From Gaiellaceae bacterium (lineage in GTDB: Bacteria; Actinomycetota; Thermoleophilia; Gaiellales; Gaiellaceae): 64,000 bases of DNA. The DNA lies in NCBI GenBank assembly GCA_036518135.1, contig DATDNT010000080.1, forward strand, positions 9,074-73,073, read 5' to 3'. Below are positions 1-64,000 of this stretch, piece after piece. A program made the translations under genes and the position numbers. The notes under the pieces are model-generated. The model made no database searches and was not told the origin of the DNA. It was given only the letters and a program-made list of their open reading frames with translations. Numbering within the stretch: position 1 is the first letter of the stretch; every line of letters starts with the position of its first letter.

Positions 1-182
1 GCAGCTACTGGGCCGAGGTGCGCGAGCTCCCGGGGTGTTTCGCCACGGGTGACGACATTCCGAAACTCGAGGAAGCGTTGGCCGAGTCCGTCGAGATGTG
101 CCTGCCCTTCGTCGACAGGCTCTTGAACTTCATTCTGGGGCGAGCACCGCAGATCGAGCTCGAGCGCGAGCTCGTCGCGTAG
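1..182 (+). CDS. HicB-family antitoxin, C-terminal fragment (5' end outside window)
   Basis: Frame 3 reads SYWAEVRELPGCFATGDDIPKLEEALAESVEMCL... to TAG 180-182. The YWAEVxELPGCFAxGD motif is typical of HicB/UPF0150. It is absent from the ORF track because no start lies in the window. Confidence 0.5.
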   Translation, partial: SYWAEVRELPGCFATGDDIPKLEEALAESVEMCLPFVDRLLNFILGRAPQIELERELVA

Positions 183-204
183 TCGGCGGTACGCTGGCGA
201 CGCC

Positions 205-915
205 GTGAGCGCCGTCTTCCTCGTCCTCTCCGCGTTCCTCGCGAGCGCCGTCGAGATGGTGGAGGCGCTGACGATCGTGCTGGCGTCCGGGATCGCGCGC
301 GGCTGGCGGTCGTCGCTCACCGGCGTCGGCGCCGCGGTCGTCGTGCTCGCCGTCGTCGTCGCAGCCCTCGGCCCCGCGCTGACGGTCGTCCCGATCGACA
401 CGCTGCGCCTCGTCGTCGGGGCGTTCCTGCTCGTCTTCGGCCTGCAGTGGCTGCGCAAGGCGATCCTCCGCGCGGCCGGCCTGAAGGCGCTGCACGACGA
501 GGACGCGATCTATGCGGAGACGATCGCGGAGGCGCGCTCGCTCGACGCGAGCGGCTTCCTGCTCTCCTTCAAGGGCGTCCTCCTCGAGGGGCTCGAGGTC
601 GCGTTCATCGTGCTCACGTTCGGGAGCACGCAGGGCTCCATCCCGCTGGCGGCCGCCGGCGCCGCGGCCGCGGTCGTCCTCGTCACCGTCGTCGGCGTCG
701 CCGTGCGCGCACCGCTCGGGCGCGTGCCGGAGAACGCGATGAAGTTCGCCGTCGGCGTGATGCTGACCACGTTCGGGATCTTCTGGTCGGCGGAGGGCGC
801 GGGCGCGCACTGGCCGGGCAGCGACGCGTCGCTGCCGGGCGTGCTCGTGTTCGTCGTCGCGGTGTCGTTCGCGCTCGTGCGCCTGCTGCGCACGCCGCGG
901 GTCGTGACCGCGTGA
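205..915 (+). CDS. polytopic membrane protein, GDT1/UPF0016-like (COG4280-type), putative cation transporter
   Basis: 236-aa ORF with GTG start and about 6 hydrophobic spans. It has two halves with acidic helix-start motifs (VEMVEALT, LLEGLEVAF). GC3 is high. Confidence 0.55.
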   Translation: MSAVFLVLSAFLASAVEMVEALTIVLASGIARGWRSSLTGVGAAVVVLAVVVAALGPALTVVPIDTLRLVVGAFLLVFGLQWLRKAILRAAGLKALHDEDAIYAETIAEARSLDASGFLLSFKGVLLEGLEVAFIVLTFGSTQGSIPLAAAGAAAAVVLVTVVGVAVRAPLGRVPENAMKFAVGVMLTTFGIFWSAEGAGAHWPGSDASLPGVLVFVVAVSFALVRLLRTPRVVTA

Positions 916-1079
916 GGTTCCTGCGCTTCTGGTGGGAGTTCGTCGTCGGCGACGACTGGGTCGTCGCGGCGGGCGTCGTCGTTGCGCTCGTCGTCACGGC
1001 CCTCCTCCAGGTGTGGTGGCTGATGCCCATCGCGGTCGTCGCGCTCCTCTACCTGTCGCTCCGGCGCGCGCGGGCATAA
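912..1079 (+). CDS. small hydrophobic membrane protein (55 aa)
   Basis: GTG 912-914 overlaps the upstream TGA 913-915 (GTGA). The protein reads VRFLRFWWEFVVGDDWVVAAGVVVALVVTALLQVWWLMPIAVVALLYLSLRRARA. Nearly every codon ends in G/C. Confidence 0.5.
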   Translation: MRFLRFWWEFVVGDDWVVAAGVVVALVVTALLQVWWLMPIAVVALLYLSLRRARA

Positions 1080-1093
1080 TCCCGCGAGATCAC

Positions 1094-1145
1094 GGGCGAT
1101 GGAGCTCCGCCCTCGACCGCCGGGAACGGCTGATGGCTCCTACTC
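1094..1145 (+). promoter_or_regulatory. fluoride riboswitch (crcB RNA motif)
   Basis: GGGCGATGGAGCTCCGCCC-TCGAC-CGCCGGGAACGGC-TGATGGCTCCTACTC. P1 is GGGCG/CGCCC. The hairpin is GCCG-GGAA-CGGC. Pseudoknot strands are GGAGC/GCUCC. It lies directly upstream of crcB and is nearly collinear with the remembered Thermotoga aptamer. Confidence 0.85.
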
Positions 1146-1165
1146 CAACGCGAAAGGAGCCACGC

Positions 1166-1543
1166 ATGCCCGTGATCGTGGGTGTCGCGCTCGGAGGAGC
1201 GGTCGGAGCATCGGCGCGTTGGCTGCTCGATCGGTTCATCGAAGAGCGCAGCGACTCGATCTTCCCGTGGTCGACGTTCACGATCAACGTCACCGGCTGC
1301 TTCCTGATCGGGATCCTCACCGAGCAGCTTGTCGACCGGCATCACATCCCGGCGTGGATCCGCGTCGGCGCGATCGTCGGCGTGCTCGGCGGCTACACGA
1401 CGTTCTCGACGTTCTCCCAGGAGACGCTCGGCCTGCTCGAGACGCCGCACGACGTCCCCGTCGCCCTCGTGTACGCGGCGGGGAGCGTCGCGGTCGGCGT
1501 GCTCGGGGTGTACGCCGGCGTCGTCCTAGGACGCGCGTTCTAG
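1166..1543 (+). CDS. crcB: fluoride ion channel CrcB/FluC
   Basis: The 125-aa protein MPVIVGVALGGAVGASARWLL...FPWSTFTINVTGCFLIGIL...GGYTTFSTFSQE carries the CrcB signature motifs. AGGAG sits 6 nt before the ATG. Confidence 0.9.
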   Translation: MPVIVGVALGGAVGASARWLLDRFIEERSDSIFPWSTFTINVTGCFLIGILTEQLVDRHHIPAWIRVGAIVGVLGGYTTFSTFSQETLGLLETPHDVPVALVYAAGSVAVGVLGVYAGVVLGRAF

Positions 1544-1951
1544 GACGACGACCGGGATCTCCCGGCCGGTCTTCTGCTGGTACTCGTCGTAGTGCGGCCA
1601 CACGGTGTTCGCGAGGCGCCAGAGCCGCTCGCGCTCCTCGCCCTGCGCCGTCGACGCGCGCGCCGGGAAGACGTCGTCCTTCACCTGCAGCTCGACGTTC
1701 GGGTCGCCCTCGATGTTCCGGTACCAGCCGGGATGCTCCGGAGCACCTCCCTTCGACGCGACGATCACGTAGCGGTCGCCGTCCTGCGCGTAGATGAGCG
1801 GCGTCGTCGTCGGGCTCCCCGTCTTCCGCCCCTTCGTCGTCAGCAGCAGGATCGTGGAGCCTTCCTTCCAGATGTGCCCGACCTCGCCGCCCGTCTCGCG
1901 ATAGCGGCGGACGTGCTCCTCGCCGAAGAGCTTCGTTGCGTCTTCCGTCAT
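1526..1951 (-). CDS. deazaflavin (F420)-dependent nitroreductase-family oxidoreductase (DUF385 type)
   Basis: 141 aa: MTEDATKLFGEEHVRRYRETGGEVGH...LLLTTKGRKTGSPTTTPLIY...GAPEHPGWYRNIEGDPNVELQV. This is the typical Ddn/DUF385 pattern. Its 3' end overlaps the crcB 3' end by 18 nt. Confidence 0.8.
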   Translation of the reverse strand: MTEDATKLFGEEHVRRYRETGGEVGHIWKEGSTILLLTTKGRKTGSPTTTPLIYAQDGDRYVIVASKGGAPEHPGWYRNIEGDPNVELQVKDDVFPARASTAQGEERERLWRLANTVWPHYDEYQQKTGREIPVVVLERAS

Positions 1952-2190
1952 TCGAACACTCCTTCGATCAGCAGTAGGCGTGACTTTTCGACAGAACGCG
2001 TCTCGTGCCACTCGCCTTCCTGCCACGTGACGGCCTCCCCGACACCGAGCTCGAGCGCGTCGTCGCGCGTGGCGCACGCCACGCGGCCGTCGAGCACGAC
2101 GAGGATCGGCTTCGACACGGCGTCTTGGCCCGAAGCGCGATCTGCCGCGACGCGAGGGTGACGCGCTCCACGCGGATACGCTAACCGCAC
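1948..2190 (-). CDS. short cupin-like ORF, possibly a truncated remnant
   Basis: Only the C-terminal half looks like a cupin barrel (ILVVLDGRVACATRDDALELGVGEAVTWQEGEWHETRS) and has high GC3. The ORF is capped by an in-frame stop at 2206-2208. An ATGA overlap joins it to the downstream gene. Confidence 0.3.
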   Translation of the reverse strand: MRLAYPRGARHPRVAADRASGQDAVSKPILVVLDGRVACATRDDALELGVGEAVTWQEGEWHETRSVEKSRLLLIEGVFE

Positions 2191-2191
2191 A

Positions 2192-3103
2192 GTGGACGCC
2201 CCCCGCTACTGCTACCGGCACCCGGACCGGGAGACCGGCCTGTCCTGCTCCGAGTGCGGACGGCCGATCTGTTACGAGTGCATGACGCCGGCGCCCGTCG
2301 GGATCCGGTGCCCCGAGCATTCCGGGAAGCCGCAGGGATTCCAGAAGGTGACGCGCGCCGCGGGCCGCGCGGCCACCGGCGTCGGCGGCCGCCGCGTCAA
2401 CGCGGTGACGATGGCGCTCATCGCCGTGAACGTCGCGGTGTACGCGGCGGAGCTCGCGGCCGGCGGGACGATCAGCGGCACCGGCAACTGGATCTTCAGC
2501 CACGGCGCGCTGTTCGCGTCCGGGGTCTACGGGGGCAGCGGGCTCCTCGGCACGGTCGGCCCCGGCGGCGCGCCGCCGGGCTACCACCTCGTCGGCGTGG
2601 CGCACGGCGAGTGGTGGCGGCTCGTCACGGCGGCCTTCCTGCACTACGGGCCGCTGCACCTCGCGATGAACATGTACAGCCTCTACTTCGCCGGGACGAT
2701 CCTCGAGCAGATGATCGACCGCTGGCGGTTCCTCGTCCTCTATCTCGTCTCGGGCATCTGCGGCTCGGCCGGCGCGCTGCTCCTCTCGCCCGACAACGTC
2801 ACGGTGGGCGCCTCGGGTGCGATCTTCGGGATCCTCGGCGCGCTCTACGTGCTCGAGCGCCGCGGGCTGATCCACAGCGGCGGGCAGATCGCGGGCCTGA
2901 TCGTGCTGAACCTCGTGTTCACGTTCGCGCTCGCGAGCTTCATCTCCGTCGGCGGCCACCTCGGCGGCCTCGTCGGCGGCATCCTGCTGATGTTCGCGCT
3001 CGTGAACTTCCGCCGCTCGATCGCGTTCAGCGCCGTCAGCGCTGCCGGGCTGACGGTGATCGCGTTCGTGGTCGCCTACGCGAAGGTGCGTGGATACCGC
3101 TAG
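2192..3103 (+). CDS. rhomboid-family intramembrane serine protease with N-terminal zinc-ribbon
   Basis: N-terminus reads CYRHPDRETGLSCSECGRPICYECM..CPEH. The catalytic GASGAIFG and the later GGHLGG motifs are present. There are 6-7 TM spans. Confidence 0.85.
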   Translation: MDAPRYCYRHPDRETGLSCSECGRPICYECMTPAPVGIRCPEHSGKPQGFQKVTRAAGRAATGVGGRRVNAVTMALIAVNVAVYAAELAAGGTISGTGNWIFSHGALFASGVYGGSGLLGTVGPGGAPPGYHLVGVAHGEWWRLVTAAFLHYGPLHLAMNMYSLYFAGTILEQMIDRWRFLVLYLVSGICGSAGALLLSPDNVTVGASGAIFGILGALYVLERRGLIHSGGQIAGLIVLNLVFTFALASFISVGGHLGGLVGGILLMFALVNFRRSIAFSAVSAAGLTVIAFVVAYAKVRGYR

Positions 3104-3761
3104 GTACACCCCGGTGCCGCTCGAATGGGAGCGGCTCGACCCCGCGGACGCGCTCGCACGGGCGCGCGCGTTCGCCGCGGCGATGCGGACGCGCCGCTCG
3201 GTGCGGCTCTTCTCGCCCGACGTGCCGCCGCGCGAGCTGATCGATGCCGCGCTCGAGGTCGCGGGCACCGCGCCGTCGGGCGCGAACCAGCAGCCCTGGA
3301 CGTTCGCCGTCGTCTCGGACGCCGACCTGAAGGCGAAGCTGCGCGGGGCGGCCGAGCGCGAGGAGTACGCCTTCTACGACCACCGGGCGACGGACGAGTG
3401 GAAGGAGGCGATCGAGCCGATCGGCACCGACTGGATGAAGCCGCACATCACGGACGCGCCGTACGTGATCGTCGTCTTCGAGCGGATCTGGTCGCGCGAC
3501 GAGAACGGCGAGAAGGTGAAGCACTACTGGGTGAAGGAATCCGTCGGCATCGCCGTCGGGTTCCTGCTCGCCGCGCTGCACGTCTCGGGCCTCGCCGCGC
3601 TCACGCACTCGCCCGCGCCGATGGGCTTCCTCCGCGAGCTGCTCGGGCGGCCGGAGAACGAGCGTCCGTTCATCCTCATGCCGGTCGGCTATCCGGCGGA
3701 TGACGCGGTCGTGCCGGACATCCGCCGGAAGCCGTTGGACGACATCGTCGTCCGCTACTAG
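3090..3761 (+). CDS. nitroreductase-superfamily flavoprotein, iodotyrosine deiodinase (IYD)-like
   Basis: RRSVRLF..GTAPSGANQQPWTFAVV, REEYAFY, TDWMKPHI, KHYWVKESVGIAVGFLLAAL, LLGRPENERPFILMPVGYPADDAVVPDIRRKPLDDIVV are collinear with the remembered animal IYD sequence. GTG start overlaps the rhomboid end by 14 nt. Confidence 0.75.
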   Translation: MDTARYTPVPLEWERLDPADALARARAFAAAMRTRRSVRLFSPDVPPRELIDAALEVAGTAPSGANQQPWTFAVVSDADLKAKLRGAAEREEYAFYDHRATDEWKEAIEPIGTDWMKPHITDAPYVIVVFERIWSRDENGEKVKHYWVKESVGIAVGFLLAALHVSGLAALTHSPAPMGFLRELLGRPENERPFILMPVGYPADDAVVPDIRRKPLDDIVVRY

Positions 3762-3937
3762 AGCCTTCCGAGCTCCTTCTCGACGAGCTTGCCCGGGTCG
3801 ATGCCGAACCTCTCGAGCATCTGGGCATGCTTCTCGTGGTCGATCTTCTCGGGGAGCTCCTGCAGGGCCTTCTGAACGTGCTCGTTCTTCCCCTGCTTCT
3901 CGAGCTCCGCGATCACGGTCGCGCGGTCGATTTCCAT
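3758..3937 (-). CDS. small Lys/Glu-rich hypothetical protein (59 aa)
   Basis: MEIDRATVIAELEKQGKNEHVQKALQELPEKIDHEKHAQMLERFGIDPGKLVEKELGRL. GC3 is high. It lies 35 nt downstream of ppdK on the same strand. Confidence 0.55.
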   Translation of the reverse strand: MEIDRATVIAELEKQGKNEHVQKALQELPEKIDHEKHAQMLERFGIDPGKLVEKELGRL

Positions 3938-3972
3938 GCGGCCCGCGTTGCCGCGGGCCGCATGCCGCAAAC

Positions 3973-6570
<2,598 letters not shown>

Positions 6571-6686
6571 GTGGAGCCGGAATCTATCCCTCATGGCATG
6601 TATGCAACTCCGGTCAGGTGTTGCCCGCATCCGGAACGACCCGTATGCTCCGCCGACTTCGTACCACTTACCAGGGAGGTTTTCCC

Positions 6687-7643
6687 TTGAGGAAAACGGT
6701 GGGTCTACTCCTTGCGGCAGCTGTGCTGGTAGGCGTAACCAGCGTGGCACTGGCGAGCGGCGATCCCTCGCCTCGGGCGCAGCACGCGTACGGAATCGTC
6801 CCGAGCGCCGCGGCGGCGCACATCGAGGCGGCCGGCGTCCGTGGCTCGGGCAATCTCGTGAACCACGGCGGGCCGGTGCAGCACGGCTCGACCGCGTACG
6901 CGATCTACTGGGTGCCGTCCGGCTACTCGGTGTCGTCCGACTACCAGACCGTGATCAACCGGTACTTCACGGACGTCGCGGCGGACAGCGGCAAGACGTC
7001 GAACGTGTACTACTCCGACACGCAGTACTACGACTCGTCGGGGCACATTCCGTACAGCGTGTCGTTCGGCGGAGCGGTGGTGGACACGAACCCGTTCCCG
7101 GCGAGCGGCTGCACCGACGTCTCGCAGACGAGCGTCTGCCTGACGGACGCGCAGATCCAGGCCGAGGTGCAGCGCGTCGCCTCGGCGCAGGGCTGGGGCA
7201 GCGGGCTCGGCAAGGAGTTCTTCATGTTCACGGCCAAGAACGTGGGCAGCTGCCTCGACCCCTCGCACTGCTCGTTCTCGTACTACTGCGCGTACCACAG
7301 CAACTTCGGCAACAGCTCCTCGCCGTATCTGTACGCGAACATGCCCTACGCCGACACCGTTCCCGCGGACTGCGACGCGCAGCCGCATCCGAACGGAAGC
7401 GACGCCGACGCCACGCTGAACGTCACGTCGCACGAGCACAACGAGACGATCACCGACCCGCTCGGGAACGCGTGGTACGACCGCGCCGGTTACGAGAACG
7501 GCGACAAGTGCGCGTGGTACTTCGGGACGTCGATCGGCTCGACGTCGTCCGGCGCGTACAACCAGCTGATCAACGGGCACCCGTACGAGCTCCAGCAGGA
7601 GTACTCGAACGCGACCCGCAAGTGCGTCCTGACCGGAACGTGA
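6687..7643 (+). CDS. secreted protein, PHI-1/EXORDIUM-like (tentative family call)
   Basis: TTG 6687 is preceded by GGGAGG (6674-6679). Signal peptide is LRKTVGLLLAAAVLVGVTSVALASG. Blocks LVNHGGPVQHG..YAIYW, CAYHS and PNGSDADATLNVTSHEHNETITDPLGNAWY parallel plant EXORDIUM blocks. Confidence 0.65.
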   Translation: MRKTVGLLLAAAVLVGVTSVALASGDPSPRAQHAYGIVPSAAAAHIEAAGVRGSGNLVNHGGPVQHGSTAYAIYWVPSGYSVSSDYQTVINRYFTDVAADSGKTSNVYYSDTQYYDSSGHIPYSVSFGGAVVDTNPFPASGCTDVSQTSVCLTDAQIQAEVQRVASAQGWGSGLGKEFFMFTAKNVGSCLDPSHCSFSYYCAYHSNFGNSSSPYLYANMPYADTVPADCDAQPHPNGSDADATLNVTSHEHNETITDPLGNAWYDRAGYENGDKCAWYFGTSIGSTSSGAYNQLINGHPYELQQEYSNATRKCVLTGT

Positions 7644-7644
7644 G

Positions 7645-7830
7645 CTAGTCGCCTGCGGCGCCGGCCCGGCGGCCGGGTCGGCGCCGCGCGCGGTACTCGG
7701 CGATCCACGCAAGGGCCCGCAGCCCGAACCAGAACGGCGTGAAGAGCCCGTAGAACAGGACGAGCGCGGCGCCGAGCGCGGCGTACCACGTGGCCCAGCG
7801 CCACTTCGGGACCGGAGGCTTCGGCTTCAC
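7645..7830 (-). CDS. small membrane protein (61 aa), coupled to PDRP gene
   Basis: GTG 7830 overlaps the stop of the upstream gene (GTGA). The protein reads VKPKPPVPKWRWATWYAALGAALVLFYGLFTPFWFGLRALAWIAEY... GC3 is high. Confidence 0.5.
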   Translation of the reverse strand: MKPKPPVPKWRWATWYAALGAALVLFYGLFTPFWFGLRALAWIAEYRARRRPGRRAGAAGD

Positions 7831-8648
7831 GCCGTCGCCGTCTTCGCGGCGTCGCGCCGCTGCTCGACCGCGCGGATGATCCGGTGCGCGATCTCCTCGA
7901 TCGAGAGCTCGCTCACCTCGATCACCGGGCAGCCGAGGCGGCGGTGGATGCGGGAGGCGTAGTCGAGCTCGTCGTAGATCTCGCTGAGCTCGGCGTACTT
8001 GCGGTCGCCGCGCATCCATCGGATGCGCTCGCCGCGGATCTCCGACAGCCGCTGCGCGTCGATCGTCAGTCCGACCACCTTCGTCTGGTCGATCGTGAAC
8101 AGCTCCGGCGGCGGGTCGATCCCCTTGACGAGCGGGACGTTCGCCGCCTTGTAGCCGAGGTAGCCGAGGTAGATCGAGAGCGGCGTCTTCGACGTGCGCG
8201 ACACGCCGACGAGCACGATGTCGGCCTCGCGCAATCCCGTGCCGACGCCGTCGTCGAACTTGACGGCGAACTCGATCGCCGACATGCGGCGGAAGTACGC
8301 GTCGTTCAGCGGCGGCCGCGCGCCCGGCTTCATCTTCGCCGTCTGGCCCGAGACCTTCGCGATCGCGTCGATCGGGTGGCCGAGCAGGTCGCAGTAATGG
8401 AGCTTCGCCTTGCGGCAGAGCGCACGCATGCACTCGCGCAGCTCCGGGTCGACCAGCGTGTAGACGACGACCGCCGGCCGGCCCTTCATCCGGTCGACCG
8501 CGAGCTGCAGGTCGGCGATCGTCTCGACGCGCGGATGCCGGATCTCGAGGAACTCCTGCTCCGGGAACTGGGCCTCGAGCGCCTGCACGAGGCGCTGCGC
8601 CGTCTCACCGGTCGCGTCGGAGATCATGTGGAGCTCGACGGGGGTCAC
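7827..8648 (-). CDS. pyruvate phosphate dikinase regulatory protein (bifunctional kinase/pyrophosphorylase, DUF299)
   Basis: 273 aa starting LHMISDATGETAQRLV... It carries the P-loop-like VLVGVSRTSKTPLSIYLG motif typical of PDRP/PpsR. Confidence 0.9.
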   Translation of the reverse strand: MTPVELHMISDATGETAQRLVQALEAQFPEQEFLEIRHPRVETIADLQLAVDRMKGRPAVVVYTLVDPELRECMRALCRKAKLHYCDLLGHPIDAIAKVSGQTAKMKPGARPPLNDAYFRRMSAIEFAVKFDDGVGTGLREADIVLVGVSRTSKTPLSIYLGYLGYKAANVPLVKGIDPPPELFTIDQTKVVGLTIDAQRLSEIRGERIRWMRGDRKYAELSEIYDELDYASRIHRRLGCPVIEVSELSIEEIAHRIIRAVEQRRDAAKTATA

Positions 8649-8680
8649 GGCCCTAAGCGTATTCGGGCACTCTGTGCCGC

Positions 8681-9589
8681 GTGGGACGGGGTCTCCTCCT
8701 CACGGTGCTCGCGGCGCTCGCACTGCCGGCGTCGGCGCTCGCCTGGGGCGGCACGTACCCGACCGGAGACTCGCTCGGCACGTCGATCCGCATCGAGGTC
8801 TCGGACGCCTATCCCGTCGACCAGACGCTGCCGCAGAAGTGGGCGGCGTTCTTCGGGACCCTCGTCCACGGGAGCGAGCTGTCGTCGCTGACCCTGCGCC
8901 TCGCGCCGATGGACGACGTCGCGCGCACGTGCGGGTCGCAGGCCCTCGCGTGCTACGACCCGTCGAGCTCGACGATCGTCACCTCGCCGGAGGACGAGCT
9001 CGACGAGCCGCCCGCCCAGGAGGTCGTGACCCACGAGTACGGCCACCACATCGCGAACCACCGCAGCGACGCCCCGTGGACCGCAGAGGACTGGGGGACG
9101 AAGCGCTGGGCGACGTACGAGCACATCTGCTCGCGGGCCCTCGCCGGCACCGCATCGCCGGGCAACGAGGGCGGCGACTACCGCCGGAACCCGGGCGAGG
9201 CGTTCGCGGAGGCATACCGCGTCCTCAACCTGACCCAGGAAGGCGCGACGAGCATCGGCTGGGACATCGTCGACCGCTCGTTCTACCCCGACGCGAAGGC
9301 GCTCTCGCTCCTCGAGCAGGACATCGTGTCCCCGTGGACCGGGCCGACGACGACGCACGCGCCGAACGCGCGCGTCCTCCGCGTCGCGACGCCGCTCGAC
9401 GGCGCGTTCACCGCACGGCTGCGCGCGCCGGACACGGCGAAGCTCCGCCTCGTGCTCCACGCCGGGTCGAGGATCGTCGCGCGCGGCTTCCGCTCCGTCT
9501 CCTACGACGTCTGCGGCGCGCGCACGCTCACGCTGCGCGTGCTCGGCGGCGCGCACGTCCGCTACACGGTCGACGTCTCGAAGCCGTAG
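8681..9589 (+). CDS. secreted hypothetical protein with HExxH motif (putative zinc metallopeptidase-like)
   Basis: GTG start. Signal peptide is GRGLLLTVLAALALPASALAWG. The only recognisable motif is VVTHEYGHHIANH. Confidence 0.55.
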   Translation: MGRGLLLTVLAALALPASALAWGGTYPTGDSLGTSIRIEVSDAYPVDQTLPQKWAAFFGTLVHGSELSSLTLRLAPMDDVARTCGSQALACYDPSSSTIVTSPEDELDEPPAQEVVTHEYGHHIANHRSDAPWTAEDWGTKRWATYEHICSRALAGTASPGNEGGDYRRNPGEAFAEAYRVLNLTQEGATSIGWDIVDRSFYPDAKALSLLEQDIVSPWTGPTTTHAPNARVLRVATPLDGAFTARLRAPDTAKLRLVLHAGSRIVARGFRSVSYDVCGARTLTLRVLGGAHVRYTVDVSKP

Positions 9590-9600
9590 GCTCCTCACCG

Positions 9601-10536
9601 ATGGGTCTCGCCCACTGGGACGACGTCGAATGGCACCGCCGCGCGAAGGGCGAGATGGACGCCGAGTGGCAGCTCCTCGGCGGCGCCGCCGGCACCGTCG
9701 GGGTCGGCGTCAACCGCGTGCGCGTCGCCCCGGGCAAGCAGCCGACGCCGCCTCACTCGCACGGCGCCTCCGAGGAGGTGTACTTCGTGCTCGCGGGCTC
9801 CGGCCTCGCATGGCAGGACGGAGACGTGCACGAGGTCGGCCCGCGCGACTGCATCGTGCAGACGGCCGACCACTTCGAGCACACGTTCGTGGCGGGCCCC
9901 GACGGCCTCGAGTACCTCGTCTACGGCACCCGGCACCCGACGGAGATCGGCTGGCTGCCCCGCTCGCGCGCGATCCGGATCGGCTGGCCGTGGGCCGAGG
10001 GCCGAGACGACGATCCGTGGGACGTCGAGGCGACACTGGGGCCGCTCGAGCTCGGCGACCCGAAGCCGCGGCCGCAGAACATCAAGAACGTCGACGAGGT
10101 CGAGCTGCAGAGCGACCGGCACCAGACGTGGGCGGGCTTCGACGGCACCGAGCTCGCCGGGATCGCATGGGAGAAGATCGCCCCAGGCAAGATGGGCTCC
10201 GTCCCGCATTGCCACTCCGAGGAGGAGGAGATCTTCGTCATCCTCGATGGATCGGCGACGCTCGAGCTCTGGCCGTCGCCGCGCAAGGCCGGGTTCGGCG
10301 CCGAGCGCGAGCAGCACGAGCTCCGCCCCGGCCACGTCGTCGCGCGGCCGCCCGGCACCGGAGTCTCGCATTCGTTCGTCGCCGGCGACGAGGGCTGCAC
10401 GATGCTCGTCTACGGCACGCGCAGGCCGAACGACCTCGGCTACTACCCGCGCTCCAACAAGATCAACTTCCGCGGGCTCGGCGTGATTGCCCGCGTCGAG
10501 CCGCTCGACTATTTCGACGGCGAACCGGACGACTAG
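9601..10536 (+). CDS. bicupin-domain protein
   Basis: Two cupin units are present: PPHSHGASEEVYFVLAGSG...HTF and VPHCHSEEEEIFVILDGSA...HSF. The real ATG is at 9601, inside a longer shadow ORF. Confidence 0.75.
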   Translation: MGLAHWDDVEWHRRAKGEMDAEWQLLGGAAGTVGVGVNRVRVAPGKQPTPPHSHGASEEVYFVLAGSGLAWQDGDVHEVGPRDCIVQTADHFEHTFVAGPDGLEYLVYGTRHPTEIGWLPRSRAIRIGWPWAEGRDDDPWDVEATLGPLELGDPKPRPQNIKNVDEVELQSDRHQTWAGFDGTELAGIAWEKIAPGKMGSVPHCHSEEEEIFVILDGSATLELWPSPRKAGFGAEREQHELRPGHVVARPPGTGVSHSFVAGDEGCTMLVYGTRRPNDLGYYPRSNKINFRGLGVIARVEPLDYFDGEPDD

Positions 10537-10550
10537 GTAGTTTCGAGGCG

Positions 10551-11882
10551 ATGGCCTCGGACGTCGTCACCGTCGAGAAAGTCGCATCGCTGTGCCGCCG
10601 CCGCGGCTTCGTGTACCCGTCGTCGGACATCTACGGCGGCCTCGGCTCCGCGTACGACTACGGCCACTACGGCGTCCTCCTGCGCCAGAACATCAAGAAC
10701 GAGTGGTGGCGGTCGATGATCCAGGAGCGCGAGGACGTCGTCGCACTCGACTCCGCGATCATCCTCAACCCGCAGGTCTGGGTCGCGTCGGGCCACGTCG
10801 GCGGCTTCTCGGACCCGATGGTCGACTGCCGCACGTGCAAGCTCCGCTTCCGCGCCGACGACCTCGAGCACGCGCAATGCGGCAAGCGGCCGTCGAAGCA
10901 CCCGGGCGAGGACGCGCAGTGCGACCTGACGGAGGCGCGGCAGTTCAACCTGATGTTCGACACGCACGTCGGCGCAGTCCGCGACGACGCGTCCGTCGCG
11001 TATCTTCGCCCCGAGACGGCGCAGGGCATCTTCACGAACTTCAAGAACGTGACGTCGTCGCTTCGCGTGAAGCCGCCGTTCGGGATCGCACAGATCGGCA
11101 AGAGCTTCCGCAACGAGATCACGCCCGGCAACTTCATCTTCCGGCTGCGCGAGTTCGAGCAGATGGAGATGGAGTTCTTCGTGCCGCCGACCGACGCGGG
11201 CGAGTGGCACGCGTACTGGATCGAGGAGCGCCGGCAGTGGTACCTCCGGCTCGGGCTGACGGAGGAGCGGCTGCGCGTGCGCAAGCACGAGGGCGACGAG
11301 CTGTCGCACTACTCGAGCGCGACCTCCGACATCGAGTACCTCTACCCCATCGGCTGGATGGAGCTCGAGGGGATCGCACACCGCGGCGACTACGACCTCA
11401 TGCAACACTCGAACGCGTCCGGGACGAAGCTCGAATGGATCGGTCACGAGGAGCGCTACGTCCCGCACGTGATCGAGCCGGCCGGCGGTGTCGACCGGAC
11501 GATGCTCGCGTTCCTGTGCGACGGCTACGACGAGGAGACGGTGGCCGACCGACCGCGCACCGTGCTGCGACTCCATCCGCGCGTCGCACCGGTGAAGGCA
11601 GCCGTGCTGCCGCTGATCGGCCGCGACTCGGGCATGGTCGAGAAAGCGCGCGCCCTCTACACCGACCTGCGGAAGTCGATGGTCGCCGAGTACGACGACG
11701 CCGCCGCGATCGGCAAGCGCTACCGCCGCCAGGACGAGATCGGGACGCCGTGGGCGTTGACCGTCGACGAGCAGACGCTCGCAGACGACACGGTGACGCT
11801 CCGCGACCGCGACACGCTCGAGCAGGAGCGCATCCCGCTCGCAGGCGTCAAGCAGCTCCTGCTCGACCGCCTCGACGCTTGA
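10551..11882 (+). CDS. glyQS: glycine--tRNA ligase (dimeric GlyQS type)
   Basis: Starts MASDVVTVEKVASLCRRRGFVYPSSDIYGGLGSAYDYGHYG and contains FRNEITPGNFIFRLREFEQMEMEFF. Class II GlyRS motifs are present. Confidence 0.95.
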   Translation: MASDVVTVEKVASLCRRRGFVYPSSDIYGGLGSAYDYGHYGVLLRQNIKNEWWRSMIQEREDVVALDSAIILNPQVWVASGHVGGFSDPMVDCRTCKLRFRADDLEHAQCGKRPSKHPGEDAQCDLTEARQFNLMFDTHVGAVRDDASVAYLRPETAQGIFTNFKNVTSSLRVKPPFGIAQIGKSFRNEITPGNFIFRLREFEQMEMEFFVPPTDAGEWHAYWIEERRQWYLRLGLTEERLRVRKHEGDELSHYSSATSDIEYLYPIGWMELEGIAHRGDYDLMQHSNASGTKLEWIGHEERYVPHVIEPAGGVDRTMLAFLCDGYDEETVADRPRTVLRLHPRVAPVKAAVLPLIGRDSGMVEKARALYTDLRKSMVAEYDDAAAIGKRYRRQDEIGTPWALTVDEQTLADDTVTLRDRDTLEQERIPLAGVKQLLLDRLDA

Positions 11883-12760
11883 GCTGGGTCGAGCACGAGC
11901 TCGAAGGCCGCCCGCTCTTCGTGTGGGCGCCGCACGACCGCTCTCGCTCGTACCCGACCGTCTACGTCCTGCACGCGCACATGCGTTCGGCGCGCTGGTG
12001 GTTCAACGTCGAGCCGTTCGAGGTGTCGTACCCGGACCGCATCGAGCAGATGGCGCCCGACGCCGTCGTCGTCCTCGTCGACGGCTGGACGGAGCTCGGA
12101 GGCGGCCAGTGGATCGGGGCCCTCGGGACATATCTCCGCGACGAGGTCGTGCCGTTCGTCGACGCGTCGTACCCGTGCAACGGCGTTCGCGGCCTTCAGG
12201 GCAAGTCGTCCGGCGGCTACGGCGCCGTCGTGCACTGCCTCGAGCGGCCGGACCTCTTCCACGCGTTCGCTGCGCACGCGCCCGACGCACTGTTCGAGGT
12301 GACGATCGCACACGGCTTCCCCGCCGTCGCGCGTGCGCTGCGCGGCTCGTCGCTCGCTGCAGTCCTCGCGTCGCTCGACGGGCTCAGCTCGCACGAGGAC
12401 GCGCTCGTGGTCGAGGTCGCCGCCGCTGCGCGCGCCTTCGGCGACGGCACGCTCCCGTTCGACGCGCTCGGCCGGCCGGACGAGCGCTTCGAGGCGTGGC
12501 TCCAGCACGATCCGGTGCGGCTCGCGTCACGGCACGCGGACGCCGTACGTTCCCTCCGCGGCGCCTGGCTCGACGCCGGGAACCGCGACGAGTACTTCCT
12601 CGACGCCGGCGCGCTCGCGCTCCGCGACGCGTTGCTCGCGGCCGGGCTCCCCGACGAGCGCCTCCGGTTCGAGCTCTTCGACGGAGGCCACGGCGGGATG
12701 AGCGGGCGCTATCCGGCCTCGCTCGAGTGGCTCGTCGGCTGCCTCTCCATCACCTTGTAG
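11879..12760 (+). CDS. esterase-family alpha/beta hydrolase (enterochelin-esterase-like)
   Basis: TTG 11879 overlaps the glyQS TGA (TTGA). It contains YPTVYVLHAH and the nucleophile elbow GKSSGGYGA. Confidence 0.7.
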   Translation: MSWVEHELEGRPLFVWAPHDRSRSYPTVYVLHAHMRSARWWFNVEPFEVSYPDRIEQMAPDAVVVLVDGWTELGGGQWIGALGTYLRDEVVPFVDASYPCNGVRGLQGKSSGGYGAVVHCLERPDLFHAFAAHAPDALFEVTIAHGFPAVARALRGSSLAAVLASLDGLSSHEDALVVEVAAAARAFGDGTLPFDALGRPDERFEAWLQHDPVRLASRHADAVRSLRGAWLDAGNRDEYFLDAGALALRDALLAAGLPDERLRFELFDGGHGGMSGRYPASLEWLVGCLSITL

Positions 12761-13149
12761 TCGGGCTCCGAGAACCCGAGCTTCCGGTACAGGGGATGCA
12801 TGTTCGTCGTGTGGAGGATCCAGCGGATGTGCGCGAGCCCGCTCTGCTCGACCATCTCCCGCACGAGCGCCTCGCCGAGCCCGCGCCCGCGGTACTCCTC
12901 CAGAACGTAGACGTCGGCGAGGTACACGAACGAGACGCCGTCCGTCGCGGCGCGGCAGAAGCCGATCTGCCGGTCGCCGTCGTAGAGGCCCACGACTCGG
13001 ACGGCGTCGTCGATCAACCGGTCCTGCGTCTCGCGCGGGCGGCCCGCCGCCCAGTAGCTGACCTCGCTCAGCCACCTGTGCACCTCGGCGCGGTCGATGC
13101 GCTCCTTGTCGTCGTCGAGCTCGAGCGCGTCCGCGAGGGCGCGCTTCAT
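12709..13149 (-). CDS. GNAT-family N-acetyltransferase
   Basis: 146 aa with LADVYVLEEYRGRGLGEALVREM (the acetyl-CoA Q/RxxGxG/A motif). Its 3' end overlaps the esterase 3' end by 52 nt. Confidence 0.8.
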   Translation of the reverse strand: MKRALADALELDDDKERIDRAEVHRWLSEVSYWAAGRPRETQDRLIDDAVRVVGLYDGDRQIGFCRAATDGVSFVYLADVYVLEEYRGRGLGEALVREMVEQSGLAHIRWILHTTNMHPLYRKLGFSEPDYKVMERQPTSHSSEAG

Positions 13150-13472
13150 CCGACGAGCCGCTCGCGCGCGATCTTCCCGTCGCGGATCAGGTAGACGGCG
13201 ACGTGGCGCTCCTCCTCGGGGCCGCGGCCCGAGACCGTCTCCTCCTCGACCACGAAGTCGCCGACGGTCGTCCGCCACCCTGTCCTGATCTCGATGTCGG
13301 GGTACTGCTCGAACATCGGCTGGTAGCGCTCGCGGAGCTCGTCGTGACCGCGTGCGATCACGTGGTCGTGGCCGTCCTCGATCGTCGCGTCCTCCGTGTA
13401 GCAGGCGACGAACGCGTCGACGTCCTTGTCCGCGATCGCCGCGATCACCCTGTCGACGATCGTCTCCTTCAC
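13146..13472 (-). CDS. NTF2/SnoaL-like fold protein
   Basis: 108 aa starting VDRVIAAIADKDVDAFVACYTEDATIED and ending VAVYLIRDGKIARERL. GTGA overlap with recO and ATGA overlap with the GNAT gene. Confidence 0.7.
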   Translation of the reverse strand: MKETIVDRVIAAIADKDVDAFVACYTEDATIEDGHDHVIARGHDELRERYQPMFEQYPDIEIRTGWRTTVGDFVVEEETVSGRGPEEERHVAVYLIRDGKIARERLVG

Positions 13473-14209
13473 GCGGAGAGCGTCCTCAGCCGGAACCCGC
13501 CGTGCTCCTCGTAGGAGCTCGTGATCACTGCGAGCGCGTCACGACGCGCGCGCTCGCTGAGCGCCGGTTCGTGCGCGTCGGCGAGCGGTGTCGAGAGGAG
13601 CCGCTCCACGCCCGCGATCCCGTCCGGCGACAGGCGCAGGGCCCGGCCGCCGTGCGCAGCGCAGACCGCGCCGCCGGCGCGCGCGTCGAAGCCGACGAGG
13701 CCGCCCTGCTCACCGCACTCGACGCAGCTCGTCAGGTGCGGGAGGTAGCCGGCGACCCACAGGAGCTTCAGCTGGAAGGCGAGGACGAGCGGGTCGAGCG
13801 CCGGCCGCGCCGTACCGCTCGGCGCCTCGTCGAGCGCGTCGAGGAACCGCGCGAGCGCCGTGAACGCGCGCTCGTTCGCCTCCGGCTCGCCGAAGAGGCG
13901 AAGCATCGCCTCGGCGCCGATCAGCCCGACGTCGAGCCGGTACGGCTCTTCGCGGCTCGCTCGGTGCGAGCGGAGCAGCTCGACGCCCGTGATCGTGAGG
14001 AGCTCGCCCGAGCCCTGGTGCACCATCAGCTCGACGTGAGAGAGCGGCTCGAGCCGCGCGCCGAACCGCGACTTCGTCTTGCGGACGCCCTTCGCGATTG
14101 CGCCGACGCGGCCCCGCTCCTCCGTGTACAGGTGGAGGATCCGGTCGGCCTCCCCGAACCGCATCGAGCGGAGCACGATCGCCTGCGTCTTCGTCGTCCG
14201 CCCGGCCAT
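13469..14209 (-). CDS. recO: DNA repair protein RecO
   Basis: 246 aa starting TQAIVLRSMRFGEADRILHLYTEERGRVGAIAKGVRK, with the zinc motif CVECG...VCAAH. Confidence 0.9.
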   Translation of the reverse strand: MAGRTTKTQAIVLRSMRFGEADRILHLYTEERGRVGAIAKGVRKTKSRFGARLEPLSHVELMVHQGSGELLTITGVELLRSHRASREEPYRLDVGLIGAEAMLRLFGEPEANERAFTALARFLDALDEAPSGTARPALDPLVLAFQLKLLWVAGYLPHLTSCVECGEQGGLVGFDARAGGAVCAAHGGRALRLSPDGIAGVERLLSTPLADAHEPALSERARRDALAVITSSYEEHGGFRLRTLSA

Positions 14210-14266
14210 TTGGGCCAGTCTACGGACGCCGGAGGGGGAATCCTGATCGCCTCTTCTCCGTTGTAA

Positions 14267-14533
14267 ATGGGGATGACCAAGATCCAGATGTACACGACCC
14301 GCTGGTGCGGGTACTGCGTCCGCGCGAAGGCACTGCTCGACGGGCGGGGCCTCGACTACGAGGAGATCGACCTGGGCGACGACCCTGCGTTCCGCGCGCG
14401 CCTGAACGAGCTGACGGGCGGCTGGACGGTGCCCCAGATCCTGATCGGCGGCCGTCCGATCGGCGGCTACACCGAGCTCTGGCGCCTCGATCGCGAGGGG
14501 CGCCTCGACGAGCTGCTGGACGCCGCCGCGTAG
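14267..14533 (+). CDS. glutaredoxin
   Basis: IQMYTTRWCGYCVRAKALL...VPQILIGGRPIGGYTEL. The CGYC active site and the TVPQI..GG motif are present. Confidence 0.85.
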   Translation: MGMTKIQMYTTRWCGYCVRAKALLDGRGLDYEEIDLGDDPAFRARLNELTGGWTVPQILIGGRPIGGYTELWRLDREGRLDELLDAAA

Positions 14534-15354
14534 AGCGGCTGGCAGCGCGGGCAGTACCACGTCCCGCGCCCGGCGACGCGGATCTTGTCGATCGGCGTCC
14601 CGCACCGGTCGCACGGGTCGCCGCCGCGACCGTACACCTTGAACTCGTGCTGCGCACCGCCTTCGCCGCCGTCGGGGAGGCGGTAGTCGCGGAGCGTCGA
14701 GCCCTGGCGGCGGATCCCGGCGCGGAGCGCGTCGCGGACGCCCCTGTGGAGCGCCCTCACCTCGTCGGGGTCGAGCGTCTGAGCCGGTGTGAGCGGGTGG
14801 ATCCGCGCCCGCCACAGCGCCTCGTCGGCGTAGATGTTCCCGACGCCGGCGACGGTGCGCTGGTCGAGGAGCGCCGCCTTGATCGGCGCCTTGCGCGCGA
14901 CGAGCTTCTCCGCCAGGTGCGTCGCCTTGTACGCCGCCTCGAGCGGCTCGCGGCCGACGCGGGCGTCGACGTACGCCTGCACCTCCTCCGGCTCGAGGAG
15001 CAGCCACGTCCCGAACCTCCGCACGTCGCGATAGGCGACGTCCGACGCGTCGTCTAGCGTGACAACAGCACGCCGGTGCGGGTCGTCCGGGAGCCCGTCC
15101 GTCGCGTGCAGAAACGATCCCGTCATCCGGAGGTGCACCAGCAGCGCACGCCCAGACTCGAACCGGACAATCAGATACTTGCCGCGGCGATCGACCGTCG
15201 CGACCCGCTCGCCCTCGAGCTCCCGCGCGACCTCGACGGGATCGAGCGGCCGCGTCAGGCGCGCATCGGCGATCTCCACGCGCTCGAACACCCGCCCTTC
15301 GAGCGCAGGCGCGAGACGCCGGCGCACGGTCTCCACCTCCGGCAGCTCGGGCAC
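14467..15354 (-). CDS. mutM: formamidopyrimidine-DNA glycosylase
   Basis: GTG start then PELPEVETVRR. It has H2TH and the zinc finger CDRCG..YCPRCQ. A 24-aa Ser/Arg tail runs antisense over the glutaredoxin 3' end. Confidence 0.9.
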   Translation of the reverse strand: MPELPEVETVRRRLAPALEGRVFERVEIADARLTRPLDPVEVARELEGERVATVDRRGKYLIVRFESGRALLVHLRMTGSFLHATDGLPDDPHRRAVVTLDDASDVAYRDVRRFGTWLLLEPEEVQAYVDARVGREPLEAAYKATHLAEKLVARKAPIKAALLDQRTVAGVGNIYADEALWRARIHPLTPAQTLDPDEVRALHRGVRDALRAGIRRQGSTLRDYRLPDGGEGGAQHEFKVYGRGGDPCDRCGTPIDKIRVAGRGTWYCPRCQPLYAAASSSSSRRPSRSRRQSSV

Positions 15355-15377
15355 CGCTGCACCGTAGCGGCGCGGCG

Positions 15378-16676
15378 CTAGCCGACGACCTCGAGCAGAA
15401 CGCGCCGCTCGGGCGGCGCCTCGTCGCCGATGTCGTAGGCGGCCGCGACCTCGCGAACCGCCGCCTCGGCCGTCGCGTCGTCGCGCGCGTGGATCACGGC
15501 GAGCCGCTCGCCGGCCGAGACCTCCGCCCCGCGCTTCACGTTGCAGACGATGCCGACCGCGTGGTCGACGTCGTCCTCCTTCGTGCGCCGCCCGGCCCCG
15601 AGGTGGACGGCCGCATTGCCGACACGGATGGCGTCGAGCTGCCGTACCGCGCCCGCGCGCGGCGCGGTCACGTCGCGTACGACGGGAGCCGTCGGCAGCG
15701 CCGCGTCGTCGGCCGTGCCGCCCTGCGCCTCGATCCACGCCACCCACTTCGCGTCCGCGCTGCCGTCGGCGACCGCAGCCTCGGCGCGGCGGCGGCCCTC
15801 GGCCTCGTCGATCCCGAGGTCGGAGAACGCGAGCAGCCGGGCGCAGGCGTCGAGCACGAGCTCGGTGAAGTCGGCCGGCCCGCGCCCGCGGACCGTGTCG
15901 CGCGCCTCCAGCACTTCGAGGCTGTTCCCGACGGCGGCGCCGAGCGGCTGGTCCATGTCGGTGAGGAGGCAGACGACCTCGCGACCCGCCTGGCTGCCGA
16001 GCGAGATCATCGCCTCGGCGAGCTGCCGCGCGTCGTCGATCGTCTTCATGAAGGCGCCGCTCCCGACCTTCACGTCGAGGACGATCGCCTGCGCGCCCGC
16101 GGCGAGCTTCTTCGACATGATCGACGCGGCGATCAGCGAGAGCTGGTCGACCGTCGCCGTCACGTCGCGCAGCCCGTAGAGGAGCTTGTCCGCGGGGACG
16201 AGATCGCCGGTCTGGCCGACGATCGCCGCGCCGACGTCGCGCACCTGCGCGATGAACTCGTCCAGCGTCAGCTCGGTGCGGTACCCCGGGATCGACTCGA
16301 GCTTGTCGAGCGTCCCGCCCGTGTGGCCGAGCCCGCGCCCGCTCATCTTCCCGAGCGGGACGCCGCACGCGGCGACGATCGGCGCGACGGCGAGGGAGGT
16401 CTTGTCGCCGACGCCGCCCGTCGAGTGCTTGTCGACGACCTTGCGGCCGAGCGCGTCGCTCATGTCGATCGTCTCGCCACTGCGGATCATCGCGTCCGTC
16501 AACACGTAGGTCTCGCGCGGCGACAGCCCGCGGAAGTACACGGCCATCGCGAACGCCGCCATCTGGTAGTCCGGGACCTCGCCGCGCGCGTACCCGAGGA
16601 TCAGCTCGGCGAGCTCGTCGTCCGGCAGCTCCTCGCCGTCGCGCTTGCGCTGGATGAGCTCGGCCGGCCGGATCAC
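15378..16676 (-). CDS. deoA: thymidine / pyrimidine-nucleoside phosphorylase
   Basis: 432 aa starting IRPAELIQRKRDGEEL, with VDKHSTGGVGDKTSL and SGRGLGHTGGTLDKLE. Confidence 0.9.
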   Translation of the reverse strand: MIRPAELIQRKRDGEELPDDELAELILGYARGEVPDYQMAAFAMAVYFRGLSPRETYVLTDAMIRSGETIDMSDALGRKVVDKHSTGGVGDKTSLAVAPIVAACGVPLGKMSGRGLGHTGGTLDKLESIPGYRTELTLDEFIAQVRDVGAAIVGQTGDLVPADKLLYGLRDVTATVDQLSLIAASIMSKKLAAGAQAIVLDVKVGSGAFMKTIDDARQLAEAMISLGSQAGREVVCLLTDMDQPLGAAVGNSLEVLEARDTVRGRGPADFTELVLDACARLLAFSDLGIDEAEGRRRAEAAVADGSADAKWVAWIEAQGGTADDAALPTAPVVRDVTAPRAGAVRQLDAIRVGNAAVHLGAGRRTKEDDVDHAVGIVCNVKRGAEVSAGERLAVIHARDDATAEAAVREVAAAYDIGDEAPPERRVLLEVVG

Positions 16677-17383
16677 CGCGCCGCCACGAACATCACTCCG
16701 CCCGTCCGGACGACGAACGGCAACGGGACGTCTTCGGGAACCGGTCGCGTCTCGACCATGAGCGAGTCGCGGTAGTCGACGAGCCGCTGACGGTCGCGGA
16801 CGGTCGCCGTGCCCTCGACGTCCGTCCGCTCGACCGTGCGGAAGTGCCGGAGGAGGATCTCCTCCGCGTTCCCGGCGTTGAAGGTCAGGGTGCGGTCGTC
16901 CCAGGGGTACCCGACCAGGTCGCGCAGCTCGGCAAGATGGTGGAGAGCGCTCGTGTTGCAGACGAGGTGGCCGCCGGGAGCGAGCACGCGGGCGATCTCG
17001 GCGAGGCCCCGGTCGAGGTCTGCCACGTGGTACAGCATCCAGGCGGCGACGACAAGATCGAATGTCCCGTCGTCGAACGGAAGCTCCTGCACGTCGCCGA
17101 CCTCGGCGCGGATGCCGCGGGCGCGGGCGAGCTCGACCATGCGCTCCGACTGGTCGACCATCGTCACGTCCGCTTGGAGCTCGTCCTGCATGCGCTGCGA
17201 CAGCCATCCCTCGCCGCCGCCGACCTCGAGCACGCGCTGGGGCGCAAGCGAGGCGATCGCCTCCCACAGGACGTCCGCCGGATGCGGGCCCGTCGTTTCC
17301 TCGTAGAGCGCCTGGCGCGCCCGCAGGTTCCGCTCCGTCGCGTACTGCTCCCGCACGCTCGCCGTGTCGTTCAGCGGCCTCAC
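16673..17383 (-). CDS. class I SAM-dependent methyltransferase, paralog 1
   Basis: 236 aa. Motif I is RVLEVGGGEGW. Also present: DVQELPFDDGTFD, AAWMLYHV, RVLAPGGHLV. GTGA overlaps at both ends. Confidence 0.8.
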   Translation of the reverse strand: MRPLNDTASVREQYATERNLRARQALYEETTGPHPADVLWEAIASLAPQRVLEVGGGEGWLSQRMQDELQADVTMVDQSERMVELARARGIRAEVGDVQELPFDDGTFDLVVAAWMLYHVADLDRGLAEIARVLAPGGHLVCNTSALHHLAELRDLVGYPWDDRTLTFNAGNAEEILLRHFRTVERTDVEGTATVRDRQRLVDYRDSLMVETRPVPEDVPLPFVVRTGGVMFVAAR

Positions 17384-18102
17384 GCGGCCCTCTTCGCCGC
17401 GAAGACGGAAACTCCGCGCCGCGCCCGGAACGGCTCGTCGACGGCCGCCGGCAGGTTGCCGACGAAGGGCGACATCGAGATCGAGGCGCGGACGTAGTCC
17501 TCGACGTCGCGGCGCGACGCGAACGCGATCTCGTCGTCGACGTCGATCCGCCGCACCTCGGCGAACGCGACGGCCAGGACCTCCGCCCCGTTCTCGCGCG
17601 TGAAGGTCGAGGGCGACGGGCCGCTGTCGACGAGCTCGCGCAGCTCCCGGAGGTGGAACGCCGAGTTCGTGATCGCGACCAGCAGCCCGCCGGGTTGCAG
17701 CACCCGGGCGAGCTCGCCGAGCGCGCGCGGGATGTCGGGCACGTGGTAGAGCATCCACGCCGCGACGGCGGCGTCGAACTCGCCGTCGCGAAACGGAAGC
17801 GCCTGTACGTCGGCGACACGCGCGTCGACGCCGCGCTCGCGCGCGAGCTCGACCATGCGCGGGGACAGGTCGATCGCAACGACTTCTGCATGCACCTCGT
17901 CACGGATGCGCACCGCGAGCTCGCCCCAGCCGCACCCGACCTCGAGCACGCGGCGCGGCGCCGCCGCCGCGAGCGCTCGCAGCGCGGGCTCACGCGCGTC
18001 GGCTCCCGTCCCCGCGCCGGTGAACGCCGCGGCGCGCCGGCGCAGACGCGCGTCGTCCGCGTACTCGCGCGCGACGAGCTCAGGGTCGTCGAGGCGCGTC
18101 AC
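17380..18102 (-). CDS. class I SAM-dependent methyltransferase, paralog 2
   Basis: 240 aa with RVLEVGCGWGE, DVQALPFRDGEFD, AAWMLYHV, RVLQPGGLLV. GTGA overlaps at both ends. Confidence 0.8.
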   Translation of the reverse strand: MTRLDDPELVAREYADDARLRRRAAAFTGAGTGADAREPALRALAAAAPRRVLEVGCGWGELAVRIRDEVHAEVVAIDLSPRMVELARERGVDARVADVQALPFRDGEFDAAVAAWMLYHVPDIPRALGELARVLQPGGLLVAITNSAFHLRELRELVDSGPSPSTFTRENGAEVLAVAFAEVRRIDVDDEIAFASRRDVEDYVRASISMSPFVGNLPAAVDEPFRARRGVSVFAAKRAA

Positions 18103-18833
18103 CGCTTCTCGGCCACGAAGACCGTGTGGCAGGTGCGCACGCGCACGGGCTCGGTGAAGTCGGGGACGTGCGCCGCCATGTAGGCACGCGTCATGTTCGC
18201 CGCCACGAACTTCCGCATGTCCTCCGGCGTGCGGAAGACGACGACGCCGTTCGCCTCGCGCGCCTCCACGTGGGCGAAGTACGGCCCGAGACGTTCCGCG
18301 CCGTTCGCGCTCGAGAAGCTGAGCTTGCGCTCGCGCGGCTTTCCGAGGAAATCCCAGAGGTCGCTCATGTTCTCGTCGCTCAGCGTCCCGGCGACGAGCC
18401 GCCCGCCCGGCCGGAGCACGCGTGCGCACTCGGCGATCGCGCGGTCGAGCCCGTGGACGTGGTAGAGCACCCAGCCGGCGACGACGCAGTCGAACTCGCC
18501 GTCGCCGAACGGCAGCTCCTGCACGTCGGCGATCTGGGCGCGAACGCCCTGCTGCTTCGTCAGCTCGACCATCCGCTGCGACGTGTCGATCGCGACGACG
18601 TCGCACCCGAGCTCGCGCTGCATCCGCACGGCGTTCGCCCCGGCGCCGACGCCGACCTCGAGCACGCGCTGCGGCGCGAACTCGCGCACCGCGTCGAACA
18701 GCACCTCCTCGGCATTCTCGCCCTCGATCAGGCGACGGTAGATCGCGTTGCGCTGCTCGAGCCGCTCCTCGCTCGCGAACTCCCAGCGGACGAGGAGCTC
18801 GGTGTCGAGCGGGAACTCGCCCGGGTCGGACAT
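18099..18833 (-). CDS. class I SAM-dependent methyltransferase, paralog 3
   Basis: 244 aa with RVLEVGVGAGA, DVQELPFGDGEFD, AGWVLYHV, RVLRPGGRLV. The ATG shares 1 nt with the deoB stop (TGATG). Confidence 0.8.
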   Translation of the reverse strand: MSDPGEFPLDTELLVRWEFASEERLEQRNAIYRRLIEGENAEEVLFDAVREFAPQRVLEVGVGAGANAVRMQRELGCDVVAIDTSQRMVELTKQQGVRAQIADVQELPFGDGEFDCVVAGWVLYHVHGLDRAIAECARVLRPGGRLVAGTLSDENMSDLWDFLGKPRERKLSFSSANGAERLGPYFAHVEAREANGVVVFRTPEDMRKFVAANMTRAYMAAHVPDFTEPVRVRTCHTVFVAEKR

Positions 18834-20005
18834 CAGGGCGCGACGAACGCGGTTCCGGGCACGCCGCGCGGCGCCGACTTGCCGCCGAGCCAGGCGTTGA
18901 CCGTCGCGCCCACGTCGGCGAACTCGCCGTCCTCGAGCACGCGGCCCGCGGCGTTCCGGCCCTCGACGTAGGCGAGGAGCAGCGCGTGCTCCCGGCTGTG
19001 ATCCGTCGACGGGGTCGTCGGGTCGCAGCCGTGGTCCGAGGTGAGGATGAAGAGGTCGTTGGGGCGGAGCGCGTCGAGCAGGTCGGGCAGCCGCCGATCG
19101 AAGTCCTGCAGGCACCGGTGGAAGTTCACAGGGTCGTTGCGATGCCCCCACAACGAGTCCGTCTCGACGAGATTCGTGAAGACGAGGCCGTCGTCGACCG
19201 ACCGCAGCAGTTCCTCCGTCCGCTGGATCCCGTCGACGTTCGACTTCGTCGGGAATTCCTCGTCCACGTCCTGGTGCGCGAAGATGTCGCCGATCTTCCC
19301 GACGCCGTAGACCTTGTGGCCCGCGTCGCGGACGAGCGACAGGTAGTTCGGCCGCTTCGGCTCGAGCGAGAAGTCGTGCCGGCTCGCGCCGTCGCGCTCG
19401 TACGCGCCCGGCGCGCCGACGAACGGCCGCGCGATCACGCGGCCGACGGCGTGCTTTCCGGTGAGGAGTTCGCGGGCGATGCGGCACGCGTCGTACAGCT
19501 CCTCGAGCGGCACCGTCTCCTCGTGCGCCGCGATCTGGAAGACCGAGTCCGCGCTCGTGTAGACGATCCACTTCCCCGTGCGCTGGTGCTCTTCGCCGAG
19601 CTCCTCGATGATCTCCGTCCCGCTCGCCGGCCGGTTGCCGAGGACGCCGCGCCCGGTGCGGTTCATGAACGGGTCGAGCAGCTCGTCCGGGAACCCGAGC
19701 GGGTACGTCGGCATCGCCTGCGGCGTCACGACGCCCATCAGCTCCCAGTGCCCGGTCGTCGTGTCCTTGCCCTTCGAGCGCTCGACCAGGCGGCCGGCGA
19801 TCGCCGGCGCGCCCGGCTGTGGGGCGCAGCCCTCCAGCGGCTCGATGTTCCCGAGGCCGAGCGCCTCGAGCGTCGGCAGGTCGAGGCCGCCGACGGCGCG
19901 CGCGACGTTCGCGAGCGTGTTCGACCCCTCGTCGCCGAACTCGGCGGCGTCGGGCAGCTCGCCTGCACCGACTGCGTCCAGGACGATCACACAGGCGCGA
20001 CTCAT
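18833..20005 (-). CDS. deoB: phosphopentomutase
   Basis: 390 aa starting CVIVLDAVGAGELPDA..GSNTL, with LTSDHGCDPT. This is the typical DeoB metalloenzyme pattern. Confidence 0.92.
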   Translation of the reverse strand: MSRACVIVLDAVGAGELPDAAEFGDEGSNTLANVARAVGGLDLPTLEALGLGNIEPLEGCAPQPGAPAIAGRLVERSKGKDTTTGHWELMGVVTPQAMPTYPLGFPDELLDPFMNRTGRGVLGNRPASGTEIIEELGEEHQRTGKWIVYTSADSVFQIAAHEETVPLEELYDACRIARELLTGKHAVGRVIARPFVGAPGAYERDGASRHDFSLEPKRPNYLSLVRDAGHKVYGVGKIGDIFAHQDVDEEFPTKSNVDGIQRTEELLRSVDDGLVFTNLVETDSLWGHRNDPVNFHRCLQDFDRRLPDLLDALRPNDLFILTSDHGCDPTTPSTDHSREHALLLAYVEGRNAAGRVLEDGEFADVGATVNAWLGGKSAPRGVPGTAFVAP

Positions 20006-20025
20006 CTCCGGGCTATCCTAGAGCC

Positions 20026-20160
20026 GTGCACACCGTGCTCGGACTCATCGGGATCGCCGCGTTCATCGTCGTGATCGTCTCCCTCGCGGCAGGCGTCACA
20101 TGGCTCGTCGTGCGCCTGAGCCCGTCGCCCGACAAGAAGAAGAAGGCCGCGGCCGCCTAG
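20026..20160 (+). CDS. 44-aa single-TM peptide with KKKK tail
   Basis: VHTVLGLIGIAAFIVVIVSLAAGVTWLVVRLSPSPDKKKKAAAA. 40 of 44 codons end in G/C. It fills the ald-deoB gap on the opposite strand and shares a CTAG stop with ald. Confidence 0.45.
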   Translation: MHTVLGLIGIAAFIVVIVSLAAGVTWLVVRLSPSPDKKKKAAAA

Positions 20161-21278
20161 ACGGCCGTCGCCGGCAGCGCGTCGGCGAGCGGCGTGTAGT
20201 CCAGGTCGTGCGCCTCGGCGACCGCCCGGTAGGTGATCTTCCCGTCCAGGACGTTGACGCCCTTCGCGAGGGCCGGATCGGCGTCGACGGCGGCGCGCAG
20301 CCCGTGGTCGGCGATCGCCTCGACGTACGGCAGCGTCGCGTTCGTGAGCGCCTTCGTCGACGTGATCGGCACCGCGCCGGGCATGTTGGCGACGCAGTAG
20401 TGCGTGACGCCGTCGACGACGTACACGGGATCGGCGTGCGTCGTCGCGTGTGAGGTCTCGAAGCAGCCGCCCTGGTCGATCGCCACGTCGACGACGACCG
20501 CGCCCTCCTTCATGCCGGTGATCATCTCGCGCGTCACGAGCTTCGGCGCGAGCGCGCCCGGGATCAGGACCGCGCCGATCACGAGGTCCGCCTCGGCGAC
20601 CGACGCCGCGAGCTGCAGGCTCGAGCTCATCAGCAGCGTCACGCGGCCCGACAGGATCTCCTCGAGGTGGCGCATGCGGTCGATCGACCGCTCGAGAATC
20701 GTCACCTGGGCGCCGAGCCCGAGCGCCATGATCGCCGCGTTGTAGCCGACGACGCCGCCCCCGACGATCACGACCTTGCCGGGCGCGACGCCCGGTACGC
20801 CGCCGAGCAGCAGCCCGCGTCCGCCCACCGGCTTCTCGAGGAAGTACGCGCCCGCCTGCGACGCGAGGCGGCCGGCGACCTCCGACATCGGCGCGAGGAG
20901 CGGCAGCGTCCGCGCGACCTCGACCGTCTCGTACGCGACCGCGGCGATCCCCGAGTCGACGAGCGCGCGCGTCAGCGGCTCGTCCGCGGCGATGTGCAGG
21001 TACGTGAAGAGGACGAGCCCCTCGCGCAGCCGCGGGTACTCCGACGCGATCGGCTCCTTGACCTTGAGAACCATCTCCGACGACTCCCACACGTCGTCGA
21101 CCGACACGATCTTCGCGCCGACGCGCTCGTAGTCGGAGTCGGCGAACGCGCTGCCGACACCCGCGCCGCGCTCGATCGAGACGTCGTGGCCGCGGTTGAT
21201 CAGCTCGAGCGCGCCGGCCGGCGTCAGCGCGACGCGGTACTCGTCCGGCTTGATCTCCTTCGCGACACCGATCTTCAT
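20157..21278 (-). CDS. ald: alanine dehydrogenase
   Basis: 373 aa starting MKIGVAKEIKPDEYRVALTP, with the NAD motif VVIVGGGVVG. Confidence 0.92.
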   Translation of the reverse strand: MKIGVAKEIKPDEYRVALTPAGALELINRGHDVSIERGAGVGSAFADSDYERVGAKIVSVDDVWESSEMVLKVKEPIASEYPRLREGLVLFTYLHIAADEPLTRALVDSGIAAVAYETVEVARTLPLLAPMSEVAGRLASQAGAYFLEKPVGGRGLLLGGVPGVAPGKVVIVGGGVVGYNAAIMALGLGAQVTILERSIDRMRHLEEILSGRVTLLMSSSLQLAASVAEADLVIGAVLIPGALAPKLVTREMITGMKEGAVVVDVAIDQGGCFETSHATTHADPVYVVDGVTHYCVANMPGAVPITSTKALTNATLPYVEAIADHGLRAAVDADPALAKGVNVLDGKITYRAVAEAHDLDYTPLADALPATAV

Positions 21279-21291
21279 GCCGCGCGAGAGC

Positions 21292-21756
21292 CTACCTGCG
21301 TAGGAGAAGCAGAAGACCGCAGAGCGTCTTCGCATCCTCCACATCCGCGAGGAGCTCCGGCACGTCTGCGAGCGGGACGCGGACGAGCTCGATGTCTTCC
21401 GACCCCTCGGGGTGCGCCTCGCCGGCTTCGAGCCCGGTGGCGATGAACAGGTGCATCTTCTCGTCGCAGAACCCGGGCGTCGTGAAGAACGTCGCCGCCT
21501 CGACCCACTGACCGCCGTGGAGCCCGGTCTCCTCCGCGAGCTCGCGCTTCGCGGTGTCGAGCGGCGACTCGCCGTCCTCGACGCCGCCCGCCGGGAGCTC
21601 GAGCAGCTTCCCGCCGGCCGGCACGCGCTCCTGCCGGACGAGCGTCACGCCGTTGTCGGCGTCGACGGCGACGATCGCCACCGACCCGCCGTGCACCACG
21701 ACGTCCTTCCCGTCGCGGCGCTCGACCGAGAACAGCGGTCCCTCGTACAGCGGCAC
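21292..21756 (-). CDS. NUDIX hydrolase (ADP-ribose pyrophosphatase-like)
   Basis: The Nudix box GGVEDGESPLDTAKRELAEETG is present. Confidence 0.85.
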   Translation of the reverse strand: MPLYEGPLFSVERRDGKDVVVHGGSVAIVAVDADNGVTLVRQERVPAGGKLLELPAGGVEDGESPLDTAKRELAEETGLHGGQWVEAATFFTTPGFCDEKMHLFIATGLEAGEAHPEGSEDIELVRVPLADVPELLADVEDAKTLCGLLLLLRR

Positions 21757-21773
21757 GGCATGATCTTGCCGCC

Positions 21774-22775
21774 GTGGTTCGCGTCGTAATCGTCACACCC
21801 GTCGAGGCGGAGCTCGTCGAGCGCCTATCCGCCGTCGACGACCGTCTCGAGATCGTGTTCGAGCCGGAGCTCCTCCCGCCGCCGCGCTACCCGTCGGACC
21901 ACCGCGGGGACGAGTCCTTCCGCCGCTCGCCCGAGCAGGAGGCGCGCTTCCGCGACCTGATCGCGTCCGCAGAGGTGCTCTACGGCATTCCCGGCGAGCA
22001 GCCCGAGCTGCTGGCGGAGGCGGTGCGGTCGGCGCCGGGACTGCGGTTCGTGCAGGCGACCGCGGCCGGTGCCGGTCAGCAGGTCGCGGCCGCGGCGCTC
22101 ACGGAGGAGGAGCTCGGGCGCGTCGCATTCTCGAGCGCGAGCGGCGTGCACGCGACGCCGCTCGCGGAGTGGAGCATCTTCGGCGCGCTCGCGATCACGA
22201 AGGGCCTCCCCCGCCTGCTCCGCGACGCGCGCGAGCGGCGGTGGGAGCACTACGCGGTCTCGGAGCTCCGCGGGCGGACGATGCTCGTCGTCGGGCTCGG
22301 CGCGATCGGGAAGGAGGTCGCCCGGCTGGCCGAGGCGTTCGGGATGCGCGTCCTCTCCGTCCGCCGCCGGGAGGGCGATCTCGACGAGCTCCTGCCGCAG
22401 GCGGACGTCGTCGTCGTGACGCTTCCCCTCACCGACGAGACGCGCGGGATGATCAGCCGCGAGCGCATCGCGCGCATGCGGCACGGCGCCGCGTTCGTCA
22501 ACGTCGGCCGCGGCGCGGTCGTCGACGAGGACGCACTCGTCGAGGCGCTCCGCGCGGGGCGGCTCGCGGGAGCGGCGCTCGACGTGTTCGCCGAGGAGCC
22601 GCTCCCGGCCGACAGCCCGCTCTGGGAGCTCGAGAACGTGATCGTCAGCCCGCACACCGCCGCGCTCTCTCTGCACGAGAACGAGCGGATCGTCGAGCTC
22701 TTCGCCGACAACCTGCGGCGCTACCTCGCCGGCGAAGAGCTCAGGAGCCGCGTGCGGACGTCGGCGTTCTACTGA
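21774..22775 (+). CDS. D-isomer-specific 2-hydroxyacid dehydrogenase family protein
   Basis: Contains GRTMLVVGLGAIGKEVARL, then FVNVGRGAVVDEDAL, then SPHTAA. Confidence 0.85.
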   Translation: MVRVVIVTPVEAELVERLSAVDDRLEIVFEPELLPPPRYPSDHRGDESFRRSPEQEARFRDLIASAEVLYGIPGEQPELLAEAVRSAPGLRFVQATAAGAGQQVAAAALTEEELGRVAFSSASGVHATPLAEWSIFGALAITKGLPRLLRDARERRWEHYAVSELRGRTMLVVGLGAIGKEVARLAEAFGMRVLSVRRREGDLDELLPQADVVVVTLPLTDETRGMISRERIARMRHGAAFVNVGRGAVVDEDALVEALRAGRLAGAALDVFAEEPLPADSPLWELENVIVSPHTAALSLHENERIVELFADNLRRYLAGEELRSRVRTSAFY

Positions 22776-24081
22776 CGGCGGTTTCGTCCTCCCGTCCCGG
22801 CCCGAGCGAGCCGAGATCCGCCTCGGGCCCGAGCTCGACGTGCTGCTTCTGCCGCCCTCTGACGAGCAGCATCAGCAGCGCCGCGGCGAGCTGCGAGGCC
22901 GCCATGAAGCCGAAGGCGGCGCCGTTCGAGACTCCGGTGAGCCAGCCGACGACGTACGTGCCGACGAACCCGCCGAGCGCGCCGACGCTGTTGACGAGCG
23001 CCATCGCGGCGCCCGCGACGTTCTGCGGCAGGAACTCGGGCACGAACGCGAAGTACGGGCCGTACGGTGCGTACATCGCTGCGCCCGCGACGACGAGCAG
23101 CGCGAACGACCACCAGAAGTGGCCCGTCCCGACGAGGTACGACGCGAAGAACGCGGCGGCGCCGACGAAGAGCGGCGGGGCGACGAACGCGCGGCGCGAC
23201 GACGTCCGGTCGGACACGAACGAGATGCAGATCATCGCGATCACGGCTGCGGCGTACGGAACCGCGGACAGCGCTCCGGTCGCGCCGATCCCGTCGTGCG
23301 ACGCGGCCTTGATGATCGTCGGCAGCCAGAACACGAAGCCGTAGACGCCGATCGACCAGAGCCCGTACTGCAGCGCCAGCAGGACGACGTTGCGGGAGCG
23401 AAGCGCCGCGACGTACCCGTCGACGCGGGGCAGCCGCCGCTGCTCCTCGGCGAGGTCGTCCTCGAGCCCCTGGCGCTCCTCGTCGCCGAGCCACGACGCG
23501 TCGGCCGGCAGGTCGACGACGAGCGCGCGGAAGACGAAGGCCCAGACGATCGCGGGCACGCCCTCGAGCACGAACATCCACCGCCAGCTCGTCCAGCTGA
23601 TCAGGTACCCCGAGATGAGGGACATCCACAGCACCGTCACGGGGTTGCCGAGGATGAGGAACGTGTTCGCGCGGCCGCGCTCGTCGCTCCTGAACCAGTG
23701 CGTCAGGAACACGAGCATCGCCGGGATGATCGCGGCCTCCACGACGCCGAGCAGGAAGCGGTCGACCATCAGGAGCCAGAGCCACGGGATGACGCCCTGC
23801 AGGCTCGCGAACACGCCCCACGCGAGCACGCACCAGAAGACGAGCCGTCGCGCGCTCCGCTTCTCGGCGTAGTGCGCGGCGGGGATCTGGAAGAGGAAGT
23901 AGCCGGCGAAGAACAGGCCGCCGAGGAGCCCGGCCATCGCCGAGGAGATGCGGAGGTCGTGCGTGAGGCCGCCTGCCGCACCGAGCGAGTAGTTCGAGCG
24001 GTCGAGATAGGCGAGGCTGTACGTGATGAAGACGACGGGCGCGAGCCTCAGCCAGCGCCGCTGATGGGTCGTTGCGCTCAT
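22741..24081 (-). CDS. MFS transporter (anion:cation symporter-like)
   Basis: 446 aa with 12 predicted TM spans. It starts FITYSLAYLDRSNYSL and contains FRSDERGRAN between TM spans. Its 3' end overlaps the convergent dehydrogenase by 35 nt. Confidence 0.8.
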   Translation of the reverse strand: MSATTHQRRWLRLAPVVFITYSLAYLDRSNYSLGAAGGLTHDLRISSAMAGLLGGLFFAGYFLFQIPAAHYAEKRSARRLVFWCVLAWGVFASLQGVIPWLWLLMVDRFLLGVVEAAIIPAMLVFLTHWFRSDERGRANTFLILGNPVTVLWMSLISGYLISWTSWRWMFVLEGVPAIVWAFVFRALVVDLPADASWLGDEERQGLEDDLAEEQRRLPRVDGYVAALRSRNVVLLALQYGLWSIGVYGFVFWLPTIIKAASHDGIGATGALSAVPYAAAVIAMICISFVSDRTSSRRAFVAPPLFVGAAAFFASYLVGTGHFWWSFALLVVAGAAMYAPYGPYFAFVPEFLPQNVAGAAMALVNSVGALGGFVGTYVVGWLTGVSNGAAFGFMAASQLAAALLMLLVRGRQKQHVELGPEADLGSLGPGREDETAVSRTPTSARGS

Positions 24082-24107
24082 GCTCGAAAAACGTATCGTA
24101 GTGCGAT

Positions 24108-24866
24108 CTAGATACGGGCCAGACGCTCGACGTACGCGCGCCCGTCGTCGTCGAGCGGCTCGACGAGCGCGTTCGACGCAGCGCGCTCCGCCTTCGACGT
24201 CGCCGGGATGACGGAGTCGATCCTCCGGTCGCCGAGCGCCCAGCCGAGGAGCGCCTGCGCCCACGTCTCGACGCCCAGCCGCTCGCGGTCCGCATCGGTC
24301 AGCTCGACGCGGCGTCGACGGTCCTCCCCGGAGCCGCCGAGCGGCCGCATCGCGATCACGGCGACGCCGAGATCGGCCGCGAGCGGCAGCAGCTCGCGCT
24401 CGCATTCGCGCTCCCACGGGTTGTACGGGACCTGCAGCACGGCGAACCGCTTCGTGCGCAGCGCCGTCGCGAGCTCGCCGAACGCCGTCGGCTGATAGTG
24501 CGTGACGCCCAGCTTCCCGATGCGCTCCTCGCGCTCGAGCCAGGCGAGGTGTTCGCGCCACGCGACGAGGTTGTGGATCTGCTCGATGTCGACGCGGCCG
24601 TAGAGCTTCACCTGCATCTCGTACTGCCGCTTGCCCTTCGAGATCGACGGCGACCAGATCTTCGTCGCCACGGTCGCATCGTCGCGGAGACCGTCGAGCG
24701 CGCGGCTCAACGAATACTCCGCGGAGCCGTACATCGGCGAGGTGTCGTAGAGCCTCACGCCCGCGTCCCAGGCAGCACGAACGACGGCGCGCGCGAGGCT
24801 TTCGTCGCCGCCGAACGTGCTCCACGTGCCGAGCCCGACGACGGGCCCGAGCCGCCGCTCCTCCAT
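24108..24866 (-). CDS. aldo/keto reductase
   Basis: 252 aa starting LGTWSTFG, with YDTSPMYGSAE, GVTHY and VLQVPYN. Confidence 0.85.
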   Translation of the reverse strand: MEERRLGPVVGLGTWSTFGGDESLARAVVRAAWDAGVRLYDTSPMYGSAEYSLSRALDGLRDDATVATKIWSPSISKGKRQYEMQVKLYGRVDIEQIHNLVAWREHLAWLEREERIGKLGVTHYQPTAFGELATALRTKRFAVLQVPYNPWERECERELLPLAADLGVAVIAMRPLGGSGEDRRRRVELTDADRERLGVETWAQALLGWALGDRRIDSVIPATSKAERAASNALVEPLDDDGRAYVERLARI

Positions 24867-25975
24867 CACGCGCGCGCCGCGTCGACGAGCGCGAGCGTCA
24901 CGTCCACCATCGCCTCGAGGTCGGCGACGGAGATGTGCTCGTTCGGCGTGTGGATGTCGGCCATCCCGTTCGCCAGGTTGACGACCTCGAGGCCGCGCTC
25001 GTTGAAGACGTTCGCGTCCGCCGCGCCGCCCGACAGCTCGTAGCGCACCTCGTGCCCGCACGCCGCGAGCGCTTCCGCCGCGAGCGCGACGGCGCGGTCG
25101 GTCTTCGCGAACCGGTACCCGCGGTAGCTCTTGCGCGCGCGGGTCTCGACGTCGCACTCCGCGACGCCGGCCGCGAAGGTGATCGCGTCCTGCATCTCCT
25201 GGACGAGATCGGCGAGCCGCCGCTCGTCGTGCGACCGCGCCTCGGCGACGAACGAGCACCACTCCGGGACGATGTTCCCCGCAGTGCCGCCGCTGATCGT
25301 GCCGACGTTCGCAGTCGAGAACTCGTCGACGCGTCCGAGCCGCATCTCCGAGATCGCGCGCGCCGCCGCGAGGATCGCCGACCGTCCGTCCTCCGGATGC
25401 ATCCCCGAATGCGCGGCGCGGCCGTGAAACGTCACCTCGAGCGCGTGCGAGAACGGCGCGCCGAGGATGACGGTGCCGATCGGCGCCGCCTGGTCGTAGA
25501 CGTATCCGAGCCGCGCACGGAGCCGCGTGTGGTCGAAGGCGTAGGCGCCGACGAGCCCTACCTCCTCCTTCGAGGTGAAGAGGAGCTCGATCCCGGCGTG
25601 CGGCCGTCCCTCGGCGAGCACGCGCCGTACGCCCTCGAGCATCGCGGCGACGGCCGCCTTGTTGTCGGCACCCAGGATCGTGCCGGCGCCGTTCCGGACG
25701 ACGCCGTCCTCGACGACCGGCTCGATGGCGGCGGTCGGGGGGACGGTGTCGAGGTGCGCGCAGAGGAGGAGCGGGTCGCCCTCGGTCGTCGGCTCGAGGC
25801 GCGAGTAGAGGTTGCCGATCGTCGAGCCGACGCCGGGGCCGGTGGCGTCCTCGTCCAGGCCGACACCGAGGTCGTGCACGTACCGGCCGACGATGTCGGC
25901 GACGCCGCGCTCCTCGCCGGGCGGGCTCGGGACGGCCGCGAGCTCGGTGAACAGATCGAGGACCTCCGGCGGCAC
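24866..25975 (-). CDS. M20-family metallopeptidase (peptidase T-like)
   Basis: Contains LLLCAHLDTVP, TSKEEVGLVG and HTPNEHI. GTG start. The stop shares 1 nt with the AKR start. Confidence 0.85.
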   Translation of the reverse strand: MPPEVLDLFTELAAVPSPPGEERGVADIVGRYVHDLGVGLDEDATGPGVGSTIGNLYSRLEPTTEGDPLLLCAHLDTVPPTAAIEPVVEDGVVRNGAGTILGADNKAAVAAMLEGVRRVLAEGRPHAGIELLFTSKEEVGLVGAYAFDHTRLRARLGYVYDQAAPIGTVILGAPFSHALEVTFHGRAAHSGMHPEDGRSAILAAARAISEMRLGRVDEFSTANVGTISGGTAGNIVPEWCSFVAEARSHDERRLADLVQEMQDAITFAAGVAECDVETRARKSYRGYRFAKTDRAVALAAEALAACGHEVRYELSGGAADANVFNERGLEVVNLANGMADIHTPNEHISVADLEAMVDVTLALVDAARA

Positions 25976-26035
25976 CGGACGTGGATCCTACGCGGGGTTG
26001 GCACCGGCGCCGAAACTGCGGCATTCTCCTCTGAC

Positions 26036-28032
<1,997 letters not shown>

Positions 28033-28062
28033 TCACTCACGGGATTTCACGTTAGCAGTCGT

Positions 28063-28455
28063 TCAGGATGCCGCCGCGGTCTGGACGAGGTCGTAGAGGC
28101 GTTTCGCCGCTCGTTGCGGGGATCCGCGGCTCACGGACACCGTCACGAGCGTCCGGTCCTCGGCAGTCGTGCGCACGCGGACCTCGACGTCGGTCGCCGG
28201 GTCGAGCAGGTGCCAGGACCACCGCTCGTACAGGTCGATCTCGCGGATCAGCACCAGCGTCTCGACGCTCCGCGCGCCCGTGAACCAGTTGCGCTTCGTC
28301 GCATGCACCTTCCAGCGTGCGCCCGGCGCGAACCCGCGCCGGTCCGGGTCGACGCCCGTGATCCCGGGGAACCAGTCGGAGAGGTGGAACGGCTCCTCGA
28401 GGAAGCGCCACACGTCGGCGCGCGGCGCGAGCAGCTCGACGCTCGCCTCTCTCAC
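28063..28455 (-). CDS. SRPBCC/START-like fold protein
   Basis: 130 aa starting VELLAPRADVWRFLEEPFHLSDWFPG. GTGA overlap with the recN stop. Confidence 0.6.
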   Translation of the reverse strand: MREASVELLAPRADVWRFLEEPFHLSDWFPGITGVDPDRRGFAPGARWKVHATKRNWFTGARSVETLVLIREIDLYERWSWHLLDPATDVEVRVRTTAEDRTLVTVSVSRGSPQRAAKRLYDLVQTAAAS

Positions 28456-30056
28456 CGCTCGAGCGACGCGAGGAACTCGGCGCCGCCGAGCATCCGCTCG
28501 ACCTCGTCCCGCCGCTCGGCGTCGTCGAGCCGCTCGATGCGCGTGTGCGTCGGGTCGCCCGGCACCTTCTCGACGCGGTAGTGGCGGTCGGCCGCCGTCG
28601 CGATCTGCGGCAGGTGCGTGATCGTCACGACCTGCGCGCGCCCGGCCAGACGGCGAAGCGTGTCGGCGACGGCGTGCGCGGTCGTCCCGCCGATGCCGGC
28701 GTCGATCTCGTCGAACACCATCGTCTCGCCCCCGGCGACCGCCGCGATCGCGAGCGCGACGCGCGAGAGCTCGCCGCCGGACGCCGTCTCGGCGACCGGC
28801 CCGAACGGCAGGCCCGCGTTCGGCCGGATCAGGAACGCGACGTCGTCGGCGCCGCGCGAGCCGGGCTCGCGCTCGGTGAGCACGACCTGGAACTCGCCGT
28901 CGCCGAGGCCGATCCCGCGCAGCTCCGCGGCGACGGCGGCGGCAAACGGCTCTGCGGCGGCGCGACGGAGCCCCCGGAGCTCGCCGTGGATGCGGTCGAC
29001 CTCTGCCTGCGCCGACCCGACGGCGGCCTGCGCCGCGGCGACCGGGTCGTGGCCGTCGTCGAGCGCCGCGAGCTCCTGCCGCGCCTCCTCCCCGCGCTCG
29101 ATGAGCTCGGCGTACGTCTGCGCGCGGTGGCGGCGGCGCAGGTCGGCGAGCGTGTCGAGCTCCGCCTCGACCTGCTCGAGCCGCCCCGGCTCTGCCTCGA
29201 GCGACGCCAGGAACGCCTTCAGGTCGGACGCCGTCTCGCGCAGCTGGAGCTCGGCCTGGCGCAGCGCGTCGCCGGCAGCCTCGAGCTCCGGCGCCAGCCG
29301 CTCGAGCGGCGCGACCGCACGCTCGGCCGCGGCGACGAGGTCGCTCGCGCCGTCGCCGTCGTCGGGCGAGAGCGCTGCGGCCGCGGACGCAGCCGCCTGC
29401 GCGAGCTCGGTCACGTGACGCAGCCGGTCGCGCTCCGCGCGCAGCTCGTCCTCCCGCGCAGGCTCGAGGCCGTCGGTGTCGGCGGCGAGCACGCGCAGCT
29501 CGTCGAGCCGCGCCTGCGCCGATGCCGCATCCCGCGTCAGCTCCTCGTACGCACGCCGCGCGGCCTGCAGCTCCCGCCAGGCAGCCGCGGCGCCGCGCGT
29601 ATCGACACCCGCGAACCCGTCCAGGACGCTCAGCTGGTACGACGCGCGCGCGAGCCGCCGCTGCTCGAACTGGCCGCTCATCGCGATCAGCGCCTCGGCG
29701 GCCGCAGCGACGTCCTCCCGTGCCGCGCTCCTCCCCCACGCGTAGGCGCGCGTTCGGCCGTCGGCGAAGATCCGCCGGGCGAGCACCACGCCGTCCTCGC
29801 CCGCCGGACGCAGCTCGGCGAGCTCCCCGAGCGCGTCGTCGTCGACACCGTCGAACTCCGCTTCGACGTACGCCTCCTCCGCGGCTGCGCCGACGAGCCC
29901 GGCGTCGCCCTTCCCGCCGAGCAGCAGCCCGATCGCGTTCGTCAGGATCGTCTTCCCCGCGCCCGTTTCGCCCGTGATCGCGTTCAGTCCCGGGCCGAGC
30001 TCGAGCTCCGCCTCGCGGATCAGGACGAGGTTGGAGATGCGGAGCGTGCGGAGCAC
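28452..30056 (-). CDS. recN: DNA repair protein RecN
   Basis: GTG start. It has the Walker A motif ITGETGAGKT, long coiled coils, the signature SGGELSR and FDEIDAGIGG. Confidence 0.92.
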   Translation of the reverse strand: MLRTLRISNLVLIREAELELGPGLNAITGETGAGKTILTNAIGLLLGGKGDAGLVGAAAEEAYVEAEFDGVDDDALGELAELRPAGEDGVVLARRIFADGRTRAYAWGRSAAREDVAAAAEALIAMSGQFEQRRLARASYQLSVLDGFAGVDTRGAAAAWRELQAARRAYEELTRDAASAQARLDELRVLAADTDGLEPAREDELRAERDRLRHVTELAQAAASAAAALSPDDGDGASDLVAAAERAVAPLERLAPELEAAGDALRQAELQLRETASDLKAFLASLEAEPGRLEQVEAELDTLADLRRRHRAQTYAELIERGEEARQELAALDDGHDPVAAAQAAVGSAQAEVDRIHGELRGLRRAAAEPFAAAVAAELRGIGLGDGEFQVVLTEREPGSRGADDVAFLIRPNAGLPFGPVAETASGGELSRVALAIAAVAGGETMVFDEIDAGIGGTTAHAVADTLRRLAGRAQVVTITHLPQIATAADRHYRVEKVPGDPTHTRIERLDDAERRDEVERMLGGAEFLASLER

Positions 30057-30068
30057 TCCGTCATCGTA

Positions 30069-30113
30069 GGGAGGGCGTCCGTCGGCGGCATCGGCCGGAG
30101 CGGACGCCCTCCC
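30069..30113 (-). terminator. 13-bp perfect inverted repeat (hairpin) after the BNR gene
   Basis: GGGAGGGCGTCCG (30069-30081) pairs with CGGACGCCCTCCC (30101-30113) across a 19-nt loop. There is no U-tract. It lies in the 64-nt gap between the BNR gene stop and the recN start. Confidence 0.4.
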
Positions 30114-30120
30114 GCCGCGC

Positions 30121-31530
30121 CTAGTTGAACTTCACGAGCTGGATGTCCGTCGGGTTCGCCGGATCCGTCGTCGTCACCTCGAACGCGCCGACGAAGGTGT
30201 TCCCGCTGTGCGCGAGGCCCTCGTAGTCGCCGACCATCAGGCCGCCTGCGTCCGGCGCCGCGCTGACGGGGAAGGACGACGTCGTGAGCCGCGTCGCGCT
30301 GCTCCACGTCGAGCCGCCGTTCAACGACGTCGCGCTCCAGTAGTCGGCCAGGTCGCCGCCGGCGGGGCTGAGCCGGAAGTCGTAGTACGTGATCGCCACG
30401 GTGTGGTTCGGCGCCACGTCGACGGACGGGGCCCATGCCTGGCGGTACGCGGCAGTCGGGGCCGTCGACGTGCTGACCCGGACCGGCATCGACCACGTCA
30501 GCCCGCCGTCCGCCGACCGCGAGAACGCGACCTGGTCGACGCCTTCGAACATCGAGTCCTGCCACGTCGCGTACACGGCGCCCGTCGAGGGGTCCGCTGC
30601 GACGTCGAACAGGCCGTCGCCGCCGCGGATGTACTCGCCCGTCTTCGGGTCGAAGGCGCCGTTCGGCGTCATCGGTGAGACGACCGTCGGCCCGGACCAC
30701 GTCGCGCCGCCGTCGGAAGAGCGAATCGCATCGAGCGAGAGCGCGTACCCACCGGCCTTCAGGGCGACGTAGTTCGCGAAGAAGTCGACGAGCGTCCCGT
30801 TCGGCAGCACGAGGATCTGGTTGCCGATCGTTCCCGCGTCCTTGCCGTAGATCACCGTCGCGTCGGACCATGTGCGCCCCCCGTCCGTGGACTTGGAGAA
30901 GAACGCGGGACCCTTGTGATCGGAGTAGCGGTCCCACACCACGTAGACGACGCCGGGATGGAACGGGTCGGCAGTGATCGCCTCCTTGTCCTCGCCGTGC
31001 GTGAAGCTCGTGTGCTTGGTGCGGTACACGACCGAAGGTGAACTCCAGGTCGCGCCGTCGTCCGTCGAACGGCTGACGGTGATCGCGTCGTCGCCCGTGA
31101 ACCAGTCGAAGACGAGCGCCACCTGGTAGAGGACGCCGTCGGGGCCGTACGACAGCCAGACGTCGCTCGCGCGGTCGTAGTTGCCGTTGTTCGAGGCGGT
31201 GCCGCCCGAGCACGTCGTGAACGGCGCGAACGACGTCGCGTTCGTGAAGCTCGACCACGCGACGAGCCCGTGTGCCCCGCCCTCGTTCGGGTCGCCCCAG
31301 CGATCCTGCTGCCACGCGGCCGCCACGGCGCCGTGCGGGCTCACCGCCACCCACGGCTCGACCTCGGCGTTCAGCACGTTGCCGGCCACCGGGTTCGGGC
31401 ACGCGCTGAACGGGCTCGGCCCGGAGATCGCCCTCGCGGGCGAGACGACGCCTGCGCCCGCCGCCTGCGCGGCGAGAGCGGCGACTGCGAGCGCGGCCAC
31501 CACGACCGCGCGAATCCGTGCACTGCTCAT
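30121..31530 (-). CDS. secreted BNR/Asp-box repeat protein (sialidase-like beta-propeller)
   Basis: Signal peptide is MSSARIRAVVVAALAVAALAAQAAGA. Five Asp-boxes are present (SRSTDDGATW, SKSTDGGRTW, RSSDGGATW, SRSADGGLTW, SLNGGSTW). AAGGAGGG RBS is present. Confidence 0.8.
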   Translation of the reverse strand: MSSARIRAVVVAALAVAALAAQAAGAGVVSPARAISGPSPFSACPNPVAGNVLNAEVEPWVAVSPHGAVAAAWQQDRWGDPNEGGAHGLVAWSSFTNATSFAPFTTCSGGTASNNGNYDRASDVWLSYGPDGVLYQVALVFDWFTGDDAITVSRSTDDGATWSSPSVVYRTKHTSFTHGEDKEAITADPFHPGVVYVVWDRYSDHKGPAFFSKSTDGGRTWSDATVIYGKDAGTIGNQILVLPNGTLVDFFANYVALKAGGYALSLDAIRSSDGGATWSGPTVVSPMTPNGAFDPKTGEYIRGGDGLFDVAADPSTGAVYATWQDSMFEGVDQVAFSRSADGGLTWSMPVRVSTSTAPTAAYRQAWAPSVDVAPNHTVAITYYDFRLSPAGGDLADYWSATSLNGGSTWSSATRLTTSSFPVSAAPDAGGLMVGDYEGLAHSGNTFVGAFEVTTTDPANPTDIQLVKFN

Positions 31531-31598
31531 TCCGACCCTCCTTTTGCTGCCTCTTCCCCGCGGCGACTATCTCGCGCCGGCGCCCCGGCGTCCAGCGC

Positions 31599-32378
31599 TC
31601 AGCGGCCGAAGGTCGCCGCGTACCGGCTGAAGAAGGTCGCTTCCGGCAGCGTCGCGAGGAGGCTCGGCCGCGAGCCGACGCGGATCGTCGCCGTCTGGCC
31701 GTGCGCGAGCTTCCCGACGGGCTGCCCGTCGACGAGCACGGTCGTCTCGAGGTCGGCGGTCAGGTTCGTGATCGCCACGTCCGGGCCGCGCGCGACGACG
31801 AGCGGCCGGATGTGCAGCGCATGCGGCGCGACGAACGTGAGCACCATCGCATCGAGGCCCCACACGAGCACCGGGCCGCCGTTCGACAGGTTGTACGCAG
31901 TCGAGCCCGTCGGGGTCGCGCAGATGAGGCCGTCGCACGGCTGCGAGCCGAGCTCCTCGCCCCCGATCGCGTAGCCGAGCGCGATCATGCGGCCGAGCGT
32001 CCCGCCTGCGACGACGACGTCGTTCACCGCGGTGTGCGTCTCGCCGCCGGCCACGACGTCGAGCGTCGACAGCTCCATCGTCCGGTAGTCGCCGCGGAAG
32101 ACGCGCTCGAGCCCCGGCTCGAGCTCCTCGGCCGCGATCGCGGTCAGGAAGCCGACGCGGCCGTAGTTGACGCCGATCGCCGGCACACCGCTGTCGAGGA
32201 GCCGCCCGAGCGCCCGCAGCATCGTTCCGTCGCCGCCGAGGACGACCGCGATGTCGGCGTGATCCTCGTCGACGATCTCGACGCCGCAGCGCGCCGCAAG
32301 GGCACGCACGCGGTCGACGGCGTCGGAAACGCCGTCGCGCTCGATCGCGACGAGCGCCGCGCGCTCAACCGACGGCAT
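31599..32378 (-). CDS. nadK: NAD kinase
   Basis: Contains VLGGDGTMLRA, GVNYGRVGFL and TPTGSTAY. An alternative upstream start exists at 32450. Confidence 0.85.
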   Translation of the reverse strand: MPSVERAALVAIERDGVSDAVDRVRALAARCGVEIVDEDHADIAVVLGGDGTMLRALGRLLDSGVPAIGVNYGRVGFLTAIAAEELEPGLERVFRGDYRTMELSTLDVVAGGETHTAVNDVVVAGGTLGRMIALGYAIGGEELGSQPCDGLICATPTGSTAYNLSNGGPVLVWGLDAMVLTFVAPHALHIRPLVVARGPDVAITNLTADLETTVLVDGQPVGKLAHGQTATIRVGSRPSLLATLPEATFFSRYAATFGR

Positions 32379-33129
32379 CGGCGACCCATCGGTCGAAGGC
32401 GGGCGGGACGGCTGCGTTGTCTCGCTGGACGAGGTGGAGGACGAGCTCACGGTTTCCCTTCGGGCCGGGCAGGCCCGAGTCTACGACGCCGACGGGCTCT
32501 CCCCCGCACGCGACGAGCGCGGCTGCGACCTCGCGCACGACGCGCCGCCGCACCTCGTCGTCGCGGACGACGCCCTTCGGCGTCTCCGCCTTCCCCGCCT
32601 CGAACTGCGGCTTCACGAGCACGACCGCCTGCCAGCCGGGCCGTGCGAGCGCGAGCGCCGGCGGCAGCGCGAGCTTCACCGAGATGAACGACACGTCGCA
32701 CGTGACGAGCTGCGGCGGGAACGGAAGCTCCGTCAGCGACCGCGCGTTGACGCGCTCCATCACGACGACGCGCGGGTCGTCGCGGATCTTGGAGTGCAGC
32801 TGGCCGTAGCCGACGTCGAGCGCGATCACGCGTGCGGCACCGCGTTGCAGCAGCACGTCGGTGAAGCCGCCGGTCGACGCGCCCACGTCGAGGCAGTCGA
32901 GACCTGCGACGTCGATCGCGAACGCGTCGAGCGCGTTCGCGAGCTTGTGCCCGGCGCGCGAGACGTAGGGCGGCGGCGCGAGGACCTCGAGCGGCGCCGT
33001 CTCGTCGACCTGCTCGCCGGGCTTCGCGTGCCCGGGCACCCGCCCCGCCATGACGAGCGCCTGCGCCTGCGAGCGCGACTCCGCGAGCCCCCGCTCGACG
33101 AGCAGGACGTCAAGCCGTTTCTTGGGCAA
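32365..33129 (-). CDS. tlyA: TlyA-family rRNA 2'-O-methyltransferase
   Basis: TTG start, then PKKRLDVLLVERGLAESRSQAQALV (S4 domain) and DVGASTGGFTD (SAM motif). Confidence 0.88.
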   Translation of the reverse strand: MPKKRLDVLLVERGLAESRSQAQALVMAGRVPGHAKPGEQVDETAPLEVLAPPPYVSRAGHKLANALDAFAIDVAGLDCLDVGASTGGFTDVLLQRGAARVIALDVGYGQLHSKIRDDPRVVVMERVNARSLTELPFPPQLVTCDVSFISVKLALPPALALARPGWQAVVLVKPQFEAGKAETPKGVVRDDEVRRRVVREVAAALVACGGEPVGVVDSGLPGPKGNRELVLHLVQRDNAAVPPAFDRWVADAVG

Positions 33130-34315
33130 ACGTCTGTCCTTCCGCGAGCACGGCGAGGATGAAGTTGAGCGACGCGGCGCTCGCGGCGACGGCGGCGATC
33201 GCGTAGACGGCGTGCAGACCGAGCCCCGCGAAGAGCGCGCCCGCGGCGGCGTACGCAGCCGGCCGGATCACCTGGTTCGAGACGATGATCGTCTGCACGA
33301 CCTTCGGGAAGAGCGGCGGCGGGACGCGCGCGGTCAGGAGGCCGAGGTACGGCGCGTTCGACATCGGGTTGGCGAAGCCGACGACGGCCATCGCGGCGAC
33401 CATCACGGCAAGCGGCACGTGCGGCACGAGCAGCCAGAACGGCACGCCGAGCCCGACGCAGGCGACGATCCCGAGCGGCCCCGGTCTGAACCGCGCGAGC
33501 GCCAGGTACGTGGCGACGGAGCCGACCACGCTGCCGCCGCCGTACGCCGCGAACAGGAGCCCGGCGACGCGCGGGTTCCGGTGGTAGTCGGTGAACGCGA
33601 CGACCGGGAACGATGCGAATACGAGCGGGAACGCAGCGCCGAAGAGGAGCGGCGAGAGGATCGCGCGTCGCACGAACCGGTCGCGGGCGATGTACGCGAG
33701 GCCGGCGCGGATCCCGCTCGGCTCGTCGCTCTCGTGCACCTCGCGCACGACCCGCACGAACAGCCCGATCAGCGCGACGGAGACGAGGTACGACGCGGCG
33801 TCGATCCACATCACGTTCGTCGCGCCGACCGCGGCAATCAGGATGCCTGCGAGCGCCGGGCCCGCGAAGGAGGTGACGTTGGTCGCGCCCTCGACGAGGC
33901 TGTTCGCACGCGCGATCCGTTGCTCGTCGTTGCCGACGATCGCGGGGATCGCCGTCCGCTGGCACGTGAAGTACGCCGTCGAGAGGAGGCCGTGCAGGAA
34001 CGCGACGACGAGGATGATCGCGAAGGAGAGGCCGCCGACTTCCTTCAGGAACGGGATGAGCGCGATCAGCGGCGCGCGGCCGAGGTCGGACAGGAGCATC
34101 GTCGTGCGCGGGCCGAGGCGGTCGACGACGCTGCCGGCGTGCAGCCCGAACAGGACGAACGGGACGAGCTCGATCGCGAAGACGAGCCCCATGCGCGTCG
34201 AGGAGTGCGTCGTCGCGAGCACGAACCACGGCAGCGCGAGCGCCGACAGCTGCGACCCGAGCTGCGAGACGAGCTCCGCCGTCGTCAGCGCGAGGAGCGT
34301 CCGGTCGCGGATCAT
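33110..34315 (-). CDS. MFS transporter (EntS/MFS_3-like)
   Basis: 401 aa with 12 TM spans, starting LTTAELVSQLGSQLSALALPWFVL. ATGA overlap with the upstream MFS gene. Confidence 0.8.
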   Translation of the reverse strand: MIRDRTLLALTTAELVSQLGSQLSALALPWFVLATTHSSTRMGLVFAIELVPFVLFGLHAGSVVDRLGPRTTMLLSDLGRAPLIALIPFLKEVGGLSFAIILVVAFLHGLLSTAYFTCQRTAIPAIVGNDEQRIARANSLVEGATNVTSFAGPALAGILIAAVGATNVMWIDAASYLVSVALIGLFVRVVREVHESDEPSGIRAGLAYIARDRFVRRAILSPLLFGAAFPLVFASFPVVAFTDYHRNPRVAGLLFAAYGGGSVVGSVATYLALARFRPGPLGIVACVGLGVPFWLLVPHVPLAVMVAAMAVVGFANPMSNAPYLGLLTARVPPPLFPKVVQTIIVSNQVIRPAAYAAAGALFAGLGLHAVYAIAAVAASAASLNFILAVLAEGQTFAQETA

Positions 34316-35538
34316 GCGGGAGCGGGCGCCGCGCGGATGTGCCAGACGGCCGGCTGCGCCAGCACGAGGAGGTTCATCGCGAGAATGATCGCGCCCGCGC
34401 CGAGCAGCGTCTGACGGACGCCGAGGAGAACCGCGGCCGGCCCCGCGAGCGCAGTGCCGAGCGGGACGAGCACGAAGGAGCCGAGCGCGTCGTAGGAGCT
34501 CACCCGCGCGCGGGCGTGCTCCGGCACCTGCTGCTGGAACACGGTGAACCAGAGCGCGAGGTGCACGGCGATACCCGCGCCCGCGAGGATCTGCGACGCG
34601 AGCAGCACCGGCACCGGCACGAGACCGGCGAGCATCCACTGCCCGAGCCCGAAGGGCACGGCCGCGAGGCACGACGCGAGCAGCGGCCGGCTCGGCTTCC
34701 AGCGCAGCGTCACGACGCCGCCGAGGATGAGCCCGAGCCCGAAGAACGCCAGCACGACGCCGTAGGTCGCCGCGCCGTTGTAGTGCTCCTTCATGACGAG
34801 CGGCGCGAGCACTCCCCAGGTCTGGCCGAAGAGGTTCCCGATGCTGAAGAACACGATCGTGTTGAAGATCCACTTCTGCCGGCGGAACTCGCTCCAGCCT
34901 TCGCGCATTTCGCGCAGGAACGGCTCCGGCCGGGCAACGTCCTCGCGCGGCTCGACCCGCACGCGCGAGAGGAGGTACGCCGCGACGGCGAAGCTCACTG
35001 CGTCGACGATGATCGCGCCGCCCGGGCTGCCGAGCGTCACGAGCGCGCCGCCGACCACCGGGGCGGCGAAGCCGAGGATCGACCGGCTGAGGCCCATCAG
35101 CGCGTTCGCCTGCTGGAGCCGCGTGTTCGAGACGACGGCCGGGATCAGCCCGTTCTGGGCAGGGATGACGAAGCCGTCGGCGAGGCCGTAGACGACGTTC
35201 AGCGCCGCGATGACGGCGACGGTCGCATGGTGGCCGACGAGGAGCGCTCCGACCGTCGCCTGCACCGCCGCCTGCACACAGGCGACGGCGACGAGCACGT
35301 GATGCCGCGGCAGACGGTCGGAGATGACCCCGGCGGCGAGCGTGATCGCCGCCGCCGCGGCCTGGCGGCAGGCGAGCACCGCGCCGACGGCCGTCGGCGA
35401 GTTGTGCGAGATGTCGAGGACGGCGAACGCAAGCGCGATCGCGGCGACGCCGTCACCGATCGCGGAGATCGTCGTCGAGGAGAAGACGAGCCGGAACTGG
35501 CGCTCCGCGAGTGCGCCGAGGCGCCCTTCGAGCCTCAT
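34312..35538 (-). CDS. MFS transporter (EntS/MFS_3-like), distant paralog of the next gene
   Basis: 408 aa starting FRLVFSSTTISAIGDGVAAIALAFAVL. ATGA overlap with the ispA-like stop. Confidence 0.8.
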   Translation of the reverse strand: MRLEGRLGALAERQFRLVFSSTTISAIGDGVAAIALAFAVLDISHNSPTAVGAVLACRQAAAAAITLAAGVISDRLPRHHVLVAVACVQAAVQATVGALLVGHHATVAVIAALNVVYGLADGFVIPAQNGLIPAVVSNTRLQQANALMGLSRSILGFAAPVVGGALVTLGSPGGAIIVDAVSFAVAAYLLSRVRVEPREDVARPEPFLREMREGWSEFRRQKWIFNTIVFFSIGNLFGQTWGVLAPLVMKEHYNGAATYGVVLAFFGLGLILGGVVTLRWKPSRPLLASCLAAVPFGLGQWMLAGLVPVPVLLASQILAGAGIAVHLALWFTVFQQQVPEHARARVSSYDALGSFVLVPLGTALAGPAAVLLGVRQTLLGAGAIILAMNLLVLAQPAVWHIRAAPAPA

Positions 35539-36317
35539 GCCGTGCGGACGGCGAGGTCGTCGACGATCGAGGCGAGAACGGCGGTGTCGGCCCCGAGCTC
35601 GGCGAGCCGCGCGTGCGCCCGCTCGCCCGCCTCGTCGGCCAGGCGGCGCGCGCCGTCCTCGCCGACCGCGAGCACGTACCCGTCGCCGTCGAGGACGTCG
35701 TCGACGATCTGGAAGAGCAGCCCGAGCTCCGCCGAGAACGCCCGCCACGGCGGGTGCTCCTCGACGGGCACGTCGGATGCCCAGAGCGCGCACATCACCG
35801 ACGCCGAGAACAGGGCCCCCGTCTTCAGCGCGTGCAGGCGGTCGAGCTCGGCGCCGCCCTCGAGGTCGAGCTGCTGCCCTGCGATCATCGCGAGCGTCGC
35901 ATCCACGAGCTCGCGCGCGACCGCGCCCGTCGGATAGGTGAGCGCGAGCCGCATCGCCTCGACGAGCAGCGCGTCGCCGGCGAGGATCGCCGTCGCCTCG
36001 CCGTACTGCGCCCACACGGACGGCGCGCCGCGGCGCTCGCGGTCGTCGTCGAGCGACGGCAGGTCGTCGTGCACGAGCGAGAACGAGTGGACGAGCTCGA
36101 CCGCCGCGGCCGCGGGCAGCAGGTTCTCGACGGTCGCGCCGATCGCGTCGCCGGTCGCGAGGCACAGGACAGGCCGCACGCGTTTCCCGCCGAGTGCGTG
36201 CCGCATCGGCTCCTCGAGCGACCCCAGCTCCGCGTGCAGCGCGAGCTCGGCGAGGTACCCCTCGACGAGCGCGCGCAGCCGCTCAGTCGGCTGCGGCATC
36301 CGGATTGGGAGGCGCAT
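35535..36317 (-). CDS. ispA: short-chain polyprenyl diphosphate synthase (FPP/GGPP synthase)
   Basis: FARM motif LVHDDLPSLDD and SARM motif FQIVDDVLD are present. GGAGG lies just upstream of ATG 36317. An alternative ATG exists at 36299. Confidence 0.85.
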   Translation of the reverse strand: MRLPIRMPQPTERLRALVEGYLAELALHAELGSLEEPMRHALGGKRVRPVLCLATGDAIGATVENLLPAAAAVELVHSFSLVHDDLPSLDDDRERRGAPSVWAQYGEATAILAGDALLVEAMRLALTYPTGAVARELVDATLAMIAGQQLDLEGGAELDRLHALKTGALFSASVMCALWASDVPVEEHPPWRAFSAELGLLFQIVDDVLDGDGYVLAVGEDGARRLADEAGERAHARLAELGADTAVLASIVDDLAVRTA

Positions 36318-36507
36318 GCGCCTCCGTCTCCGCTGCGCGCTTCGCGCGCTGCAGCTCGGCTTCGACCTCCTTCGCGAGCTCGGCGAGCTCCTGCAGGATC
36401 TCGATCGCCTGATCGGGGTCCTCGGTGCCGTCGAGACGCACGCGCGCCGATTCGAGGCGCGCGAGCAGGTCCTCGGCCTTGTTCAGTGACTCGTCTGCCT
36501 GGCTCAT
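36283..36507 (-). CDS. xseB: exodeoxyribonuclease VII small subunit
   Basis: 74 aa: SLNKAEDLLARLESARVRLDGTEDPDQAIEILQELAELAKEVEAEL. ATGA overlap with the nusB stop. Confidence 0.8.
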   Translation of the reverse strand: MSQADESLNKAEDLLARLESARVRLDGTEDPDQAIEILQELAELAKEVEAELQRAKRAAETEAHAPPNPDAAAD

Positions 36508-36881
36508 GCCGCCTCCCGTTGTATCCGACCGAGGATCCCGTTGACCAGCCTCGCAGCGTCCTCCGAGGCGTACCGCTTCGCGAACGCGACGGCCTCGTTG
36601 ATCGCGACCTCTGCGGGCACCTCGCGCCGCTCGAGCTCGTGCACCGCGACACGGAGCGCGCTCCGCTCGACGGTACCGAGGCGATCGGCCGTCCAGCCTT
36701 CCGACGCGGCGGTGATGCGCGCGTCGAGCTCGGGCGCGCGCTCGGCGACCGCCTCGGCGACGCCGCGCGCCCAGGGGTCGATCTCGCCCGCGTACTGCGA
36801 GCCGATCTTCTGGCCCGACAGATCCCACTGGTAGAGCAGGAAGAGCGCCTGGCGCCGCGCCTGCCTACGCGAGAGCGGCAT
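36504..36881 (-). CDS. nusB: transcription antitermination factor NusB
   Basis: Starts MPLSRRQARRQALFLLYQWDL and contains INEAVAFAKRY and VNGILGRI. An upstream ATG at 36923 is possible. Confidence 0.88.
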   Translation of the reverse strand: MPLSRRQARRQALFLLYQWDLSGQKIGSQYAGEIDPWARGVAEAVAERAPELDARITAASEGWTADRLGTVERSALRVAVHELERREVPAEVAINEAVAFAKRYASEDAARLVNGILGRIQREAA

Positions 36882-38217
36882 CTTCGTCTCGCAATGCCTC
36901 GAGTGTCGAGGTCGAGTACTCACCGGTCCGGAACGGCTCGCTGCCGATCACCTCGAGCGCGACGTCGCGCGTCGTCGGCACGCCCTCGATGTGCGTCTCG
37001 CGGAGGGCACGCTCGGCGCGCGCGATCGCGGCGTCGCGGTCGGAGTCCCACACGATCAGCTTCGCGATCATCGAGTCGTAGAACGGCGGCACGACCGTGC
37101 CGGTCTCCACGAACGTGTCGAGGCGAATGCCGGGGCCCTGCGCGGGGTGGAAGAGCGTCACGCGGCCCGGCGACGGCCGGAAGTCGTGCGCCGGGTCCTC
37201 CGCGTTCAGGCGGATCTCGATCGCGTGCCCGCGCCGCGGCGCGCGGCCGGTGACCGACAGGCGCTCGCCCGCCGCGACGTGCAGCTGCTCGCGCACCAGG
37301 TCGAGACCCGTGCACATCTCGGTGACGGGATGCTCGACCTGCAGGCGCGCGTTCAGCTCGATGAAGTAGAAGCTGCCGTCCGGCCCCAGCAGGAACTCGA
37401 ACGTGCCGGCGTTGCGATAGCCGACCGCGCGGCACGCGCGCTCGGCCGCCGCCTCCATCTCCTCGCGCGTCTCCGGCGTCAGCGCCGCGCTCGGCGATTC
37501 CTCGATCAGCTTCTGGTGGCGGCGCTGGATCGAGCACTCGCGCTCGCCGCACGTGAGCACGTTCCCGTGCGTGTCGCAGATGACCTGGATCTCGACGTGC
37601 CGCGCGGGGCTCAGCGCCTTCTCGACGTACATCGTGCCGTCGCCGAACGCGGCCTCCGCCTCGCCCGACGCCATGCGAAACGCGTCCTCCAGCTCGTCGG
37701 CGTCGTGCACGAGGCGCATGCCTTTGCCGCCGCCGCCCGCCGTCGCCTTCAGGAGGAGCGGGAACCCGACCTCGTCCGCGACCTTGCGCACGTCCGCGAC
37801 GGACGTCGCGCCCTCGGTGCCCGGGACGGTCGGCACCTCGGCGGCGCGCATCGCCTGCTTCGCCGAGATCTTGTCGCCCATCAGCGCCATCACGTCGGCC
37901 GGCGGCCCGACGAACACGAGGTCGTTGTCGACGCACGCCTCGACGAACGCCGGGTTCTCGGAGAGGAACCCGTAGCCCGGATGGACCGCCTCGCAGCCGG
38001 TCGTCTCGGCGGCCGCGATCACGCTCGCGGTGCGCAGGTAGCTCTCGGAGGCCGCGGGCGGGCCGACGCACACGGCGTGGTCGGCCAGCCGCACGTGGAG
38101 CGCGTCCCGGTCCGCGGTCGAGTAGATCGCGACGGCCTCGACGCCGAGCTCGTGCAGCGCGCGGATCACCCGGACGGCGATCTCGCCCCGGTTCGCGACG
38201 AGGACCCGGCTGAACAT
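36865..38217 (-). CDS. accC: biotin carboxylase
   Basis: 450 aa starting MFSRVLVANRGEIAVRVIRA, with GGGGKGMRLV, ERECSIQRRHQK and ELNARLQVEHPVTE. Confidence 0.93.
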   Translation of the reverse strand: MFSRVLVANRGEIAVRVIRALHELGVEAVAIYSTADRDALHVRLADHAVCVGPPAASESYLRTASVIAAAETTGCEAVHPGYGFLSENPAFVEACVDNDLVFVGPPADVMALMGDKISAKQAMRAAEVPTVPGTEGATSVADVRKVADEVGFPLLLKATAGGGGKGMRLVHDADELEDAFRMASGEAEAAFGDGTMYVEKALSPARHVEIQVICDTHGNVLTCGERECSIQRRHQKLIEESPSAALTPETREEMEAAAERACRAVGYRNAGTFEFLLGPDGSFYFIELNARLQVEHPVTEMCTGLDLVREQLHVAAGERLSVTGRAPRRGHAIEIRLNAEDPAHDFRPSPGRVTLFHPAQGPGIRLDTFVETGTVVPPFYDSMIAKLIVWDSDRDAAIARAERALRETHIEGVPTTRDVALEVIGSEPFRTGEYSTSTLEALRDEDAALA

Positions 38218-40019
38218 CAGACGGCGGGCGGACCGGAAACGGGTTCGAGCTCGAAGAGGAGCTGGCCGTACTCGACGGGCTGCGCGTTGTCGACGTGGAT
38301 CCCGCGCACGACCGCCTCGATCTCCGCCTTCACCTCGTTCATGAGCTTCATCGCCTCGAGGATGCAGAGCGTCTGCCCCGGTGCGACGGCGTCGCCGACC
38401 TCGACGAACGCCGCGGCCCCCGGAGCCGGCGACCGGTAGAAGGTTCCGACCATCGGGCTCTCGACGCGGACGAGCGTGTCGTCGCGCGGGGGCGACGCCG
38501 GAAGCTCGGGCTCGTCGGCCGGCGGCGCCGGTGCGAGCGCGGTCCACGCCGCGGGCGCGTGCTCCGGCTGGCGCCGAACGCTCACGCGCATCCCGTTCTC
38601 CTCGATCGTGATCTCGCCGACGCCGGACTCCTGCACGATCCGCACGAGCTCGCGGATCGTCTCGGCGCGGTCCTGGTCGACGCCGCCCGCGGCGAGGGTG
38701 TCGTCGCCGCCCGAGCGTTCGCGGATCGCGCGCAGGAGCGGCTTCGCGTCGTCGCCGAACAGCGCGAGGAGCAGCAGCTCCTCCTCGCTCGACGCGAGCC
38801 CTTCCGCATCCTCGCGAAGCGTGTCGAGGTCGACCGGCGGCTCGTCCTCGAGCGCGTTCTCCTCCGTGCGGAAGTCGACGGCGCGCTTCAGCGCCTGGGC
38901 GACGGGAGCGGGCGTGCGCCCGAACTTCCCTTCGACGAGGTCGCGCAGCTCGTCGACCATCGTCGAGTAGCGGTTCGCCGTCAGCACGTTCAGAAGCGCC
39001 TGGGACGCGAGGATCTGCCCGATCGGCGCGGCGAGCGGCGGCGAGCCGACCTCGTCGCGCACCTTCGCGACCTCTTCGAGCACCTCGTCGAGGCGGTCGC
39101 CCATCGCCTGCGCGCGCAGCTGGTGGTCGAGCGCGCTCACGAGCCCGACGGGGAGCTTCTGCTGCGCGGCGCGCACCGCGATCCGCGGCGCGACCGGCGC
39201 GATCGGCTCGTCGCCGATGTGCTCGTCGACGAGCTCTGCAGCCGCCCACAACGTGTCCATGTCGACGCCGGTCGCGAGGCCGAGCCCGGCGAGCGCCTGG
39301 GCCGCCGCCTCTGCGGACACGCGGTGGGTCGTCAGCGCGACGGGGTAGACGGCCGCCGCGATCACGTCGGCGCCCGCGCGCGCGGCCTCGATCGCCGCGG
39401 CGAGCGCGTTCCCGCCGGCTCCCTGCGCGTAGAGGCCGACCGGCAGCCCCGACACGTCGCGCAGCTCCGCGACGAGCTCGCTCGCGCGGTGCGGCTGGAG
39501 CAGTGCGGCGGGGTCGTTCAGCAGCAGCCGCGCCGCGCCGAGCTCGGGCAGCCGCTTCGCCGCTTCGACGAGGGCGTCGTGGCGGCCGCTCCCGTAGAGG
39601 AGCCCGGCTTCGAACTCGCTGCCCGACGCGACGATCGCCTCCGCGCACTCGCGCAGGTTGTCGACGTCGTTGAGCGGGTCGTGCAGACGGAAGACGTCGA
39701 TGCCGCTCGCGGCGGCGCTCGCCACGAATCGGCGCGCGAGGTCGCGCCCGACGGGCCGCGACCCGACGAGGAAGCGGCCGCGCAGCGCGAGCGCGAGCGG
39801 CGTCGAGCAGCGGCCCTTCAGCGCGCGGATCCGCTCCCAGGGGCTCTCGACGCCGCGCTCGACGGCGTTGTCGAAGACACCGCCGCCCGAGACCTCGAGG
39901 TACGCGAAGCCCGCCCCGTCGAGAAGCTCGGCGAGGCGCAGCAGGTCCGCGGTCGGCATCAGACCGGCGAGCGGCTCCTGGCTGAGGACGCGGATCGTCG
40001 TGTCGACGAGGCGCGGCAT
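38217..40019 (-). CDS. OadA/PycB-type carboxyltransferase-like domain (metal ligands substituted) fused to AccB-type biotin carboxyl carrier domain
   Basis: 600 aa. The N-terminal TIM-barrel and PYC_OADA blocks (GIDVFRLHDPLND; LDEVLEEVAKVRDEVG..QILASQALLNVL) are kept. The C-terminus reads PMVGTFYRSPAPGAAAFVEVGD..LCILEAMKLMNEV. It occupies the accB position. Confidence 0.85.
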   Translation of the reverse strand: MPRLVDTTIRVLSQEPLAGLMPTADLLRLAELLDGAGFAYLEVSGGGVFDNAVERGVESPWERIRALKGRCSTPLALALRGRFLVGSRPVGRDLARRFVASAAASGIDVFRLHDPLNDVDNLRECAEAIVASGSEFEAGLLYGSGRHDALVEAAKRLPELGAARLLLNDPAALLQPHRASELVAELRDVSGLPVGLYAQGAGGNALAAAIEAARAGADVIAAAVYPVALTTHRVSAEAAAQALAGLGLATGVDMDTLWAAAELVDEHIGDEPIAPVAPRIAVRAAQQKLPVGLVSALDHQLRAQAMGDRLDEVLEEVAKVRDEVGSPPLAAPIGQILASQALLNVLTANRYSTMVDELRDLVEGKFGRTPAPVAQALKRAVDFRTEENALEDEPPVDLDTLREDAEGLASSEEELLLLALFGDDAKPLLRAIRERSGGDDTLAAGGVDQDRAETIRELVRIVQESGVGEITIEENGMRVSVRRQPEHAPAAWTALAPAPPADEPELPASPPRDDTLVRVESPMVGTFYRSPAPGAAAFVEVGDAVAPGQTLCILEAMKLMNEVKAEIEAVVRGIHVDNAQPVEYGQLLFELEPVSGPPAV

Positions 40020-40052
40020 GAGACGAGACCTTACCGGGCATCCTCCGGCGCG

Positions 40053-40244
40053 ATGCCACGTCCCGCCGAGAACGTCCGCTGTGTCGAATGCAGGCACGAG
40101 TACGAGCTCCCGCCGCTCGGCGAGGAGATGGGGTGCCCCGAGTGCGGGTGCCTCAGCTGGGTGTCGACGCGGATCCCGTCAGGCGACGACGTGCTATCCG
40201 CTACGCGCGCTGGATATACCGCTTCTCGCGCGGGTCGACCTTGA
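40053..40244 (+). CDS. small zinc-ribbon protein (63 aa)
   Basis: MPRPAENVRCVECRHEYELPPLGEEMGCPECGCLSWV has CxxC...CxxC. GC3 is high over the first ~42 codons. The tail overlaps the efp 3' end by 44 nt. Confidence 0.45.
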   Translation: MPRPAENVRCVECRHEYELPPLGEEMGCPECGCLSWVSTRIPSGDDVLSATRAGYTASRAGRP

Positions 40245-40767
40245 TCCTGTCGCCCACGTTCACGAACAGCGGCACCTGAACGACGGCGCCCGTCTCGAGC
40301 GTCGCCGGCTTCGTCACGTTCGACACGGTGTCGCCCTTCACCCCCGGCTCGGTGTCGGTCACCTCGAGCACGACCGACGCCGGCAGGTCGACGCCCGTCG
40401 GGTTGCCGTCGACGAAGAGCACCTGCACCGACGACGACGGCTGCATGAACGGCAGCTCGTCCTCGAGCGACGCGTGCGGGATGTTGATCTGCTCGTACGT
40501 CTCCTCGTCCATGAAGACGACGTCTTCGCCCGCGTCGTACAGGTACTGCATGTTCTTCTGCTCCGTGCGGATGCGGTTGAACTTCTCGCCGGCCCGGAAC
40601 GTCTTGTCGACGACGGAGCCGGAGTTCAGCGACTTGAGCTTCGTACGCACGAACGCGCCGCCCTTGCCGGGCTTCACGTGCTGGAACTCGACGATGCGCC
40701 ACGTCTGGCCCTCGTGCTCGATGTGCATCCCGTTCCGGAAATTGCTGGTGCTGACGACTTCGGCCAT
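40201..40767 (-). CDS. efp: elongation factor P
   Basis: Starts VSTSNFRNGMHIEHEGQTWRIVEFQHVKPGKGGAFVRTKLK. Confidence 0.95.
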   Translation of the reverse strand: MAEVVSTSNFRNGMHIEHEGQTWRIVEFQHVKPGKGGAFVRTKLKSLNSGSVVDKTFRAGEKFNRIRTEQKNMQYLYDAGEDVVFMDEETYEQINIPHASLEDELPFMQPSSSVQVLFVDGNPTGVDLPASVVLEVTDTEPGVKGDTVSNVTKPATLETGAVVQVPLFVNVGDRIKVDPREKRYIQRA

Positions 40768-40803
40768 CGGCGGACGAGGGTACCGAAAAGGTGTCCGAGA
40801 CCT

Positions 40804-41844
40804 CTACGAGACCTCGATCAGCTCCTTCGGGAACGAGGTGAGCACGTCGACGCCGTCCTCGCGCACGATTGCTAGGTCCTCGATGCGGCAGCCGCCGAGG
40901 CCGGAGAGATAGATCCCCGGCTCGATCGTGATGCAGTGCCCGACCTGCAGCGTGTCCGTCGACTCGGTCGAGAGGCGCGGCGCTTCGTGCACGGCAAGGC
41001 CGACGCCGTGGCCGAGGCCGTGTCCGAACTCGCCGCCGAAGCCCGCCTCCTCGATCACGTCGCGCGCGATCGCGTCCGCCTCGACGCCGGTGATGCCGGC
41101 CCTGATCTCGGCGACCGCCTTCCTCTGCGCGCGGAGCGTGACGTCGTACGCCTCGCGCAGCCGGTCGGGCAGCACGCCGCCGGTCGAGAACGTCCGCGTG
41201 CAGTCGCTGTAGTACCCGTCGACCTGCACGCCCCAGTCGATCGTCACGAGCGTGTTCTTCTCGATCACGTTGTCCGTCGGCCGGCCGTGCGGATGCGCGC
41301 CGTTCGGCCCCGACGCGACGATCGACTCGAACGCGCGGTCGTCGGCCCCGTGCGCGTGGCAGAGCTCGAGCAGTCGCCACGCGACCTGCTTCTCCGTCTT
41401 GCCGACCCACGTCTCGGCAGTCAGCGCCTCGAGCGCGCGATCGGCGACGCGAGCGGCGCGGCCGATCTTCGCGACCTCTTCCTCGTCCTTGATCGCGCGC
41501 ACGCCGTCGACGAGGCCGCGCGTCGGGACGAGCTCCGCTCCGCCTTCCCTCAGGCGCTCGTACTCGAGGACGGGCAGCACGTCGGCCTCGAATTGCACAC
41601 GGCCCTCGAGGCGCGCGCCCACGTCCGTCATCAGCGAGCGCTTCGTCATCACGGCCTCGACGCCCGGCACGGCGCGCGCCTCCTCCGCGTACCGAAAGTC
41701 GGTGTACAGCGTCGTCTCGCCGCCGGGGCGGACGAGCAGCGCGGCGTTCGAGCTCTCGAACCCCGACAGGTAGAACACGTTGACGAGGTTCGTGACGAGG
41801 AGCGGCGCGTCGAGCTGTGCGCCGAGCGATTCCAGGCGGCTCAT
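40804..41844 (-). CDS. M24-family Xaa-Pro aminopeptidase
   Basis: Contains DWGVQVDGYYSDCTRTF, GHGLGHGVGLAVHE and IEPGIY..GGCRIED. Confidence 0.88.
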   Translation of the reverse strand: MSRLESLGAQLDAPLLVTNLVNVFYLSGFESSNAALLVRPGGETTLYTDFRYAEEARAVPGVEAVMTKRSLMTDVGARLEGRVQFEADVLPVLEYERLREGGAELVPTRGLVDGVRAIKDEEEVAKIGRAARVADRALEALTAETWVGKTEKQVAWRLLELCHAHGADDRAFESIVASGPNGAHPHGRPTDNVIEKNTLVTIDWGVQVDGYYSDCTRTFSTGGVLPDRLREAYDVTLRAQRKAVAEIRAGITGVEADAIARDVIEEAGFGGEFGHGLGHGVGLAVHEAPRLSTESTDTLQVGHCITIEPGIYLSGLGGCRIEDLAIVREDGVDVLTSFPKELIEVS

Positions 41845-42275
41845 TCGTCCTCCTTTCCGGCGAGGAACTCGAGCGCCTCGCGATATCCGTCCGGTCCTTT
41901 ACCGAGCACGCGGTGCGATGCGATGTCGGCGACGACGCTGAAGCGCCGCCACTCCTCGCGATGCTCGATGTTCGACAGGTGCACCTCGACGACCGGCACC
42001 TCGAGCAGCTCGAGCGCGTCGCGGATCGCCCAGCTGTAGTGGCTCCACGCCCCGGGGTTGACGACGACGGCGTCGACGTTGTCGTACGCGTCGTGGATCC
42101 ACCCGATGAACTCGCCCTCGCTGTTCGTCTGCCGGCATCGCGCCGTGATGTCGAGCGCGTGCGCCCACTCGTAGATGCGGCTCTCGAGCTCGTTCAGGCT
42201 GAGCCCGCCGTAGAGCTTCGGGTCGCGCCGCGCGAGCTGGTCGAGATTCGCGCCGTTCAGGATCAGCACCTGCAT
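41841..42275 (-). CDS. aroQ: type II 3-dehydroquinate dehydratase
   Basis: 144 aa starting MQVLILNGANLDQLARRDPKLYG, with NPGAWSHYSWAIRDAL and EVHLSNI. Confidence 0.92.
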   Translation of the reverse strand: MQVLILNGANLDQLARRDPKLYGGLSLNELESRIYEWAHALDITARCRQTNSEGEFIGWIHDAYDNVDAVVVNPGAWSHYSWAIRDALELLEVPVVEVHLSNIEHREEWRRFSVVADIASHRVLGKGPDGYREALEFLAGKEDE

Positions 42276-43651
42276 TACAGGACGAGCGTATCCAGCGCCG
42301 CGCGCACCTCGTCCGCCGGACGCGACTCGACCACGGGACCGCTCTCGCCGAGCAGCACGAGGTTGATGTCGCCGCCGCTGCGCTTCTTGTCGCGGAGCAG
42401 CGCCTGCCACGCGCGCTCGCGGTCGACGGCGACCGGCCGCGGGTCGAGCGCCTCACGGACCGGCGCGTCGTCGCGGCCCGAGAGGCGCAGCGCGGCAAGC
42501 AGACCGAGCGCGACCGCGTCGCCGTGCGCGAGGTCGAAGTCCGCGGCCGCCTCGAGGGCGTGTCCGAACGTGTGCCCGAGGTTCAGCCACTGCCGCACGC
42601 CGCGGTCGTGCGGGTCCTGCAGGCAGAGCGCGGCCTTGTACGCCGCGGCGCCGCGAACGTCGAGCTCCTCCCCCGCGAGCAGGCGCGTCTTCACGAGCTC
42701 GGCGAGGCCCTGCCGCCGCTCGCGCTCGGGCAGCGTCGAGAGCAGCGCTTCGTCGATGACGACACGCGCCGGCCAGTGGAACGCGCCGACGAGGTTCTTG
42801 CCGTTCGGCACGTCGATCGCCGTCTTGCCGCCGATCGACGCGTCGACCTGCCCGACGAGCGTCGTCGGGACGGCGACCCACGGCACGCCGCGGAGGTACG
42901 TCGCGGCGGCGAAGCCGGCGGTGTCGGTCAGCGCACCGCCGCCGAGGGCGACGACGGTGCCGCCGCGGTCGAGCCGCAGCTCGCTCCACAGGTGGCGGAC
43001 GACGTCGATCTGCTTCGCCTCCTCGCCCGGCGGCAGCTCGTGCGTCGACACGAGCCGGTCGCCGAGCGCCTCCTGCGCCCGCGGGCCGTGGATGCCCATC
43101 ACGGTCGTGTCGGCGACGAGCGCGACCGGTCCGTCGCCGGGAACGAGCTCTCCGAGCCGGTCGAGTCCGCCGAGCTCGTGGTGGACGCCCGCCGCCGCGA
43201 GCACGGCGCCGTCGACGTCGCGCGCGGTCGCATCTGCCACCGCGTCGTAGATCGCACGCCGCTCCTCGTACAACCGCCGAAACTCCGTCTCGTCACGGGC
43301 GAGCGGCCGATCGCCGCCCGCAACGCGCGACCAGGCCGCATCGACGTCGACGTCGAGCAGGAGCGTGAACGCGGAGCGCGCGAGCTCGTCCCGCACCTCG
43401 TCGGCCAGGACCGCGCCGCCGCCGAGCGCGAACACGCTCGGCACCCGTCCTTCGAGCGAGAACAGCGTTCGCTGGAGCTCCCGTGCGCGGAATTGCTCCA
43501 GCCCGTGCGCGGCGATGAACGCGCTCGCGCCCTCGTCCAGGTCGTAGCCGGGGCGGTCGAGACGCTGTGCGAGCGGCCCGACGAGCGTCGACTTGCCCGC
43601 GCCCATGAACCCGACGAGCGCGACGTGGCGACCTAGGGCGTTCTCGGCCAC
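42275..43651 (-). CDS. aroKB: fused shikimate kinase / 3-dehydroquinate synthase
   Basis: Single frame with no internal stop. The N-terminus has LVGFMGAGKSTL (Walker A). It then has LGGGALTDTAGFAAATYLRGV and GHTFGHALE. GTG 43651 overlaps the aroC end by 19 nt. Confidence 0.85.
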   Translation of the reverse strand: MAENALGRHVALVGFMGAGKSTLVGPLAQRLDRPGYDLDEGASAFIAAHGLEQFRARELQRTLFSLEGRVPSVFALGGGAVLADEVRDELARSAFTLLLDVDVDAAWSRVAGGDRPLARDETEFRRLYEERRAIYDAVADATARDVDGAVLAAAGVHHELGGLDRLGELVPGDGPVALVADTTVMGIHGPRAQEALGDRLVSTHELPPGEEAKQIDVVRHLWSELRLDRGGTVVALGGGALTDTAGFAAATYLRGVPWVAVPTTLVGQVDASIGGKTAIDVPNGKNLVGAFHWPARVVIDEALLSTLPERERRQGLAELVKTRLLAGEELDVRGAAAYKAALCLQDPHDRGVRQWLNLGHTFGHALEAAADFDLAHGDAVALGLLAALRLSGRDDAPVREALDPRPVAVDRERAWQALLRDKKRSGGDINLVLLGESGPVVESRPADEVRAALDTLVL

Positions 43652-44709
43652 CGGATCCGCTCGCAATAGGCGCGCCACGCCGCGACGAGGTCGCCGAGTG
43701 CGTCCCCGCCGAACTTCTCCGTCGCCGCGACGGCGAGCTCCCACGCGACGGCGGCCTCCGCGACGACCGCGAGCGCCTCCACCGCGGCGACGTCCGAGCG
43801 CTCGACGAGGGCGTGCGCCGGCTCTCCTGTCTGCAGATCGACCGACTGCAGCGGCTGCATCAGCGTCGGCAGCGGCTTCATCGCCGCGCGCACGACGATC
43901 TCCTCGCCGTTCGAGACGCCGGCCTCGATGCCGCCCGCGCGATTCCCCGACCGTGTCCTGTCCGCGCGGATCTCGTCGTGCGCTTCCGACCCGAGCATCG
44001 ACGCGAGCGCGAAGCCGTCGCCGATCTCGACGCCCTTCACCGCCTGGATGCCCATCACCGCCGCCGCGAGCCGCGCGTCGAGCCGGTCGTCCTTCGTCGC
44101 GTACGAGCCGAGGCCGGGCGGAACGCCCGTCGCGCGCACCTCGACGACTCCGCCGACGGTATCGCGGGCCTTCCGCGCCTCGTCGATCCGCGCGCGAAGG
44201 GCCTCCTCGTCGACCGTCGTCCCTTGCACCTCGACGCCGATCGCAGCCAGCAGCGCCTTCGCCACCGCGCCGGCGGCGACGTGCACGGCGGTGTGGCGCG
44301 CAGACGCCCGCTCGAGCGAGTCGCGGACGTCTTCGTGGCCGAACTTCTGCACGCCGGCGAGGTCGGCGTGGCCGGGCCGGGGCAGCGTCACCGGCTTGGT
44401 TCCCTTCCCTTCCGGCTCGCCCTCCGGCGGCCACGGCGACATCCCCCACGTCCAGTTCTTGTGGTCCCGGTTCCGGACGACGAGCGCGAGCGGCGTCCCG
44501 AGCGTGCGCCCGTGGCGGAGACCGGCGAGGACCTCGACGCGGTCCTGCTCGATCTGCTGGCGCGGCGAGCGGCCGTACCCCTCCTGCCGCCGCCGCAGGT
44601 CGGCGTCGATCGCGTCCCGGTCGAGGACGAGCCCCGCCGGCAGCCCCGTCACGATCGCGACGAGGGCGGGCCCGTGCGACTCCCCTGCGGAAGACAAGCG
44701 GAGCGTCAT
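43633..44709 (-). CDS. aroC: chorismate synthase
   Basis: 358 aa starting MTLRLSSAGESHGPALVAIVTGLPAG, with GRSPRQQIE and RSDVAAVEA. Confidence 0.93.
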   Translation of the reverse strand: MTLRLSSAGESHGPALVAIVTGLPAGLVLDRDAIDADLRRRQEGYGRSPRQQIEQDRVEVLAGLRHGRTLGTPLALVVRNRDHKNWTWGMSPWPPEGEPEGKGTKPVTLPRPGHADLAGVQKFGHEDVRDSLERASARHTAVHVAAGAVAKALLAAIGVEVQGTTVDEEALRARIDEARKARDTVGGVVEVRATGVPPGLGSYATKDDRLDARLAAAVMGIQAVKGVEIGDGFALASMLGSEAHDEIRADRTRSGNRAGGIEAGVSNGEEIVVRAAMKPLPTLMQPLQSVDLQTGEPAHALVERSDVAAVEALAVVAEAAVAWELAVAATEKFGGDALGDLVAAWRAYCERIRWPRTP

Positions 44710-44713
44710 CGAC

Positions 44714-44729
44714 GGAACCCTAGAGTTCC
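44714..44729. promoter_or_regulatory. 16-bp imperfect palindrome in the 24-nt aroC/ABC divergent gap (candidate operator)
   Basis: GGAACCCTAGAGTTCC has arms GGAAC/GTTCC around a central CTAG. It occupies most of the only non-coding DNA between the two divergent starts. Confidence 0.3.
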
Positions 44730-44733
44730 GCGC

Positions 44734-45642
44734 GTGGCGGTCGCCCTGCAGATCCTCGCGAGCGGCTTCGCGGCCGGGGCCGTCTACGGGCTCGTCGCGG
44801 TCGGCCATTCGCTCGTGTTCCGGCTGACCGGCGTCGTGCACTTCGCCTTCGGCGAGCTGATCGCGCTCGGCGTGTTCGTGACGCTGCTCGTCGCCGCGGG
44901 CTCGGGCCCGGTGTCGCAGACGAGCGTCGGCGGCGCGCGCTTCCTGCTCGCCCTCGTCGTCGGGCTCGTCGTCACCGCGATCGCGAGCGCGGGCTCGTAC
45001 TTCCTCGCGATCGAGCCGTACCGCGCACGCGGCTCCACGATCGGCTGGGTCGGCGCCTCGCTCGCCGTCGCGTTCGCCGTGCGGACGCTGCTCGTCGTCT
45101 TCTTCGACCGCCCCGCGTACGTCTTCCCCGACCCGCTGCCGTTCGGCGTGTGGCAGATCGGCGGCGCGACGATCCAGCAGCGCTCGCTGTTCGTCGCCGC
45201 CGTCGCGCTCGCGCTCGCCGCCGTCGGCGCGTGGCTCCTGCAGCGCACGCGGCTCGGGCGCGCGCTCGAGGCGATCGCGCAGGACTTCGACGCCGCGGTC
45301 GTCGTCGGGCTCCCCGTGGCGCGACTCGTCGGCATTGCCTTTGCCCTGGCCGGCGTGTGGGCCGGTCTCGCAGCGATCCTCGCCGCGCCGTCGGCCGCCT
45401 TCGACGTCGACGCCGCGGCGCGCTACGGGCTGTACGGGCTGCTCGCAGCGGTGGTCGTGTGGTTCGAGCCGCGCCGCGCGCTCGCCGCGGGGATCCTCGT
45501 CGGGCTCGTCCAGGCGACGGTGACATCGGCGCACGTCGGGGGAGCGCAGCTCGGCCCGGCCTACCGCGACGTCGTGCCGCTCGCGCTCGGGCTCGGGCTC
45601 CTCGCCTGGCACGCCCACCGCACGACCGAGGTCGTCGAGTGA
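44734..45642 (+). CDS. branched-chain-amino-acid-type ABC permease (LivH-like)
   Basis: GTG start. 302 aa starting ILASGFAAGAVYGLVAVGHSLVFRLTGVVHFAFGE. This is the typical LivH N-terminus. Confidence 0.85.
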   Translation: MAVALQILASGFAAGAVYGLVAVGHSLVFRLTGVVHFAFGELIALGVFVTLLVAAGSGPVSQTSVGGARFLLALVVGLVVTAIASAGSYFLAIEPYRARGSTIGWVGASLAVAFAVRTLLVVFFDRPAYVFPDPLPFGVWQIGGATIQQRSLFVAAVALALAAVGAWLLQRTRLGRALEAIAQDFDAAVVVGLPVARLVGIAFALAGVWAGLAAILAAPSAAFDVDAAARYGLYGLLAAVVVWFEPRRALAAGILVGLVQATVTSAHVGGAQLGPAYRDVVPLALGLGLLAWHAHRTTEVVE

Positions 45643-47267
45643 CGACGGCCTCCGCGTTCGCGGGCGCCGCCCGCGACGCACGCCGCTCGTGGAACCGGCG
45701 CACGACCATCGCCGTCGCGGCGTTCGTGCTCGCCGCGTTCGCGCCGCTCGTCGTCGGATCCGCGCGTGTCGCGGACCTGGCGGACGGCCTCTATCTCGCC
45801 GTCGCGGCGATCGGGCTCGCGTTCGCGGTCGGCGTCGGCGGCCTGCCGTCGCTCGCGCAGGGCGCGTTCGTCGGCGTCGGCGCCGTCGTCGGCGCGCGGC
45901 TCCCGTTCGCGATCGCGCCATTCGCGGGCGCTGCCGCCGGCGCGCTCACGGCCTGGCTCACGGGCTCGCTCTTCGCCCGACTACCGCGGGCCGGCATCGC
46001 CGCGGCGACGTGGATCCTCGCGTGGCTCGTCTCGTTCGCGCTCCAGTCGATCACCTGGTTCCTCGGCGGGAGCGAAGGCGTCGTCGTCTCGACGGGGCCG
46101 GCGCCGGCTGCGCACTTCGAGATCGCCCTCGCCCTGACGGCGCTCGCCGGCGCCGCGTACGCGGCGCTCGCGCGCGCACCGCTCGGGCTGCGGCTCGCCG
46201 CGGCACGCGACCGTGAGGCGGCGGCGCACGCGCTTCGCGTCCCCGTTCTGCGCGCGCGCCTCGCGGCGTTCGGCGCGTCCGGCGCGGCGGCCGGGCTCGC
46301 GGGAGCGCTGTCGGTGCAGCTCGCCGGCGTCGGCGACCCCGCACAGTACGGGCCGTACCTCTCGTTCAAGCTGTTCGTCGTCGTGCTCGTCGGCGGTGCC
46401 GTCGCACCGCTCGGCGGCGCCGTCGGGGTCGTCGTCCTGGGTGTCCTCTCCGTCGTGGCAGACGCGCTCGGCTCGCTCGAGAACGTCGCCAGCGCGAGGT
46501 CGCACACGCTGCTCGCCGCGATCCTGCTGCTCGGCGTCGTGTCGCTCGGCTGGGACGGCCTGCTGCGGCCGGCGCGGCGCCTCTGGCGAACCGGCGTCGC
46601 GCAGGGAGAGCCGTTCACGCCCTCGCCGCTGCACGCGGACCGGCTCGGCAAGCGCTACGGCGAGGTCGTCGCCGCCGAGGACGTCTCGCTCACGCTCGAG
46701 CCCGGGACGATCACCGCGCTCGTCGGCCCCAACGGGTCGGGCAAGACGACGATCCTGCGGATGCTCGCAGGCGCCGTTTCTCCCGACGTGGGGCGCGTCG
46801 AGCACGCAGGCGTCGCACGGACGCTCCAGGCGACGTCGACCTTCGCGTCGCTGACCCCGCTCGAGCACCTGCTCGTCGCGTCGAGCGCGCGCCGCCGCCA
46901 CGGCGGTCTCGTCCGCTCGCTCTTCGCAACCCCGAAGGCGCGGGCCGAGGAGGAGCGCTTCACCGCCGAGGCGAGGACGACGCTCGAGCGCTTCGGCCTC
47001 GAGCCCGACGTGCTCGCCACGGAGCTGCCCGCAGGGGAACAGCGGGTGCTGATGCTGCTCGCGGCGGCGGCGACCGGGTCGCCCGTCCTGCTCGTCGACG
47101 AGCCGACGGCAGGCGCGTCGGTCGCGGAGGCCGCGCGCATCGCCGACGCCCTCGTCGCGCTGCGCGAGGAGGGACGCGCCCTCCTCGTCGTCGAGCACAA
47201 CCTCGCGGTCGTCCGGCGCACAGCCGACCGGACCGTCGCGCTCGAAGCAGGCAGGATCGTGGCGTGA
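45639..47267 (+). CDS. fused LivM-like permease / ABC ATPase
   Basis: GTGA overlap with the upstream gene. There are about 8 TM spans. The nucleotide-binding domain follows: GPNGSGKTT (Walker A), LPAGEQRV (signature variant), VLLVDEPTAG (Walker B), VEHN. Confidence 0.8.
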   Translation: MTTASAFAGAARDARRSWNRRTTIAVAAFVLAAFAPLVVGSARVADLADGLYLAVAAIGLAFAVGVGGLPSLAQGAFVGVGAVVGARLPFAIAPFAGAAAGALTAWLTGSLFARLPRAGIAAATWILAWLVSFALQSITWFLGGSEGVVVSTGPAPAAHFEIALALTALAGAAYAALARAPLGLRLAAARDREAAAHALRVPVLRARLAAFGASGAAAGLAGALSVQLAGVGDPAQYGPYLSFKLFVVVLVGGAVAPLGGAVGVVVLGVLSVVADALGSLENVASARSHTLLAAILLLGVVSLGWDGLLRPARRLWRTGVAQGEPFTPSPLHADRLGKRYGEVVAAEDVSLTLEPGTITALVGPNGSGKTTILRMLAGAVSPDVGRVEHAGVARTLQATSTFASLTPLEHLLVASSARRRHGGLVRSLFATPKARAEEERFTAEARTTLERFGLEPDVLATELPAGEQRVLMLLAAAATGSPVLLVDEPTAGASVAEAARIADALVALREEGRALLVVEHNLAVVRRTADRTVALEAGRIVA

Positions 47268-48481
47268 GACGGCTCGTGCTCGTGCTCGCGCTCGTGCCCG
47301 CACTCGCGGCGTGCGGCAGCGCGAAGGGCCCGCACGACGCGAAGAGCCTCGTCGTCGTCGTGAACGCGCCGTTCTCGAAGACGCCGTACCTCGGCCGCAC
47401 GATCGAGAACGGCGCCCGCCTCGCCGCCGCGCAGGTGAACGCGTCCGGCATCCGCATCGGCAACCAGTCGTACGTGCTCAGCGTCCGCACGATGGACAAC
47501 GCGCTGTCGCCCGCGCGCGCGGTCGCGAACGTCCGCCAGGCGGTGTCCGACGGCGCCGTCGCGATCGTCGACGAGGGAACGGGCGTCGACGCGTCGTGGC
47601 GCGCCGCGCGCGGCGTCCCGATCTGCATCGTCTTCCAGGGCGGGTCGGGTCTCGTCGATCCGGCCACGCGCAGAAACGTGTTCCGGATCGCGCCGACCGA
47701 TCACGGTGTCGCGTTCCGTCTCGCCGAGTACCTGATCCCACAGCGGCTGAGGATCGCGATCCTCCACGACGACTCCGACTACGGCGCCGCCGGCGAGCAG
47801 GAGCTGCGGCGCGCGTTCGCGGGCAACCGCTCGTCGGTCGCCGTCGACGAGACCGTGCCGGCCGACGCGCTCGACCTCGGCCCGCAGGTGCTCCGCGCGC
47901 GCCGCGCGCACGCGACGGCGCTGCTCGTCTGGGGCCGTCCCGCCACGATCGCCGCCGCGATCACGGCGGCGCGCTCGGCCGGCTGGAAGGTGCCGGTGTA
48001 CACGCCGCCGACCGGCGCCGACCCCTTCGTCCGGCAGCAGCTCGCGAACCACCCGGCGTGGGTCGACGGGCTGACCTTCGCCGGCGGCCGCCTCACCGCG
48101 GAGGTGGGGACGGGGCCGTTCACCGCGTTCGAGCAGAAGTACGAGAGCGCCTACGGCGTCGATGCCGTCGGCGTCCGCACGACGAGCGGCCAGAAGGTCG
48201 TCGAGCCGCCCGAGACGGCGATGTACGCCTACGACTTCGTGAACCTGCTCGCCGCCGCGCTGCAGCGCGCGCAGTCGACGAAGCCGGCGCGCGTCGTCGA
48301 CGCGCTCGAGAACGTCAGCGTCGAGGGCGCGAACGGCGACTCGCGGGGCTTCAACCGCGTCAGCCACGAAGGAGTCGTCGACGACGACGTGTACTTCGCG
48401 CGGTTCCACGACATGACCTACGCTCCCGTGACCAACGACCCCCTCTCCCGAACTCTCCCGAGGATCCCACAGACCAGATGA
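47264..48481 (+). CDS. ABC substrate-binding lipoprotein (Leu/Ile/Val-binding family)
   Basis: GTGA overlap with the upstream gene. Lipobox is LVPALAACGS. A periplasmic-binding type I pattern runs throughout. Confidence 0.85.
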   Translation: MRRLVLVLALVPALAACGSAKGPHDAKSLVVVVNAPFSKTPYLGRTIENGARLAAAQVNASGIRIGNQSYVLSVRTMDNALSPARAVANVRQAVSDGAVAIVDEGTGVDASWRAARGVPICIVFQGGSGLVDPATRRNVFRIAPTDHGVAFRLAEYLIPQRLRIAILHDDSDYGAAGEQELRRAFAGNRSSVAVDETVPADALDLGPQVLRARRAHATALLVWGRPATIAAAITAARSAGWKVPVYTPPTGADPFVRQQLANHPAWVDGLTFAGGRLTAEVGTGPFTAFEQKYESAYGVDAVGVRTTSGQKVVEPPETAMYAYDFVNLLAAALQRAQSTKPARVVDALENVSVEGANGDSRGFNRVSHEGVVDDDVYFARFHDMTYAPVTNDPLSRTLPRIPQTR

Positions 48482-48897
48482 CGAGAATCACGATCGCCCT
48501 CACCGCCCTCGCCCTCGTCACCGCGGCCTGCGCGCCGTTCAGCGAGAAGGACAAGGAGAACCTGAAGAAGGCCTGTGCCGGCGCTCCGGCGACGCTGCAC
48601 CAGCGGCCCGCGGAGCTGAAGTCGTTCCCCGACGCGCAGGGGATCTTCTACGTCGCCGTCCAGAAGAAAGGCCCGGCGACGGTCGCCACGGGCTTCGTGA
48701 ACAAGACGATCGGCCCGGCGCACCGGTCGTACTCGCAGGCACTGAAGAACGCCGCCGGCTACTCGGTCACCAAGGAGGAGCAGGACGTGGCCGACGCCGA
48801 GGTCAACTTCGCCGGTCACGGGACATCCGGCCAGGTGAAGATGGTCCAGGAGTGCAAGTCGCGTACGAACGTGACCATCACCATCCGCCCGTCCTGA
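48478..48897 (+). CDS. small lipoprotein (139 aa), unknown function
   Basis: ATGA overlap with the SBP gene. Lipobox is LALVTAACAP. GC3 is high. Confidence 0.6.
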   Translation: MTRITIALTALALVTAACAPFSEKDKENLKKACAGAPATLHQRPAELKSFPDAQGIFYVAVQKKGPATVATGFVNKTIGPAHRSYSQALKNAAGYSVTKEEQDVADAEVNFAGHGTSGQVKMVQECKSRTNVTITIRPS

Positions 48898-49913
48898 CCC
48901 GCGCAGTCGTCGCTCTCGCCGCCGTCGCGCTCGTGCTCGCGGGCCCGGCGGCGGCGGGCGATGTCTCGCTCCCGTCGCCGCTCGCGCCGCTGTCGGCGAG
49001 CCCGCCGCTCGGAAGCGGCGCGGCCGCCTCGGCCGAGGGAGTCCGCCACCGTGTCGACGCGCGCACGACGGTCGCGGTCGCCGTCGACCGCGGCGGCGCG
49101 CCGTTCCGCGTCGTCGCGACGCAGCGCCTCGACGTGCGAACGCTCGGCGACTACACCTTTCTGATTGGCGCGCCCGTCACGAGGGTCGTGGCCGCGCCGG
49201 GGTCGCAGTCCACCCCGGGCTTCCGGACCGGCGAGATCCTGTGGGCGGGGTTCAACCCCGGCCGCCGCCTGCTCGCCTCGCGCGCGACGCTGGACGCGGC
49301 GCAGGCGGCGCCGTCGCTGCCCTTCGGGATCACGGTCGCCGGCGGCCGGACGACGCTCGTCAACCGGACACGCGTCGCGATCCGCGCGTTCGACGCCCCG
49401 GCGCCGCGAGCGCCGCTCCTCGCGGCGCTCGCACGCATCCGCGCGTCCGTACGCGCGGACCTCCCGCCGTTGACCGGGGCGGTGCCGGTGCGCTCGCAGC
49501 CGTCGCCGACGACGATCGACGTCGTGGCGCCGCTCCGGGTCACAGGCACGGTCGGCGGGCGGCCGGTGTCGCTGCTCCTGCGGACGCGCGCAGTCGTTGC
49601 GCGCGCAGGCGCTGTCCACCTGCGCGTCGAGCCGGCCGCGGCGCTCCCCGCCGCCGGCAAGAGCCTCCTCGTCGACGTCCAGGCCGCGATCCTGACGTAT
49701 GCGCGCACGCGGCAATACGAGATGTTCCTCGGCAATCCCGACCCGACCGGGCACAGCGTGACGATCTACCTCTACGACACCGCCACTCGCCCGGTCGCGG
49801 CGCCCGTCGTCGCACCGGTGCGGCACGGCCGCAACTGGACGACGACGCTCGTCGTCGCACTCGCCGCCGCGGCGGCGCTCGTCGCCGGCGCGGCCGTGTG
49901 GGCTAGGTCGTGA
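48852..49913 (+). CDS. secreted protein with C-terminal TM anchor, unknown function
   Basis: N-terminal hydrophobic segment is AVVALAAVALVLAGPAAAG. The C-terminus reads WTTTLVVALAAAAALVAGAAVWARS. The start is uncertain; GTG 48852 overlaps the upstream gene by 46 nt. Confidence 0.5.
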   Translation: MQVAYERDHHHPPVLTRAVVALAAVALVLAGPAAAGDVSLPSPLAPLSASPPLGSGAAASAEGVRHRVDARTTVAVAVDRGGAPFRVVATQRLDVRTLGDYTFLIGAPVTRVVAAPGSQSTPGFRTGEILWAGFNPGRRLLASRATLDAAQAAPSLPFGITVAGGRTTLVNRTRVAIRAFDAPAPRAPLLAALARIRASVRADLPPLTGAVPVRSQPSPTTIDVVAPLRVTGTVGGRPVSLLLRTRAVVARAGAVHLRVEPAAALPAAGKSLLVDVQAAILTYARTRQYEMFLGNPDPTGHSVTIYLYDTATRPVAAPVVAPVRHGRNWTTTLVVALAAAAALVAGAAVWARS

Positions 49914-50571
49914 CGGCCGAGCGCATGACCTCGAGCGGTGGCTCGAGCCCCGTCCAGAGGCGGAAGCTCGCCGCGCCCTGCCGCACGAGCGCCTCGCGTC
50001 CGTCGACGACGGTGCAGCCCGCCGCGCGCGCGGCCGCGACGAGTGCGGTCTCCGCGTCGCCGTAGGCGAGGTCGACGACCGTCTGCGCCGGCTCGAGCTC
50101 GACGAGCACCTCGTCGCGAACGGGGGTCGCGTTCACGACGAGGTCGCAGCCCGCCGCGTCGGGCGGCCATGTGCCGCTCCGCGAGAAGACCCGCGTCTCC
50201 GCCGGGAGCGCCGGCGCGAGCGCGGCCGCCGCGCCGCCGGCGCCGATCACGCATGCCCGCTCCGCCCTGATCCCGGCAACGATCTCCTTGTCCGTGTTGA
50301 ACCCGAGGACGCGCCCGTCGCGGAACACGAGCGTGTTGACTGCTTCGCCGTCCGCCTCGTCGCACGCAGCGACGACGGCGCGCTTGTGCGGGATCGTGAC
50401 GTTCGCGCCCTCGAACCCGAGCGCCCGCAGCGCACGCACCGCCTCGACGACGTCGTCGACGTCGAAGGCGACGTACCTCCAGTCGAGCCCGCGCGCGGCG
50501 AACGCGGCGTTCTGCATGCGCGGAGACAGCGAGTGCGCGACGGGATGTCCGAGGAGAGCGACGTACTTCAC
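49903..50571 (-). CDS. aroE: shikimate dehydrogenase (short form, 222 aa)
   Basis: Starts GHPVAHSLSPRMQNAAF and contains GANVTIPHK and NTD. The GTG shares 1 nt with the mltG stop. Confidence 0.85.
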   Translation of the reverse strand: MKYVALLGHPVAHSLSPRMQNAAFAARGLDWRYVAFDVDDVVEAVRALRALGFEGANVTIPHKRAVVAACDEADGEAVNTLVFRDGRVLGFNTDKEIVAGIRAERACVIGAGGAAAALAPALPAETRVFSRSGTWPPDAAGCDLVVNATPVRDEVLVELEPAQTVVDLAYGDAETALVAAARAAGCTVVDGREALVRQGAASFRLWTGLEPPLEVMRSAVTT

Positions 50572-51473
50572 TAACAGCCGTAGCCGTGCTCGCACTCGTA
50601 CCGCTGGAACGCGGACGCGCTCGCCGTGAAGAAGTTGTGCACCTTGTCGGGCTTGCGCACGAAGTAGAGGTAGTTCACGTGCGCGGGATGCGCCGCCGCC
50701 TGGATCGATGCGAGGCCCGGGTTCGCGATCGCGGTCGGCGGCAGGCCGGTGTGGAGCCGCGTGTTGTACGGCGTCGGGTTCGCGAGCTGCGACTGGTGGA
50801 TCGACTCGGTACCCGGGATGTTCAGCCCATAGCGCAGCGTCGCGTCGATGCCGAGCGGCATGCCCTGGTGCAGCCGGTTGTAGATGACGGCCGAGACGAG
50901 CGGGCGCTCGTCGGGCGCAACGGTCTCGCGCTCGATCATCGACGCGATCGTGAGCACGTCGTAGGGCGTCAGGTTCTTCGACTTCGCGTACGCGAGGTTG
51001 ACGCTCTTCCAGTTCGTGCAGAACGCCTGCACCTGCTGTTGGACGAGCTGCCGCGACGTCGTCGTCGCGAGGAAGTCGTACGTCGCCGGGAACAGGAACC
51101 CCTCCACCTTCGTCTGCCGGTGCGGGCGCAGGCACGGCACCGAGAGCGTGCGCGACGCGACCAGGTACTGCTTCGCATCGAGCGCGATGTGCTTGCCGCT
51201 CTTTCGGTGCGCGATCTTGGCGACGGCGCCGACGCGCTCAGCCATCTGCGCGCGCGTGTAGCCCTCGGGAAAGATGATCCGGAACGGCTTCGGGGGCGGC
51301 GGCGCGGTCGTCGTCGGAGGCGGCGCCGCCTTGTGACGGATGTGCGGGACGGCGACCGCGATCGCGGCGCCCGCCGCGACGAGTGCCACGATGACGAGCG
51401 CGAGCGCGACGAGCCGCCTTCGCCGCACCTGCTCGGGCGTCGGGCCGCGGCGCTGCCGCGGCACCGGCATCAT
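50571..51473 (-). CDS. mltG: endolytic murein transglycosylase MltG (YceG-like)
   Basis: N-terminal TM span, then EGFLFPATYDF, ASMIERE, and YNTRLHTGLPPTAIANPG. Confidence 0.88.
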   Translation of the reverse strand: MMPVPRQRRGPTPEQVRRRRLVALALVIVALVAAGAAIAVAVPHIRHKAAPPPTTTAPPPPKPFRIIFPEGYTRAQMAERVGAVAKIAHRKSGKHIALDAKQYLVASRTLSVPCLRPHRQTKVEGFLFPATYDFLATTTSRQLVQQQVQAFCTNWKSVNLAYAKSKNLTPYDVLTIASMIERETVAPDERPLVSAVIYNRLHQGMPLGIDATLRYGLNIPGTESIHQSQLANPTPYNTRLHTGLPPTAIANPGLASIQAAAHPAHVNYLYFVRKPDKVHNFFTASASAFQRYECEHGYGC

Positions 51474-51844
51474 CGGCGGGCGCTCTGCCACTGCAGGAAG
51501 CTCTCCAGGAGATGGGCCGCGGCGCGCGCGTCGTCGCCGCCCGCGAGGACGGACGTGAACCGCTCGTCGTACGTCTCGACGGGCATCGACACGGCGCCGC
51601 GCAATCGTTCGACGAACGCGTCCGTGGCGCGCGCCTGCTCGCCATGCTCGCCCTTCAGCGTCAACGGCATCCCGACGACCACGAGCCCCGGCTCTTCCGC
51701 GCGGATCACGTCCAGAAGCTTCGCAAAGCCGGCGTCGGTCGCCGCCTTCCGAACCGTCGTGACGGGTCGCACGAGCGTCGCGGTCGGGTCGGAGACGGCG
51801 ATGCCCGTCCGTGCGGAGCCGAAGTCGAGTGCGAGAACCTTCAA
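51470..51844 (-). CDS. ruvX: Holliday-junction resolvase-like nuclease RuvX (YqgF)
   Basis: TTG start (TTGA overlap with alaS). It reads LKVLALDFGSARTGIAVSD and contains VVVGMPLTLKGEHGEQ. Confidence 0.88.
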   Translation of the reverse strand: MKVLALDFGSARTGIAVSDPTATLVRPVTTVRKAATDAGFAKLLDVIRAEEPGLVVVGMPLTLKGEHGEQARATDAFVERLRGAVSMPVETYDERFTSVLAGGDDARAAAHLLESFLQWQSARR

Positions 51845-54357
51845 ACGAGAGCGGTGAGCTTGTCCCGCGCGGCCTCGAGCGCCGCGCGCACGGCTTCGAC
51901 GTTCTTCCCGCCCGCCTCGGCGAGGTTCGCGCGACCGCCGCCGCCGCCGCCGATGATCGACCCGAGCTCGCGCACGACCGCGACTGCGTCGACGCCCTCG
52001 ACCGACTTGTCGACGTTGACGACGAGCGAGACCTTCCCCTCGTCCGCCGAGGCGACCGCGACGGCGAGCGCGTTCTCCTGCCGCCGCAGCCGGTCGGAGA
52101 GGTCCCGCAGCACCCCGCCGTTCCTGACCTCGGCGACGAACACCTGCCCCTGCCGGTCCTGCCACACGATGTCGGGGCCCGCGGCATCAGCCTTCGGCTT
52201 CTTCGCCTCGCGGCGCACCTGCTCGAGCTCCGCGCGCACCGCCTCGAGCTCGCGGCTCCGCCCTTCGAGCACGCTCCACCCCTCGCCGGCCGTGACCGCT
52301 TCGATCCGCCGGGTACCGGACGCCACCGCCTGCTCGCGGAGGATTACGAACGGACCGATCTCCGCGGTCGAGCGGACGTGCGTGCCGCCGCACAGCTCCT
52401 TCGAGTACTCGCCGATCTCGACGACGCGCACCTCGTCGCCGTACTTCTCGCCGAACAGCATCATCGCGCCGAGCTTGCGCGCCTCATCGATCGGCGTCAC
52501 ATACGTGCGCACCGGGATCGCCTCGAACACCTTTTCGTTGACGATCCTCTCGACGCGGGCGCGCTCCTCCGGCGACAGCGCCGCGCCGTGCGTGAAGTCG
52601 AATCGCAGCTTGTCGGGGCGCACGGCCGACCCCGCCTGCTTCACGTGGTCGCCGAGCACATCGCGCAGCGCCTGGTGCAGCAGGTGCGTCGCGGTGTGGT
52701 TCGCCATCGTCGGGAAGCGCGTCGACCAGGCGACGGTCGCGCGGACGCGATCGCCGCTCGCGAAGCCCGAGCCCTCGAAGACGAGCGCCTGGTCGTCGCC
52801 GATCTTGTAGGCGGAGCGCAGGACCGCCTCCGCCCCGGTCTCCTCGTGCACGAGCACGCCGGTGTCCGTGATCTGGCCGCCGCTCTCGGCGTAGAAGGGC
52901 GACTCGCGCAACTTGCACAGGAACATGCCGTCGCCGAGACCGTCGACCGCGCCCGCCTGCGTGAGAACGTCGGTCTTCGAGTAGCCGACGAACTCCGACT
53001 GGAAGCCGGCCGCCTGCGCGAACTCGGCGGCGCGCTGCAGCTCGCTCTTGTCGCCGCCCGCGCGCGACACGACGCGATGCTCCTCCATCAGCTGCCGGAA
53101 GCCGTCGACGTCGACCGGCTGTCCACGCTCCTCCGCGAGCTCCTCGGTCAACTCGATCGGGAAGCCGTACGTCGCCGCGAGAGCGAACGCGTCGTCGGCG
53201 GTGATCGCGTCCTTGCCGGCGAGCTCGTCGAACACCTTCTGGCCGCGCGCGAGCGTCTCCGAGAAGCGCTCCTCCTCGAGCCGCCACACGCGCTCGATGT
53301 CTTCCGCGTGCTCGGAGAGGAGCGGGTACGCGTCGCCCATCTGCGCCACGACGACGCGCGAGAGGCGATGCGAGGCCTCGAGGCCGATGCGGCGCGCCTG
53401 GTGGATCGCGCGGCGGAGGAGCCGGCGACAGACGTAGCCACGGCCCTCGTTCGACGGCTCGATCCCCTCCGCGATCAGGAACGACGCGGCGCGGCCGTGG
53501 TCTGCGAGGACGCGATGCGCGCGGCGGGAGACGTCGTCCTGCTCGTAGGGCGTGCCCGACTCCGCCTCGATCCAGTCCATGATCTGGCGGAACCCGTCGG
53601 TGTCGAACACCGACGAGACGTCCTGCAGCACGCACGCGGTGCGCTCGATGCCGTTGCCGGTGTCGACGTTCGCCGCCGGCAGCTTCACGAGCACGTTCCC
53701 CGGCTGGAGGTCGTATTCCATGAACACGAGGTTGTAGATCTCCATGATCCGGTCGCAGTGCCCCGGTCCGCAATCGGGGTCGCCGCAGGCGTACTTCTCG
53801 CCGCGGTCGTAGAAGATCTCCGAGCACTGCCCGCAGGGCCCGATCTCGCCGGACTTCCAGAAGTTGTCGGAGCCGAGGCGCACGATCCGCTCCTGCGGGA
53901 TCCCCTTCGCGAGCCATGCGTCGATCGCGACGGTGTCCTCTTCGAGCCCGAGCATCGGGTCGCCCTCGTGCACGGTCGCCCACAGCCGCTCCGGCTCGAG
54001 CTCGAGCACGTCCGTCACCCAGTCCCAGGCGAAGTCGACGGCGCCTTCCTTGAAGTAGTCGCCGAACGAGAAGTTGCCCATCATCTCGAAGAAGGAGCAG
54101 TGGCGGTCTGTGCGCCCGACCTCCTCGAGGTCGGTGTCCTTGCCGCCCGCGCGCAGGCACGGCTGCACGCTGACGACGCGGTCGCGCGGCGGCTCCTTCG
54201 TACGCAGGAAATACGGCTTGAACTGCTGCATGCCGGCGATGATGAAGAGCGTCGACTGGTCCTCCGCCGGCGGGATCAGCGAGTGCGGCGGCACGCGGAG
54301 ATGCCCACGCTCCTCGTAGAAGCGCTGGAACGCCTCGCGCAGCTCGTTCGTCGTCAT
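51841..54357 (-). CDS. alaS: alanine--tRNA ligase
   Basis: 838 aa starting MTTNELREAFQRFYEERGH, with FEMMGNFSFGDYFK and the editing-domain motif HTATHLLH..CGGTHV. Confidence 0.95.
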   Translation of the reverse strand: MTTNELREAFQRFYEERGHLRVPPHSLIPPAEDQSTLFIIAGMQQFKPYFLRTKEPPRDRVVSVQPCLRAGGKDTDLEEVGRTDRHCSFFEMMGNFSFGDYFKEGAVDFAWDWVTDVLELEPERLWATVHEGDPMLGLEEDTVAIDAWLAKGIPQERIVRLGSDNFWKSGEIGPCGQCSEIFYDRGEKYACGDPDCGPGHCDRIMEIYNLVFMEYDLQPGNVLVKLPAANVDTGNGIERTACVLQDVSSVFDTDGFRQIMDWIEAESGTPYEQDDVSRRAHRVLADHGRAASFLIAEGIEPSNEGRGYVCRRLLRRAIHQARRIGLEASHRLSRVVVAQMGDAYPLLSEHAEDIERVWRLEEERFSETLARGQKVFDELAGKDAITADDAFALAATYGFPIELTEELAEERGQPVDVDGFRQLMEEHRVVSRAGGDKSELQRAAEFAQAAGFQSEFVGYSKTDVLTQAGAVDGLGDGMFLCKLRESPFYAESGGQITDTGVLVHEETGAEAVLRSAYKIGDDQALVFEGSGFASGDRVRATVAWSTRFPTMANHTATHLLHQALRDVLGDHVKQAGSAVRPDKLRFDFTHGAALSPEERARVERIVNEKVFEAIPVRTYVTPIDEARKLGAMMLFGEKYGDEVRVVEIGEYSKELCGGTHVRSTAEIGPFVILREQAVASGTRRIEAVTAGEGWSVLEGRSRELEAVRAELEQVRREAKKPKADAAGPDIVWQDRQGQVFVAEVRNGGVLRDLSDRLRRQENALAVAVASADEGKVSLVVNVDKSVEGVDAVAVVRELGSIIGGGGGGRANLAEAGGKNVEAVRAALEAARDKLTALV

Positions 54358-54429
54358 GGCGCGCGCCACGGCGGACAGTGTACGGACGGCCATCTGGACT
54401 TCTTGCGCCGAAGGTGAGACCGTACGGGC

Positions 54430-55665
54430 GTGGGACGGCTCGCCTTCACGGGAGCGGTGGCGGTCGCTCTCGCGCTCGCGACGGGGGCGGGGTCTCGCAC
54501 GGACGTCTACCCGGGGCAGAACGGGCGGATCGCGATCCAGGACGTCGAGCGCGGCGCGAGCCAGTATGCGCCCTCGAACATCTACCTCTTCTCCCTGGGC
54601 GCCTACGGCTACTTCATCCAGCTGACCCACGGCAAGGCGTTCGACGCGAACCCGACGTGGTCGCCGGACGGAAAGGCGATCGCGTTCGACTCGAATCGCG
54701 GGAACGCGAGCGTCGACGACCACGACCTGTGGCTGATCCGCCCCGATGCGACCGGCCTGCACCGGATCACGTCGGGCCCGGCCTCGGACATGGACCCGAC
54801 CTGGTCGCCGGACGGCAAGAGGATCGCGTTCTTCAGCGACCGCGCCGGCAACGACGACATCTGGGTCGCGAACGCCGACGGCAGCGGCCTGACACAGCTC
54901 ACGACGGACAAGCGGCTCGACTGGGATCCCGCGTGGTCGCCGGACGGGACGCAGATCGCGTTCGGGAGCTACCGCACCGGCGCCGAGCGGCTATGGGTGA
55001 TGAACGCCGACGGCTCGAACCAGCACATGCTGACGAGCGGGCCCGGCCAGGACCGGCACGCAGCCTGGTCGCCCGACGGTACGCGCATCGCGTTCGACTC
55101 GTCGCGTGGCGGCAACTTCGACATCTACGTGATGAAGGCGGACGGCACGAACGTGAAGCAGCTCACGAAGGACGCGCCGATCGACGCGCGGCCCGCATGG
55201 TCGCCGGACGGACGGTGGCTGATGTACCAGCGCGAGCTCGGCTCGAACGGCCGCGAGCTCTACACGATGCGCCCCGACGGCGCGAACCAGAGCCAGTACT
55301 CCGAGGGGGGCTCGAATTGGGCGACGTCCCCCGACTGGCAGCGGGTCGCGCGACCGGACCGCTGCAACGGGATCGGCACGGCGTACGCCGACGAGATCGA
55401 GTTCTTCGGGAACAACGACGTCCTGTGCGGGCTCGGGGGCAACGACTTCATCAAGGCGGGCGCGGGCAACGACGTCGTCGAAGGCGGCCCCGGCAACGAC
55501 ACGATCGACGGCGGGCCTGGCAATGACCGACTGAGCGGCGGGCCAGGCAACGACGTGATCGACGGCGGCCCGGGGCGCGACCGCATCTCGTGCGGCCCCG
55601 GCCGTGACGTCGTGATCGCGCCCGCAGGCGACGTCGTCGCCCGGGACTGCGAGATCCGGCGCTAG
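54430..55665 (+). CDS. secreted TolB-like beta-propeller (PD40 repeats) with C-terminal GGxGxD calcium-binding-type repeats
   Basis: GTG start and a signal peptide. There are five or more repeats of P(T/A)WSPDG..IAF. The C-terminus reads GGNDFIKAGAGNDVVEGGPGNDTIDGGPGNDRLSGGPGNDVIDGGPGRD. Confidence 0.8.
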   Translation: MGRLAFTGAVAVALALATGAGSRTDVYPGQNGRIAIQDVERGASQYAPSNIYLFSLGAYGYFIQLTHGKAFDANPTWSPDGKAIAFDSNRGNASVDDHDLWLIRPDATGLHRITSGPASDMDPTWSPDGKRIAFFSDRAGNDDIWVANADGSGLTQLTTDKRLDWDPAWSPDGTQIAFGSYRTGAERLWVMNADGSNQHMLTSGPGQDRHAAWSPDGTRIAFDSSRGGNFDIYVMKADGTNVKQLTKDAPIDARPAWSPDGRWLMYQRELGSNGRELYTMRPDGANQSQYSEGGSNWATSPDWQRVARPDRCNGIGTAYADEIEFFGNNDVLCGLGGNDFIKAGAGNDVVEGGPGNDTIDGGPGNDRLSGGPGNDVIDGGPGRDRISCGPGRDVVIAPAGDVVARDCEIRR

Positions 55666-55669
55666 TTCG

Positions 55670-56431
55670 CTACGCGGCGCGATCCGGGTCCAGCTCGTCA
55701 GCGGCGATCTCGTCGCGGATCTTCTCGAGCGCGCGGCGGATCAGGCGTGAGACGTGCATCTGCGAGATCCCGACCTGCTGCGCGATCTGGCTCTGCGTGA
55801 GCCCCTCGAAGAAGCGGAGATGCAGGATCGTCCGTTCGCGGTCGTCGAGCACCTTGAACCCCGGTGCGAGCACGGCGCGGTCCTCCGACACCTCGTACTG
55901 GTGCTCGACCTCGCCGAGCGACTCGAGCGGGTCGAGCTCCTCGCCGTCCTCGGTGCCGCCGCCCGACGAGAGCGACAGCGACGAGTACGCGCGCCCGGAC
56001 TCGAGCGCCTCGAGCACCTCTTCCTCCTCGACACCGGCCGCCTTCGCGAGCTCGGGAATCGTCGGCGAGCGGCCGAGCTGAACCGTGAGCTGCTCGACGA
56101 TCTTCGAGAGCTGCACGTTCAGCTCCTGGAGCCCGCGCGGGACGCGGACCGCCCAGCCGCGGTCGCGGAAGTGGCGCTTGATCTCGCCGATGATGTTCGG
56201 CGTCGCGTACGTCGTGAGCTCGACGCCGCGGTCGATGTCGAAGCGGTCGATCGCCTTGATCAGGCCGATCGAACCGATCTGCACGAGATCGTCGAGCTGC
56301 TCGCCCCGGTAGCTGTAGCGGCGGGCGAGCGAGCGCACGAGCGACATGTACTGCTCGATCAGCTGCTCACGCGCTTGCAGGTCGCCCTGCTCGTGGTACC
56401 TGCGAAGCAGGATCTTGTCGTTCTCAGCCAC
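55670..56431 (-). CDS. SigB/SigF-type group 3 RNA polymerase sigma factor
   Basis: Region 2 is DLVQIGSIGLIKAIDRFD. Region 3 is present. Region 4.2 is SQIAQQVGISQMHVSRLIRRAL. Confidence 0.92.
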   Translation of the reverse strand: MAENDKILLRRYHEQGDLQAREQLIEQYMSLVRSLARRYSYRGEQLDDLVQIGSIGLIKAIDRFDIDRGVELTTYATPNIIGEIKRHFRDRGWAVRVPRGLQELNVQLSKIVEQLTVQLGRSPTIPELAKAAGVEEEEVLEALESGRAYSSLSLSSGGGTEDGEELDPLESLGEVEHQYEVSEDRAVLAPGFKVLDDRERTILHLRFFEGLTQSQIAQQVGISQMHVSRLIRRALEKIRDEIAADELDPDRAA

Positions 56432-56789
56432 TCGCGACTCTCTTCGTCAGGCGCACCCACTCTCCGTCCACGTGCACGTCCTCGACGGTCGAGTCGAGCA
56501 CGCGGCGGAGGCCGAGGCCCGGCCCGGACTCGTGCTCGATCTGGTCGAGCACGCGGCTCGTCAGCGGCCCGATCACCGTCTCGAGCTCGCCGTCGCGGAG
56601 GCACATCCGGACGGTGATGTCGCCGGCGGTCGGATCCGTCGCGTCGAGCACGGAGTCGAGCGCGAGCTGCAGGTCCTCGAGGTTCTCGATCGTCAGGTCG
56701 AGCCGCACCGCGAGGCCGCCGAGCACCAGGTGCGCGACACGGTGGAAGTCGGGCTCGCGCGGGAGAGTGAGCGTGATCTCGTCAGCCAT
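56424..56789 (-). CDS. RsbW-like anti-sigma factor with degenerate ATP-binding motifs
   Basis: 121 aa: ITLTLPREPDFHRVAHLVLGGLAVRLDLTIENLEDLQLALDSVLDA...GPGLGLRRVLDS. 8-nt overlaps at both gene junctions. Confidence 0.55.
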   Translation of the reverse strand: MADEITLTLPREPDFHRVAHLVLGGLAVRLDLTIENLEDLQLALDSVLDATDPTAGDITVRMCLRDGELETVIGPLTSRVLDQIEHESGPGLGLRRVLDSTVEDVHVDGEWVRLTKRVASG

Positions 56790-57237
56790 GTGTGGCTTTG
56801 AGCTCCTCGTCGAGATCGGTCTCGCGCCGCGCAGCAGCGGCCTTCCCCTCCGCGACGGCGTCGTTCCAGCTCCGCTTGCTGCGGAACGACGCGAAGCCGT
56901 GCGAGACACCGGCGCTCAGGCCGGCGAGCTTCTGTACCGGCCGCTTCACGGCGAAGCTGACGGAGCGCACCGCCTCGTCGACCGCTGCCACGGCGTCGAC
57001 GGCGCTGTCCGTCGCAGTGTCGAGCTTGTCCAGCTGCGCGTTCACCCGGTCGACCGAACCCCCGACTTTGTCGATAACTGGCAGAACGGATTGCTCCGTC
57101 CCTCGGATCAACGAAGAAAGTCGGTCGAAAGTTACGGCCAACCGTAGAAAAGCCCACCCGAGCCCGAGACCGACGGCCACGAGGAAGACGGCGAGCGCGA
57201 GATCTGCGAGATCTCCGAACGAGAAGGCGACGACCAC
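56782..57237 (-). CDS. DUF948-like membrane-anchored coiled-coil protein
   Basis: GTG start. N-terminal TM is LADLALAVFLVAVGLGLGWAFL, followed by a helical region VDRVNAQLDKLDTATDSAVDAVAAVDEAV. Confidence 0.6.
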   Translation of the reverse strand: MVVAFSFGDLADLALAVFLVAVGLGLGWAFLRLAVTFDRLSSLIRGTEQSVLPVIDKVGGSVDRVNAQLDKLDTATDSAVDAVAAVDEAVRSVSFAVKRPVQKLAGLSAGVSHGFASFRSKRSWNDAVAEGKAAAARRETDLDEELKATHG

Positions 57238-57247
57238 CGCGAGAAGC

Positions 57248-58504
57248 CTAGTCAGCCGCCGCGGACGTGACCAAGCCCGAACCGACGACGACGTCGCCGT
57301 CGTAGAGAACGGCGGCCTGGCCGCGGGCCACGCCGTAGGCCGGCTCGTCGAGGCGGAGCCTGAATCCCGACGGTGTCTTCTCCACGTCGGCGGCGAGCGC
57401 CGGTGAGCGATAGCGGAGCTTCGCCTCGACCCGCGCGGCGTCGGTGTAGAGCCGGCCGCGCGCCGTCACCTGCGTGCGGGCGAGCGCCGCGCGCGGGCCG
57501 ACCGTGACGGTGTTCGTTCGGGCGTCCGTCGCGACCGCATAGAGCGGCTCGCTCGCCGGGATGCGCAGGCCGCGCCGCTGCCCCGGCGTGAAGCGCCAGA
57601 AGCCGTCGTGCGAGCCGAGCTCGTTCCCGTCTCCGTCGACGATCGCGCCGGGCGCGTCGCCGAGCCCATGCCGCGTGAGGAACGCACGGTAGTCGTCGCC
57701 GGCGAGGAAGCAGGCTTCCTGGCTCTCGGCGCGCGACGCGACGGCGAGCCCGGCCGCGGCAGCCTCGGCACGCGTCTGCTCCTTCGTCTGCGCGCCGAGC
57801 GGGAACACGATCCGCGCGAGCTTCGCGGGATCGAGCGTCGCGAGCATGTAGCTCTGATCCTTCGCCGGGTCGGCCGCGCGTGCGAGCAGCAGCGTGCCGC
57901 CGCGGTCGGCGATCCGGGCGTAGTGGCCGGTCGCGAGCCGCGCGGCGCCGACGCGGCGCGCGAACGCGAGCAGTTCCGCGAAGCGGAACCCGCCGTTGCA
58001 GCGTATGCACGGGTTCGGCGTCTCGCCGCGGGCGTACCCGCGGACGAACGGCGCGACGACGGCACGCCGAAACTCCTCGCGCAGGTCGAGCGTGACGTGC
58101 GGCCGGCCGAGCGAATGGCAGAGCTCGCGCGCCGCGATCACGGCGTCGGGCGAGCAGCACGCCCGCTCTGCGTCGGGCCCGTCCGGGTCGAGCCAGAGTC
58201 GCAGCGTCACTCCGACCGCGTCGGGGCCGCTCTTCAGGAGCGCGACGGCGCTGTCGACGCCGCCGCTCATCGCAACGGCGACGCGCGTGCTGGATCGCTC
58301 AGCGCGGACGGCGGGGCCGATCGCGTTCGCGAGCGCGTCGACCGCGAGCGTCTCGCCGCCGACGGCCGCGGCCTCGAGCAGCGTCAGGCCGGGGAGCTCG
58401 TCGGCGAGCCCGGGCGCGTCCGCGTCGACGATGCGCCCGTCGTCGACGCGCAGCCGGACAGCTGCCCAGTCGCCGCCGCGTGACGAGTCGCCGAAGAGCT
58501 CCAT
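57248..58504 (-). CDS. mnmA: tRNA 2-thiouridine(34) synthase MnmA with ~70-aa N-terminal extension
   Basis: PP-loop AMSGGVDSAVA, plus ACCSPD, NPCIRCN, QSYML and QEACFL. The N-terminal extension resembles a Cys-less IscU/NifU-N segment. Confidence 0.9.
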   Translation of the reverse strand: MELFGDSSRGGDWAAVRLRVDDGRIVDADAPGLADELPGLTLLEAAAVGGETLAVDALANAIGPAVRAERSSTRVAVAMSGGVDSAVALLKSGPDAVGVTLRLWLDPDGPDAERACCSPDAVIAARELCHSLGRPHVTLDLREEFRRAVVAPFVRGYARGETPNPCIRCNGGFRFAELLAFARRVGAARLATGHYARIADRGGTLLLARAADPAKDQSYMLATLDPAKLARIVFPLGAQTKEQTRAEAAAAGLAVASRAESQEACFLAGDDYRAFLTRHGLGDAPGAIVDGDGNELGSHDGFWRFTPGQRRGLRIPASEPLYAVATDARTNTVTVGPRAALARTQVTARGRLYTDAARVEAKLRYRSPALAADVEKTPSGFRLRLDEPAYGVARGQAAVLYDGDVVVGSGLVTSAAAD

Positions 58505-58703
58505 CCGCTCAGAGTAGAGGTGCCCCGAGGCCGCCGACTGTGCCGCGTCCGTGTGAACCTGGACAAGCCAGGTGGGTGCCGTGCGGGACGTCGGACGCGA
58601 GGCGCCTATTCCCGACGCGGGCTCCCTTCCACGTGGTGTTGGTTCTACATGGAAAACGCGGCGCGCGAACGACCTCGAGCACCAGACCGCAGAGTAGCCC
58701 GAG

Positions 58704-59107
58704 TCACGCCGCGCGGGCGTACGACCAGTGGATCTCCTGCACGCCCTGGAGCCCGAGGCGCCGCGCGAGCGCGGGCGTCAGGTCGAACTGGCGGCCGGGG
58801 ACGTACGGGCCGCGGTCGACCACCTGCACGAGCACCGTCTTGCCGTGGTAGGTGACGAAGATCCGGGCGCCGCAGGGCAGCGTCGGGTGTGCGACCCCCT
58901 GCGTGTCGGGGGTGATCGTCCCGCCGCAGGCGGTGCGGCGTCCGTACGACTCGGCTCCGCTCGAGCCCGCCTTCGCGACGAACGACCCGACCGCCTGCGG
59001 CGCGTGCGACGTCGAGCCCCGCGTCTGCGCGGTCACGGCGAGCGCGACGGCGGCCGCGAGGAGGGCGAGGCCGGCGAGCGCGACCTCGCGGACGGCGAGC
59101 GGCGTCC

Positions 59108-59111
<4 letters not shown>
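58704..59111 (-). CDS. RlpA-like double-psi beta-barrel protein
   Basis: Signal/anchor segment, then [61 protein letters not shown]. Confidence 0.8.
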
Positions 59112-59698
<587 letters not shown>

Positions 59699-59701
59699 GC
59701 G

Positions 59702-60418
59702 CTAATCCTGACGGGTGGAACGGCCTGGCAGCGCCCGAGCGCCCGCGGGCCGCGCGGGCACCTCGACTGCCGGCACTTCCGTCTCGCCGCCGCGGCCGAA
59801 GCGCCGCTTCGGCGCCGGCTCGGCGAGCGGGTCGAGCGAGTACCGCGCAACGCTCTGCACGGAGTGCGTCAGCACGACGTCGATCGTCGGCTCCGGCGCG
59901 GCCTCCGGGTCGCGCTCCGGCTCCGGCTCCCGCTCGACGGCGACCGCGACGGGCTCCGGCTCGGGCTCGACCTGCGGCTCGGGCTCGGGCGCCGGCGCCG
60001 GCTCGACCGCGACACTCACGGGCGGCAGCGGCACCGCCTCGACCTCCGTGTCCTCGTCGACGACCGCCGGAGCGGCGACGGGCCACTCCCCGAGCATCTC
60101 CGAGCGGAGCGCCGCCGAGGCGATCCACGTCGGCGCCTCGTCGCGGCTCGCATCGGGGTAGCCGTCGACGGCGACCTGCTCGAGCGGCTGCGCGGGCGGC
60201 AGGTTCACGCTCGGCACGTAGTACCTCGGCGGAAGCCCGCTCCCGTAGTGCGGCTCCGCGCGCCACGCCGCCCATTCGAAAGCGGCGACGATCACCCAGC
60301 CGAGCAGCATCCCGGCCGCGATCTCGACGGCGTCGAGATGCGTCAGGGTCAGCGCCGTCGCGAGCGCGACGAGAAAGACGACTTCGAGGAGGAACCGCGA
60401 CCCGCGACGTTCGGTCAT
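59702..60418 (-). CDS. 2-TM membrane protein, paralog of the downstream gene, Pro/Glu-rich linker
   Basis: N-terminus RRGSRFLLEVVFLVALATALTLTHLDAVEIAAGMLLGWVIVAAFEWAAW aligns with the neighbour. The linker is EPAPAPEPEPQVEPEPEP...EREPEPERDPEAAPEP. Confidence 0.7.
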   Translation of the reverse strand: MTERRGSRFLLEVVFLVALATALTLTHLDAVEIAAGMLLGWVIVAAFEWAAWRAEPHYGSGLPPRYYVPSVNLPPAQPLEQVAVDGYPDASRDEAPTWIASAALRSEMLGEWPVAAPAVVDEDTEVEAVPLPPVSVAVEPAPAPEPEPQVEPEPEPVAVAVEREPEPERDPEAAPEPTIDVVLTHSVQSVARYSLDPLAEPAPKRRFGRGGETEVPAVEVPARPAGARALPGRSTRQD

Positions 60419-60433
60419 GGTCTCCCTGTTCGA

Positions 60434-61336
60434 CTACGAAGCGTCGTCGCCCTGCTCGGGCGGCGATACGGGCGGCGGGCTGACGGGCGGCGGTGCGGGC
60501 GCCTCGTCGGCCGCCTCGGGCTCGGGCGCAGGCTCGGGCTCGGCGGTCGGCTCCGGTGCGGGGGCAGGCGTCAGCCGCGGCGGGGCCGGCGGCGGCACAG
60601 CGGCACGGCTGCGGTTCGCCTCGGCGGTCGAGCGCGCCGCGGTGACGATCGCCTCCGAGACCTCGTTCAGCGCCTCGGCCCCGAGGCCGGCGGCGCTCAG
60701 CAGCTGCTCGGCGCCCTGCTGCGCGCGCGCGATGATCGCGCCTGCCTGCGCCCGCGCCCACTCGAGCGTCTGCTCGACCTCGGCGCGGGCGGAATTCGTG
60801 AGCTCCGTCGCCTGGTGGCGCGACTGCTCGAGGAGACGGGCGCCGCGCGACTCGGCCTCGCGGAGCTCCGCCGTCGCGTCGCGGTTCGCATTCGCGAGGA
60901 GCTCGCGCGCCTCCGCCTTCGCGGCGTTCAGGATCTCGTTCCGCTGGCGCTCGCTCTCGTCGCGGAAGCGCTCGACCTCGCGCTCGCGCTCCTGCAGCTC
61001 GCGCTGCCGGCGCGTCACCTCGCTCTCGGTCCGCTGGAGCTGCGCCGCCGATGCGTTCTGCGCGTCGCGCTCGAGCGCGTCGGCGAACTCGGCCGCGGCG
61101 CGAATGAGGTGCAGCGCGTCCATCCGCACGGCGTGGCCGGTCGGGTCGGCGCTCTGCGTCTTCCCCGCCGCCTGCAGCACCCGGACCTGCGCCTGCAGCT
61201 GGAGGGCGTGACGCCGGAACGCGTCGAATGCGTCGCGGACGCCGTCGGCCTCGTACGTGCCGTCGTCGGTCTGGCGCAGGTCGTCGAGCGACGGCAGCGA
61301 CGTGAGCGGTGACGGTTGCGGCGACGGTGTGGTCAT
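60434..61336 (-). CDS. coiled-coil protein (DivIVA/ATPase-stalk-like heptads) with Pro/Glu/Ala tail
   Basis: About 170 aa of charged helix (RRQRELQEREREVERFRDESERQRNEILNAAKAEARELLANA...). The tail is PAPAPEPTAEPEPAPEPEAADEAPAPPPVSPPPVSPP. Confidence 0.7.
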   Translation of the reverse strand: MTTPSPQPSPLTSLPSLDDLRQTDDGTYEADGVRDAFDAFRRHALQLQAQVRVLQAAGKTQSADPTGHAVRMDALHLIRAAAEFADALERDAQNASAAQLQRTESEVTRRQRELQEREREVERFRDESERQRNEILNAAKAEARELLANANRDATAELREAESRGARLLEQSRHQATELTNSARAEVEQTLEWARAQAGAIIARAQQGAEQLLSAAGLGAEALNEVSEAIVTAARSTAEANRSRAAVPPPAPPRLTPAPAPEPTAEPEPAPEPEAADEAPAPPPVSPPPVSPPEQGDDAS

Positions 61337-61410
61337 TGCAGCGGTGACGGACCGGCTCGGCCGGAACGACTGAAGTATGCCTCAGCCATCGGCTGCCTTC
61401 CGGCCGCGCT

Positions 61411-63102
61411 TTAGGAATCCTGCGGCAGCGCCGCGATCCCGGACTCGGCGAGGACGTCCGCCGGCATCGGGGTCGGCGCGCCGGTGAGCGGGTCGGAGCC
61501 GCTCGACACCTTCGGGAACGCGATCATCTGACGGATGTCGGGCTCGCCCGCGAGCCGCGCGACGAACCGGTCGATGCCCATCGCGAACCCGCCGTGCGGC
61601 GGCGCACCCATTGCCAGCGCCTCGAGCAGGAAGCCGAACTTCGACTGCTGCTCCTCGACGCCGAGGCCCATCGTGCGGAACACGCGCTGCTGCATCTCGA
61701 CGTCGTGGATCCGGATCGAGCCCGAGCCGAGCTCCCACCCGTTCCACACGAGGTCGTAGTGCTGACCGCGCACGCCCTCGGGATTCGACTCGTCCCACGA
61801 GTCCGTCCCGGATGCGGGCGCCGTGAACGGGTGATGCATGAACGTCCACGCCCCCGTCTCCTCGTCGTGCTTGAAGAGCGGGAAGTCGACGACCCAGTGG
61901 AAGACGTCGGTGTCCGGCACGAGCTCGAGCTCGCGCGCGAGCTCGAGGCGCAGCAGGCCGAGCACCTTCTCGACCACCTCCTGCTCGTCGGCGACGAAGA
62001 ACGCGGTCTCTCCCTCGGCGACGCCGAACGACGACAGCTCGCGCTCCGAGAGGAACTTCGCGACCTGCGACAGCATCGCGAGGCCCTTCGCCCCCCACTC
62101 CTTCGCGAAGCCTTCGAGCCGCTGGTGCTCGGACCGCGAGAACGTCCGCGGCACGACGATGAAGCGGACGCACGGCGCGTTCCTGAACACGCCGAACTCG
62201 GAGTCGCGCGTCACGTGCGTCGCATCCTGGATCTCCATGCCGAAGCGAAGGTCCGGCTTGTCGCTGCCGTACTTCGCCATCGCCTCGTCGTAGGAGATGT
62301 GCGGGAACGGGCGCGGCGGCGGCGTGCGGCCGACAGCCGCGAAGGCGCCGACGACCGCAGCCTCCATCACGTCGAGCACGTCCTGCTCCTCGCAGAACGC
62401 CAGCTCGAGATCGAGCTGCCTGAACTCGAACTGACGGTCGGCGCGCAAATCCTCGTCACGCCAGCACGTCGCGATCTGGTAGTAGCGGTCGAGCCCGCCG
62501 ACCATGCACAGCTGCTTGAAGAGCTGCGGCGACTGCGCGAGCGCGAAGAACTTTCCGGGCTGCAGGCGGACCGGCACGAGGAAGTCGCGCGCGCCCTCGG
62601 GGGTGCCGCGCGTCATCGACGGCGTCCAGACGTCGACGAAGCCGAGCTCGTCCATCACGCGGCGGATGCCGGCGATCGCGCTGTGCGAGAGCCGCAGGTT
62701 CCGCTGCATCCGCTCGCCGCGCATGTCGAGCCAGCGATACTTGATGCGCGTGGTCTCGTCGACGTTGTCCTCGTCGACCTGGAACGGCAGTGGTGTCGAA
62801 CGCGAGAGGATGCGGAGCTCGTCGACCTGCAGCTCGACCTCGCCCGTCGCGAGGTTCGGATTGACGGCGTCGGGGGCGCGCGCGACGACCTCGCCGGTCG
62901 CCTGGACGACGAACTCGTTGCGGAGCTCCTTCGCCGGGTCGGACTCCTTCAGGACGAGCTGCACCTTGCCGGTGTGGTCGCGAAGGTCGACGAAGACGAG
63001 CCCGCCGTGGTCGCGGCGCGTGTCGACCCAGCCGGCAACGGTCATGCGGCGGCCGACGTGCTCGGACCGCAGCTCACCGCAGTGGATGTCCCGCCAACTC
63101 AC
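61411..63102 (-). CDS. aspS: aspartate--tRNA ligase
   Basis: GTG start (GTGA overlap with hisS). It contains GWVDTRRDHGGLVFVDLRD, FRQLDLE and GGFAMGIDR. Confidence 0.93.
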   Translation of the reverse strand: MSWRDIHCGELRSEHVGRRMTVAGWVDTRRDHGGLVFVDLRDHTGKVQLVLKESDPAKELRNEFVVQATGEVVARAPDAVNPNLATGEVELQVDELRILSRSTPLPFQVDEDNVDETTRIKYRWLDMRGERMQRNLRLSHSAIAGIRRVMDELGFVDVWTPSMTRGTPEGARDFLVPVRLQPGKFFALAQSPQLFKQLCMVGGLDRYYQIATCWRDEDLRADRQFEFRQLDLELAFCEEQDVLDVMEAAVVGAFAAVGRTPPPRPFPHISYDEAMAKYGSDKPDLRFGMEIQDATHVTRDSEFGVFRNAPCVRFIVVPRTFSRSEHQRLEGFAKEWGAKGLAMLSQVAKFLSERELSSFGVAEGETAFFVADEQEVVEKVLGLLRLELARELELVPDTDVFHWVVDFPLFKHDEETGAWTFMHHPFTAPASGTDSWDESNPEGVRGQHYDLVWNGWELGSGSIRIHDVEMQQRVFRTMGLGVEEQQSKFGFLLEALAMGAPPHGGFAMGIDRFVARLAGEPDIRQMIAFPKVSSGSDPLTGAPTPMPADVLAESGIAALPQDS

Positions 63103-64000
63103 GCGTTGAGCGTAGCGACGACGTCGTCGAGAGCGACTGCCTCGTCCTGTGCACCGTCGCGCCGGATCGTCGCGCCGTCCGGCCCGAGGATCACGACGGC
63201 GCGTGCGCCGGTCCGCGTCGCCTGCGTGAGCTGCCCCTTCACCGAGCGACCGGCGTAGTCCATGTCGGCGGCGACGCCGCCGCGACGAAGCTCCTGCAGG
63301 ATCGTCTGCGCGCGTGCACGCTCGCCGCCGTCGACCACGACGAAGACGTCGAGTGCCTCGCCGCCGAGCGTGATGTCCTCGTTCTCGAGCGCGAGCATGA
63401 GCCGCTCGATGCCGGCGCCGAAGCCGATGCCCGGTGTCGGCGGTCCGCCGATCTGCTCGATCAGGCCGTCGTAGCGGCCGCCGCCGCAGATCGTCGAGTT
63501 CGCGTTCTCGTCCGGGCCGATGAACTCGAACGTCGTGCGCGAGTAGTAGTCGAGGCCGCGCACGAGCGTCGGGTCGAGGACGTACGGGATGCCGAGGTGC
63601 TCGAGCGCGCGCTTCACCTCGTCGAAGTGGGCCTGGCACGCGTCGCAGAGAGAGTCGCCGATCTTCGGCGCCGACTCGAGCGCTTGACGCAGCTTCGGGT
63701 CCTTGACGTCGAAGACCTGCAGCGGGCTCGTCGCGCGCTTGTGCCGGCCCTCCTCGCCGAGCAGCTCCTCGTGGGCGTCGAGCCACTCGTTCAGCCGCGC
63801 GACGTACGCGGGGCGGCAGTTCGCGTCGCCGATCGAGTTCAGGTGCAGCTCCCATTGCGTCACGCCCAGGCGGCGCAGGATCTCCGCGTAGACGCCGATG
63901 ACCTCGGCGTCGATCACAGGGTCGTCCGAGCCGATCGCCTCCACCGACGCCTGCCAGTGCTCGCGGAAGCGGCCGCGCCCCGGCCGGCCGTAGCGGTACA
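63099..64000 (-). CDS. hisS: histidine--tRNA ligase (N-terminus outside window)
   Basis: The frame is open to the window edge (..YRYGRPGRGRFREHWQASVEAIG..). It contains GLDYYSRTTFEF and GGGRYDGL. Confidence 0.93.
   Translation of the reverse strand, partial: YRYGRPGRGRFREHWQASVEAIGSDDPVIDAEVIGVYAEILRRLGVTQWELHLNSIGDANCRPAYVARLNEWLDAHEELLGEEGRHKRATSPLQVFDVKDPKLRQALESAPKIGDSLCDACQAHFDEVKRALEHLGIPYVLDPTLVRGLDYYSRTTFEFIGPDENANSTICGGGRYDGLIEQIGGPPTPGIGFGAGIERLMLALENEDITLGGEALDVFVVVDGGERARAQTILQELRRGGVAADMDYAGRSVKGQLTQATRTGARAVVILGPDGATIRRDGAQDEAVALDDVVATLNA

Follow-up and report, generated by a model that had tools for sequence, protein, structure and literature searches.

Methyltransferase paralogs between deoB and deoA of a Gaiellales actinobacterium: probable accessory enzymes in a variable operon slot

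The three methyltransferase genes that separate deoB from deoA in the genome studied here probably encode accessory small-molecule methyltransferases, which occupy a variable slot in an operon, deoB-deoA(pdp)-mutM, that is otherwise ordinary. The host is a Gaiellales/Thermoleophilia actinobacterium. The genes appear to be optional additions, not components of a fixed new nucleoside-methylation pathway. The analysis covered a 64,000-nucleotide stretch of contig DATDNT010000080.1 (the window) and related loci in other genomes. A sequence-only reading of the same DNA had proposed an undescribed methylation route acting on a nucleobase, nucleoside or pentose phosphate. In the literature searched, no account was found of a deoB-methyltransferase-deoA arrangement or of deo genes in the Gaiellales, an order of abundant, almost uncultured soil actinobacteria.

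Results

Gene cluster and junctions

The cluster lies on the minus strand in the order deoB, MT3, MT2, MT1, deoA/pdp, with the coordinates, strand and junctions first reported for it reproduced exactly. Gene starts were inferred from alignments and GC3.

20157..21278, minus strand: ald, alanine dehydrogenase (Pfam AlaDh_PNT_N and AlaDh_PNT_C)
20006..20156, minus strand: ald-deoB gap, 151 nt, candidate promoter region (from gene coordinates)
18833..20005, minus strand: deoB, phosphopentomutase, 390 aa (NCBIfam NF003766 and Pfam Metalloenzyme)
18099..18833, minus strand: MT3, class I SAM-dependent methyltransferase, 244 aa (Pfam Methyltransf_11, E 9e-24)
17380..18102, minus strand: MT2, class I SAM-dependent methyltransferase, 240 aa (Pfam Methyltransf_11, E 1.8e-26)
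16673..17383, minus strand: MT1, class I SAM-dependent methyltransferase, 236 aa (Pfam Methyltransf_11, E 7.5e-24)
15378..16676, minus strand: deoA/pdp, pyrimidine-nucleoside (thymidine) phosphorylase, 432 aa (TIGR02644 and NF004490)
14467..15354, minus strand: mutM/fpg, formamidopyrimidine-DNA glycosylase, 295 aa (Pfam Fapy_DNA_glyco, H2TH and zf-FPG)

Both flanking enzymes were assigned by curated models. DeoB scored 475.8 bits (E 8.8e-143) against the phosphopentomutase model NF003766 with its cut-off of 256, and DeoA exceeded the cut-offs of the pyrimidine-nucleoside phosphorylase model TIGR02644 (537.7 vs 409.05 bits) and of the thymidine phosphorylase model NF004490 (537.3 vs 269), while remaining below that of the E. 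coli-type model TIGR02643 (437 vs 570.7). At the deoB/MT3 junction, TGATG, the deoB stop codon TGA (18835-18833) and the MT3 start codon ATG (18833-18831) have an A in common. The other three junctions are GTGA start/stop overlaps at 18102-18099 (MT3/MT2), 17383-17380 (MT2/MT1) and 16676-16673 (MT1/deoA). Because of these overlapping codons, the methyltransferase genes are likely co-transcribed with deoB and deoA. The gene mutM follows deoA after 23 nt and probably belongs to the same transcription unit. Upstream of the cluster, 20006-20156 is the sole non-coding sequence. A scan of positions 13000-22500 on both strands for promoter and terminator consensus sequences, the sigma-70-like one included, gave zero matches, an outcome that carries no information at about 72% G+C. 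The surrounding 20 kb is of housekeeping character and contains no deoC, deoD, cdd or nucleoside transporter genes. We know of no tie between ald and nucleoside metabolism.

The tight coupling of these genes had been read as a sign of stoichiometric co-production. Overlaps of 4 or 1 nt, however, join 19 of the 48 same-strand neighbour pairs of the window (40%, from a rough GC3-based gene call), functionally unrelated genes among them, and unrelated gene pairs are likewise joined in the related locus L081. The overlaps between deoB, the methyltransferase genes and deoA are thus ordinary for this genome. Nor are the three GTGA overlaps independent events, since tandem duplication of a unit running from GTG to TGA regenerates the junction.

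Paralogy and family assignment

The description of MT1, MT2 and MT3 as clear paralogs held. Their pairwise identities are 42-47% (42-44% to MT3; 46% between MT1 and MT2), and the motifs RVLEVGxGxG, DVQxLPFxDGxFD, AxWxLYHV and RVLxPGGxLV are present in them. The duplication is old, as had been supposed, since separate orthologs of each copy are found in other genomes; MT3, for example, forms its own orthogroup in loci L001-L004.

All three proteins clearly surpassed the cut-off of Methyltransf_11 (PF08241; 84.4, 93.1 and 84.6 bits for MT3, MT2 and MT1 vs 21.2), and matches to Pfam Methyltransf_11/25 were above cut-offs, an assignment that is generic only. Every specific NCBIfam model stayed far below its own cut-off, including the UbiE/MenG model TIGR01934 (58.7, 67.7 and 63.0 bits vs 158.35) and the BioC model TIGR02072 (60.1, 59.7 and 69.5 bits vs 184.95). 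No bio genes occur in the 20 kb examined. Among the matches listed, MT2 had 119 other homologs of 67-80% identity, all named just 'SAM-dependent methyltransferase' or 'UbiE', which are automatic pipeline labels. With the UbiE/MenG quinone C-methyltransferases the proteins have the SAM-binding core in common and match Pfam Ubie_methyltran and TIGR01934 weakly; the match to TIGR01934 is confined to the SAM-binding half (model positions ~28-145 of 223), and quinone-biosynthesis neighbours are absent from the surrounding 20 kb. Sequence and profile matches in the PDB also cover chiefly the SAM-binding core. The search for a specific family by NCBIfam, PDB sequence/profile comparison and Foldseek against the PDB therefore ended in generic matches: the nearest characterised enzymes place the proteins in the Methyltransf_11 class I fold, but no curated family or structure is specific to them, and neither UbiE/MenG nor BioC nor RlmA can be assigned as an unrelated known function. 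The family is small, with 341 clusters (50% identity) reaching E<=1e-30 among 1.84 billion representatives.

Predicted structure and SAM site

The AlphaFold2 model of MT1 (pLDDT 89.4) predicts a seven-strand Rossmann-like fold with strands at residues 50-54, 72-77, 92-95, 108-113, 134-145, 183-195 and 223-235. Foldseek supported this prediction, its top matches being class I methyltransferase structures except for the [4+2]-cyclase SpnF, which has the same fold. The matches comprised YcgJ, TM1293, RlmA(I), GtmA/TmtA, BioC, AtmM/RebM, MitM and phosphoethanolamine methyltransferases, at TM 0.55-0.65 and 15-25% identity. In an alignment of 102 sequences (the three window copies and 99 relatives), the SAM-binding motif I (GxGxG) and the acidic residue ending strand 2 were present throughout, with G55, G57, G59 and D77 (MT1 numbering) invariant; W115 and H119 were found in 101 of the 102. 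Given this intact SAM site, each copy is probably an active, independent enzyme.

The main differences among the three copies lie in the N-terminal helices and in the cap loops over the acceptor pocket. Identity in the cap regions is 50-72% within orthogroups vs 16-46% between them, a divergence that points to different but related small-molecule acceptors for each copy.

Occupancy of the slot in relatives

Related loci were sampled in two ways. The methyltransferase-based scan considered the best 80 species-genome loci, 79 of which came from records labelled actinobacterial (Gaiellaceae, Thermoleophilia and similar). The methyltransferase lay within the deoB-deoA slot in 73 of the 80; most of these loci carry one copy and some two, with three restricted to L002 and L003. 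The linkage to deo genes thus recurs in relatives, and the scattering without deo linkage that would have refuted the sequence-only reading was not seen; what did not hold is a constant arrangement, for copy number varies from 0 to 3 and the slot is optional. The latter became apparent in the deoB-based scan, which was blind to the methyltransferase and yielded 64 informative related loci with room to judge (DeoB 81-93% identical). There, deoB and deoA were adjacent without a methyltransferase in 27 loci, separated by one in 22 and by two in 9, and the remaining 6 had neither a methyltransferase nor an adjacent deoA. The methyltransferase is hence not found wherever the deoB-deoA pair is present. 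On the deoB tree, loci without it turn up in about ten separate places. In L135, a 310-nt gap holds the C-terminal third of a methyltransferase (52% identity, E 5e-21), a decayed remnant. MT1 alone, an MT3-like gene alone, MT3 with MT1, MT2 with MT1 and none at all were each encountered, and junctions are tight in most of the loci that bear a methyltransferase. The sole clade lacking deoA in the deoB-based scan also lacks the methyltransferase. In both scans, mutM follows deoA in nearly all related loci and ald precedes deoB in most. The block nudix-ald-deoB-deoA-mutM-recO is syntenic as a whole, and the linkage of methyltransferase and deo genes is confined to one order.

Apparent methyltransferase-DeoA fusions, open reading frames of 666-669 aa spanning a methyltransferase into deoA in L036, L052 and L079, would have counted as Rosetta-stone evidence but were dismissed as assembly or frameshift artefacts. 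All three stem from one MFD series of MAG assemblies, and L036 retains a normal ...VFVCEP-GTGA junction, which locates the frameshift just upstream. P0237 is a garbled product of the same kind. Recent horizontal insertion was ruled out by neighbour-like G+C (0.71-0.74) and GC3 (0.92-0.96), by the orthologs of each copy in relatives and by the absence of mobile-element genes nearby.

Outside the deo slot, a sister clade of the methyltransferases occupies a second slot, mnmA-antisigma-sigma-MT-alaS-ruvX-mltG, in 7 genomes, and the four more distant relatives examined (P0257, P0189, P0230 and P0217) are not linked to deo genes, so the linkage does not extend beyond one syntenic lineage. The genes beside these distant relatives encode APH kinases, MFS/ABC exporters, a PEP-utilising enzyme and a member of the beta-lactamase family. 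APH genes occur close to P0257 and P0230, and one short contig carries an APH_6_hur::MT fusion, P0259. For the wider family, the APH association hints weakly at substrates of the small-molecule or antibiotic type; it is too thin to be extended to the deo-linked clade.

Discussion

Like the classical deo/pdp operons deoCABD of E. coli and dra-nupC-pdp of Bacillus, the cluster combines deoB with a co-oriented pyrimidine-nucleoside phosphorylase gene, the two being directly adjacent in the 27 loci mentioned above. It differs in that deoC, deoD and nupC are missing within 10 kb in the window, that the operon runs on into mutM, and that 1-3 methyltransferase genes are inserted between deoB and deoA in many Gaiellales genomes. 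The proteins encoded by the latter resemble solved small-molecule methyltransferases, namely the Methyltransf_11 (PF08241) members YcgJ of B. subtilis (1xxl), Thermotoga TM1293 (1vlm), the sugar O-methyltransferases RebM/AtmM (3bus, 6uv6), MitM (8zc7), BioC (8x8j) and the thiol methyltransferases GtmA/TmtA (5jgk, 5egp). Common to all are a size of about 240 aa and a single seven-strand Rossmann-like domain with N-terminal helices and with cap loops above the acceptor site; motif I reads GxGxG, and strands 2 and 4 are followed by an acidic residue and a histidine, respectively. The likeness is nevertheless limited to the low identities and TM values given above, and no acceptor can be transferred by homology because the cap regions match none of the solved structures specifically.

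We favour the following history for the accessory genes. One methyltransferase was probably present early in the order; tandem duplication would have produced the MT1, MT2 and MT3 orthogroups in the subclade of the window, and repeated deletion elsewhere would have left 0-3 copies. In their choice of acceptors the enzymes may resemble the O-, N- or S-methyltransferases of natural products or xenobiotics. Presumably they are co-transcribed with deoB and deoA and translated by termination-reinitiation where stop and start codons overlap, as would hold for many gene pairs of this genome. Their position would then reflect inherited synteny and no dedicated pathway of nucleoside methylation.

A functional tie to the deo genes appears rather unlikely. 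In that case the substrate would be a nucleobase, nucleoside or pentose phosphate made or consumed by DeoA or DeoB, methylation serving for instance to detoxify or mark unusual bases, and the methyltransferases would form an accessory branch dropped by some lineages; this retains the original proposal without its requirement for three steps. The high occupancy of the slot among the best family loci, the prevalence of tight junctions and the survival of the arrangement through deep divergence speak for it: the main methyltransferase clade has kept the deoB-deoA slot down to about 45-50% identity, and tandem copies have long been retained, which would be compatible with a genuine accessory connection to nucleoside metabolism as well and is a counterpoint to our preferred reading. 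The joint absence of deoA and methyltransferase in one clade agrees with such a tie, but is a single event that could be one deletion. The proposed nucleoside route is countered by the dispensability of the methyltransferase, which was lost repeatedly and left one relic, and by the equal synteny of the unrelated neighbours ald and mutM; within a single syntenic order, conserved position is no evidence of shared function. Furthermore, the slot of a sister clade is flanked by a sigma factor gene and alaS, the four distant relatives lack deo linkage, and no nucleobase or nucleoside methyltransferase was among the structural neighbours retrieved from the PDB by Foldseek.

An obligate trio, performing three successive methyl transfers or assembled as a hetero-oligomer at a stoichiometry fixed by translational coupling, is extremely improbable. 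Three contiguous overlapping genes do occur in the window, L002 and L003, but close relatives have 0-3 copies in every paralog combination, all three SAM sites are complete with none of the proteins looking non-catalytic, and overlapping junctions are generic in this genome. It is also very unlikely that the enzymes modify a macromolecule (rRNA, tRNA or protein), although this would account for their seat in housekeeping operons, both slots adjoining genes of that kind (mutM/recO or alaS/sigma). The top Foldseek matches include RlmA(I) (TM 0.63), which methylates G745 of 23S rRNA, and weak NCBIfam matches to RlmA and Erm(32) were seen. The scores for RlmA (NF008300), however, are 37.4 and 35.2 bits vs a cut-off of 303; the 236-244 aa proteins are single domains without a Zn-finger or other RNA-binding extension, the MT1 model showing no extra N-terminal (zinc-binding RNA-recognition) domain; and fast divergence, changing copy number and frequent loss are atypical of rRNA/tRNA modification enzymes.

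A lineage-specific accessory system for nucleobase or nucleoside methylation, in which each paralog serves a different base or analogue that the pyrimidine-nucleoside phosphorylase releases or consumes, is decidedly unlikely. If true, it would represent salvage chemistry, or hygiene of the nucleoside pool, of a kind undescribed in bacteria, and the number of methyltransferase copies would be matched to the variety of substrates encountered in soil. More generally, if the enzymes act on bases or nucleosides, they would add a new accessory branch to the nucleoside catabolism of the Gaiellales.

The value of the accessory, variable-slot reading is mainly cautionary. In compact genomes of high G+C content whose gene order is strongly conserved, neither tight operon packing nor a position conserved within one order establishes shared function; here, the insert was revealed as optional once loci were sampled by a flanking gene instead of the gene of interest. 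With 0-3 copies, a relic and divergent cap regions, the locus is a clean example of birth-and-death evolution in an uncharacterised methyltransferase subfamily.

Gene organization and junctions

Five back-to-back genes occupy positions 15378-20005 on the minus strand of the window, with inferred gene starts and three paralogous SAM methyltransferases (MTs) between deoB and deoA/pdp:

18833-20005, minus strand, deoB (390 aa)
18099-18833, minus strand, MT3 (244 aa)
17380-18102, minus strand, MT2 (240 aa)
16673-17383, minus strand, MT1 (236 aa)
15378-16676, minus strand, deoA/pdp (432 aa)

The flanking genes are ordinary. DeoB matched NCBIfam model NF003766 with 475.8 bits (cut-off 256) and the phosphorylase encoded by deoA/pdp matched TIGR02644 with 537.7 bits (cut-off 409). 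At the deoB/MT3 junction a single A is common to the deoB stop codon TGA (18835-18833) and the MT3 ATG, and GTGA overlaps were present at the remaining three junctions (18102-18099, 17383-17380 and 16676-16673). These coordinates and junction positions bear out the gene order, strand and overlaps described in the sequence-only reading. Its view of the MTs as paralogs with shared motifs was equally upheld, as all listed motifs were present and identities amounted to 42-44% between MT3 and the other two and 46% between MT1 and MT2.

The same reading took the tight junctions as a sign of stoichiometric co-production, which was not borne out. When genes in the window were called roughly from GC3, 19 of 48 same-strand neighbour pairs (~40%) overlapped by exactly 4 or 1 nt, and independent gene calls of the related locus L081 gave the same overlaps for unrelated pairs such as recO/GNAT gene and M20 peptidase/aldo-keto reductase. 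Coding GC3 was 0.86-0.98 throughout the window. Judged from these gene calls, "welded" junctions are commonplace in this genome, and a GTG...TGA unit duplicated in tandem would recreate the junction automatically. Between 13000 and 22500 of the window, a consensus scan detected neither a sigma-70-like promoter nor an intrinsic terminator.

Downstream of the cluster, mutM (14467-15354, minus strand) is convergent to a glutaredoxin gene (14267-14533, plus strand; Pfam Glutaredoxin, E 4e-20; CGYC motif). The 3' ends of the two ORFs share 67 nt, and the final ~22 residues of the mutM ORF, beyond the zf-FPG domain, are antisense to the glutaredoxin C-terminus. In L081, recO directly follows mutM and no gene was called in between.

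Distribution of the methyltransferases

For an MT-based scan, one genome per GTDB species was searched and the window's proteins were mapped onto each of the best 80 loci. The order (nudix)-ald-deoB-MT-deoA-mutM was present in 73 of these 80 loci, in a scan that could detect only MT-containing loci. Most of the 73 deo-linked loci carried one MT copy and a minority two, while three copies, as in the window, were limited to L002 and L003. All combinations were found: MT1 alone (L067, L069, L075), an MT3-like copy alone (L008, L011), MT3 with MT1 (L001, L004) and MT2 with MT1 (L055, L068, L070-L072). In a neighbour-joining tree, built like the DeoB tree from BLOSUM distances and without support values, MT1, MT2 and MT3 formed separate orthogroups, each also represented elsewhere, which shows the duplications to be old, in agreement with the earlier view that they were not recent. 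The record titles of the 80 loci were Gaiellaceae, Gaiellales, Thermoleophilia or broader actinobacterial, except for L064 (JBLMYA010000075.1), labelled Verrucomicrobiota. This contig is probably mis-binned; it bears the ald-deoB-MT-deoA-mutM block typical of Gaiellales, and its proteins are 58-79% identical to those of the window.

A second scan was independent of MT presence: metagenome contigs, many of them short, were searched with DeoB and the neighbours mapped. The counts cover 64 loci in which the sequence continued for more than 900 nt past deoB and whose DeoB was 81-93% identical to that of the window. In 27 of them deoA lay immediately 3' of deoB and no MT was present; 22 loci had one MT, nine had two, and in six neither an MT nor deoA adjoined deoB. 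The strong claim of an undescribed nucleoside-type methylation route, three-step or hetero-oligomeric, fails this sampling.

Among the 28 deoB-deoA loci without a mapped MT (L137 included), the deoB-deoA gap measured -1 to 75 nt in 26 and 310 and 334 nt in the other two. In L135 the 310-nt gap (5749-6060) still codes for an MT's C-terminal third, with 52% identity to the MT of locus L042 (L042_1; E 5e-21), and L133 (5605-5970) holds a truncated MT3-like copy between deoB and deoA; both sequences are decayed MT remnants. Loci without an MT were scattered over ~10 separate places in the DeoB tree. Together with the remnants, this indicates that the MT is an optional occupant of the deoB-deoA slot, which was lost repeatedly and is present in 0-3 copies.

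In five of the six loci lacking both neighbours, and on the shorter contig L138, mutM directly followed deoB. L113, L124, L136, L138, L143 and L155 represent one clade with this order, in which MT and pyrimidine-nucleoside phosphorylase gene are absent from the locus and deoB was kept without its usual partner.

Family assignment and conservation

The Pfam matches of the MTs were restricted to generic class I domains (Methyltransf_11, _25, _23, _31), and in the NCBIfam search all specific models (UbiE/MenG, BioC, DVU_1556 family, RlmA, ArsM and others) remained far under cut-off. Alignments from PDB sequence and profile searches were mostly confined to the SAM-binding core. The AlphaFold2 model of MT1 (pLDDT 89.4, pTM 0.87) predicted a single-domain, seven-strand Rossmann-like methyltransferase with three helices at the N-terminus and cap insertions at residues 146-182 and 198-222. 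Against the PDB, Foldseek aligned this model with YcgJ, TM1293, RlmA(I), GtmA/TmtA, RoqN, BioC, AtmM/RebM, MitM and phosphoethanolamine MTs, all with TM 0.55-0.65 and 15-25% identity. The proposed search for the nearest characterised enzyme thus recovered the generic fold without a specific match, which places the MTs in the small-molecule Methyltransf_11 group without transferable acceptor specificity. They form an uncharacterised subfamily of a known and very large class. Counted by full-length members the family is small, since a three-paralog profile retrieved only 341 clusters at E<=1e-30 from 1.84 billion representative proteins.

Residues G55, G57, G59, D77, R132 and G138 (MT1 numbering) were invariant in 102 of 102 family sequences, and W115, H119 and T144 were found in 101, so that all three window copies look competent for SAM binding. 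Across the core (residues 48-145), orthogroups were 57-66% identical to one another; for the N-terminal helices, the cap regions and the last strands, identity was only 16-46% between orthogroups versus 42-74% within one. This pattern fits paralogs that may act on different acceptors. The MTs evolved at about twice the rate of their neighbours; between window and L002, for example, identity was 92% for DeoB, 81% for DeoA and 69-70% for the MTs.

Genomic context

On four lines of evidence, the overlap habit described above among them, the position of the MTs alone is of little weight for a functional link to deo. L081 shows the order recN, pyrG, M20 peptidase, aldo-keto reductase, 2-hydroxyacid dehydrogenase, nudix, ald, deoB, MTs, deoA, mutM, recO, GNAT gene; the window contains the same gene set, and synteny within this taxonomic order extends over the entire region. 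Functionally unlinked neighbours such as ald and mutM are conserved in position as much as the MT. The seven MT-scan loci without deo genes (L017, L026, L028, L030, L061, L073, L080) constitute one paralog clade, six of them placed by the tree. Its slot is always mnmA-antisigma-sigma factor-MT-alaS-ruvX-mltG, with a sigma-70-family factor; the L028 copy has a 4-nt overlap with the sigma gene. In the window this mnmA-mltG block lies at 50.5-58.5 kb, but the slot instead holds an opposite-strand gene:

54430-55665, plus strand, PD40/RTX-repeat beta-propeller gene (411 aa), in the sigma-alaS slot

Around the more distant relatives P0257 (Streptosporangiaceae MAG), P0189, P0230 and P0217, the neighbours were APH-type kinases, MFS and ABC exporters, a PEP-utilising enzyme and a beta-lactamase-family gene; deo genes adjoined none of the four.

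APH-family genes lie near P0257 and P0230, and in the metagenomic protein P0259 (507 aa) an APH_6_hur aminoglycoside/hydroxyurea-resistance kinase domain is joined to an MT of the wider family. P0180 (515 aa, metagenomic), on a more distant branch, is a tandem MT-MT fusion. The apparent MT-DeoA or MT-MT fusion ORFs in L036, L052 and L079, from the MFD series of MAG assemblies, and in P0237 were rejected as frameshift artefacts (L036 retains the normal GTGA junction), which calls for caution when MFD assemblies are mined for gene fusions.

Proposed function

The genes deoB, MTs, deoA and probably mutM would form one transcript starting upstream of deoB, where the 151-nt ald-deoB gap is the sole non-coding stretch, and termination-reinitiation at the overlapping codons would account for translation. 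With SAM bound via motif I, D77 and D97, each MT would transfer the methyl group to a small acceptor lying beneath its N-terminal helices and cap loops. Among the conserved residues, H119 and Y14/Y118 are candidates for a role in catalysis or positioning, by likeness to RebM-type and PMT-type enzymes.

A role as accessory small-molecule methyltransferases appears the likely one. The frequent deoB-MT-deoA order would also suit a real though optional connection with nucleoside metabolism, which we regard as unlikely; unlinked genes keep their places in the same block. A macromolecular substrate, to which RlmA(I) among the structural neighbours might point, is improbable. That the three MTs form an obligate unit, as their joint presence in the window, L002 and L003 might suggest, is very hard to credit beside single copies, pairs and empty slots in related genomes.

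Literature searches yielded nothing on the deoB-MT-deoA arrangement, as might be expected of an order for which nearly all genomes used here were assembled from metagenomes. The arrangement itself is genuine and a mild curiosity, and its MTs are rather likely to serve an accessory function.

Follow-up and report, generated by a model that had tools for sequence, protein, structure and literature searches.

Acetyl-CoA carboxylase (ACC) of the Escherichia coli type uses the biotin carrier AccB, whose N-terminal segment binds biotin carboxylase in E. coli, and a thumb insertion in the biotinyl domain is diagnostic of ACC-type carriers (E. coli BCCP). DRE-TIM metallolyase chemistry needs a divalent metal to stabilise the enolate. 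[quoted passage not shown] In the two-subunit pyruvate carboxylase MfPC (alpha2beta4), a BT-like domain is formed by beta-subunit sheets and the Ala-rich C-terminal helix of the alpha subunit of ~471 aa (PMC5059739). In ACC, PCC and MCC of eukaryotes, non-enzymatic BT and central domains hold these biotin-dependent carboxylase holoenzymes together (PMC5059739). A literature search found no published description of the fusion that is discussed here.

The fusion gene is found in a soil actinobacterium of the order Gaiellales, in a window (the whole stretch of DNA that was analysed) of 64 kb. The gene probably encodes the AccB of a heteromeric ACC, derived from a PycB-AccB fusion of which the dead carboxyltransferase (CT) domain is now non-catalytic. 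The features are as follows, all on the minus strand.

38217..40019 (stop codon included), minus strand: whole fusion gene, 600 aa, a presumably dead PycB/OadA-type carboxyltransferase plus a full AccB
39210..40019, minus strand: TIM barrel (DRE-TIM / HMGL-like), carboxyltransferase core without the metal site, aa 1-270 (AF2, Foldseek)
39987..39989, minus strand: V11 codon, metal-ligand Asp position (RD-A-HQS to RVLSQE)
39774..39782, minus strand: R80-G81-R82 codons, RGQN to RGRF, substrate Arg kept and Gln replaced by Arg
39516..39518, minus strand: N168 codon, carbamylated Lys position (IKDMAG to LNDPAA; His in most orthologs)
39423..39431, minus strand: Y197-A198-Q199 codons, His-x-His metal-ligand position (Q199 invariant in the clade)
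38700..39209, minus strand: PYC_OADA helical domain, aa 271-440 (Pfam, ortholog alignment)
38568..38678, minus strand: AccB N-terminal helix-hairpin IRELVRIVQESGVGEITIEENGMRVSVRR, aa 448-484 (TIGR00531 from profile position 5)
38475..38567, minus strand: Pro/Ala-rich flexible linker, aa 485-515 (pLDDT <50, no invariant positions)
38241..38474, minus strand: ACC-type biotinyl domain with thumb SPAPGAA and EAMKLMN motif, aa 516-593 (Pfam, alignments)
38346..38348, minus strand: K558 codon, predicted biotinyl-lysine (invariant in all alignments)
36865..38217, minus strand: accC, biotin carboxylase, 450 aa (NF006367, Pfam)

The fusion is encoded by a single unbroken ORF, and its translation contains every peptide quoted in the preliminary description of this DNA. 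The ATG at 40019 is supported as the start codon, since all orthologs begin with MP(R/A/K)LVDTT, and no conserved internal start codon for a separate short AccB was found within the gene. The TGA stop and the ATG of accC have one base in common, as had been reported, and AccC scores 632.7 bits against the NF006367 cut-off of 597. By Pfam, the gene order is aroKB, aroQ, pepP, efp, the fusion, accC, nusB, ispA, tlyA, nadK and recN, with pyrG after recN. The order proposed earlier (efp, accB-accC, nusB, xseB, ispA, tlyA, recN) holds except at xseB, where the 74-aa ORF in that position has no Exonuc_VII_S match in Pfam. With the exception of one locus (L008), the fusion is directly followed by accC at every locus for which downstream sequence was available. 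Neither the 64-kb window nor ~300 kb of loci from the Gaiellales clade contain an accA/accD or a PccB-type carboxyltransferase gene.

A TIM barrel of the OadA/PycB type, a PYC_OADA domain and a complete AccB make up the protein. Pfam matches above the cut-off were obtained for HMGL-like (PF00682, aa 120-264, 39 bits) and PYC_OADA (PF02436, aa 287-433, 82.4 bits), so that both folds of the PycB/OadA/5S carboxyltransferases are present. A structure model, a check proposed in the preliminary description, showed that the barrel fold is kept: the AlphaFold model has all eight strands, with a pLDDT of 86.6 overall and mostly >90 in the barrel, and Foldseek gave TM 0.83-0.85 and an rmsd of ~3 A to 1rqb (5S) and 2nx9 (OadA). 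PycB, OadA and 5S are the best matches in both sequence (E 6e-67) and structure.

The catalytic centre within this fold is lost. The ligands were mapped with phmmer alignments to 5ks8 (PycB), 2nx9 (OadA) and 1rqb (5S), in which RD(A/G)HQS lies opposite RVLSQE, IKDMA opposite LNDPA, HxH opposite YAQ and RGQN opposite RGRF. By position counting, Asp17, Lys178, His207 and His209 of the 2nx9 chain, which we take to be its four Zn ligands, correspond to V11, N168, Y197 and Q199. The divalent-metal site (Asp, carbamylated Lys, His-x-His) is absent clade-wide: Asp, Lys and the second His are missing from 16/16 Gaiellales-clade orthologs examined, which shows that the loss is not a sequencing error, and the first His is kept in 2 of these 16. 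The substrate and proton-shuttle residues have also changed, as the Gln of RGQN is replaced and the PGG(M/Q)x(S/T)N loop (PGGMxSN) reads PVGLVSA, with Ala at the catalytic Ser/Thr position in most orthologs. None of the curated NCBIfam cut-offs for pycB, oadA and 5S is reached; NF006761 (PycB) gives 384.1 bits, below its cut-off of 402, TIGR01108 gives 320 bits against 756.5, and the other models are far below. Canonical CT domains have 130 conserved positions, 75 of which are not kept at >=85% in the Gaiellales clade, including D11, W44, Q82, F113, K168, M170, H197, H199, D221, G291, M293 and N296. R10, Q14 and R80, the pyruvate-binding residues of canonical enzymes, are kept, and H113, Y197, Q199, H231, R232 and R82 are new polar residues, invariant in the clade, along the old pocket. 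Within the clade, N, H and L all occur at position 168, and either Y or H stands in the place of the first His.

These alignments suggest that the carboxyltransferase domain is catalytically dead. The preliminary description had recognised the replacement of all four metal ligands (by V, N, Y and Q), and the change of RGQN to RGRF, and had read the gene in the accB slot as a biotin carrier with a dead OadA/PycB-type CT domain; the HMMER alignments to three solved structures, the kept fold and the purifying selection described below all agree with it. The Gln to Arg change in RGQN also recurs in other dead lineages.

The AccB part comprises ~150 aa (aa 448-593) and represents a whole AccB. It had been described as AccB-like over the last ~75 aa; the AccB type is correct, but the extent is about twice as large, covering the full TIGR00531 profile. 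This AccB equivalog model scores 131.9 bits (cut-off 115.2), with aa 454-592 matching profile positions 5-155 of 156, and the AccB structure 4hr7_B is matched over aa 453-589. The IRELVRIVQESGVGEITIEENGMRVSVRR segment aligns with the N-termini of short AccBs from many phyla, so the N-terminal biotin carboxylase (BC)-docking segment of AccB is present, together with adjacency to accC. Biotin_lipoyl (PF00364) matches aa 519-591 with 67.8 bits, the AF2 pLDDT is ~95 for aa 520-590, and EAMKLMN agrees with the (E)AMK(L/M) biotinyl-Lys motif of AccB. The 7-residue thumb insertion between FYR and FVEVG is common to seven short AccBs and absent from five classical PycB/OadA carriers. Short AccBs from ~50 genomes of many phyla align to no part of the protein other than aa 453-593, and accC directly follows almost every one of them. 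A typical AccB is a single-function protein of ~150-180 aa, whereas this protein has 600 aa, with a CT-derived extension of 445 aa.

A survey of the fusion, as the preliminary description had proposed, found it across the Gaiellales and in several other bacterial groups. Over 6,500 database matches were obtained in all, and the 120 best matches listed have the same three domains at 81-88% identity. The dead-site fusion is an order-wide state in the Gaiellales and not an oddity of one genome. Outside this order, a fully intact site is present in fusions directly upstream of accC in Clostridia (Desulfosporosinus, Desulfitobacterium, Thermincola and Syntrophomonas), Coriobacteriia (Adlercreutzia and Eggerthellaceae) and a MAG labelled Thermoleophilia, from which the L091 protein derives. 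These intact fusions exceed both cut-offs, with 741-879 bits for NF006761 and 141-169 bits for TIGR00531. About 20 genes of synteny are shared between the window and two intact-fusion loci (L090 and L091), and the window protein is a degenerate positional ortholog of the intact PycB-AccB fusion. The site has been lost independently in several other lineages: at least four have differently degraded sites, with pockets such as SKDD, DKSK and DMHH, and here too the fusion lies directly upstream of accC. Outside the Gaiellales, fusions are linked to acetyl-CoA carboxylase by their accA, accD and fab neighbours, as degenerate fusions at two loci (L005 and L006) adjoin accA-accD-fabF-fabG-fabD-fabZ, with bioY or birA, and the intact L008 fusion adjoins accA and accD.

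The N-terminal domain evolves under purifying selection and is no less constrained than the biotinyl domain; it is not decaying. The barrel has a clade conservation of 0.79, the biotinyl domain of 0.81 and the linker of 0.45, and 33% of the barrel positions are invariant. The barrel shows dN/dS values of 0.085-0.24 and the biotinyl domain values of 0.10-0.34, with the highest of any segment in the linker (aa 485-515). In pairs of intact fusions with 50-55% AccC identity, the barrel is 59-64% identical, whereas in pairs of a dead and an intact fusion with 52-69% AccC identity it is only 33-37% identical. Within the Gaiellales, barrel identity again follows AccC (83/81 and 64/62).

In the preferred reading, the C-terminal 150 residues would act as a complete, ordinary AccB that docks on the co-translated AccC, and K558 would be biotinylated and swing its carboxybiotin to a carboxyltransferase encoded elsewhere. 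The protein would thereby have a role in the acetyl-CoA carboxylase of this genome. The N-terminal 445 residues would derive from the pyruvate carboxyltransferase that was part of a PycB-AccB fusion; where the fusion is intact, pyruvate carboxylase and acetyl-CoA carboxylase presumably rely on the same carrier and the same AccC. The Gaiellales lineage would have lost the pyruvate-carboxylating chemistry with the metal ligands, the RGQN Gln and the Ser/Thr loop, and the barrel would have been remodelled in a burst of change that was later frozen by purifying selection. Such a burst and freeze would argue for a non-catalytic job of the barrel. What we infer here is the role of the dead domain, be it scaffold, sensor or another. 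Most likely, it would be an oligomerisation or scaffold module organising AccB and AccC, because the CT domains of the PycB/OadA family are obligate dimers; a sensor binding a small acid is less likely.

In the strongest competing explanation, the dead barrel would sense a ligand, binding a 2-oxo or carboxylic acid (e.g., pyruvate or oxaloacetate) or its own biotinyl domain and tuning carrier supply to ACC. This is possible but unlikely, and it concerns the role of the N-terminal domain only, being compatible with the AccB identity. The substrate contacts R10, Q14 and R80 are invariant. The new polar invariants lie exactly on the former active-site face, along with a large share of the motifs that are invariant in the clade (DT..R.L.QEP, VSGGG.F, ALRGR.LVG, FR..DP.ND, QG..G and YP.A...HR...E). 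The burst-then-freeze rates would fit the gain of a new constraint, and the kept residues together with the new pocket residues fit ligand binding no worse than a pure scaffold. However, a specific ligand cannot be named, both position 168 and the first-His position vary in the clade, and the invariance at the strand ends may reflect barrel stability without the metal. In addition, the pockets of the other dead lineages were remodelled in unrelated ways, which disfavours a common ligand.

A rather improbable alternative is that the fusion and AccC are not the ACC of the cell, with malonyl-CoA made by a BC-BCCP alpha subunit and an AccD-type beta subunit, and with the pair serving another carboxylase or being a relic. 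A second, short accB elsewhere in the genome could likewise do this work. Actinobacteria mostly lack the E. coli-type acetyl-CoA carboxylase subunits and generally use acyl-CoA carboxylases instead (PMC3199775), and accA/accD are absent near the gene in every Gaiellales locus examined. Against this, the AccB part and AccC each pass the models for acetyl-CoA carboxylase families, the pair occupies the universal accB-accC slot, and the same fusion adjoins accA, accD and fab genes in other lineages. Strong purifying selection acts on both parts across the order, and a relic would not hold dN/dS near 0.1-0.2.

It is very unlikely that the domain is still an enzyme, such as a metal-independent or differently metallated carboxyltransferase or decarboxylase with a new substrate. 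The fold and the substrate-binding Arg and Gln are kept, and new histidines at the catalytic face (H113, H231 and, in most orthologs, H168) could form a new site. However, none of the four ligands of the required metal is left, most orthologs have Ala in place of the Ser/Thr proton shuttle, the PGG loop is altered, and independent lineages destroyed the site in different ways. The new histidines are also not constant, as residue 168 is Asn in the window protein and Leu in L007, and L014 and L017 have Asp at residue 113. A chimeric assembly, a frameshift in pycB or a neutral, decaying remnant, to which nothing more than the loss of catalytic residues points, was rejected as practically excluded by the uninterrupted ORF, dN/dS well below 1, consistent ortholog start sites and the presence of the architecture in all those database matches, including 1.5-2.6 Mb contigs of independent assemblies.

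The new result is the wider fusion family, with its intact relatives and independently degraded lineages. A doubtful combination of two linked claims would be that the intact fusions are a third pyruvate carboxylase organisation with a shared carrier, undescribed so far, and that the pseudoenzyme of the Gaiellales and at least four other lineages is an allosteric or auto-inhibitory module. If so, pyruvate carboxylase and acetyl-CoA carboxylase would share one AccB-type carrier and one AccC, and anaplerosis and lipid synthesis would be coupled by competition for one swinging arm. The pseudoenzyme, to which these at least four other lineages would have converted independently, would then, for example, sense a 2-oxoacid or park the biotinyl domain, and would not be a passive scaffold.

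Compared with known systems, the preferred AccB resembles that of E. coli (TIGR00531; 4hr7, 1bdo) in the BC-docking hairpin, Pro/Ala linker, thumb, EAMKLMN and accC adjacency. It differs in that no characterised AccB has the 445-aa N-terminal extension and that the carboxyltransferase partner genes are not near the fusion. PycB (5ks8), OadA (2nx9) and transcarboxylase 5S (1rqb) have the same order of parts (barrel, PYC_OADA, C-terminal biotinyl domain), but the window protein is altered at the metal ligands, the RGQN Gln, the PGGMxSN loop and roughly half of the positions conserved in the family, and PycB/OadA carriers are of the AMKM(E/Q) type without the thumb whereas its carrier is of the AccB type. 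[quoted passage not shown] The BT and central domains of ACC, PCC and MCC have another fold and origin and are not carboxyltransferase-derived, unlike the dead domain of the window protein. BADC offers a conceptual parallel, as in both cases an acetyl-CoA carboxylase system retains a dead relative of some carboxylase component; the dead parts are not homologous, however, and the dead part of BADC is the carrier itself, which forms a separate inhibitory subunit, whereas here the carrier is intact and the fused transferase appears dead. The intact PycB-AccB fusions, which PGAP names AccB, share the architecture, the AccB part and the slot (efp or spoIIIA...[X]-accC-(Asp23)-nusB), but have a complete CT site (RDAHQS, RGQN/S, IKDMAG, HxH and PGGMxSN) where the window protein is degenerate.

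The fusion gene is a single unbroken open reading frame (ORF), 600 codons long without its stop, and all peptides quoted in the preliminary description are found in its translation. The one-nucleotide overlap with accC reported there is also present, the TGA stop and the ATG having one base in common (...gtcTGATGttc...). The two genes and the Pfam domains of the fusion protein are as follows.

38217..40019, minus strand: fusion gene
36865..38217, minus strand: accC, a 450-aa biotin carboxylase with Biotin_carb_N, CPSase_L_D2 and Biotin_carb_C
aa 120-264 of the fusion: HMGL-like, a weak match
aa 287-433 of the fusion: PYC_OADA
aa 519-591 of the fusion: Biotin_lipoyl

The accC product scores 632.7 bits against NF006367 ('acetyl-CoA carboxylase biotin carboxylase subunit', cut-off 597). 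The profile NF006761 ('pyruvate carboxylase subunit B') spans the fusion from end to end yet remains sub-threshold (384 bits, cut-off 402), and the fusion falls far under every cut-off of the oadA, pycB and 5S equivalogs of NCBIfam. The nearest database relatives of the protein are from Gaiellaceae and Gaiellales MAGs, and the G+C content of the window is ~72%. A promoter and terminator scan around the operon gave nothing notable near the fusion gene.

The carboxyltransferase (CT) site was compared with known structures by a phmmer search of all PDB sequences, in which the best matches were 5ks8_C (PycB, E 6e-67), 2nx9 (OadA) and 1rqb (5S). The motif correspondences, taken from the printed alignments, are listed below.

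RD(A/G)HQS: RVLSQE in the fusion
RGQN: RGRF in the fusion
IKDMA: LNDPA in the fusion
H-x-H: Y-A-Q in the fusion

By chain count, Asp17, Lys178, His207 and His209 of 2nx9, which we take to be the Zn ligands, correspond to V11, N168, Y197 and Q199. The replacement of all four metal ligands and the change of RGQN to RGRF, first read by eye, were thus confirmed by alignment to the sequences of solved structures. Judged from the alignments, the loss goes further than these four ligands. The proton-shuttling Ser/Thr sits in the PGGMxSN loop, which here is PVGLVSA, with Ala at that position in most orthologues, and 75 of the 130 CT-region positions that are at least 85% conserved among 23 intact sequences are not kept in the clade of Gaiellales orthologues (55/130 are kept at >=85%). 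The Gln of RGQN is Arg at position 82 (window 39774-39776, minus strand). When this column was compared across ~90 homologues, Gln was present in 37 of the 38 sequences with all four ligands, and Arg (or Lys) in 31 of 39 with at most one ligand, in several lineages, against 0/38 with four. This change could plausibly be explained by an Arg that fills the space left by the metal, where its added positive charge may make up for the loss.

The C-terminal part had been called AccB-like over its last ~75 residues. The AccB identity was upheld, but its extent was underestimated, because the fusion passes the AccB equivalog TIGR00531 (131.9 bits, cut-off 115.2), in which positions 5-155 of 156 are matched by aa 454-592, so the carrier part is a whole AccB rather than a biotinyl domain alone. 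Seven short AccBs of other phyla and five classical PycB/OadA C-termini were aligned with the fusion, which has the helix-hairpin of the AccB N-terminus (IRELVRIVQESGVGEITIEENGMRVSVRR), the Pro/Ala linker and the 7-residue 'thumb' insertion that is exclusive to ACC-type carriers. A genome scan returned ~50 canonical short AccBs that align with aa ~453-593 only, and nearly all of their genes are directly followed by accC. No conserved in-frame start with a Shine-Dalgarno sequence, from which a separate short AccB could be made, was found ahead of the AccB part; the only internal candidates, two GTG codons within the AccB helix, lack a Shine-Dalgarno sequence, are not conserved and were rejected.

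Evidence points to the dead CT domain being a real, maintained feature rather than decay. The architecture recurs in >6,500 database matches, of which the best 120 are 81-88% identical to the fusion and have the same three domains, and in 13 clade loci of GTDB species-representative genomes, some of them on contigs as long as 1.5 and 2.6 Mb; L018 lies on OY970397.1 (2.6 Mb) and L010 on CAWAYE010000001.1. None of the 16 clade sequences examined has the Asp, the Lys or the second His, and the first His is kept in two of them. Within the clade, column conservation averages 0.79 in the barrel and 0.81 in the biotinyl domain, where 33% and 36% of positions respectively are invariant, as against 0.70 in PYC_OADA and 0.45 in the linker. 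Across the six closest pairs, pairwise dN/dS runs from 0.085 to 0.24 in the barrel and from 0.10 to 0.34 in the biotinyl domain, and is mostly higher in the linker; these values are used solely for comparison between domains, which holds, because absolute values are unreliable at a GC3 of ~0.92 and a dS of just 0.4-0.8. The fold, for which a structure model had been proposed as a check, is also kept: AlphaFold2 predicts a barrel of eight strands with good confidence (mean pLDDT 86.6), and the model superposes on 5S and OadA with TM 0.83-0.85 and an rmsd of ~3 A. The CT would accordingly be a pseudoenzyme domain, found throughout the order and attached to an essential carrier.

The spread of the fusion was surveyed in 1.84 billion representative proteins, after which 47 full-length matches were aligned. 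An OadA/PycB-type CT is combined with a full AccB in many lineages, with both intact and degraded sites. In the genome scan, perfect CT sites were observed in Bacillota (Desulfosporosinus fructosivorans, Desulfitobacterium, Thermincola, Syntrophomonas and Peptococcaceae) and in Coriobacteriia (Adlercreutzia sp. ZJ141 and Eggerthellaceae). Intact fusions exceed both cut-offs, with 741-879 bits for NF006761 and 141-169 bits for TIGR00531, and their hosts are Clostridia, Coriobacteriia and a Thermoleophilia-labelled MAG lineage. Those in the accB slot are at the following loci.

L003, L023-L032, L036, L038 and L090: intact PycB-AccB fusion, gene at ~10001-11900 in most

The degraded sites differ by lineage, and the residues at the four metal positions read SKDD, DKSK, DMHH, DSQQ and others. 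Among 26 proteins from a profile search, P0333 (SKDD group) and the near-intact P0327 are from Thermoleophilia-labelled MAGs. In every locus in which downstream DNA is covered, accC directly follows the fusion, except in the intact locus L008, where the fusion follows accD and accA and adjoins accA. In a Syntrophomonadaceae MAG, the fusion lies between the spoIIIA operon and accC-Asp23-nusB-folD-xseA-xseB-ispA, which is the accB position of Bacillus, and in the degenerate loci L005 and L006 it lies beside accA-accD-fabF-fabG-fabD-fabZ, with bioY or birA. A Gaiellales-type dead fusion of 65% identity, with accC, was observed on a contig binned as 'Verrucomicrobiota' (L033, JBLMYA010000075.1), which is probably mis-binned. 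The fusion belongs to an undescribed family that is spread over several phyla and has intact forms among its members; in the literature, no description of a fusion in the accB slot was found, in either dead or intact form.

Orthology with intact forms can be followed in gene order. L090, whose site is fully intact, the closely related L091 (95% identical to it in the barrel) and L001 (dead, SKDD) have the order aroC-aroKB-aroQ-pepP-efp-fusion-accC-(Asp23)-nusB-dxs-tlyA-nadK-recN-pyrG-M20 in common, and the window has the same order, local insertions aside. L091, from a Thermoleophilia-labelled MAG, differs at the site by a single Lys-to-Thr change at the carbamyl-Lys (ITDMAAL in L091:1170-3059, IKDMAAL in L090:10001-11869), which reflects either the very beginning of site loss or a mistake in sequencing or assembly. 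The following features were also observed around these genes.

L001:13225-13527, L003:13350-14358 and L090:13258-13620: Asp23/YqhY-family gene directly after accC
Window 36865 to 36923: Asp23/YqhY gene absent, accC being followed by nusB with overlapping ORFs
Window 36283-36507, minus strand: 74-aa ORF in the xseB position
Window 33110-35538, minus strand: two tandem MFS transporter genes between ispA and tlyA, which break the order otherwise conserved with L001 and L090

The 74-aa ORF had been called xseB, and this call was not sustained, the ORF having no Exonuc_VII_S Pfam match even at E 0.1, and there is no evident xseA beside it. In B. subtilis, Asp23/YqhY is reported to be RfaA, a regulator of AccC (bioRxiv 10.1101/2024.02.19.580884).

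Intact-intact pairs are 50-55% identical in AccC and 59-64% in the barrel, whereas dead-versus-intact pairs are 52-69% identical in AccC and just 33-37% in the barrel, most clearly L001 versus L090 (AccC 68%, barrel 33%). Within Gaiellales, barrel identity tracks AccC (83/81 and 64/62). These pairwise identities suggest that the loss of catalysis was followed by a burst of barrel change and then by renewed constraint. The substitution patterns differ between lineages and, together with the comparison of L001 and L090, argue that the site loss is independent in several of them; a neighbor-joining tree of the CT region was dominated by long branches and was not used to count losses.

The best-supported reading is that the fusion would be the AccB of a heteromeric acetyl-CoA carboxylase, derived from a PycB-AccB fusion, with the CT now a conserved non-catalytic module. 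The ligand mapping, the AccB match and the conservation support the original proposal of a biotin carrier with a catalytically dead CT, and such a fusion would be co-translated with AccC. The main uncertainty is genomic, in that a BC-BCCP/AccD-type system as in Actinobacteria (PMC3199775) may be the actual acetyl-CoA carboxylase. A tblastn search with the biotinyl domain and with AccA and AccD, the latter two taken from L005, L006 and L008, gave neither a CT gene nor a second biotinyl domain in the window and all clade loci (~300 kb) at E <=0.01. The genome paper on Gaiella occulta is silent on carboxylases. For the dead domain of the AccB-type fusion, a scaffold or oligomerisation role is favored, because in pyruvate carboxylase, OadA and 5S the dimeric core is built from CT domains of this family (PMC5059739). 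The domain may instead be a ligand sensor, since the substrate-binding R10, Q14 and R80 are still in place and the old pocket has acquired a lining of new invariant polar residues. Continued catalysis is unlikely, because DRE-TIM chemistry has metal-dependent requirements that the dead site would not meet.

Other features of the window are given here.

3973-6630, minus strand: pyruvate phosphate dikinase with three PPDK/PEP-utilising domains
7827-8648, minus strand: ORF, presumably a putative regulatory protein of pyruvate phosphate dikinase
1086-1149, plus strand: fluoride riboswitch RF01734 (49.1 bits, gathering score 34), the only hit in an Rfam scan of the whole window
1166-1543, plus strand: 125-aa membrane ORF immediately downstream of the riboswitch, which we take to be probably crcB

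Given the dead PycB-type site, the dikinase bears on the PEP-pyruvate-oxaloacetate node. The locus provides a clean natural series for pseudoenzyme evolution (intact, one ligand lost in L091, fully remodelled), with independent losses, a measurable burst-then-freeze and a repeated change from Gln to Arg, which may stand in for the metal charge. The intact fusions suggest that one biotin carrier and one AccC may be shared by pyruvate carboxylase and acetyl-CoA carboxylase, and this shared-carrier logic bears on the assembly and regulation of bacterial acetyl-CoA carboxylase, an antibiotic target.

Gaiellales rank with the most common Actinobacteria of soil, and database names for the fusion are inconsistent: 'oxaloacetate decarboxylase (Na+ extruding) alpha subunit' at JGI and 'AccB' in PGAP. 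Under the JGI name, metabolic reconstructions would include a Na+ pump or a pyruvate carboxylase that does not exist. Compared with AccB, the fusion has all sequence-level characteristics except size. It looks like PycB and OadA but lacks their defining catalytic features and falls below their curated cut-offs, so it is not to be filed with them. It is likewise distinct from the two-subunit pyruvate carboxylase of Gram-negative bacteria, whose extra C-terminal BC helix has no room in the AccC found here, and whose BT-like sheets are replaced in the fusion by the AccB N-segment (PMC5059739).
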